From assembly GCF_035285525.1 (NCBI RefSeq), contig NZ_JAYKGW010000047.1:1-32000 (forward strand): a stretch of DNA of 32,000 bases, read 5' to 3'. Shown here piece by piece: positions 1-32,000 of the stretch; the stretch's first letter is position 1, and each line of letters starts with the position of its first letter. The position numbers and the translations under genes are program-made. This DNA comes from Okeania sp. (GTDB taxonomy: Bacteria; Cyanobacteriota; Cyanobacteriia; Cyanobacteriales; Microcoleaceae). The notes under the pieces are model-generated. The model ran no database searches. It was given only the letters and a program-made list of their open reading frames with translations, and was not told the DNA's origin.

Positions 1-111
1 CCCAACCGCTTAGACGACGAACAATATATTGTGCGATTAATTGGTCAAATAATTACAGTTAGTTTAGAAACAGTAGATATAGTCAATAACTTACCGTCGC
101 TAAAGGAGTAG
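1..111 (+). CDS. 3' end of an unidentified protein-coding gene (partial, runs off the window start)
   Basis: Frame 1 is open from base 1 to TAG at 109-111 (...LIGQIITVSLETVDIVNNLPSLKE*). Too short to identify. The stop lies at the edge of a heptamer tract. Confidence 0.3.
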   Translation, partial: PNRLDDEQYIVRLIGQIITVSLETVDIVNNLPSLKE

Positions 112-168
112 GGGAGCGGGGGAGTAGAGGAGTGGGGGAGCAGGGGAGTAGTGGACCGACATAGCTCA
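105..168. repeat. Degenerate GGGGAGT/GGAGTAG heptamer tract (STRR-like, complement of the CTACTCC arrays)
   Basis: ggagtaggggagcgggggagtagaggagtgggggagcaggggagtagtgg read directly. Confidence 0.6.
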
Positions 169-197
169 AACTGTGCATTAGGGAGTAGTAATTAGTC

Positions 198-410
198 GTG
201 GACTGTTTCATCTAAAATGGTGCATGGGGTAGGGGCGGGTTTATGCAGAAATTTTTATACTACTCTAGGATTTATACAAACCCGCCCCTGAGACAGCTTA
301 TATCACTGGGGGCGGGTTTATCTGGGTTACTTGGAAAACTCGTTAACTCACTTATGAAACCCGCCCCTACGGTGTCTTCCTAATGCACATTTTTAGATGA
401 AACAATGCAC
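198..410. mobile_element. MITE-like element, family D (TIR gtggactgtttcatctaaaatggtgcat), with internal aaacccgcccc hairpin modules
   Basis: Left end gtggactgtttcatctaaaatggtgcat is inverted at the right end as atgcacatttttagatgaaacaatgcac. A second copy is at 13402-13530. Confidence 0.6.
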
Positions 411-485
411 TACTGGATTGTTTCTAACTTCAACAATACTGCTATAATACCAATAAACTTTTAAATAAATACCAAAATTTCTTTA

Positions 486-1472
486 ATGTACCTATATTAC
501 ACCCTTGGACTTATACTTTTATTATCAGTAATAGGCATTGTAGTCTACCTAAAAAACCCTCGCAGTTATGAATCATCAGAAACCGTAGCCAACTCCTACG
601 ATGAATGGACAGAAGACGGCATCCTCGAATTTTACTGGGGCGAACACATTCATTTAGGTCATTATGGCTCCCCCCCACAAAGGAAAGATTTCTTGACTGC
701 AAAATATGACTTTGTACATGAAATGGTTAAATGGGGTGGTCTCGATAAACTACCCCGTGGTACTACCGTTATAGATGTAGGTTGTGGAATAGGTGGTAGC
801 AGCCGTATTTTAGCCAAAGACTATGGATTTAATGTTACCGGTATTACTATTAGTCCCGGACAAGTAAAACGGGCACAAGAGCTAACCCCAGAGGGAGTTG
901 ACGCGAAATTTAAAGTAGATGATGCCTTAGCACTCTCTTTCCCAGATAATAGTTTTGATGTAGTTTGGTCTATTGAAGCCGGACCTCATATGCCAGATAA
1001 AGCCAAATATGCTCAAGAAATGATACGGGTATTAAAGCCTGGTGGAATATTGATTGTAGCTGACTGGAATCAGCGAGACGATCGCCAAAAACCACTTAAT
1101 TTTTGGGAAAAACCTGTAATGCGTCAATTATTAGAGCAGTGGTCTCATCCGGCTTTTTCTAGTATCGAAGGCTTTTCAGAACTAATAGCAGAAACTGGGT
1201 TAGTAGAAGGGGAGGTAACAACAGCAGATTGGACCCAGGAAACTCTTTCTTCTTGGTTTGATTCTATTTGGCAAGGTGTGATTAGACCTCAAGGGATGAT
1301 GCGCTCTGGTTTATCAGGGGTAATTAAATCTTTACGAGAAGTACCTACTATTTTATTGATGCGTCTGGCGTTTGGAAGTGGTCTTTGTCGCTTTGGAATG
1401 TTCCGTGCAGTGAAAACTAATTCTGTTTTAATATCGGTAGATAATATGGAAAATGAGGTAGTTAAAGTGTAA
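486..1472 (+). CDS. MPBQ/MSBQ-type SAM-dependent methyltransferase (tocopherol/plastoquinone pathway, Synechocystis Sll0418-like), N-terminal TM helix
   Basis: The 328-aa ORF has SAM motif I VIDVGCGIGGSS. The blocks WTEDGILEFYWGEHIHLGHYG, VWSIEAGPHMPDK and VADWNQRDDRQKPLNFWEKPVMRQLL match my recollection of Sll0418 rather than gamma-TMT Slr0089. Confidence 0.75.
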   Translation: MYLYYTLGLILLLSVIGIVVYLKNPRSYESSETVANSYDEWTEDGILEFYWGEHIHLGHYGSPPQRKDFLTAKYDFVHEMVKWGGLDKLPRGTTVIDVGCGIGGSSRILAKDYGFNVTGITISPGQVKRAQELTPEGVDAKFKVDDALALSFPDNSFDVVWSIEAGPHMPDKAKYAQEMIRVLKPGGILIVADWNQRDDRQKPLNFWEKPVMRQLLEQWSHPAFSSIEGFSELIAETGLVEGEVTTADWTQETLSSWFDSIWQGVIRPQGMMRSGLSGVIKSLREVPTILLMRLAFGSGLCRFGMFRAVKTNSVLISVDNMENEVVKV

Positions 1473-1567
1473 TTTAATATCAACATTGTAGAGACGTTCC
1501 ATGGAACTTCCCTACGATATTTTGGTTATCAAAAGTTGTTCTATTTTTTAATATTTAAAAGTCTATT

Positions 1568-2701
1568 GTGGAAAGAAAATATGCTCTAGTTCACGAATGG
1601 TTAACTCCTAAAGCAACTGGTGGTTCAGAATTAGTTGTTAAGGAAATTCTCAAATATATTAATGCTGATTTATATGCTCTAATTGATTTTGAATCAAGCA
1701 ATCCAGAAAGTTATCTTTATCAACGAAAAATCGGCAAAACTTTTTTACAAAATTTACCTTTTGCTCGTAACGGAGTACAAAAATATTTACCTTTATTACC
1801 TATAGCAATCGAACAATTTGATTTACGAGAATATGATGTTATTCTCTCTTCTTCTCATGCAGTTGCTAAAGGTATTTTGACTACACCTTATCAACTCCAT
1901 ATTTGTTATTGTCATACTCCCATGCGTTATGCTTGGGATTTAACTTTTGATTATCTAAATAGTAGTAAAGTTGGTAAAGGTTTACCTGGAATTTTAACTC
2001 GATATCTTTTACATCGACTCCGAGAATGGGATGTAATTTCTGCTAATCGAGTAGACTATTTTATTGCTAATTCTCAACATACTGCCCGCAGAATTTGGCG
2101 TTGTTATCGACGCAAAGCAGAGGTTATTTATCCGCCAGTAGATGTGGAAAAATTTCCTTTTAAATCTCAGAAACAAGATTTTTATGTGACGGTTTGTAGA
2201 TTAGTTAGTTATAAAAAAATATCTTTAATTGTCAAAGTTTTTAATCAGTTAGGAAGAGAATTAATAGTTATTGGCAGTGGCAAAGAATTAAAAAAATTAC
2301 GTCAACTTGCTAAGTCTAATGTGAAAATTATGGGTTGGCAATCTGAAGAAGTAGTAACTAAATATATGTCAGAAGCAAAAGGATTTATTTATGCTGCTTG
2401 TGAAGATTTTGGCATGGCTTTAGTAGAAGCACAAGCTTGTGGAACTCCTGTTATTGCTTATGGTGTTGGTGGCGCAACTGAAACAGTTTTAGATATGAGA
2501 AAATATCCTGATTCGGCAACGGGTTTATTGTTTGCTGAACAAACAGAAAAAGCATTAATAGAGGCAGTGGAAAAATTTGAAAATTCTCAGAAATATTTTC
2601 AGCCAGAAATTATCAGAAAGCACGCCGATAAATTTTCTCAAACAGTTTTTCAAAAGCATTATTTAAGTTTTGTAGAAAAATGTTATGAGGCAAGAAAATA
2701 A
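1568..2701 (+). CDS. Glycosyltransferase, GT4 family (GT-B fold)
   Basis: 377-aa ORF with GTG start per the ORF track. The C-terminal EDFGMALVEAQACGTPVIAYGVGGATETV is a typical GT4 E-x7-E region. Visibly AT-rich coding. Confidence 0.8.
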   Translation: MERKYALVHEWLTPKATGGSELVVKEILKYINADLYALIDFESSNPESYLYQRKIGKTFLQNLPFARNGVQKYLPLLPIAIEQFDLREYDVILSSSHAVAKGILTTPYQLHICYCHTPMRYAWDLTFDYLNSSKVGKGLPGILTRYLLHRLREWDVISANRVDYFIANSQHTARRIWRCYRRKAEVIYPPVDVEKFPFKSQKQDFYVTVCRLVSYKKISLIVKVFNQLGRELIVIGSGKELKKLRQLAKSNVKIMGWQSEEVVTKYMSEAKGFIYAACEDFGMALVEAQACGTPVIAYGVGGATETVLDMRKYPDSATGLLFAEQTEKALIEAVEKFENSQKYFQPEIIRKHADKFSQTVFQKHYLSFVEKCYEARK

Positions 2702-2741
2702 TTAATAATTAATAAGGGATAATGGATCATGAATAATTAAT

Positions 2742-2984
2742 AACTGAACAGTGTAAAGTTCTAGGAATAAATATTGCTAGCTAAGGCTTTCAGCTCTCTA
2801 ATTAATAATTAATAATTAATAACTGAACAGTGCAAAGTTCTAGGAATAAATATTGCTAGCTAAGGCTTTCAGCTATCTAAAGGTTGGAAACTTTTGATTT
2901 ATGAATGTAGATACTGTAAGCACTTTCCAGTAATTCTTTCAGCCTGAAAAGCAAATCATCTTTTAGGAGAACTTTGTACTCTCC
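2742..2984. mobile_element. MITE-like element, family E: partial copy (2742-2799) plus full copy (2821-2984), separated and flanked by AATTAAT heptamers
   Basis: aactgaacagtg(t/c)aaagttctaggaataaatattgctagctaaggctttcagct occurs twice in tandem. The full copy ends in the inverted ...ggagaactttgtactctcc. An inverted copy is at 26565-26728. Confidence 0.6.
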
Positions 2985-3290
2985 TATTAATAATTAATAA
3001 TCAATCTTCAAAGGTTGAAAACTTCTCCTAATTAAACTTAGTTTTCCCTAAAATACAGCGGATACCAGTTTGATTAGGTACATCTACGCGAACAGGATGC
3101 ACGGTTCCCGAAAAATCGCACTGGCAAGATTTAACTATTAATACCTGTACTTCAGATACTTGGAATTTGCTGTATTTATTGTACAGTGAAAATGTTCATA
3201 GATGTCAAGACAACTGTGGGTTAAAACCCGCCGATTCATTTTCCTCCAGCTTTTAAAACAAGCTGGTTTCACACTTACCAAAAATTTAAA

Positions 3291-3944
3291 ATGAAACTAA
3301 ATACTGATTTACAAAAGCGTGTTGTTGTCTTTACAGAAAACTTGCCTTGGATAGATTCACCAATGGGAGGAGTGCAACGACGAATGTTAGAACGAGATGG
3401 AGATGAAGTTGCCCGTGCCACCTCTATTGTTCGTTACGCTCCTAATAGTTATTTCTCAACTCATACCCATGGTGGAGGAGAAGAATTTTTGGTACTTGAT
3501 GGTATCTTTTCTGATGAGCAAGGAGACTACGAACCTGGAACCTATATCCGCAACCCAGTTAACTCTCGTCACACTCCCCATAGTAAAAATGGTTGTACTA
3601 TTCTGGTGAAACTCTGGCAAATGAATCCACAGGATCAACAACGGATTCTCATTTCTACTACTCAAGCAAAGTGGTTGCTTGGTAAAGTTCCTGGGTTGCA
3701 AGTAATGCCGTTACATAAATATCAGACTGAAGAAGTTGCTCTGATGAAATTAGCAACAGGCACGACTCTCCCCAGTAATGAGCATGGAGGGGGTGAAGAA
3801 ATTTTTGTCCTTGAAGGTGTATTGAAAGATGAAGAAGGAATTTATCCCAAAGGCACATGGTTACGGAATCCACCAGGATATATTAATACTCTATCTAGCC
3901 ATGAAAATTGTTTAATTTACCGAAAAATAGGACACTTGATATAG
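3291..3944 (+). CDS. Bicupin protein (ChrR-type cupin-like domains)
   Basis: The 217-aa ORF has two halves, each with a cupin metal motif region (STHTHGGGEEFLVLDG and NEHGGGEEIFVLEG). Confidence 0.6.
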   Translation: MKLNTDLQKRVVVFTENLPWIDSPMGGVQRRMLERDGDEVARATSIVRYAPNSYFSTHTHGGGEEFLVLDGIFSDEQGDYEPGTYIRNPVNSRHTPHSKNGCTILVKLWQMNPQDQQRILISTTQAKWLLGKVPGLQVMPLHKYQTEEVALMKLATGTTLPSNEHGGGEEIFVLEGVLKDEEGIYPKGTWLRNPPGYINTLSSHENCLIYRKIGHLI

Positions 3945-4100
3945 AATCCATTTGGTATCTTTGCAAAAGTGAAGATTTTTGACAAAGGAGATAGGAGTCA
4001 GGAGTCAGGAGTGAAAGAAACAGTTGGAGGGAAAAAGGTAGAAAAATCTCCCTATCCCCCCCATCTCCCCATCCCCTATCTCCCCACCAAATTTTATATA
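3940..4100. mobile_element. MITE-like element, family C (tatagaa(c/t)cc...ctttgcaaaagtga...(aggagtc)n...ctcccca... ttatata)
   Basis: Same architecture as 14410-14604. The left terminus tatagaatcc overlaps the cupin gene's last codons and TAG stop (3942-3944). Confidence 0.55.
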
Positions 4101-4168
4101 GCAACAGACAAGGCGATTAGGACATGGACTGATGATGAATCAAAGACCACGGAAAGACTTTTCCACCT

Positions 4169-4220
4169 GTTCCCTGTTCCCTGCTATAGTTCCCTGCTAT
4201 AGTTCCCTGCTATAGTTCCC
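4169..4220. repeat. Tandem 13-mer repeat (gttccctgctata x3 plus a partial unit)
   Basis: gttccctgttccctgctatagttccctgctatagttccctgctatagttccc read directly. Confidence 0.8.
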
Positions 4221-4259
4221 AAATGACTTCTATAGAATACAGCATCTTACTATTTATTT

Positions 4260-5066
4260 ATGATCCACAATTTTATTCCACCAAACAGATTTTTTTCCTA
4301 TCTTACCTGGCAAGATATTGAGACAATGCCAGATCAAGAAAATGTAGTAATTATTCAACCAGTAGGTTCCATTGAACAACATGGACCCCATTTACCCTTA
4401 ATTGTGGATTCAGCGATCGCTACTTATGTAACTGGCAAAGCATTAGCTAAACTAGAACCCCATATTCCTGCCTATGCTTTGCCCACCCAATATTACGGCA
4501 AGTCTAACGAACATTGGCATTTTCCAGGCACGATTACCCTCACTGCCCAAACTTTAATGGCTGTTTTAACAGAAATAGGAGAAAGTATCTATCGTTCTGG
4601 GTTCCGGAAATTAGTATTTTTAAACGCTCATGGTGGGCAACCTCAAGTTATTGAGATAGTAGCACGAGACTTGCACCAAAAATATGCAGATTTTTTACTA
4701 TTTCCTCTCTTAGCTTGGCGCGTACCTAATCCTAGTGCAGAATTATTGACACCAAAGGAAATGGAGTTAGGGATTCATGCTGGAGATGCGGAAACCAGTA
4801 TGATGTTGTCTATGTTACCAGATGTGGTGAAAATGGATAAGGCCGTGTGCGAATATCCTCCAGGTTTGCCAGAAGAGAGTATGTTGAGTATGGAGGGAAA
4901 TTTACCTTTTGCTTGGTTAACGCGAGAGTTGACTCGTAGTGGTGTATTGGGTGATGCCACAGTGGCAACTAGGGAAAAAGGCGAGCAAATACTTGAAGCT
5001 TTTACCGATGGTTGGGTTGAGGTGATTCAGGATATTTATGAGTTTCGGCAACCGAGAGCTAATTAG
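4260..5066 (+). CDS. Creatininase-family amidohydrolase
   Basis: The 268-aa ORF carries SIEQHGPHLPL, FLNAHGGQ and HAGDAETS motifs typical of the creatininase/ArfB/MftE-like family. Confidence 0.8.
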   Translation: MIHNFIPPNRFFSYLTWQDIETMPDQENVVIIQPVGSIEQHGPHLPLIVDSAIATYVTGKALAKLEPHIPAYALPTQYYGKSNEHWHFPGTITLTAQTLMAVLTEIGESIYRSGFRKLVFLNAHGGQPQVIEIVARDLHQKYADFLLFPLLAWRVPNPSAELLTPKEMELGIHAGDAETSMMLSMLPDVVKMDKAVCEYPPGLPEESMLSMEGNLPFAWLTRELTRSGVLGDATVATREKGEQILEAFTDGWVEVIQDIYEFRQPRAN

Positions 5067-5269
5067 GGTTTGCTCAAAAAATCAGAGGGTGGGGAATGTG
5101 GGAAGTATGGGGAGGGTTGGAGGAAAAATTATTCTTTGATTTTTATATCTATATCATAGTGAGCCAGAAATGCTAAGTTTGGGAACCGGAACCACCTAAA
5201 ATCTCGTTTTCATACTGAAATATAACCTTTATCTGTAAAGACTTTTAGGTTTATCATCATTAAAGGAAT

Positions 5270-5365
5270 CAGGACTTACGCAGCGACCCTAGATATAGTG
5301 CTTAAAACTATGGCGCAATAGTTTTCCAACTCTATATCTAGTACAAGTACATTTGCGTAAGTCCT
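5270..5365. mobile_element. MITE-like element, family A (caggacttacgca ... tgcgtaagtcct(g))
   Basis: Terminal inverted repeats caggacttacgc / gcgtaagtcct with a ctatat(a/c)tag-containing core. One of 12 copies in the window. Confidence 0.7.
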
Positions 5366-5420
5366 AAAAATTAGATTAGAAGTATAGCAAAGTGCGCTAT
5401 AGAAGCCATTTGGTATTTTT

Positions 5421-5522
5421 GTAGGGACGTTTTCCGCGGTTGAGCGGACATGAAACGCATTTTTGTGATGCAACGTCCCTACTACCCCACTCCCTACTCC
5501 CTACTCCCTACTCCCTACTGCC
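5421..5522. repeat. Hairpin repeat, family G (gtagggacg...caacgtccctac) fused to a (CTACTCC)n STRR array
   Basis: gtagggacgttttccgcggttgagcggacatgaaacgcatttttgtgatgcaacgtccctac is followed by ccccactccctactccctactccctactccctactg. A related hairpin is at 8055-8109. Confidence 0.65.
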
Positions 5523-5529
5523 TAAAAAA

Positions 5530-6054
5530 TTACAATGTAGCTTCCAAAGCTTGAAGTTTGAGGAACTCTGTATTAACACCAGACTCCCGGGTTAAAGCTA
5601 TTTTTCCTGTTCTCGCAATTTCACGGATACCATACTTAGCAAGCATTTGCACAATAGCTACCATTTTTCCTGGATCTCCTACTACTTCAATAGTTAGTGA
5701 ATCTTCTCCCACGTCTACTACCCGCGCCCGAAATATAGTTACTATCTCAATCACTTCTGACCGCATAGCTGTGGTAGCATTAATCTTGAGCAACATTAAT
5801 TCTCGTTCTACACTAGGAATAGCTGTAATATCGTCTACTTTCAAGACATTAATCAACTTGTACAGTTGTTTGGTCAACTGTTCGATAATCTGATCGTCTC
5901 CAGGTACCACCATTGTAATTCGAGAAACACCAGTGTCCTCTGCTGGGCCAACTGCTAGACTCTCGATATTAAAACCACGACGGGCAAATAAACCAGCAAT
6001 GCGGGTCAAAACTCCCGCTTCGTCTTCAACTAAAACAGAAAGTGTATGTTTCAT
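5530..6054 (-). CDS. ilvN: Acetolactate synthase small (regulatory) subunit
   Basis: 174-aa ORF starting [36 protein letters not shown] (ACT domain), with the typical length. Confidence 0.9.
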
Positions 6055-6088
6055 TCTCTCAATTAAGTAATAATGTATTTGATATTTA

Positions 6089-6179
6089 CAGGACTTACGG
6101 AAATCTACTATATATAGAGTTCAAAAACGATGGCGCCATAGTTTGAAACACTATATCTAGGGTCATTGCGTAAGTCCTG
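6089..6179. mobile_element. MITE-like element, family A
   Basis: caggacttacgg...ttgcgtaagtcctg. The core is nearly identical to the copy at 6267-6358. Confidence 0.7.
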
Positions 6180-6207
6180 TGATATTCTGTAGACTTCTTG
6201 CAGAATC

Positions 6208-6240
6208 AAGTCAAAAGTCAAAAGTCAAAAGTCATAAAAG
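6208..6240. repeat. STRR heptamer array (GTCAAAA)n
   Basis: aagtcaaaagtcaaaagtcaaaagtcataaaag read directly. Confidence 0.8.
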
Positions 6241-6266
6241 CTGATGATTTCTTTATTCTAATTTAT

Positions 6267-6358
6267 TAGGACTTACGCAAATCTACTATATATAGAGTTC
6301 AAAAACGATGGCGCCATAGTTTTTAACGCTACATATATGGTCTGGTGCGTAAATCCTA
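6267..6358. mobile_element. MITE-like element, family A
   Basis: taggacttacgcaaatctactatatatagagttcaaaaacgatggcgccatagttt...gtgcgtaaatccta. Confidence 0.7.
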
Positions 6359-6453
6359 TTATTTAACTTTTGGTTTGGCAAAAGGTCTGGTTATCTTATA
6401 GTAGAATGTAGATTGGATAAGCTGGTAAGTCTACAAACAATTTTTATAAATAT

Positions 6454-6713
6454 ATGAGTGATGAAAGTTCAATTATTTTAGAAGTGAATAGTGAGGATGA
6501 AATAAGTCAACGTTTGGATATTTAGTTCTCTCAACAAATGCCTGATCTATCGCGATCGCATATCCAAAAGTTAATCTCCCAAGGCAATGTGAAAGTAAAT
6601 GAGGATATCTGTACTTCCAAAAAGCAATAGTACAAAAAGGCGATAAAATTATTCTCACTATTCCGCCACCAACACCTTTAGAAATAGAAGCTAATGATAT
6701 TCTCTATATGAAG
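6454..6713 (+). pseudogene. Decayed duplicate of the first ~88 codons of the downstream rluD gene
   Basis: Aligns by eye with 7072-7343 at roughly 90% identity or better. It carries TGG->TAG at codon 24, a 1-nt deletion in the A-run (aaaaagc vs aaaaaagc) and a 10-nt deletion near its end. The upstream leader (6371-6453) is also duplicated (compare 6986-7071). Confidence 0.8.
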
Positions 6714-6715
6714 TC

Positions 6716-7020
6716 AAAATTCATGTCTTCAAAATTCCCAAGTCAGAAAAACTGAGAATTTATCTATTCTAATTTCTGAAACTTTGAGTTTAGCAAAAAG
6801 TATAATTATCTTCTAGTAAAATTCATGTCTTCAAAATTATCAAGTCAGAAAAACTGAGAATTTCTGTATTCTAATTTCTGAAACTTTGAGCTTGGCAAAA
6901 AGTCTAATTATCTTCTAGTAGAATTATCAAGTCAAAATTATCAAGTCAGAAAAACTGAGAATTTCTGTATTCTAATTTCTGAAACTTTGGGTTTAGCAAA
7001 AAGTTTAATTATCTTCTAGT
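6716..7020. repeat. Three tandem copies of a ~101-102 bp unit lying between the rluD pseudo-copy and the intact rluD
   Basis: The unit ...caagtcagaaaaactgagaattt.t.tattctaatttctgaaactttg.g.tt.gcaaaaagt.taattatcttctagta recurs with c of caagtcag at 6739, 6841 and 6942. The 3' part of the unit also precedes the pseudo-copy (6371-6400). Confidence 0.8.
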
Positions 7021-7071
7021 AGAATGTAGATTGGATAAACTGGTAAGTCTACAAACAATTTTTATAATCTT

Positions 7072-8016
7072 ATGAGTGATGAAAGTTCAATTATTTTAGA
7101 AGTAAATAGCGAGAATCAAATAAGCCAACGTTTGGATATTTGGATCTCTCAACAAATACCCGAGCTATCGCGATCCCATATCCAAAAATTAATCTCTCAA
7201 AGCAATGTAAAAGTAAATGAGAATATCTGTACTTCCAAAAAAGCAACAGTACAAAAAGGCGATAAAATTATTCTCACTATTCCGCCACCAAAACCTTTAG
7301 AAATAGAAGCTAATGATATTCCTTTAAATATTCTCTATGAAGATAATGATCTATTAATTATCAACAAACCAGCAGGTTTAGTTGTACATCCAGCACCCGG
7401 ACATTCAGAAGGTACTTTGGTAAATGCACTTTTAGCTCATTGTGACTCCTTGGCCGGTATTGGGGGAGTACAACGACCAGGTATTGTACATCGGTTAGAT
7501 AAGGATACCACTGGAGCTATCATGGTTGCCAAAACAGACCAAGCTTATCAACATTTGCAAAGTCAGTTACAAGCGAAAACCGCAAAACGAGAATATTTGG
7601 GAGTAGTTTATGGTAGTCCGAAAACGGATAGTGGTACAATAGATTTACCCATTGGTCGTCATCGGATCGACCGGAAAAAAATGGCAGTGACACCAGTGGA
7701 GAGAGGTGGAAAAGTTGCTGTTACTCATTGGCAAGTTAAGGAGCGTTTGGGAAATTTTTCCATGATGTTGTTTCGGTTGGAGACTGGACGAACTCATCAA
7801 ATTCGGGTTCATAGTGCTAAAATAGGATATCCTATTGTGGGAGATACTGTTTATGGAAAAGGTCGTTCCGTAGGTGTAAACTTAACTGGTCAAGCTCTTC
7901 ATGCTTGGCGACTAGAGTTACAACATCCCGTTTCTGGGGACTTGGTAGAAGCGATCGCTCCTTTGCCAGAAGATTTTTTGACTTTGGTAGAGGTGTTGCG
8001 TAGACGTTCTGGGTAA
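7072..8016 (+). CDS. rluD: RluA-family 23S rRNA pseudouridine synthase with N-terminal S4 domain (RluD-like)
   Basis: 314-aa ORF with the catalytic motif HRLDKDTTG and GRTHQIRVH. The N-terminal S4-like segment is RLDIWISQQIPELSRSHIQKLI. Confidence 0.85.
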   Translation: MSDESSIILEVNSENQISQRLDIWISQQIPELSRSHIQKLISQSNVKVNENICTSKKATVQKGDKIILTIPPPKPLEIEANDIPLNILYEDNDLLIINKPAGLVVHPAPGHSEGTLVNALLAHCDSLAGIGGVQRPGIVHRLDKDTTGAIMVAKTDQAYQHLQSQLQAKTAKREYLGVVYGSPKTDSGTIDLPIGRHRIDRKKMAVTPVERGGKVAVTHWQVKERLGNFSMMLFRLETGRTHQIRVHSAKIGYPIVGDTVYGKGRSVGVNLTGQALHAWRLELQHPVSGDLVEAIAPLPEDFLTLVEVLRRRSG

Positions 8017-8054
8017 TAGCACTTTTCATAAATAAGTAGAAATAGACCAAAAAA

Positions 8055-8109
8055 GTAGGGACGTATCGCTGCGCGACATAAAGCGCATTTTTGTTATACA
8101 ACGTCCCTA
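8055..8109. repeat. Hairpin repeat, family G (gtagggacg...caacgtcccta), 39 nt after the rluD stop; possible terminator
   Basis: gtagggacgtatcgctgcgcgacataaagcgcatttttgttatacaacgtcccta. The arms are complementary. Same family as 5421-5482. Confidence 0.55.
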
Positions 8110-8158
8110 GAGGTTATTATGGTTAATTAATGTGACTTGATATTAGGAGTAAAAAGTT

Positions 8159-8305
8159 ATGGATCGTGGAAAAATTGTGGCTATTATTACTGGAGCTATT
8201 TCTATAGGTTTAGCGATCGCTTATTTAATTCTTGTGCAATTATTAGACTTGCGAGGAGCGGAAATGATACCTGCTCCAACTTCGATATTACCTTTGATTT
8301 TTTAA
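8159..8305 (+). CDS. Small (48 aa) single-TM membrane protein, hypothetical
   Basis: Manual translation gives MDRGKIVAIITGAISIGLAIAYLILVQLLDLRGAEMIPAPTSILPLIF*. It is below the ORF-track size cut-off. It replaces the track's 8137..8361 ORF, which lies in another frame. It contains a HIP1 site. Confidence 0.35.
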   Translation: MDRGKIVAIITGAISIGLAIAYLILVQLLDLRGAEMIPAPTSILPLIF

Positions 8306-8403
8306 GGCAAAGATACTTTTTTTTAAGTAGTGATATTTTTATTGTTTCTTTCTCCTTTTGAGGAGTTAAACTAAAAATAATCACTACTTATTTATCATTA
8401 AAT

Positions 8404-8991
8404 TTAATTTTTTTGTTCAATAAAAATCATTCGGGTTCGGATCGGAATACCTTGACTTGAAGAAACCCAACCTATAATAAAATAATCTTCAATAGCATTT
8501 TTAATTACTATTTTTGAATGGTCGTAAACTGGAACAATAAACTTTTTCATATATTCTTCTGTCATTTCATCAAGACTAATTAAAATAGCTTTACGGGCAA
8601 TTCGATAAATATGTTTAATTGCTGTTTCAGCATCTTCAACAAAATGCAATGAACTTAAACAAAAAACCAAATCGTAGGATTGGGAATCAATTTCTGCCAA
8701 AGCAGTTTCTATTGGTTTATGAATAGTTTTATAACCTCTTTTAGCTGCATATTCCAACATATTAGCTGAAATATCAATACCTGTATATTCAAAATCTCCC
8801 TGTAATAATTCACTTAGTAGTCCAGTTCCACAAGCAATATCCAAAATACTACCTTCATTATCATTATTGTGTTGCTGGAAAATTTTCAATGCTTTACTGT
8901 GAAGATTTGCATTAGACTTGCTCTTAGCAACATCATCATATTTGATAGCGTAATTATCATAAAATTCTTCAGCAGAAATTTTGTTCGACAT
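8404..8991 (-). CDS. Class I SAM-dependent methyltransferase
   Basis: 195-aa ORF with motif I ILDIACGTGLLSE and motif post-I/II DLVFCLSSLHF. Very AT-rich coding (a sampled 60-nt line has 17 G+C). Confidence 0.75.
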   Translation of the reverse strand: MSNKISAEEFYDNYAIKYDDVAKSKSNANLHSKALKIFQQHNNDNEGSILDIACGTGLLSELLQGDFEYTGIDISANMLEYAAKRGYKTIHKPIETALAEIDSQSYDLVFCLSSLHFVEDAETAIKHIYRIARKAILISLDEMTEEYMKKFIVPVYDHSKIVIKNAIEDYFIIGWVSSSQGIPIRTRMIFIEQKN

Positions 8992-9400
8992 AGTTACTAA
9001 TTCAAAATCAACCTAAATTTATACTTTAATAATATAACTCTCTTGCTAAATAAAATCTGACAAAAATACCATAACTAACCGAAAAATTGTGTATAAGTAC
9101 CTGGACAGAATTAATTGTGCATTTTTGATGGCTATATCGTCATAAAGATATCAAAGGATCGACAATATTTAAGACATACAAATAATTTTGTCTACCTACT
9201 TAAAACCTCCCCTTTCAAGGAGATAAAAAAATAAACTTCAGTATTTCAAGCCTCTGGGAACAACTACGAGATACTGATAACTGATAAGTGAGTTGTAGGG
9301 GTTTGGTCTCCAAACCCAAGCAAATTTATAATCTCAATAATAGACATCTCCAAAAATGAAAATTAAAATCAATTATCTGACAGCAATCATCTATTCTTTC

Positions 9401-9441
9401 TCCCTACTCCCTACTCCCTACTCCCTACTCCCTACTCCCTC
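9401..9441. repeat. STRR heptamer array (CTACTCC)n
   Basis: tccctactccctactccctactccctactccctactccctc read directly. Confidence 0.85.
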
Positions 9442-9464
9442 TTTTCTGAAGATGCCTAATCATT

Positions 9465-10400
9465 CTATTGATAAATTTTAGTTGCCTTAATCATGTGATA
9501 AGAAATCAGTAACTGAGTCAAAGCCAAAGGATAGCTCCGAAGCAGTTCTCCAGTCGTTCCAACTAACTTACCCAGGTCTGGATCTCCCTCAGTAGAACAG
9601 AAATTTTTCAAATTAGGCATTTCATTACAAAGAATCATTTCTAACTCATTTACCTGTTCCTTCGTAGCATGACTATCAACTTCCAAAACATCCACAGGTT
9701 TACCCATATCCCGGTCTAAACCCAAACGAACTGCTGGCTGAAAACTAGCACTACCTCGATCGATAATCTCCAGAAAATCTGGATGAGGAATAGTGGGTCT
9801 CAGTACCAAACGGACATGAAGTTGAGAAGTATGTGCGTCATCAGCAGAAGGATAGAAAGTAACAACCACATCCGCCCATTTCCGTTGGGGACGGATAAAC
9901 GCCTCTGAGTCTGGTTCCCGTTTTTCCATCTCTTTCAGAACTTGTGCTTCACTGTAGCCACGTTTCATCGTATCCCGTTTTACTTTCCATTTTGCCCTTA
10001 GTTCTTCTGGAGGTGCTAAATAAACTTTCACATCATAACAGTCCCTGGCTGCCCTAGTCGAATAACCTAATAATCCCTCAACAATCACAAATTTTTTAGG
10101 GTCAATGTATTCTGGAGGGTCAAACATTCCGGTTGAATGATTATAGATAGGTTTGAGAATAGGTTGTCCGGTACGCAGCAAGGTCAAATGTTGCTGCATT
10201 ATATCAAGATAGTTGCAGTCTGGGTGGAGGGCGGTAATACCTATTTCAGCTCGTTGTTTTCGATCATAGCGATGGTAATCATCTGTACAAATAATGGTGA
10301 CATTCTCTGGCCCTAATACTTGAGCTATTCCTTTGGTTAAAGTAGTTTTACCAGCAGCACTGTCACCGACAATACCTAAGATTATTGGACGATTAGTCAT
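9465..10400 (-). CDS. Phosphoribulokinase/uridine kinase family protein (PRK-like)
   Basis: 311-aa ORF with P-loop GDSAAGKTT plus TDDYHRYDRKQR and VIVEGLL blocks of the PRK family. The N-terminus differs from my recollection of the canonical cyanobacterial Calvin-cycle Prk, so it may be a paralogue. Confidence 0.7.
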   Translation of the reverse strand: MTNRPIILGIVGDSAAGKTTLTKGIAQVLGPENVTIICTDDYHRYDRKQRAEIGITALHPDCNYLDIMQQHLTLLRTGQPILKPIYNHSTGMFDPPEYIDPKKFVIVEGLLGYSTRAARDCYDVKVYLAPPEELRAKWKVKRDTMKRGYSEAQVLKEMEKREPDSEAFIRPQRKWADVVVTFYPSADDAHTSQLHVRLVLRPTIPHPDFLEIIDRGSASFQPAVRLGLDRDMGKPVDVLEVDSHATKEQVNELEMILCNEMPNLKNFCSTEGDPDLGKLVGTTGELLRSYPLALTQLLISYHMIKATKIYQ

Positions 10401-10484
10401 AATTGTATTCTCCCTGTACCGGACAATGGCCTATTATAGTCTGGCCTAAAATTTTTAGTGATATTAGATTCTATGGTATGTTTA

Positions 10485-10697
10485 TAGATAATTAATAATT
10501 AATAATTAATAATTAATAATTGCTAATAATGAGTGGATTTTGGGCAAGATAAGGTAGGAAATTAAGGGAAGATTATTCTATAGGCAGGATAGATAATTAA
10601 TAATTAATAATTAATAATTAATAATTAATAATTAATAATTAATAATTGCTAATAATGAGTGGATTTTGCGGCAAGATAGGGTAGAAAATTAAGGGAA
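10485..10697. repeat. Tandem duplication of an (AATTAAT)n array plus a ~50-nt tail
   Basis: atagat(aattaat)n tgctaataatgagtggattttg.g.caagata.ggtag.aaattaagggaa occurs twice (10485-10570 and 10589-10697). The heptamer count differs between the two copies. Confidence 0.8.
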
Positions 10698-10698
10698 A

Positions 10699-10789
10699 CA
10701 GGATTTACGCATGAAAGCTGCTGGTAGGGTGGGTTAGCGGTAGCGTAACGCACCGATACACTATATATATTACCTTTGCCCAAGTCCTG
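10699..10789. mobile_element. MITE-like element, family A (variant core)
   Basis: caggatttacgca...gctggtagggtgggttagcg...cactatatat...ttgcccaagtcctg. Confidence 0.6.
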
Positions 10790-10862
10790 GGAAAATTATT
10801 CTATAGAATCCCTAAGTGTATCTTTTACATCTTCTAAAACTCCTAATTCCTCTTGATTCTTC

Positions 10863-10910
10863 ACTACTCCCTACTCCCTACTCCCTACTCCCTACTCCCT
10901 ACTCCCTACT
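10863..10910. repeat. STRR heptamer array (CTACTCC)n
   Basis: actactccctactccctactccctactccctactccctactccctact read directly. Confidence 0.85.
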
Positions 10911-10941
10911 TTCACAACAAGACTTCTTTAGCTAACCCTAA

Positions 10942-11592
10942 TTAACATTGAATATAAGCCTTCCATACCCAACCTACTTCTTGAGGTTTAGCCATAGATT
11001 TAACATAAACCCACTTATCTTTAGACTCTTGTCCTGCTGGTGGTTGTGAAACTTGTAGTTGAGTACCTTTTTGAAAGCTATAGGGCATAGGTTGACTTTG
11101 AGCATTGGGAAAATCTTGAACTGCAATATAATCAGAACCAGACCAACCTTTAACTTGACACATTGTTCCTATAGGTATTCCACCTGTTGTACTGCCTGTA
11201 TTGGTTTGTTGTGAAGCAGAGCGTGTATTACAATTTTGCAGATATAAAGTATACACCCAACCTTGAACATTATTTGGCCCAGTGACTTGTGTCCATTGTC
11301 CGTCATTAGACCTATTGATGACTGTTACAGGAGTACCATCATTGAAAGCAGCAATATTTTTACCACCACCAGGTCGATCTCGGAAATCTACATTTTGACG
11401 GTTATCTGCTGATGAAGACTGAAGTTGACAAACTTCTTGTTGTTGAGCAATTAATATCTCATTTGTACCGTTAATATGTGAAATTAATTGGTTTGCCTTA
11501 GCTATATTCGGCATTTGGCTTCCTAATAAAGATAGAGAAGCAATGGTTAATATTCTTAGATAATTTGGCTTTTGCTTAACGTTATTTTGCAT
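10942..11592 (-). CDS. Secreted protein with two bacterial SH3-like (SH3b) domains
   Basis: 216-aa ORF with a signal-peptide-like N-terminus (LRILTIASLSLLGSQMPNIAKA). Two similar modules end in GWVYTLYLQNC and GWVWKAYIQC. Confidence 0.55.
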   Translation of the reverse strand: MQNNVKQKPNYLRILTIASLSLLGSQMPNIAKANQLISHINGTNEILIAQQQEVCQLQSSSADNRQNVDFRDRPGGGKNIAAFNDGTPVTVINRSNDGQWTQVTGPNNVQGWVYTLYLQNCNTRSASQQTNTGSTTGGIPIGTMCQVKGWSGSDYIAVQDFPNAQSQPMPYSFQKGTQLQVSQPPAGQESKDKWVYVKSMAKPQEVGWVWKAYIQC

Positions 11593-11897
11593 AAATATTC
11601 TTTTGATAAGTTTTGCTACAAACTGTATAAGTCTATATTTCAGAGATTTTGATTTCTCTTAAGACTTGATTTATCTTAAAATACCTTTTTGAAAAAATTA
11701 GTATTACCGATAACAATATTGAGATTTTAATATTAAATTATCTCAATTACAAGAGAAGTTTAGTGATTTTAAAAAATCTTAATTTACCTTTTAAGAGCTT
11801 TAAATTTCAGGTCAAGAAGATCAGGAATATAAAGAGAAATACGATTTTTATTGTCAGCGTAAATTCGTATAAAAAATCAACCGGACTGTCATATAAT

Positions 11898-12083
11898 TAA
11901 GCATTCAGCAGTCAGCTATTAGCTTTTGAGGCAAATCTATAATTTACGGCAATAAATATAAATAGTTTAAAAACATCAGATAAGTAGAAGTTAAAAGAGT
12001 TTTTGCCATTTATTTTTATTGTGCTTGAGCTAACTGCTGACAGCTAATAGCTGTTGGCGCAGCATGACCCAGGAAATGCTTAC
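11898..12083. mobile_element. MITE-like element, family B (taagcattcagc.gtcagc...gctga.agctaatagctg...aaatgcttac)
   Basis: Terminal inverted repeats taagcattcagcagtcagctattagc / gctaactgctgacagctaatagc...ggaaatgcttac. Six copies or partial copies occur in the window. Confidence 0.65.
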
Positions 12084-12119
12084 AAAATTAAAACCCTATA
12101 TTCTCAAAATAAATTATCC

Positions 12120-13331
12120 CTAACTACAAAATTTTTCCACACAACGAATAAACATTTCTACTCCCATTCCCAAAGCTGTTTCATCAAAATCAAATCTAGG
12201 ATGATGATGAGGATAAGCCAACTTTTTCTCAGCATTTGCTGAACCTAAAAAGAAATAACAACCAGGTATTTCTCGTAGAAAAAATGACATATCTTCACCT
12301 CCCATAGTTTGACATTCTGGTACAACACCAGCCGGAGTTTCTACTATTGATTCAGCCACACTTTTAACTAAATCTGCAACTTCTTGATTGTTAATTAATG
12401 GGGGATAAAGTGGAATATAATTAAACTCATAATTTGCTCCATAAGTTGCACAAACTCCCGAAATTATTTGCTCAATTTTTTGACTAAAATAATCTTGATA
12501 ATCTAAACTAAAATAGCGGACTGTACCACTCAGTCTGGCAGTATCAGCAATCACATTAAATGCTCTACCTGCATTCAACTTCCCTATTGTAACAACTGCT
12601 GAATCTATAGGATTAATATTCCGAGCTACTATAGTTTGTAAAGCATTAACAATTTGCGCTGCTACCACAATAGAATCTACAGTTTGATGTGGCATTGCTC
12701 CATGCCCACCTTTGCCCAAAATTGTGCAACTAAATCTTTCGGTAGCTGCCATTAAAGCACCACTACGGACTCCTACTGTACCAAGGGGGAGATTATTCCA
12801 CAAGTGCAAACCAATAATAGTATCTACATCAGGGTTTTTCAATACTCCTGCTTCAATCATCGGTTTAGCCCCTCCGGGACCTTCTTCGGCAGGTTGAAAA
12901 ATAATTTTGACTATACCACTAAAATCTTGACGATGAGTAGCAAGATAGTGGGCAGTACCGAGAGCGATCGCTGTATGTCCATCATGGCCACAAGCGTGCA
13001 TAATACCATCATGTATGGATTTATATGGAACCTCGTTTAATTCTTGCACTGGTAGTGCGTCTAAGTCTGCTCTGATACCAAGTACGGGACCTGGTTTACC
13101 ACTGTTAATGGTGGCAACTATACCTGTGTTGGCAATTTCGGTTTGATGTTCGATGTTCCACTCTTGTAATTTTTGGGAAATAAATTGTGCTGTTAGATGT
13201 TCTTTGAAACCAAGTTCTGGTCTTTGGTGCAAATGTCGTCGCCACTCTACTAATAGTGGTTGCAGTTTTCTAATGTCTGAGCGTAGTTGAGATGCGATCA
13301 CAGAATTTGAGGTTGGAATAGTTGAAACCAT
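12120..13331 (-). CDS. M20-family amidohydrolase (N-acyl-L-amino acid amidohydrolase/hippurate hydrolase-like)
   Basis: Carries HACGHDGH and QPAEEGPGGA metal-binding motifs. I prefer the internal ATG at 13331 (MVSTIPT...) because the track's start at 13415 lies inside a family-D MITE. Confidence 0.85.
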   Translation of the reverse strand: MVSTIPTSNSVIASQLRSDIRKLQPLLVEWRRHLHQRPELGFKEHLTAQFISQKLQEWNIEHQTEIANTGIVATINSGKPGPVLGIRADLDALPVQELNEVPYKSIHDGIMHACGHDGHTAIALGTAHYLATHRQDFSGIVKIIFQPAEEGPGGAKPMIEAGVLKNPDVDTIIGLHLWNNLPLGTVGVRSGALMAATERFSCTILGKGGHGAMPHQTVDSIVVAAQIVNALQTIVARNINPIDSAVVTIGKLNAGRAFNVIADTARLSGTVRYFSLDYQDYFSQKIEQIISGVCATYGANYEFNYIPLYPPLINNQEVADLVKSVAESIVETPAGVVPECQTMGGEDMSFFLREIPGCYFFLGSANAEKKLAYPHHHPRFDFDETALGMGVEMFIRCVEKFCS

Positions 13332-13401
13332 ATTTTTTGATAATTTAGAATTTGGTAGTTTTGTATAATAATCAGGACTAAAGCTATGAAAGCTATTCTT
13401 A

Positions 13402-13530
13402 GTGGACTGTTTCACCTAAAATAATGCATGATTATTTGTCATTGCGAACGAATGTGTTTGCCTAGCATTCCCTAGGAAAGCAATCTCAGGCCAACTTCCT
13501 ATTGCACCATTTGAAGATGAAACAATCGAG
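13402..13530. mobile_element. MITE-like element, family D
   Basis: gtggactgtttcacctaaaataatgca ... tgcaccatttgaagatgaaacaatcgag form inverted termini. Homologous to 198-410. Confidence 0.6.
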
Positions 13531-13533
13531 TAG

Positions 13534-13596
13534 TGGGTTAGCGCACAACGCACAACGCACCAAGACACTACATATACTGTCTTTGCGTAAGTCCTG
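13534..13596. mobile_element. Truncated family-A MITE (right half only)
   Basis: ...gggttagcgcacaacgcacaacgcaccaagacactacatatactgtctttgcgtaagtcctg. The left terminus is replaced by the family-D element. Confidence 0.5.
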
Positions 13597-13621
13597 ATAA
13601 TGCTATACAGAAAAAATGAAT

Positions 13622-13808
13622 ATCAGGTACGGGAGCCAGATGCTCTCACTATTATTGTAACCCAAATAATGAATGGCGATCGCCTTCCGAAAAAAAGACG
13701 GTATAGATAATCAGGAACATCAGGTACGGGAGCCAGATGCTCCCACTATTATCCTCACCCAAATAATGAGTGGCAAGCGCCTTCCGAAAAAAAGACGGTA
13801 TAGACAAT
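13622..13808. repeat. Tandem duplication of a ~90-nt unit (period 97 nt) containing a gggagc-cagat-gctccc hairpin
   Basis: atcaggtacgggagccagatgctc.cactattat...cccaaataatga.tggc.a.cgccttccgaaaaaaagacggtatagá-free text: the unit continues to gacggtatagacaatc/gataatc and occurs at 13622-13711 and 13719-13808. Confidence 0.75.
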
Positions 13809-13942
13809 CTAGTCATCTTTAGATGACTTCAGGTATCAGCCAAGGATTTCAATCCTTGGCGAACTTGGCGAACTATATTTTTTCTATATCTTTTTCTGTT
13901 TCAGGTTGAATAATAATTTTGTAGTTCATTTTCTGTTTTTAA

Positions 13943-14057
13943 TAGGACTTACGCATAAACGCTATTGGTAGGGTATGTTTCGCTACGCGACATGAAAAGC
14001 GCACAACCCACAACGCACCAATACTCTATATATATAGTGCCTCCTGTGTAAGTCCTG
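13943..14057. mobile_element. MITE-like element, family A (long variant)
   Basis: taggacttacgcataaacgctattggtagggtatgtttcgctacgcgacatgaaaagcgcac...ctatatatatagtgcctcctgtgtaagtcctg. Confidence 0.65.
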
Positions 14058-14271
14058 TTTAATTCTTTGTTTAACTTCCTCCCAGTTTGAACCTATTGTA
14101 GAGTTTTCCTCATACAATTCTAAGCGATAATCTAGTTCTTGTTTTTGTTCTTTTGTTTGTTAGCTCAATTTTATCTGGCATATCAGTAATACTATTCCAG
14201 ATATTTTCTATTAATCCTAGTCTTTCTGAAATACTAAGTTGTAAGATTTGGTTTATTAGCTTAGTAGTCAT
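14058..14271 (-). pseudogene. Frameshifted addiction-module antitoxin-like gene (family with ...EQKxELDxRLExY...WEEVKxRI C-terminus)
   Basis: ATG at 14271 gives MTTKLINQILQLSISERLGLIENIWNSITDMPDKIELT, then an early stop. A frame one nt off continues KEQKQELDYRLELYEENSTIGSNWEEVKQRIK and reads into the family-A MITE at 14057. No partner toxin ORF follows. Confidence 0.45.
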
Positions 14272-14326
14272 AATAAAATTGCTTCAATAGACTGATAATG
14301 AATAATCAAAACTATCTTTAATTATC

Positions 14327-14633
14327 ATACGACTTACCCATCGACGCTACTGGTAGGGTTTGTTTCGCTACGCGACATGAAAAGCGCACTTCGTAACCTA
14401 CCAACACTCTATAGAACCCCTAAACGTATCTTTGCAAAAGTGAGAACTAGGAGACAGGAGTCAGGACTCAGGAGTCAGGAGTTAGGAGTCAGAAGTCAGG
14501 AGTTAGAGAAATAAAATAAGGAATAAAGTAGAAAAATGCCTCCATCTTCCCAAGCTCCCCAACCTCCCCATCTATAAAAAAATAGATCCGGTTAGGGGTT
14601 CTATATATATATAGAGCCTTTGCGTAAGTCCTG
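14327..14633. mobile_element. Family-A MITE interrupted by a nested family-C element
   Basis: The left part atacgacttacccatcgacgctactggtagggtttgtttcgctacgcgacatgaaaagcgcac...caacactctata is followed by the insert. The right part is tatatatatagagcctttgcgtaagtcctg. The uninterrupted relative is at 13943-14057. Confidence 0.6.
14410..14604. mobile_element. MITE-like element, family C, inserted in the TATA core of a family-A MITE
   Basis: tatagaacccctaaacgtatctttgcaaaagtga...(aggagtc)n...ctcccca...tccggttaggggttctata. tata is present on both sides (possible target duplication). Confidence 0.6.
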
Positions 14634-14639
14634 TATCAA

Positions 14640-15335
14640 TTATCCTACTTTAGCTGGCAAGGGCATAAATTTCTCTAAATCTAAATTAGAAGCAACTTTA
14701 GCTAATTCACCCAAGTCAGTAATATCTGCTAAATGTGGTATAATTCCGCAAACTTGCACTTGGGTTAAAGATTCAATGAGGTCAACTGGAGTCCAGTCAA
14801 CTATTTCTTCTTTTGAACAAGGTTTAACACAGTTGAGAATAATGCCTCGGAGATTAACTTTCATTTGACGTGCTAGAGCAACATTGGCTATCGTTTGAGC
14901 GATCGCTCCTAACTTAACTGGTACAACCAAAATTGTAGGTAAATGCCAATCTCTTGCTATGTCTGCCACTGTCAGTTCATGGGTTACAGGGGAACCCAGT
15001 CCTCCCAAACCTTCAACTAAGACAAAATCTTTTTGTTGTCGCAAAGTGGTAAAGGTTGACCATACATGACCTAATTCTATTAAACGACCTTCCCGTTCCG
15101 AAGCTACCGGAGGAGCAACAGGTGTTCTATACCACAAAGGATTGATTTCGTCAAGGGATTGATCGAGAGAAAATAGTTTAGTGTAGAGTTCGCGATCGCC
15201 AATACCAGTTTGAATAGGTTTAAATAAGGCTAATTTAAGGTCTTTGTGATAAGTTTGCCAGTAGGCAGCAAGAGCGATGGTTAATATAGTTTTGCCAGCA
15301 TCAGTATCAGTTGCTGTAATTAAGAGTTCTTTCAA
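14640..15335 (-). CDS. bioD: ATP-dependent dethiobiotin synthetase
   Basis: 231-aa ORF with an N-terminal ITATDTDAGKT P-loop-type motif and VEGLGGLGSPV. Typical length. Confidence 0.85.
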   Translation of the reverse strand: MKELLITATDTDAGKTILTIALAAYWQTYHKDLKLALFKPIQTGIGDRELYTKLFSLDQSLDEINPLWYRTPVAPPVASEREGRLIELGHVWSTFTTLRQQKDFVLVEGLGGLGSPVTHELTVADIARDWHLPTILVVPVKLGAIAQTIANVALARQMKVNLRGIILNCVKPCSKEEIVDWTPVDLIESLTQVQVCGIIPHLADITDLGELAKVASNLDLEKFMPLPAKVG

Positions 15336-15363
15336 AGTGTTTATCCTAGAATTTAATTTGGGT

Positions 15364-15461
15364 CAGGACTTACGCAAAGGTACTATATACTATATATAGA
15401 GTCAAAAAACTATTGCGTATGGGGTTTTAAGCACTATATTTAGGTTCTTGTGTAAGTCCTG
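15364..15461. mobile_element. MITE-like element, family A
   Basis: caggacttacgcaaaggtactatatactatatatagagtcaaaaaactattgcg...ttgtgtaagtcctg. Confidence 0.7.
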
Positions 15462-15602
15462 TTGGGTAAAAAAAGTATAGAAAACGGGTTTATATTAACA
15501 TCTCCAGATTAGATTACAAAAATTCGACTTTTCTAATTATGCCTTCACGTTCCAATACTTCCCAAATCAGAATTAACCGGGTTTATGGGAGACAGATATC
15601 AG

Positions 15603-15706
15603 TAGACATCTCCGGAAAAGAGAGAATAGGGAACAGGGAATAGGGGGAGAAATTGATGACTTATAGATAATAATTGATTATATTTTTAATTTTTGGAGAT
15701 GTTTAG
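15603..15706. mobile_element. MITE-like element, family F (tagacatctcc...ggagatgtttag)
   Basis: Inverted termini tagacatctccggaaaag / aatttttggagatgtttag. Related half-sites occur near 9338, 15505, 19690 and 20105. Confidence 0.55.
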
Positions 15707-15830
15707 TATAGTTGGCATTTCATATAGAACCCTTAATCATATCAAATCCGCTTAATTCGGTAGAAAAAAATGTTTTATCTTTAACCATTGCTATATCTTC
15801 CCATACTCCCCACACGAACCACACTCTTTT

Positions 15831-15872
15831 TACACCGATACTACCGGATTTGATATTATGCCCTAACCGGAC
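15831..15872 (+). repeat. Locus-restricted ~28-nt motif, copy 1 (ta.acc.at.ctaccgg.tttgatatta)
   Basis: tacaccgatactaccggatttgatattatgccctaaccggac read directly. See finding. Confidence 0.6.
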
Positions 15873-15881
15873 ATATTTTTT

Positions 15882-15953
15882 TATAGAACCCCTAACCGTA
15901 TCTTTACAAAGAAAGGTGTGTTTTTTTGCAAAGATACAGTTAGGGGTTATATA
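15882..15953. mobile_element. 72-bp near-perfect palindrome, family-C termini only
   Basis: tatagaacccctaaccgtatctttacaaag ... tttgcaaagatacagttaggggttatata. Confidence 0.6.
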
Positions 15954-15974
15954 GACCTGGTTTCTCTACTTTTT

Positions 15975-16010
15975 TATACCAATACTACCGGATTTGATAT
16001 TACAACCTAA
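15975..16010 (+). repeat. Locus-restricted ~28-nt motif, copy 2
   Basis: tataccaatactaccggatttgatattacaacctaa, 144 nt downstream of copy 1. Confidence 0.6.
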
Positions 16011-16131
16011 AGCAGATTTTTAAATGACCTTAAATGGCCAAAGAATAATGGCCTCACTATCTTGATCAGGCTATTTAAAAAAAAGTACATTGTAGATTGC
16101 AATTATGCAAAAGTTCGCCATAATATATATT

Positions 16132-16150
16132 TAGGTCTTTAAAAGACCTA
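16132..16150. promoter_or_regulatory. Perfect 8-3-8 palindrome taggtctt-taa-aagaccta just upstream of the ParM-like gene; candidate operator
   Basis: Read directly. It lies 36 nt before the ATG at 16186, immediately after a taatatatat (-10-like) stretch. Confidence 0.4.
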
Positions 16151-16185
16151 TTAAAAACTTATTGAGAATAATAACAATAAAAATT

Positions 16186-17238
16186 ATGGTAACAACCACA
16201 ATGGACAATCTTGTTAGCTCGTATAAGGAGGAATTAATATCAGACAGTATTTCTATTGGCATTGACAACGGCAACGGACGGATCAAATCCAAATCTAGTA
16301 AAGGTGTAGAGGTTCGGATTAAATCATTAATCCACTATTTAGATGATGAGCAAGAAATAACAGATGGCGGTCAAGAGTCCGTGTTTGTTGAATATGTAGT
16401 AGGTCCCCGCACTGACTTGTGTGGCAAAAGGTTCGTAGTAGGTCAACAAGCTTACCAGTTCGATCCGGTTGGAGTGCTATCAACTTCAGATGATAGAGAA
16501 GGTAAAAGCAAGTTTGCTTTAGAGCTAACCCTAGCTGCAATAGCAGCCAGTATCACAATGGATTATACGGATGTAGGGATCGTATCAAGTGTACATGATC
16601 TTGCAGTCTTGAATGATTTGAAGTCTAAAGTTAATGGAGAACATACAGTCAAGCTGAATAATCAAATCAGAAAAGTAAATCTTGACTTAAAAGCTGTGAA
16701 AACAGAAGGTGTGGGAGCTTATGCTAGCTTGTTGCAGACCAAAAAATGCAGCAAAGAATCCCAGACAGTTTTGCTCGACCTTGGTTATGGAACAGTCATA
16801 GTTTCTGTTTATTCCAACGGCGCTTTCAAACAAATATTGCGATTTCCAGATCTGGGTGTTAAGTCTCTATATCAACGCATTGCTAATAATTTAGATTTGC
16901 GCAAACAGCTAAAACGTAACGGCGATATGCAGCTTATTCAAAAAGCTGTAGAATGCGGTGATTTTGTCTATGGCAACAATAAGATTAGTGAATTTTCCAT
17001 TGCTGAAATTTACAATCAGGAATTGAGAATATGGGTCAAAAACTCACTGGTAAAGGTATTAGGCAAGATTGATAGCTATTTAGATGGCGCTGAGTTTTTG
17101 TTTGCTATTGGTGGCGGTGCTAAACTACCAAAAATCTCTCCCTGGCTTGAAAAAAAAGGTTTTGAGACCATCGAAGATTCCGAGTTTATCAATGCTCGTG
17201 GGTTACTGGCGATCGCACAAAGAGAGGCTAAAAAATGA
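16186..17238 (+). CDS. Actin-like ATPase of the ParM/StbA type
   Basis: Ordered actin-fold motifs are phosphate-1 SIGIDNGNGRIKS, phosphate-2 VLLDLGYGTVIV, adenosine FAIGGGAKLP and C-terminal FINARGLL. Start is uncertain (TTG 16162 per track, ATG 16186, ATG 16201). The stop overlaps the next gene's ATG. Confidence 0.7.
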   Translation: MVTTTMDNLVSSYKEELISDSISIGIDNGNGRIKSKSSKGVEVRIKSLIHYLDDEQEITDGGQESVFVEYVVGPRTDLCGKRFVVGQQAYQFDPVGVLSTSDDREGKSKFALELTLAAIAASITMDYTDVGIVSSVHDLAVLNDLKSKVNGEHTVKLNNQIRKVNLDLKAVKTEGVGAYASLLQTKKCSKESQTVLLDLGYGTVIVSVYSNGAFKQILRFPDLGVKSLYQRIANNLDLRKQLKRNGDMQLIQKAVECGDFVYGNNKISEFSIAEIYNQELRIWVKNSLVKVLGKIDSYLDGAEFLFAIGGGAKLPKISPWLEKKGFETIEDSEFINARGLLAIAQREAKK

Positions 17239-17474
17239 AAAAAAATTGGGCAAGTAGGAAAGTAGTGATCGCGCCTCGCCATATACCCAACTTGGAAAGG
17301 ATTGCCCTAGAGAACCAGTTTGAAAGTCTCTCGGAGACCATAGATTGGGTATTGACTGACTGGCATCGGTGGGTTAACGGATACAACACTCCCAACTTCA
17401 ATCACATTAGCAACCCAGTAGAAAATACTGCTCCTGTTGTTGAGGAGGATGATGATTTACTAGCGGATTTATAG
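17235..17474 (+). CDS. 79-aa ParR-like adaptor candidate (predicted RHH N-terminus, acidic C-terminal tail)
   Basis: ATGA overlap with the upstream gene, and gagagg lies 8-13 nt upstream. RKVVIAPRHIPNLERIALENQFESLSETIDWVL fits a strand-helix-helix pattern. The tail is VVEEDDDLLADL. The functional call is inference. Confidence 0.45.
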   Translation: MKKNWASRKVVIAPRHIPNLERIALENQFESLSETIDWVLTDWHRWVNGYNTPNFNHISNPVENTAPVVEEDDDLLADL

Positions 17475-17678
17475 ATGAAAATTAACTTTCAATTATATTG
17501 ATCTGCCAATCATATTTTCCAATGTACATCCACACATCAAATACTTGAACACAGAAAAACTTTTGTAGACGCTTATAGAACCGAACTTACTTGAGTATAA
17601 GATGAGAATGCAGTAGCTATTTCTGCAAGGTTGATAGTTTTCAGATCATGTCCGTTGAAAATAGTTTGGCAAGAAAAT

Positions 17679-17712
17679 GCTGACTGTTTCTTTTAGTTAA
17701 ATAACAGTCAGC
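17679..17712 (-). terminator. Probable intrinsic terminator of psbY
   Basis: 10-bp stem gctgactgtt / aacagtcagc with a 14-nt loop, 32 nt past the psbY stop. On the minus strand it is followed by attttctt. Confidence 0.45.
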
Positions 17713-17743
17713 ACTTAGACAAAAAAATATATTGTACTTAATT

Positions 17744-17872
17744 TTAAGCTTCTTCTTTATTTAGGAAATTTTGCAGTTGTTGGAGAGCCATAACACCAAT
17801 ATTGAAAACAGCCCAACCAGCAGCAGCAATTATAGGAAATAGAACGATTAACAAGCGAAAGTCAAAATCCAT
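17744..17872 (-). CDS. psbY: Photosystem II protein Y
   Basis: Manual translation gives MDFDFRLLIVLFPIIAAAGWAVFNIGVMALQQLQNFLNKEEA* (42 aa). It matches the remembered cyanobacterial PsbY pattern (MD...P...AA.WA..NI). gaggag lies 8 nt upstream of the ATG. Absent from the ORF track because of its size. Confidence 0.7.
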   Translation of the reverse strand: MDFDFRLLIVLFPIIAAAGWAVFNIGVMALQQLQNFLNKEEA

Positions 17873-18030
17873 TTTTTTTCTCCTCAAGATTTAAAAGCAT
17901 TTTTCTGTATTTTATAATTTAGCGCAATTTTAATCTTATGTTAAGCTTTCTCATTAAAAAATTTTCACATCAAATCCACTTGCTTTTAAATTTTATGAGA
18001 AACCAGGTTTATAGGAAGTAGGTTTCTTAT

Positions 18031-18070
18031 GGTCGGGCATTTAATATCAAACCCGGTAGCATCGGTATAA
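18031..18070 (-). repeat. Locus-restricted ~28-nt motif, copy 3 (inverted orientation)
   Basis: The reverse complement reads ttataccgatgctaccgggtttgatattaaatgcccgacc. Confidence 0.6.
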
Positions 18071-18257
18071 TTCAAGCTCTGTAGGGGTTTGGTCTCCAAA
18101 CCCTATACAAACACTGAAAATTATGTAATTATTGATACAGTATATTTTGGGAAAATGAGTTAATGGGGAAATATTGTAGTGCGGGCATCTTGCCCGCGAT
18201 GGGTTTACCTCATCACAATAGGAAGCGTTATATTTATTCAAATCAAATTGAAATTTC

Positions 18258-18797
18258 TTAATTTTGGATTGAGTTAGTAAACCCAATATCAGTTCCTTTA
18301 CCAGCATGAACTAAAGCTAACTTCTCATAATGTTCAGCGTGTTCCAGTAAATCAGCGACCTCTTGCTCCGAAAGCTCCCTAAGTTTTTTTGCTGGTACTC
18401 CGACTGCCAAACATGAAGGTGGTACATCCTTAGTTACAACAGACCCAGCTCCAATTATACTGCCTGCTCCCACCCGTACACCATTCAAAACTACAGCTCC
18501 AATACCAATTAAACAACCTCTTTCTATATAGGCCGAGTGAATAACTGCTCGATGTCCAACCGTTACATGATCTTCTAAAACAGTTACCAACCCTGGGTCT
18601 CCATGAAGGACTGCTCCATCTTGGATATTGGTATGGTCTCCAATAATAATTTTTTCTACATCCCCCCGGACTACAGCTCCATACCAAATACTGGCTCCTG
18701 TGCATACCTCTACTGTCCCCATAACTGTAGCGTTATCTGCAACAAAAGCAGCTTTAGATAAATCTGGGGGAGACCAAAAATCAGGCTGATTGGACAT
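18258..18797 (-). CDS. Gamma-class carbonic anhydrase family protein (left-handed beta-helix, YrdA/PaaY-like)
   Basis: 179-aa ORF with hexapeptide repeats and [15 protein letters not shown] plus [10 protein letters not shown] His-containing motifs. Confidence 0.8.
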
Positions 18798-18873
18798 TAT
18801 TTTCTTAATAAAAATTGATATTTGTCTAATTAGTTAGAATTTTATCATCATTAATTGCAGAAGTTAGAATCAA

Positions 18874-18893
18874 GGGCAAATGGCCATTTGCCC
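18874..18893. promoter_or_regulatory. Perfect 20-bp palindrome gggcaaatgg|ccatttgccc in a divergent promoter region
   Basis: Read directly. It lies between the divergent starts at 18797 (minus) and 18991 (plus). Confidence 0.35.
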
Positions 18894-18957
18894 CTACATT
18901 TCCCAACTCTACTTGAAAGGCGTGAGAATCTCCTAACTACCCTGGTGTTTGCTATTA

Positions 18958-18990
18958 CTGATAACTGATAACTGATAACTGATAACTGAA
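18958..18990. repeat. STRR heptamer array (CTGATAA)n ending exactly at the start codon at 18991
   Basis: ctgataactgataactgataactgataactgaa|ATG read directly. Confidence 0.85.
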
Positions 18991-19500
18991 ATGATTGACC
19001 CCGGTCTCCAATATCCAATTTTTGGTCCTGAGATTCAGTGTCCTCACTGTCGCGAGACCATTCCAGCTCTTACTTTAACAGATACTTATTTGTGTCCTCG
19101 TCATGGGGCGTTTGAAGCCGATCCAAATACTGGTGAGTTGTCTCATCTCTATTCTGGCCGTCACTGGCGCCTCTGGAATAATGAGTGGTATCGGCAACAT
19201 ACTCATCCCGATGGAATCAGGTTTGAAATCCATGAGGCTCTTGACCGACTTTATACTCAAGGATATCGAGCAACTCGTGTGATTATTGCTCAAAGATATC
19301 GGGAGTCGGTTAATGCTTATTTAGAAGGTAGTACCGGTAGGCGTGCTAATTCTGAATCTGATTTAGTAAAACTTTATGGTTTACCTGTAGAATTTAGTCC
19401 TGACCCGAAGGATGAACCTTGTTGGGAAGTCATTAATTTCCAATTAGAGAAAGAGGAAGGGGTAGTTGGGAGGTATCCCTATTTTCGATTGTTGGAGTAA
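18991..19500 (+). CDS. Conserved hypothetical protein with a zinc-ribbon-like CPHC...CPRH motif (cyanobacteria-type)
   Basis: 169-aa ORF with QCPHCRETIP...YLCPRHGAFE. The coding texture resembles the neighbouring genes. I cannot confirm a family name. Confidence 0.55.
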   Translation: MIDPGLQYPIFGPEIQCPHCRETIPALTLTDTYLCPRHGAFEADPNTGELSHLYSGRHWRLWNNEWYRQHTHPDGIRFEIHEALDRLYTQGYRATRVIIAQRYRESVNAYLEGSTGRRANSESDLVKLYGLPVEFSPDPKDEPCWEVINFQLEKEEGVVGRYPYFRLLE

Positions 19501-19767
19501 CTTTATTTGGAAATCTTACAGCGCTTCCCATTGTCGGTGAAGTACAAAAGTTTAGGTCTGAGGGAACACTTAACTGGGAACAGGAAATAGAAGGATCTAA
19601 AAATAACTGTATAGCGCTGCGCACAGGCAACAGGGAACAGGAAGAATGAATAGCTGATAATATAATACTTTTAGCTATTGGACATCTCCTGGAATTTGTA
19701 AATATTAAGTGCGCACATTGCTATATCTTATAATTTTGGAAAGTGCTTATGCAAAATTAATTACACC

Positions 19768-20085
19768 GTAAGCATTCAGCCGTCAGCCATCAGCTATCAT
19801 CTATTTTTTTTGGTTTTATATAAAATCCGGTTGAATACTCGTTATATAGTTGTCGGAGATGGGGAGATGGGGAGATGGGGAGACGGGGAGACGGGGAGAC
19901 GGGGAGATTGAAGTGTAGATAAAATTATGAACATATACACTTGTAACCGGATTCTATATTAGATGTAAATCTCATCTTTAAGACTATGTTTATAAACATT
20001 TCTCTTAATATAAAACTTTGTAATCGATAGCTTGAAAAACAGAGTCTTGTTGCTGATAGCTGATAGCTAATACCTAAATGCTTAC
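19768..20085. mobile_element. MITE-like element, family B (long copy with nested heptamer/C-like insert)
   Basis: gtaagcattcagccgtcagccatcagctatca ... ttgctgatagctgatagctaatacctaaatgcttac. Confidence 0.6.
19855..19908. repeat. STRR heptamer array (GGGGAGA/GGGGAGAC)n
   Basis: ggagatggggagatggggagatggggagacggggagacggggagacggggagatt read directly. Confidence 0.85.
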
Positions 20086-20210
20086 ATTACACATTACTAT
20101 TAGATATCTCCAATTTTATCCAGAAATTATCAATTCTTTCTTCCTGTTCCCTGTTTCATCCCTGAACTAGAAAATTAATCTTAGAAGTAAAGTTTAAAAT
20201 ATTAAAATAA

Positions 20211-20648
20211 ATGCACCATGTTTCGATTCGGACTGGTAATATTCATCGAGCGATCGCTTTCTATGAAAAGTTAGGTTTTATAGTTTGTCAACGCTTTACT
20301 ACAGGGTATACTTTAGCCTGTTGGATGGAAGGATTAAATGGTATAATTGAACTAATTCAAATTCCTGAACCTAAACCTGCACCTGATGCTTTTGGGGATG
20401 AAAATTATGTTGGATATTATCATATATCATTTGATTTGACTGAAATTGTTGCAGATTTACCTAGTTGGTTAAATTCTTTAAAACAACAGTTTGATTTAGC
20501 GGTTATAGAACAATCAGAAGTTTTTCAACCATTAAAAATTTTGTTAGAACCTACCCAACAAATAATTGGAAATAATGTTTATGAAGTTACCTTTATTGCG
20601 GATAGTGATGGTTTACCTTTAGAGTTTATTAGGAAGTTAAATCCCTAA
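20211..20648 (+). CDS. VOC (glyoxalase/bleomycin resistance/dioxygenase) family protein
   Basis: 145-aa ORF with the typical VOC start MHHVSIRTGNIHRAIAFYEKLGF and YYHISFD. AT-rich coding. Confidence 0.65.
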   Translation: MHHVSIRTGNIHRAIAFYEKLGFIVCQRFTTGYTLACWMEGLNGIIELIQIPEPKPAPDAFGDENYVGYYHISFDLTEIVADLPSWLNSLKQQFDLAVIEQSEVFQPLKILLEPTQQIIGNNVYEVTFIADSDGLPLEFIRKLNP

Positions 20649-20946
20649 GTTTTTGTTGAAGGAAGGCAGAATTTAGAAGGGGAATAATGAGGTAAGAATA
20701 TAATTGTTTTCATCTATCCTAATTCTATATCAACTAATAAATTTCTTCTGCACGACTACTTAAATATCTAATTTTTGGTATATTTTAGCTGAAAATAAAA
20801 AAACTGAAACTCTTACCTCGTCTCAGTTAAGTGTTCCCACCTTCTCTGTTCCCTGTTACCTAAAAGATGATACAATTTCTGATTAAAAATGCCTTAAAAT
20901 ATTACTGTGTAAATTTTTTTAATTTATTCAGCAAACTCTAATTAAT

Positions 20947-21037
20947 TAGGACTTACCCATAGACCATAGATATAGCTTTCAAAACTATAGCGCTATAGTT
21001 CTTTAAATCTATATATAGTAACTTTGTGTAAGTCCTG
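20947..21037. mobile_element. MITE-like element, family A
   Basis: ttaggacttacccatagaccatagatatagctttcaaaactatagcgctatag...tttgtgtaagtcctg. Confidence 0.65.
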
Positions 21038-21075
21038 TTAATCAAAAATTGACTGTTAAAGGATGTAAAATAGAG

Positions 21076-21378
21076 ATGATTAAACAAAAATTTCGTCAAT
21101 TTCATAAAATCGTCGCGCCAATAGTTTTTCTACCACTATTTGTGACTGTAATTACAGGAGTAGCTTATCGACTAGGTAGAAATTGGTTTGGATTATCTAG
21201 AGACCAAGCACATATTTTAATGGTAATCCATGAAGGTGAATATTTGGGCAATGAAATTAAACCTTTTTATGTATTATTAAATGGTATTGGTTTAGTTTGG
21301 ATGTTAGTAACAGGTATTGTTATGAGTGGTGTATTTAGTAAAAAGAAACCTCAGCCAAATAAAGAACAATCATCGTAA
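21076..21378 (+). CDS. Small two-TM membrane protein (PepSY-associated TM helix-like)
   Basis: MIKQKFRQFHKIVAPIVFLPLFVTVITGVAYRLGR...ILMVIHEGEYLG...GLVWMLVTGIVM. I prefer ATG 21076 over the track's TTG 21049, which abuts a MITE. Confidence 0.5.
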   Translation: MIKQKFRQFHKIVAPIVFLPLFVTVITGVAYRLGRNWFGLSRDQAHILMVIHEGEYLGNEIKPFYVLLNGIGLVWMLVTGIVMSGVFSKKKPQPNKEQSS

Positions 21379-21418
21379 GCATTTCCTGTGGAATGCGCTC
21401 CCATTCAGCTATCAGATC
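21375..21418. mobile_element. Solo terminus of a family-B MITE overlapping the stop codon of the preceding gene
   Basis: gtaagcatttcctgtggaatgcgctcccattcagctatcagatcc. The TAA at 21376-21378 is the taa of gtaagc. Confidence 0.5.
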
Positions 21419-21465
21419 CATCAATTTCATAACTTAACCTTAGTAAATTATTGTCAATTTTATTT

Positions 21466-21510
21466 GTAACACAACCATCCTGGTTGTAACAACCAAGATG
21501 GTTGTGCCAC
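21466..21510. repeat. Long imperfect hairpin repeat (gtaacaca.cc...gg.tgtg..ac family)
   Basis: gtaacacaaccatcctggttgtaacaaccaagatggttgtgccac. Same family as 31100-31215. Confidence 0.6.
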
Positions 21511-21815
21511 CAAAGTTACTGAATAAAATTTTGTACCTCACGCGCGGGCGTGAAATTGCTGTACATGTTCCCAGTCCCGGTATCTTGCCCGCGCAGGTAT
21601 ACCCCCTATTCCCCCTCCTCAAAGCCTAAAATAGCGATCGCAAACTTATCGCCATTCTAAGTTTTGTAACAATTAAAATCGGATTGCAATAATTGCTTAA
21701 TGATTACTTTATAAAGAAAGTCTAAGTTTAATTACAAAATATTAAAAAAATCCGCAAATTCTTAAAAACTTGTTATTGTAAAAAACATAAACATTAAAAA
21801 ACTTTAAAAAAAACA

Positions 21816-21938
21816 ATGAAAGTATCAAATTCTTCTTCTTCACATCTTGGTCAGTCAATATCCCTAGGAATTGTTTTAGTCCTTATGAGTGTTGGGATTA
21901 TGCTCTTGACAATGCTAATGATTGCAAATAGCAATTAA
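21816..21938 (+). CDS. Possible 40-aa single-TM peptide
   Basis: Manual translation gives MKVSNSSSSHLGQSISLGIVLVLMSVGIMLLTMLMIANSN*. There is no clear RBS, so this is weak. Confidence 0.2.
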   Translation: MKVSNSSSSHLGQSISLGIVLVLMSVGIMLLTMLMIANSN

Positions 21939-22118
21939 TTAGCTATCAACTTCCAGCCACTCTGGGTTAAAATTTTCTTAGAGTTTGATAATTCTGATTA
22001 CTAAATACTAACCACCGACTACTTCTTCAAGCAAAATAATAGACCCCAAGCTACTGAGGTCTAGTTAATCCAATTTCAAGATAGTTTCAATATAGGGTGA
22101 GATAATAGCATCCCCACC

Positions 22119-22832
22119 CTATAAACGCACTAAAAGATTTTTACCATGAGTATCAGTACCGCAGGTATTGATTAAACCATAAATAGCACTAAGTCTTTTC
22201 ACTTGTTCTGTTTGCTTTGGGCTAGGTTTCCATGGTTTAGTATGACTGTAAGCATAGTAAGTCTCCACCCCATCAATACCCAAATTTGCTGCTTCCTTAA
22301 TTAAGTCAGTAGCGGAACGCCGATAACGACAGGGATGAGCGAGTACCGCTAAACCACTCGCTTTTTGAATAGCACTAATTACATTAGCAGCTTGATATTC
22401 TTGACCTTTAGTTGCTTTTCCTGTCAAATAAGGCTTTAAACCAAAGTTTTCTGGGTTAAAACCATATCCAAGAATATGTACCTCAACATTCAGTAAGTTA
22501 GCATTAATTTCTACTCCGCTCCACAGAGTAGGTGCTAAATGTTCTTGATCTGGATTGATAGATTTCCAGTTTTCTAACCAAGTTTTAGCTTTTTTATAAC
22601 CACCAATATTATGATGGTCGGTAATGGCCAAACCTTTGAGGCCGATCGCAAGTGCTTGCTGTATTAAAGTCTCAGGTGTTAACTGTCCATCAGAATAGAT
22701 TGTATGTAGATGAAAGTTATAAGAGTTTGGGCAAGTATCAGCATCAACAGTTTCAAAGATTTGCTTAATTTGAGAGTAATTATTAACTACTCTTTTTTCG
22801 GTTAAATCACGAGCCGGAGTTATGATAGACAT
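22119..22832 (-). CDS. PHP-domain metal-dependent phosphoesterase
   Basis: 237-aa ORF with NFHLHTIYSDG, ITDHHNIGG, LAHP and CGTDTHG motifs. Confidence 0.8.
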   Translation of the reverse strand: MSIITPARDLTEKRVVNNYSQIKQIFETVDADTCPNSYNFHLHTIYSDGQLTPETLIQQALAIGLKGLAITDHHNIGGYKKAKTWLENWKSINPDQEHLAPTLWSGVEINANLLNVEVHILGYGFNPENFGLKPYLTGKATKGQEYQAANVISAIQKASGLAVLAHPCRYRRSATDLIKEAANLGIDGVETYYAYSHTKPWKPSPKQTEQVKRLSAIYGLINTCGTDTHGKNLLVRL

Positions 22833-23147
22833 ATATCTTCATAAATTGTTACTCTCTCCAATATATCTAAAAATTTACCTGATAGGGTGGAAGTTAGTCC
22901 TAGTTAACTAAATAGATATCGCCAGAAAAGAGGAAGTAGGGACATTTGGATGCAACGTTCTTGAATAATTAATAATTAATAATTACCTATTCTTATAAAG
23001 AAGAGGACTAGCGAAAAGGAACTTTTTTTCTTTTTTTTCCATGAATGGAGAGGCTTTATACCTTAATTTTTTGGTAAAAAGTAGGGAGCAGAGAGTAGGA
23101 GAAAAAAATTGATACTTTCTGTGCAATAATTGATTTTATTTTTTATT

Positions 23148-23196
23148 CACTACTTACGCAAAGCAACCAAGAAACCGGGTTTCTACATAAGTCCTA
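23148..23196. mobile_element. Short family-A MITE variant
   Basis: cactacttacgcaaagcaaccaagaaaccgggtttctacataagtcctac. Confidence 0.45.
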
Positions 23197-23476
23197 CTAT
23201 TGTTCGAAAAGAGAGAGTAGAGAGTAAGGAGAAAAAATTAATCGTTTCTGTACCAGAATAAATTCTTTTTGTAAAAATTTTCTATGAAAGAAATTTAAAA
23301 TATTGATAATTATAGTAGCGATTTATCTGTATTGAAAATTACATAAAAATCATAAATGGACTCAATCGAAGTGGAATGGGCAACGCCCATTCCTGAAAGA
23401 AGCGGATGAACTAATGTAGCCAACTTTGATTGGATAAGTAAAAATAATCTGTTTCATTTTTAATACCATATTAGCT

Positions 23477-24694
23477 TTAGTCCTGATTGCGGAAGACACG
23501 AGCCATATCCAATACTTTTGCCCAACGTTTTTGTAACTGCTTAGGAGTACATTTGATGGCAGTAGCGATCGCTTTTTCATCTTCACCAGCTTGCTTAAGT
23601 TCTAAAATTTGCTTTTCCTCTGCAGAAAGAGTAGTTAAGAAAGCTTGCCATTTATCAGAAACCATACCTAATTTTTGGTCAATATCAGCTCCTAACCATT
23701 CATGTACTAACTGCCAATTTTGAGAACGAGCAAACTTTTCTACATGATACTTAAAACGTTGTTGTAAGTAATCCCGTTGACGAGAAGTTAAGCCCAACTT
23801 TTTATCAATATCAGATGCTTGATAATCTTGTAGTCTTAATTTTAGATAATCAATACATTCGTCTTGTCCAGCTTCCTCTAAGTATTTGACTAACTCAGAA
23901 ATTACGCGATCGCGCAACACAGCTTCAGCAGGGTCAACAGTCTCTGCAACCATTTGTTCCCGCACTTGTTGGACAGCAGAAGAGCGACTATGAGCTTCTC
24001 CCTCTTCACCTTTAGGAGACTCAACTGCCATTTCAATATCAATTGCAGTTTCGGGAGGTTGACCTTTAGCAAAACTCTGAGCGCGTAACACAATTAATCT
24101 TTGACGGTTGCGACCAGGTAAACCAATTTGGCGTTTCGCGTATTGTTCAGTGAATGTCATGTATTCTGCTAATTCTAACTTTACTTTAGGAGTATAGTCT
24201 TGGTCTAAACCATGCTCCCGACGGAAAGCTCGTAGACACTCAATATAAAATCCTTGTAAAAAATCCTCAATCATGTTATAACGACCTTGGAAATTTAACT
24301 GAGTTCCATAAGCAGCAATATGACGATAAACCATTGAAGCTAGGAGAGAGTGTAATTCTACACGACCTCTATGAGAACCGAGTTTGTAATATTCTAAGCA
24401 CTTTTCCCAACGATGGCGTGCCAAACTAAGTTGCCAGGAACGAACTTCACCAGAATTTTGAATCCTATTACTTTTTAAACAAATTCTTTCTACTTCTTTA
24501 GCTATCCGTAGAGCTACAGTTTTAGCTTTTGCTGGCTTACTTTTTGCACCATCTTGCAACTCTTTTAAGACCACACCAGCTAAAGCTTCTGTATCCATTT
24601 CTAGTGCATTATTTGTTGTAGTTTGATTTTCAAGTTGGTTGTGATTAACTTTTGCAGTAGTAGAGTTTTGGGAGTTAGCAGTCTTAATAGTCAT
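23477..24694 (-). CDS. hetZ: HetZ-family protein (heterocyst differentiation regulator HetZ or a HetZ-related paralogue)
   Basis: 405 aa with a low-complexity N-terminus. The block SWQLSLARHRWEKCLEYYKLGSHRGRVELHSLLASMVYRHI matches my recollection of HetZ alignments. The C-terminal HTH-like segment is EEKQILELKQAGEDEKAIATAIKCTPKQLQKRWAKV. About 1 kb of non-coding DNA lies upstream. Not verified by search. Confidence 0.5.
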   Translation of the reverse strand: MTIKTANSQNSTTAKVNHNQLENQTTTNNALEMDTEALAGVVLKELQDGAKSKPAKAKTVALRIAKEVERICLKSNRIQNSGEVRSWQLSLARHRWEKCLEYYKLGSHRGRVELHSLLASMVYRHIAAYGTQLNFQGRYNMIEDFLQGFYIECLRAFRREHGLDQDYTPKVKLELAEYMTFTEQYAKRQIGLPGRNRQRLIVLRAQSFAKGQPPETAIDIEMAVESPKGEEGEAHSRSSAVQQVREQMVAETVDPAEAVLRDRVISELVKYLEEAGQDECIDYLKLRLQDYQASDIDKKLGLTSRQRDYLQQRFKYHVEKFARSQNWQLVHEWLGADIDQKLGMVSDKWQAFLTTLSAEEKQILELKQAGEDEKAIATAIKCTPKQLQKRWAKVLDMARVFRNQD

Positions 24695-24996
24695 TTGATT
24701 TTTCCTCTGGATAATAATGATGTAGAGTGATTAGGTGTTGGTTGAAGTCTTTGTGATTTCTTCCTTGTCTCTACATTTACAACTATAGGAAAGCTCTCCA
24801 AACTATTGGTTGAAGCAAGTTCCACTTTGATCATGTGGTTTTGCTATTAACAACAAATTCTGAAGTTCACCATCAAATATGTATTTTCCGGAATTATGCA
24901 AAAAACCCTTGAAAGCTTAATATACATAGAAAATCAAGACTTTAGTTACTAAACTACCTTAAGTTAGGGACACTGTGACAGTTACTAAATTGACAA

Positions 24997-25027
24997 TGCC
25001 ACCTGTGTAACAGATACACAGGTGGCA
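24997..25027. other. Strong palindrome/hairpin (13-bp stem, 5-nt loop) about 300 nt upstream of the HetZ-like gene
   Basis: tgccacctgtgta-acaga-tacacaggtggca read directly. Confidence 0.5.
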
Positions 25028-25030
25028 CAT

Positions 25031-25066
25031 TATCAGTTATCAATTATCAGTTATCAGTTATCAGTG
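25031..25066. repeat. STRR heptamer array (TATCAGT)n
   Basis: tatcagttatcaattatcagttatcagttatcagtg read directly. Confidence 0.85.
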
Positions 25067-25289
25067 TCCAGAAGTTGGTATTCAGAAGCCAATATTAACT
25101 AGGGTTGGCGCTGAAAAGTCTCTTGGAGAGGTTAGGCAATAGGCAATGGGCAATGGTTGTAGGTATTAATTTTTCTGCATTTTTCCTAGGGTGTGTCATC
25201 AATTAGATGTTAGAAGCTTTATCAACAAAGGTAGTGGACTGACAAGGCTAAAACTGTTAATTACATCATTGGGGAGCGGGTTTATATAA

Positions 25290-25391
25290 CAGGACTTACG
25301 CAAATGAAACCAGAAACCCGGTTTATCGTAGACTTCTATTGCTCAACACAACGATTTATCCTAGAAATCGGGTTCCTCCCGTGTAAGTCCT
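25290..25391. mobile_element. MITE-like element, family A, nested inside a larger inverted-repeat element (about 25187-25578)
   Basis: caggacttacgcaaatgaaaccagaaacccggttt...cccgtgtaagtcct. The outer arms are ctagggtgtgtcatcaattag and taattgatgacacgtcctag. Confidence 0.55.
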
Positions 25392-25697
25392 AATAACTAA
25401 CTGTGAAAATTGTTGTACGGACGTTGTATGCAATATCCCTACTGAGAAACCCGCCCCTACCGACCGCACAATTTCAGGTATGCGCTCGCTATATCTGAAC
25501 CTACTCTTGACAATCGCGATTATTAAATAACAGAGAATAGCCTTTTTGTCAACTTATTTAATTGATGACACGTCCTAGTTTGGTGAAGAAAAATTCGCAG
25601 TTTTAAGGATTAATCTAGTAGTTTTTTGGTACTTTGTGTTACCTGAAATAGCCTTTAAGTTTTATATGTCAATGGTTTTAGATTTATTCAGCAATCC

Positions 25698-26354
25698 CTA
25701 ACTAATCAAAGCTGTTACTGTTTCTACCTGAAGACCTTCTCGAATCAAATTTGGTTCTGGGCCAGTTAAGTCCAGAATAGTCGATACTTGATATCCTGGG
25801 TCAGAACCATCATCGACAATTATATCCACCAGATTTTCTAGACAATCAAATAATTCTGCTTTACCAGTCACTGCTTCTAGTTTTACCGGGGCCATTCCTT
25901 CCGCATCACTGGTAATATGAGCCGATGTGGAAATTATGGGATTGCCCAAAGTTTCTAATAAGGCCAAACAAACTTGATGATCTGGAACCCGGATACCTGT
26001 AGTTTTACGTTTTGGACTCATTACCAATCGTGGCACTAATTTGGTGGCAGGTAGGACAAATGTATATGGGCCAGGAATTAAACGTTTGATAATCCGATAC
26101 CCTGAGTCACTGACAATAGCGTAATTAGCAATGTTGGACAGGGAGGAACAAAGGAATGTTAAAGGCTTATCATTAGATAGTTGTTTAATTTGCCTAACTT
26201 TCTCCACCGCAGATTTAACAGAAAGGTCACAACCTATGGCGTAAACCGTATCTGTGGGATAAAGCATTACTGCCCCATCTTTCAGATCGTTGATAATCTG
26301 TTCTACACGCCTTGTTTGGGGTGTATCAGGATGAAGTTCGTAAAAAATTGCCAT
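25698..26354 (-). CDS. L-threonylcarbamoyladenylate synthase (YrdC/Sua5/YciO family)
   Basis: 218-aa ORF with YPTDTVYAIGCD, KPLTFLC, GIRVPDH and STSAH motifs. Confidence 0.85.
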   Translation of the reverse strand: MAIFYELHPDTPQTRRVEQIINDLKDGAVMLYPTDTVYAIGCDLSVKSAVEKVRQIKQLSNDKPLTFLCSSLSNIANYAIVSDSGYRIIKRLIPGPYTFVLPATKLVPRLVMSPKRKTTGIRVPDHQVCLALLETLGNPIISTSAHITSDAEGMAPVKLEAVTGKAELFDCLENLVDIIVDDGSDPGYQVSTILDLTGPEPNLIREGLQVETVTALIS

Positions 26355-26564
26355 TTTTTTTATTTTAGATTTTAGATAATAATTAATAATGAATAATTAA
26401 TAATGAATAGACTTGTTGGGAATTAAGCCCAAAAAATCGCTAAAACCCTTATCAGTCAAGGTTTATAGTGTTTTTTGATCGTAAAATCCTGAAAGCTTTA
26501 TATAGTAAGCCTTGGAGCGTTTTAAATTTTTATTTCCAAACAACTCTAATAATTAATAATTATT

Positions 26565-26728
26565 GGAGAGTACAAAGTTCTTCTCAAGAAGAATTTGCTT
26601 ATTTGACTGAAAGTATTACTGGAAAAAGGCTTACAACACCTATAGTCCTGGATAGAAAGTTTCTCAACTTTAGATAGCTGAAACCCTTAGCTAGCAATAT
26701 TTATTCCTAGAATTTTGCACTGTTCAGT
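26565..26728. mobile_element. MITE-like element, family E (inverted relative to 2821-2984), flanked by AT heptamer arrays
   Basis: The reverse complement aligns by eye along its whole length with 2821-2984 (aactgaacagtgcaaa.ttctaggaataaatattgctagctaagg.tttcagctatctaaag...). Confidence 0.65.
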
Positions 26729-27217
26729 TAATAATTAATAATTAATAATTAATTATTAACTATTAATTATTAATTATTAATAATTAGGGCTGGCTGATTA
26801 AATATAAAAGTGTTTATGGGCATTGCTTTCAGCATTTATAGATACTAAGAAAGTACCAGCTTTTGGGTCATTCCAGCTTAAAAATCTACGATTTTGGGCA
26901 AAACTAGGGGTAAAAAATTAAGGGAAGATTCTTCTGTCTACCTTTTCTATAATTCTTATTCCTCCTGGATTGCAGGATTGCTGGATTCTGGCTCCTCCCC
27001 ACCACTAAAAGACTTTTTCAGCAAGCCCTAATTAATTCCTAGGGCTTTAAAGCTTATCCTTTTAATTTGATACCTAAAAAAGCTGAAACATTATATTTTT
27101 CAATACTTTCAGATTTATTCAGCAGAGCAATAATTGGAGGTGGTTTTCATTATTAATTATCAATTATCAATTATCCATTATCCATTATCCATTATTCCTT
27201 TCCCTATTCCCTAATTT

Positions 27218-28558
27218 ATGAAAATTGCTTATCTTGACTGTCCCACTGGTATTGCGGGCGATATGTGTCTGGGTGCTTTAGTCCATGCTGGCGTTCCTCT
27301 GGAGTATATCATGGAAAAACTAAATCTTTTGGGTATTGCCCAAGAATATGAATTAAGTACAGAAAAAGTTCATCGTAATGGTATAATGGCGACGAAATTT
27401 CATGTGAAGTTAATTCATGCTAATCCTGAAGATGGAGAACCTTTAACTTTTGATAGTCACCATCACCACCATCACGATACTGAAAATGATTCTAGCGCTG
27501 AAAAAAATCATCATGCTCACAACCGTCATTTACCAGAAATTGAAGCATTAATTAAAAAAGCAGGATTGCCGGAACGTGCTGAAGTTTGGAGTTTGGCTGT
27601 TTTTCGTAAGTTGGCAGCAGCAGAAGGTGCTGTACATGGTATTGCTCCTGAGAAAGTGCATTTTCACGAAGTTGGAGCAACTGATGCTATTATTGATATT
27701 GTGGGAACTTGTTTGGGTTTAGATTGGTTAAATATTGATGAGTTATATTGTTCGCCTTTGCCTACTGGTGGCGGAACTGTGAGAGCAGCTCATGGTAGAT
27801 TACCTGTACCTGTACCAGCAGTATTAAAACTTTGGGAGTTACATAATGTTCCGGTTTATAGTAATGGTATAGAAAAGGAGTTGTGTACTCCGACGGGTAG
27901 TGCGATCGCTTGTGCTATTGCAAGAGGTTTTTGTTCGTATCCGTCGATGTCTTTACAATGTGTTGGTTTGGGAGCGGGTTCCCAGAATTTAGCTATTCCT
28001 AATATTTTGCGTTTGTGGATTGGTGAAAGTAAAGCTCAGACTCAACATTCTCATATTAAAAAATCTGATGTTCCTACTACGGAGGTTCCATACAATGTTT
28101 CTACCGAAAATTCGCATCTGGAAACTGTGTCGGTATTAGAAACTCAGATAGATGATTGTTCTCCCCAAGCGATCGCTTATACTTTTGATACTTTGTTGGC
28201 TGCGGGTGCTTTGGATGTGTTTACTCAACCTGTGACAATGAAAAAAAATCGGTTGGGAGTATTACTGACTGTTATTTGTACAGCAGAAAATTTGTCTGTT
28301 TGTGAGGAGGTAATATTTAGGGAGACTACGACTTTGGGTATTCGTCAGTCTCTGCAACAAAGAAGTATTTTGGCACGAGAAATTCATCAATTAGAAACGG
28401 AGTATGGAACAATCAGGGTAAAGGTCGGGAAAATGGGAAATAAAATTGTGAATGTGCAACCAGAATATGAAGATTGTGCGAAGGTAGCTAGACGGGAAAA
28501 TATGCCGTTGATGGAAGTACAGAAAATGGTATTACAAAATTGGAAGAAAAGGGAGTAG
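27218..28558 (+). CDS. larC: LarC-family nickel insertion protein (pyridinium-3,5-bisthiocarboxylate mononucleotide nickel chelatase, DUF111)
   Basis: 446-aa ORF with MKIAYLDCPTGIAGDMCLGAL and HFHEVGATDAIIDIVG. A His-rich tract SHHHHHHD...NHHAHNRH is present. Confidence 0.8.
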   Translation: MKIAYLDCPTGIAGDMCLGALVHAGVPLEYIMEKLNLLGIAQEYELSTEKVHRNGIMATKFHVKLIHANPEDGEPLTFDSHHHHHHDTENDSSAEKNHHAHNRHLPEIEALIKKAGLPERAEVWSLAVFRKLAAAEGAVHGIAPEKVHFHEVGATDAIIDIVGTCLGLDWLNIDELYCSPLPTGGGTVRAAHGRLPVPVPAVLKLWELHNVPVYSNGIEKELCTPTGSAIACAIARGFCSYPSMSLQCVGLGAGSQNLAIPNILRLWIGESKAQTQHSHIKKSDVPTTEVPYNVSTENSHLETVSVLETQIDDCSPQAIAYTFDTLLAAGALDVFTQPVTMKKNRLGVLLTVICTAENLSVCEEVIFRETTTLGIRQSLQQRSILAREIHQLETEYGTIRVKVGKMGNKIVNVQPEYEDCAKVARRENMPLMEVQKMVLQNWKKRE

Positions 28559-28627
28559 GGAGTTATTTCAGTTATCAGTTATCAGCACCTCTGTCTGAAG
28601 CCTCTGGCTTGAAATACTGAGTTGAAT

Positions 28628-28722
28628 CAGGACTTACGCAAAGGTACTGTACTATCTATAGAGTTCAAAAACTATTGCACAAGAGTTTTAGGCGCTACAT
28701 ATAGCGTCTCTGCGTAAGTCCT
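28628..28722. mobile_element. MITE-like element, family A
   Basis: caggacttacgcaaaggtactgtactatctatagagttcaaaaactattgc...tctgcgtaagtcct. Confidence 0.7.
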
Positions 28723-28878
28723 ATGAATATTTTTTTCATCCCCTTGAAAGAAGAGGCTTTAGACCCAATTTTTTAGTAAACCCACCCCTAGCCCCTCCCA
28801 GGAGGAGAGTTTAGAATGAAAGTTATAAACCTCCAAATCTTTTTAACCCTTCTGCCTTTTGCCTCCTACCTTCTGTCT

Positions 28879-29826
28879 TCAGACTTGAACTATATCCACG
28901 CGATCGCCTACGGTTAAACCTAATTCTATTGCTCTACCACCTCTCAACTCAATCACCCGATCGACAGGAATATCTGGTCCATAAGTAGGGCAAGGTTCAG
29001 TTTCACAGGGAGGCAAATTAGAAAAAATCGCCTGTATTTCCCCATTCCTCAGAAACACCATATCTAAATTAATAAATACATTTCTCATCCAAAAATTCAC
29101 CGTGCGAGGAGGAGCGATAGAAAATAACATTCCCCGCTCGTCGGGCAACTCAGTTCTAAACATCAAACCAACGGCTTGCTCTAACGGAGTTTGCGCCACC
29201 TCCAAATTAACAACTTGACCAGAAAAATTTGCCTGTGCTGAAATTGGTAACATTTGCCCTAACTCCACTTCACCGAACAATGAACTAAAATTTGATTCTT
29301 CAAGATTTGTCACTCCTAATAAAACTGCCAAATATTCTCCTGTTACTCCATCTTGAATAATAATATTATCCTCAGCAGGCAAAATATTCAACTCACTAAA
29401 TTGTAACCCTCCAGTTAGAATTAAGCGATCGCTACCATTCCGAAAATCAGTAATTACATCTGCATCTGCCAAATTTACCCCACCAGTAGAGAATAAATCT
29501 TCACGTCTACCAATAGCAAACAAATCGTCTCCTTCGCCCCCAGTCATTGTATCCGCACCCAAGTTCCCAATTAACCAGTCTGCTCCCAAATCTCCAGAAA
29601 TAAAGTCATTTCCTTGCCCACCAAAAATAGTATCGGCATCTTGCCCACCAAAAATAGTATCATCCCCCTGATTACCTTGGAGAACATCGGTTCCTTGGTT
29701 GCCAAAAATTTGGTCATTACCCCCGAAACTTTGAACAATATCTTTACTTGCTAAAGCAGGGATAATATCACTATCGGGAGTGCCACTGAGAAAGTCAATA
29801 TTTAGTGTGCCTTGAATATTAGTCAT
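28879..29826 (-). CDS. Fusion protein: N-terminal RTX-type Ca-binding nonapeptide repeats plus a C-terminal DUF192-like domain
   Basis: About 7 GGxGxD-type repeats (GGNDQIFGNQGTDVLQGNQGDDTIFGGQDADTIFGGQGNDFISGDLGAD...). The C-terminal part is EVAQTPLEQAVGLMFR...GMLF...FWMRNVFINLDMVF...ELRGG. Confidence 0.7.
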   Translation of the reverse strand: MTNIQGTLNIDFLSGTPDSDIIPALASKDIVQSFGGNDQIFGNQGTDVLQGNQGDDTIFGGQDADTIFGGQGNDFISGDLGADWLIGNLGADTMTGGEGDDLFAIGRREDLFSTGGVNLADADVITDFRNGSDRLILTGGLQFSELNILPAEDNIIIQDGVTGEYLAVLLGVTNLEESNFSSLFGEVELGQMLPISAQANFSGQVVNLEVAQTPLEQAVGLMFRTELPDERGMLFSIAPPRTVNFWMRNVFINLDMVFLRNGEIQAIFSNLPPCETEPCPTYGPDIPVDRVIELRGGRAIELGLTVGDRVDIVQV

Positions 29827-29957
29827 TTTAGTTATCAGTTATAAGTTATTAATAATACCATTAAAATACTGAATTGAAGATTTTTTATCCTCTTATTAAG
29901 AGTAGAATATTATCTTGATTTTTTGGTCAATAAAACAATATCTCTTCTTTGTTAAAT

Positions 29958-30124
29958 GGTAAGCATTGTTAAATTATAAGCATTCAGCTCAAGGGCAATA
30001 AAAATGAATGATAAGCATTCTTTTAATTTCTACTTTTCAATCATATCTCTGATATTGTTAAACTATACATATTTATAGCCAGAAATCATAGATTTACTTC
30101 AAAAGCTGATAGCTGACTGCTGAA
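29958..30124. mobile_element. Degenerate family-B MITE
   Basis: ggtaagcattg...ataagcattcagctc ... aaagctgatagctgactgctga. The right tip is missing. Confidence 0.4.
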
Positions 30125-30347
30125 ATTGTATCTATCTAATTTAGGATTTGCCTAGTTTTCTTTTAATGATAGTTCATTAATGGATAATGGATAATTACTT
30201 CTCCCTAAAAGTTAGAGGATTGGCGCTTAAGTAAAAGATTTATTTTTTCCCTATCCAAGGGGAGGCTTCAAGGGGCGAATTATTTAATTATTTAATTGTT
30301 TAATTATTTAATTGTTTAATTATTAATTATTTCGCTAAACTATTTTG

Positions 30348-30535
30348 GTAAGCAGTCAGCTATCAGAAGAGTGCTTTTAGTTAGCAATAAAAGCAATATT
30401 TAATAGAGAAACGAAAAATATTGCTAAAAAAGTCAGCTCCAAAGTCTATGTTCATTTAAACTTCGTCCTTCAGCACAAGTTATTATTGCTGATAGCTAAT
30501 AGCTGTTTGCGCAGCATTCCGCAGGAAATGCTTAC
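30348..30535. mobile_element. MITE-like element, family B
   Basis: gtaagcagtcagctatcag ... ttgctgatagctaatagctgtttgcgcagcattccgcaggaaatgcttac. Confidence 0.65.
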
Positions 30536-30651
30536 CTATTTTGAATTTTCTAGCTTGTGCAAGTCGTCAAACTGTCACATTAACTTAGAAAACTTTCAAA
30601 ACCTAATTTAACTTTAGTAATTAAGTAGCATTTACTGAAAATATAATTATT

Positions 30652-30921
30652 ATGAATAATGAACAAACGTCCATAATCTTTAAAGTCAAAATCCACTATA
30701 TAAACGGAGAAACTCAAACTTTTGAAGTCTGCGGACAAGGATGGGATAATGTTGATATTGCCAGTCGTCTTTTTCAAATACAAAAATCTGATAAATTAAT
30801 TTTGCAATTAACAGATAATAGTCTTCAAGTTATTCCCTACAGCAGCATTTTATATTTAACAGTTGACCCTGCACCTCCTAAACTACCAAAAGATATAATT
30901 ACTGGAGCGACTTTATTATAA
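30652..30921 (+). CDS. Hypothetical 89-aa protein
   Basis: Clean ORF with ATG start and no recognisable motif. The stop directly abuts a family-B MITE. Confidence 0.4.
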   Translation: MNNEQTSIIFKVKIHYINGETQTFEVCGQGWDNVDIASRLFQIQKSDKLILQLTDNSLQVIPYSSILYLTVDPAPPKLPKDIITGATLL

Positions 30922-31089
30922 GTAAGCATTTAGCTATCAGCCATTAGTAGTCAGCTCTCAGCAAAAAGAGTAATTTTAAATGGAATATAAACTTTAAAAC
31001 CAGCTTTTGTACTTAAGATTTAATTTTGGCTCAATGAGTCAAGCTTTTATTTAAAATTAAAAGCAATAGCTGATAACTGATTGCTTACA
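30922..31089. mobile_element. MITE-like element, family B
   Basis: gtaagcatttagctatcagccattagtagtcagc ... agcaatagctgataactgattgcttac. Confidence 0.65.
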
Positions 31090-31099
31090 TAATTTTGAG

Positions 31100-31215
31100 T
31101 AACACAGCCTGGAAGGCTGTAATAACCAGGATACTAAACAGATAATTACTAGAGCAAATTTATCATACAGTAACACAGCCTTCCAGGCTGTAACAACCTG
31201 GAAGGTTGTGTTACA
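31100..31215. repeat. Two copies of the gtaacacagcc hairpin repeat in opposite internal orientation; the second (31171-31215) forms an ~18-bp-stem hairpin
   Basis: Copy one is gtaacacagcctggaaggctgtaataaccaggatac. Copy two is gtaacacagccttccaggctgtaacaacctggaaggttgtgttac. Confidence 0.65.
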
Positions 31216-31354
31216 AATTTACCCTAATTAAATTAATTATTTTTCCCAATTTTTACCGAAAAATTTTGGTAATTACGTCTCCTTTTTTAAGAAGATAAAA
31301 AAAAGAAAATTCCGTATTTCAAGCCTATTTATTCTAAGAGGTAATGATAACTTT

Positions 31355-31411
31355 TAACGCAGTTCTTCCGGAAGAGGCTAACTGTTAAGGTAGTTCCTCC
31401 GGAGGAGGCTA
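31355..31411. repeat. Tandem pair of 12-nt perfect palindromes differing by a symmetric (compensated) change
   Basis: agt tcttccggaaga ggcta and agt tcctccggagga ggcta, 31 nt apart. Confidence 0.7.
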
Positions 31412-31442
31412 AATGATAACTGAAATGACGCACTACTTTTCT

Positions 31443-31495
31443 GGAGATTACTATCTAAAATGAAAGAGATAAATCAATACTCAGATAAATTATTT
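31443..31495 (+). repeat. Duplicate of the leader plus first 13 codons of the downstream 2OG oxygenase gene
   Basis: ggagattactatctaaaatgaaagagataaatcaatactcagataaattattt compared with 31566-31618 ggagattatatttcaaaatgaaagagataaatcaatactcagataaattattt. Confidence 0.8.
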
Positions 31496-31582
31496 ATATT
31501 TAGTAATACAGGCTTCCAACCTGTAAAAAGCAGGATGCTTCTCTTACATACTTATTGAGGCTAAAGGAGATTATATTTCAAA

Positions 31583-32000
31583 ATGAAAGAGATAAATCAA
31601 TACTCAGATAAATTATTTCTAGTCCGAAATTTACTCGATAATGAACAATGCGATAAATACATTGAAATGGCTGAATCAATTGGATTTGAAGAAGCAAGTA
31701 TTACAACAAACTTCGGTTCTGTTATGGATAAAAGTATTAGAAATAACGATCGGGTAATTTGGGATGATGAAAAGTTAGCAAAAGAATTATTTGAAACAAC
31801 AAAATCTTACATTAAAAATCCTTGCAAAGGATTATATTGTACTGGTTTAAATGAGAGATTTAGGTTTTATAAATATTCTCCTGGTCAAAAATTTGGTTGG
31901 CATTCTGATGGTTATTATGAAAGAGAAAATGGCGAACGTTCGAGATGGACTTTATTGTTTTATCTAAATGATGGTTATGAAGGTGGTGCAACGAAATTTA
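31583..32000 (+). CDS. 2OG-Fe(II) oxygenase (prolyl 4-hydroxylase-like), partial, runs off the window end
   Basis: Manual translation gives MKEINQYSDKLFLVRNLLDNEQCDKYIEMAESIGFEEA...RFYKYSPGQKFGWHSDGYYE...WTLLFYLNDGYEGGATKF. An HxD iron motif is present. It is not in the ORF track because it is open-ended. Confidence 0.7.
   Translation, partial: MKEINQYSDKLFLVRNLLDNEQCDKYIEMAESIGFEEASITTNFGSVMDKSIRNNDRVIWDDEKLAKELFETTKSYIKNPCKGLYCTGLNERFRFYKYSPGQKFGWHSDGYYERENGERSRWTLLFYLNDGYEGGATKF

What the first reader, a model, noticed from the sequence alone, without database searches (positions are those of the whole stretch)
16186..17474. Chromosomal ParM-like actin ATPase plus small RHH-like adaptor operon in a housekeeping context
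Seen: the 16186-17238 ORF carries the actin-fold ATPase signatures in canonical order. These are phosphate-1 SIGIDNGNGRIKS, phosphate-2 VLLDLGYGTVIV, adenosine FAIGGGAKLP and a C-terminal FINARGLL, as in ParM/StbA-type proteins. Its TGA overlaps the ATG of a 79-codon ORF (ATGA at 17235-17238). That ORF has an N-terminus (RKVVIAPRHIPNLERIALENQFESLSETIDWVL) fitting a ribbon-helix-helix pattern. It ends in an acidic-hydrophobic tail (VVEEDDDLLADL). Established: type II plasmid partition uses ParM, a small RHH protein ParR and centromere repeats, and the ParR C-terminal peptide docks on ParM filaments. Unusual: the neighbours are bioD, psbY and a gamma-CA-like gene. No replication, relaxase, integrase, phage or transposase gene occurs anywhere in the 32 kb. 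Composition looks like the flanking core genes. Inference: this is a domesticated chromosomal actin-like filament system. It might act in positioning of genome copies or cellular structures, or in cell shape in a filamentous cyanobacterium, or it may be the last relic of an integrated plasmid. I cannot tell from sequence alone whether homologues have been characterised.
Basis: partly seen in the sequence, partly recalled or inferred. Interest (0 to 1): 0.85.

Follow-up and report, generated by a model that had tools for sequence, protein, structure and literature searches.

The report
Stranded plasmid-type ParM/ParR cassette in chromosome
A marine filamentous cyanobacterium (Okeania) carries on its chromosome an intact actin-like ParM gene and its small partner gene, cut out of a plasmid-like mobile element and apparently still kept working; this is a fresh example of a known phenomenon and is not the cell-shape CorMR/FcmBC cytoskeleton.

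Summary
ORF 16186-17238 is a ParM/Alp-type actin-fold ATPase by Pfam ALP_N, PHROG "partition protein" and fold matches to solved ParMs. It overlaps by ATGA a conserved 79-codon ORF with a ParR-like layout. The 32 kb window is chromosomal housekeeping DNA of an Okeania sp.

The pair is not a conserved chromosomal system. About 1.57 kb (roughly 16005-17571) is all that remains of a family of plasmid-like integrative elements found in Okeania, Trichodesmium and other Microcoleaceae. Those elements carry a Prim-Pol/DUF3987 replicase, a CI-like HTH protein, a P-loop module shared with Planktothrix plasmids, and a tyrosine integrase. Four related genomes keep the bioD-side synteny but have no parM there.

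It is not a CorM/FcmB orthologue. Identity to the CorM structure is 17%, while true orthologues share at least 55%. There is no long N-terminal disordered region, the partner is 79 aa rather than 162 aa, and it has no amphipathic helix.

Both genes are nevertheless intact and strongly constrained. Against an 89%-identical sister lineage with the same trimmed layout, dN/dS is 0.02-0.04, lower than for the neighbouring housekeeping genes.

Verdict: a new member of a known kind (chromosomal, element-derived ParMR). The cassette is probably still functional, its cellular role is unknown, and interest is moderate to low.

The parts
16186..17238 (+). parM-like gene: a 350-aa actin-fold (ParM/Alp/StbA-type) ATPase
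   Evidence: Pfam ALP_N is above its cut-off. PHROG 691 'partition protein' scores 4.8e-26. A family profile hits pCBH ParM at 4.9e-9. Foldseek top hits are solved ParMs and CorM. Nucleotide-binding residues are invariant in the family. The sequence is identical to NCBI 'ParM/StbA family protein [Okeania sp.]'.
17235..17474 (+). ParR-like adaptor gene of 79 aa. It has a basic N-terminal arm, an extended segment and two helices (residues 8-47), a variable linker, and the acidic-hydrophobic tail EEDDDLLADL.
   Evidence: It overlaps parM in ATGA. It is conserved in 19 clusters and lies immediately 3' of parM wherever the related contig extends past the parM stop. In the AF2 model residues 8-13 are extended and helices span 14-27 and 32-47 at pLDDT >=90, with a disordered tail. 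Foldseek top hits are RHH-type folds but E >= 1. dN/dS is 0.019 against the sister lineage.
16085..16124 (+). Conserved promoter/operator of the cassette: near-palindromic GTACATTGTA at 16085-16094, -35 TTGCAA at 16097-16102 and -10 CATAAT at 16119-16124
   Evidence: These columns are conserved with the element copies. The promoter scan finds the site. The GTACAnTGTAC motif recurs at other promoter-like sites in the elements.
16005..16084 (+). Probable remnant of the 3' end of the element's upstream CI-like HTH gene and its degenerate terminator hairpin. This marks the left end of the element-derived DNA.
   Evidence: Alignment with L002 and L005. The similarity is weak, about 60-70%, so the exact boundary is approximate.
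17495..17571 (+). Conserved non-coding block that in the elements lies several small ORFs downstream of parR, ahead of the next operon. Positions 17521-17552 are 100% identical to the sister lineage. This marks the right end of the element-derived DNA.
   Evidence: blastn gives 80-86% identity to L005, L009, L021 and L022. The alignment with L024-L026 shows the identical 32-nt block.
15718..16000 (.). Cluster of dispersed genome repeats (families TATAGAACCCCTAAC... and ATACTACCGGATTTGATAT, plus a 33-nt-arm hairpin at 15882-15953) abutting the left junction. This is not a centromere.
   Evidence: Copies also occur at 10802, 14410, 14585, 18044 and 19818 and in intergenic DNA of related genomes.
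17574..17582 (+). A TATAGAACC repeat seed located exactly at the right junction
   Evidence: The 9-mer occurs 5 times in the window, all between 14410 and 17574. Sister-lineage contigs end here.

Best explanation
This is an orphan type II partition-like cassette: a promoter, a parM-like actin ATPase gene and a ParR-like adaptor gene. It was left in the Okeania chromosome by a plasmid-like integrative element. The element family is common in Okeania, Trichodesmium and other Microcoleaceae. Everything else from the element has been deleted, and the remnant sits at a lineage-specific synteny breakpoint between bioD and psbY, bracketed by dispersed repeats. The two genes are still functional. Inferred mechanism: ParM polymerises with ATP into actin-like filaments. 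Dimers of the small protein bind DNA through the basic N-terminal arm and beta-ribbon. This head is almost unchanged from the mobile copies, so it most likely still recognises the element family's site(s). The acidic-hydrophobic C-terminal tail captures the filament. The cassette therefore most likely still acts on DNA. It could act in cis at its own retained non-coding blocks, in trans on resident sister elements, or both. It is not a membrane-anchored cell-shape cytoskeleton. Shown here: identity, fold, origin, chromosomal location, lineage specificity, purifying selection. Inferred: polymerisation, DNA binding, tail docking, cellular role.
For: ParM identity rests.

Origin from a mobile element:
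- The nearest relatives (71-74% aa) lie in a syntenic, co-directional backbone of about 20 genes in L002-L005, L009, L010, L012, L013, L021, L022 and L027-L030.
- That backbone includes a CI-like HTH gene directly upstream of parM.
- It also includes Prim-Pol/Zn-ribbon/DUF3987 replicases and tyrosine integrases.
- It carries a P-loop module shared with circular Planktothrix plasmids.
- The window matches these elements only from about 16005 to 17571.
- ParM homologues occur on 207 PLSDB plasmids, mostly cyanobacterial plus Enterococcus.

Lineage specificity: the bioD-M20-SH3-PRK synteny is kept in Dapis BLCC M126 and in Okeania SIO3I5, SIO2G4 and SIO2B3. Homology stops at window position 15359, and none of these genomes has parM or psbY there.

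Functional retention:
- Both ORFs are intact and the catalytic residues are kept.
- Against the sister lineage L024-L026 (89% nt identity, same trimmed layout and right junction), parR has dN/dS 0.019 at dS 0.57.
- The 3' 104 codons of parM have dN/dS 0.041 at dS 0.40.
- Flanking host genes at similar dS (0.33-0.59) have dN/dS 0.08-0.15.
- A 32-nt non-coding block is identical between the two lineages.

DNA-binding head retained: the N-terminal 48 aa are nearly invariant between mobile and chromosomal copies.
Against: No iterated centromere-like (parC) repeats were found next to the cassette, either in the window or in the elements. The repeats upstream are genome-wide dispersed repeats. The RHH fold of the small protein has no statistically significant support. 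The chromosomal context of the sister lineage is inferred from only about 20 nt beyond the junction on 650-680 bp contigs. The purifying selection could therefore partly reflect life on an unsampled element. The complex was not modelled. No expression or polymerisation data exist. Whether complete sister elements coexist in this genome is unknown.
Confidence: 0.6

Rival explanations
1. The pair is an inert relic. It is a recently stranded fragment of an integrated element that has simply not yet accumulated disabling mutations and does nothing for the cell.
For: The pair is lineage-specific and absent at this locus in four related genomes. All other element genes are gone. No centromere repeats were found. 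The cognate upstream HTH regulator has been lost. The relic sits among dispersed repeats at a rearrangement hotspot.
Against: dN/dS is 0.02-0.04 over dS 0.4-0.57 against a sister lineage that shares the same trimmed arrangement and junction. This is stronger constraint than on neighbouring housekeeping genes. Deletions removed the DNA on both sides to within about 180 bp upstream and 100 bp downstream, yet left a 1.3 kb operon and its promoter intact.
Confidence: 0.2
2. The pair is the Okeania orthologue, or a functional analogue, of CorMR/FcmBC. In that system a membrane-anchored cortical actin-like cytoskeleton controls cell shape in filamentous cyanobacteria.
For: It is a chromosomal parM-parR pair in a filamentous Oscillatoriales cyanobacterium, which is the group where CorMR/FcmBC occurs. 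CorM (9rmi) is among the top fold matches.
Against: Identity to CorM 9rmi_A is 17%, no better than to Firmicute ParMs. FcmB orthologues share 55-57% identity between Trichodesmium and Nostocales. No Nostocales protein appears among the 13 hits in 5.8 billion proteins. The N-terminal disordered leader is about 18-24 aa, not about 40. The partner is 79 aa rather than 162 aa. Its N-terminus has helical hydrophobic moment 0.13-0.17, against 0.41-0.66 for known membrane-targeting helices. It is not vertically inherited at this locus, and its nearest relatives are on mobile elements.
Confidence: 0.05
3. The window is not chromosomal. The contig is a large plasmid or lies inside a still-complete mobile element, so this is an ordinary plasmid partition locus.
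For: The ParM family lives on plasmid-like elements and plasmids.
Against: The flanks carry core genes such as PRK, ilvH, psbY, bioD and Sua5. These are syntenic with 121-127 kb contigs of related genomes. No other element protein matches anywhere in the 32 kb.
Confidence: 0.03

Closest known systems
Plasmid type II partition systems ParMRC (R1 ParM/ParR/parC; pSK41, pCBH and B. thuringiensis ParMs; cyanobacterial plasmid ParM/StbA genes)
   Same: The ParM actin fold and nucleotide-binding motifs match. A co-oriented small downstream adaptor gene has an N-terminal beta-alpha-alpha head and a C-terminal tail. The promoter lies directly upstream. Sequence or fold matches are reported. The mobile relatives of the window pair sit in plasmid-like elements.
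   Different: The window copy is chromosomal and stripped of replication genes and every other element gene. No iterated parC repeats were recognised. Identity to any plasmid ParM in PLSDB is at most 33%.
CorMR (Anabaena sp. PCC 7120; bioRxiv 10.1101/2025.06.27.661541), the same system as FcmBC (Nostoc punctiforme; PMC12645912)
   Same: A chromosomally encoded parM-parR-like gene pair in a filamentous cyanobacterium, evolutionarily derived from plasmid partition systems.
   Different: It belongs to a different clade (17% identity against at least 55% within FcmB). It has no ~40-aa N-terminal disordered region. The partner is 79 aa rather than 162 aa, has no N-terminal amphipathic helix, and keeps the head of the mobile copies. 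The pair is lineage-specific rather than vertically inherited across Nostocales and Oscillatoriales.
Genome-encoded ParMs (Dh-cParM1 of Desulfitobacterium hafniense, Cb-cParM of Clostridium botulinum; PMC12270681) and the many chromosomal ParMR hits listed by Springstein et al.
   Same: These are chromosomal ParM cassettes with putative RHH ParRs, of unknown cellular role, thought to have been exchanged with mobile elements. Dh-cParM1 (8x1i) is a fold match.
   Different: The phylum is different and sequence identity is low. Here the donor element family can be identified, and the boundaries of the remnant can be mapped to within tens of bases.

Membership tests
ParM/Alp actin-like partition ATPases (Pfam ALP_N; NCBI 'ParM/StbA family') | Significant match to the family model | tested here: met
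   PF17989 scores 31.5 bits against a cut-off of 26.3. PHROG 691 'partition protein' scores 4.8e-26 over the full length. The family profile hits pCBH ParM at 4.9e-9.
ParM/Alp actin-like partition ATPases (Pfam ALP_N; NCBI 'ParM/StbA family') | Actin-fold nucleotide-binding motifs in canonical order: phosphate-1 DxGxG..K, catalytic E, phosphate-2 DxGxGT, adenosine GGG | tested here: met
   D27, G29, G31, K34, E174, G175, D198, G200, G202, T203 and G309-G311 are invariant in the 12-sequence family alignment. They align to the corresponding pCBH ParM motifs.
ParM/Alp actin-like partition ATPases (Pfam ALP_N; NCBI 'ParM/StbA family') | Predicted fold is closest to solved ParM structures rather than to MreB, FtsA or Hsp70 | tested here: met
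   Foldseek ranks 1-27 are ParM, Ta0583, CorM, Alp12 and AlfA structures (E 3e-17 to 3e-9). The first Hsp70-type hit (DnaK nucleotide-binding domain) is rank 28, and MamK, MreB and other Hsp70 structures follow at E >= 1.5e-8. The model is only of moderate quality (pLDDT 71).
ParM/Alp actin-like partition ATPases (Pfam ALP_N; NCBI 'ParM/StbA family') | Nucleotide-dependent polymerisation into filaments | not testable with these tools
   This needs purified protein.
Type II partition system (ParM + ParR + parC) | Small co-oriented adaptor gene adjacent to parM, conserved in linkage | tested here: met
   The two ORFs overlap in ATGA. A homologous small ORF follows parM in every related locus whose contig extends past the parM stop.
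Type II partition system (ParM + ParR + parC) | The adaptor is a ribbon-helix-helix DNA-binding protein | tested here: inconclusive
   AF2 gives an extended segment at 8-13 and helices at 14-27 and 32-47 with pLDDT >=90. The top Foldseek hits are RHH-type (TCP domain, ParD, NikR) but all have E >= 1. There is no Pfam, NCBIfam or PDB sequence support.
Type II partition system (ParM + ParR + parC) | The adaptor's C-terminal peptide docks on ParM | not testable with these tools
   Only the pattern could be checked. The linker is disordered and variable, and the tail is conserved and acidic-hydrophobic (D[FY]DPLEGL in the elements, EEDDDLLADL here). No complex prediction was available.
Type II partition system (ParM + ParR + parC) | Centromere (parC) made of iterated repeats next to the operon | tested here: inconclusive
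   No iterated repeats were found upstream in the window or in 7 element copies. The repeats at 15718-16000 are dispersed genome repeats. Two candidate single sites remain untested: GTACATTGTA at 16085 and the conserved block 17495-17571.
Type II partition system (ParM + ParR + parC) | Carried by the replicon it partitions (a plasmid or other extrachromosomal element) | tested here: not met
   The window copy is chromosomal and has no replication genes. Its relatives do lie in plasmid-like elements.
CorMR / FcmBC cortical cytoskeleton | Membership of the conserved chromosomal clade, within which orthologues are >=55% identical from Trichodesmium to Nostocales | tested here: not met
   Identity to CorM 9rmi_A is 17% in the structural alignment. 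No Nostocales or T. erythraeum protein appears among the hits. The identity matrix is in PMC12645912 Data Set S1. No direct sequence alignment to CorM was possible because its sequence could not be retrieved.
CorMR / FcmBC cortical cytoskeleton | [quoted passage not shown] | tested here: not met
   Only 18-24 residues precede strand 1, and pLDDT is below 50 for residues 1-18. The mobile copies have the same length.
CorMR / FcmBC cortical cytoskeleton | CorR is about 162 aa, with an N-terminal amphipathic membrane-binding helix and split helices H5a/H5b | tested here: not met
   The partner is 79 aa. The first 11 residues, MKKNWASRKVV, have hydrophobic moment 0.13-0.17, against 0.41-0.66 for the MinD, FtsA and MreB targeting helices (those reference peptides were recalled from memory).
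CorMR / FcmBC cortical cytoskeleton | Vertically inherited chromosomal locus | tested here: not met
   The pair is absent from the orthologous bioD flank in four related genomes. Its nearest relatives are on mobile elements.

The most novel reading that the evidence does not exclude
This would be a second domestication of a ParMR module in filamentous cyanobacteria, independent of CorMR. In this reading the Okeania lineage kept only the filament and adaptor pair of a plasmid-like element, together with one or two short cis sites. Unlike CorR, the adaptor kept its DNA-binding head. The system would then work on DNA in one of two ways. It could move copies of the polyploid chromosome. Alternatively, it could act in trans on incoming or resident sister elements through partition-based incompatibility, making it a chromosomal 'immunity' against related plasmids.
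Probability: 0.2. Interest if true: 0.6.

Novelty: new member of a known kind. Interest (0 to 1): 0.33.

Why it matters
Chromosomal ParMR cassettes are now known to be common, and one clade (CorMR/FcmBC) has become a cell-shape cytoskeleton. The intermediate steps from plasmid partition module to host function are still poorly documented. Here the donor element family, both deletion boundaries and the selective regime can all be read from sequence. That makes this a clean snapshot of an early 'captured' stage. It also reveals an uncharacterised family of ParMR-bearing plasmid-like integrative elements in the ecologically important Okeania/Trichodesmium group. If the cassette proved to act on chromosome copies or against sister elements, it would be a new use of an actin-like segregation machine. 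If not, it is an ordinary remnant.

Tried and rejected
1. Upstream repeats (15718-16000) as parC: rejected. Both repeat families recur elsewhere in the window and in intergenic DNA of related genomes.
2. P0134 (Fischerella PCC 9605, 399 aa, disordered-looking N-terminus) as a CorM proxy: rejected. PMC12645912 Table S3 names a different protein (WP_026734259.1) as the Fischerella FcmB. Results are therefore not used as CorM evidence.
3. Retrieving the CorM sequence itself: failed. PDB sequence searches with family members did not return 9rmi, and primers were not in the held supplements. Only the Foldseek comparison is available.
4. Viral origin: no relative was found in IMG/VR. PHROGs matched only the replicases and the HTH protein.
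5. Defence system: no PADLOC match.
6. RNA element near the cassette: only sub-threshold hairpin hits on the repeat at 15877-15958.
7. Sequence-level RHH assignment: no Pfam, NCBIfam or PDB profile hit.
8. Circularity of the element contigs: no terminal overlaps.
9. dN/dS against the mobile copies: dS is saturated, so only an upper bound of about 0.1 on dN/dS is usable.
10. JGI metagenome scan for longer sister-lineage contigs: it found only ordinary element copies.
Full report
OBSERVATION

A 350-codon ORF runs 16186-17238 on the + strand; a TTG 24 nt upstream would give 358 aa. Its TGA overlaps the ATG of a 79-codon ORF at 17235-17474.

Evidence that the large protein is a ParM-type actin-like ATPase:
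- It passes Pfam's ALP_N model (31.5 bits, cut-off 26.3).
- It matches PHROG 691 'partition protein' end to end (E 4.8e-26).
- It is identical to an NCBI entry 'ParM/StbA family protein [Okeania sp.]'.
- A profile of the family finds pCBH ParM and Alp12 among PDB sequences.
- An AlphaFold2 model (pLDDT 71, pTM 0.69) has as best structural neighbours pSK41 ParM, Ta0583, CorM, B. thuringiensis ParM, pCBH ParM, Alp12, Dh-cParM1, R1 ParM and AlfA. These rank ahead of Hsp70-type domains, MamK and MreB.
- The phosphate-1, catalytic glutamate, phosphate-2 and adenosine residues are invariant in the family.

The rest of the 32 kb encodes housekeeping functions: AHAS small subunit, a pseudouridine synthase, phosphoribulokinase, an M20 peptidase, BioD, PsbY, a hexapeptide gamma-CA-like protein, DUF2396, Sua5/YrdC and LarC. 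There is no tRNA, and no other protein of the related mobile elements matches the window. The organism is Okeania (Oscillatoriales), not a Nostocales species.

WHERE THE PAIR COMES FROM

The family is small. Only 13 ParM clusters and 19 small-ORF clusters were found among 5.8 billion proteins. An exhaustive HMMER search found 492 representatives.

Every related locus with enough flanking sequence shows the pair inside the same co-directional backbone of about 20 mostly unannotated genes. This holds for ParMs at 71-74% identity, and also for lineages at 45% and 37%. The backbone contains:
- a CI-like HTH gene immediately upstream of parM;
- small ORFs downstream of the pair;
- a four-gene module around a ~490-aa P-loop protein, which recurs on circular Planktothrix plasmids;
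- Prim-Pol/Zn-ribbon/DUF3987 replicases of 1000-1300 aa;
- an ImmA-like peptidase and tyrosine integrases lying next to host-type genes.

These are plasmid-like integrative elements of Okeania, Trichodesmium and other Microcoleaceae. None was found in IMG/VR. More distant ParM homologues (28-33% identity) sit on 207 PLSDB plasmids, mainly from Nostoc, Tolypothrix, Calothrix, Scytonema and Oscillatoria, plus Enterococcus.

EXTENT OF THE REMNANT

The window shares with these elements only about 16005-17571. That stretch contains:
- a weak remnant of the 3' end and terminator of the HTH gene;
- the conserved promoter (GTACATTGTA, -35 TTGCAA, -10 CATAAT);
- parM and the small ORF;
- a conserved non-coding block directly after the small ORF. 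In the elements this block lies beyond two or three small ORFs.

Both junctions abut dispersed repeats. The TATAGAACC seed occurs five times in the window, all between 14410 and 17574, and one copy lies exactly at the right junction.

IS IT A CONSERVED CHROMOSOMAL FEATURE?

No. In Dapis sp. BLCC M126 and Okeania spp. SIO3I5, SIO2G4 and SIO2B3 the bioD-M20-SH3-PRK side is syntenic with the window. Homology stops at window position 15359, just past the bioD start. The neighbour on that side differs in each genome, and none has parM or psbY there. A scan of GTDB species genomes found only six loci of the family. The five cyanobacterial ones match the element backbone as far as their contigs reach; the sixth, from an uncultured bacterium, lies near a related DUF3987-type replicase.

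IS IT STILL USED?

Against the element copies, dS is saturated and dN/dS is at most about 0.1. This says nothing about the period after capture.

A better comparison comes from three independent metagenome assemblies. They contain an 89%-identical sister (L024-L026) covering window 16922-17579. The sister shares the same deletion of the small ORFs. It also shares the same sequence for about 20 nt beyond the end of element homology, into the repeat where all three contigs stop.
- The small ORF has 21 nucleotide but only 2 amino-acid differences (dN/dS 0.019, dS 0.57).
- The last 104 codons of parM have 24 nucleotide and 4 amino-acid differences (dN/dS 0.041, dS 0.40).
- For calibration, bioD, the M20 peptidase and PRK compared with the closest sequenced relatives have dS 0.33-0.59 and dN/dS 0.08-0.15.
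- A 32-nt non-coding block (17521-17552) is identical in both lineages.

Both proteins, and possibly a cis site, have therefore been under strong constraint over a species-level divergence. One caveat applies. The chromosomal context of the sister lineage rests on very short contigs.

THE SMALL PROTEIN

Its first 48 residues are almost invariant across mobile and chromosomal copies. The linker varies. The tail is acidic-hydrophobic: D[FY]DPLEGL in the elements and EEDDDLLADL here.

AlphaFold2 gives an extended segment at 8-13, helices at 14-27 and 32-47 with pLDDT >=90, and a disordered tail. This is RHH topology. The top Foldseek hits are RHH-type folds (TCP domain, ParD, NikR), but none is significant. 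No sequence model supports the assignment.

The N-terminus is a basic arm (+4) with a low helical hydrophobic moment of 0.13-0.17. Classical membrane-targeting helices score 0.41-0.66.

No iterated parC-like repeats were found. The palindromic GTACAnTGTAC motif at the promoter also occurs at other promoters of the elements. It may therefore belong to another regulator.

RELATION TO WHAT IS KNOWN

Two 2025 studies describe a chromosomal ParMR of Nostocales and Oscillatoriales that controls cell shape. One calls it CorMR (bioRxiv 10.1101/2025.06.27.661541). The other calls it FcmBC (PMC12645912). They are the same system, because FcmB of PCC 7120 is WP_044522477.1, which is CorM.

Their defining features are all absent from the window pair:
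- CorM has a ~40-aa N-terminal disordered region. The window ParM has about 20 residues before the first strand.
- CorR is 162 aa with an N-terminal amphipathic helix and has lost DNA binding. The window partner is 79 aa with no amphipathic helix and keeps the mobile copies' head.
- CorMR is vertically inherited on the chromosome. The window pair is lineage-specific.
- FcmB orthologues are 55-57% identical even between Trichodesmium and Nostocales. The window ParM is 17% identical to the CorM structure, no closer than to Firmicute ParMs.

Because Trichodesmium has an FcmB, Okeania probably has its own elsewhere. The window pair would then be an additional system.

Chromosomal ParMR cassettes outside the CorM clade are already catalogued. 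Supplementary File 1 of the CorMR study lists several per genome. Two Firmicute examples polymerise in vitro (PMC12270681).

VERDICT

The finding is real and correctly recognised as ParM plus a ParR-like adaptor on a chromosome. It is best described as a captured, trimmed partition cassette from a plasmid-like integrative element. It is probably still functional and probably still DNA-directed, and its cellular role is unknown. It is a new member of a known kind.

The more interesting reading cannot be excluded but is not supported by direct evidence. That reading is an independent domestication acting on chromosome copies or against sister elements.

Noticed in passing
L002, L005, L009, L012, L013, L022, L027-L029 (related loci); for example L002 1-13044 and L022 2000-16500: An uncharacterised family of plasmid-like integrative elements in Okeania, Trichodesmium and other Microcoleaceae. 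The ~20-gene co-directional backbone has almost no Pfam hits. Recognisable parts are CI-like HTH genes, parM/parR, a ~490-aa P-loop protein module shared with circular Planktothrix plasmids, Prim-Pol/DUF3987 replicases, an ImmA-like M78 peptidase and a tyrosine integrase. Several divergent lineages occur within one genus (ParM identities of 37%, 45% and 74% to the window copy).
   Followed up: partly
window 15718-16000, 14410-14430, 14585-14605, 10802-10822, 17574-17582, 18044-18062, 19818-19836: Two families of short dispersed repeats (TATAGAACCCCTAACCGTATC-like and ATACTACCGGATTTGATAT-like) sit in intergenic DNA. They include a 33-nt-arm hairpin at 15882-15953. They cluster around bioD and at both junctions of the parMR remnant, and copies occur in intergenic regions of related Okeania genomes. 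They may be MITE-like elements or recombination hotspots.
   Followed up: partly
window 15336-15360 (boundary just upstream of bioD): The flank upstream of bioD is a synteny breakpoint. The neighbour differs in each of four related genomes: a giant kinase in Dapis, ExoD/AdoHcyase in Okeania SIO3I5, and an MS channel in SIO2G4 and SIO2B3. The bioD-M20-SH3-PRK-methyltransferase side is conserved in all of them.
   Followed up: yes
window 17521-17552: A 32-nt non-coding block (AATGTACATCCACACATCAAATACTTGAACAC) is 100% identical to a sister lineage whose synonymous sites differ by about 0.4-0.6. It is also conserved (80-86%) ahead of the next operon in the mobile elements. It could be a promoter or 5' leader, a centromere-like site or a small RNA. 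A transcript starting here would run antisense into psbY.
   Followed up: partly
L002 11995-12018 and 12338-12348; L009 10584-10601 and 10852-10862; window 16085-16094: The palindromic motif GTACA(N)TGTAC occurs singly at the parM promoter. It occurs in tandem or overlapping copies upstream of the ~195-aa gene of the elements. It is a likely operator for an element-encoded regulator that the window no longer encodes.
   Followed up: partly
window 13983-14271 (- strand): A truncated antitoxin-like ORF lies between the M20 peptidase gene and bioD. Its Pfam Unstab_antitox match is below the cut-off (E 5e-4). It is probably a decayed toxin-antitoxin remnant.
   Followed up: partly
window 8404-8991 versus L015 12114-14693: The single SAM-methyltransferase gene of the window corresponds to four tandem paralogues in Dapis sp. 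BLCC M126. This indicates copy-number variation of that gene among close relatives.
   Followed up: no
window 23477-24694 (- strand): A 405-aa ORF has no Pfam match at E <= 0.001.
   Followed up: no
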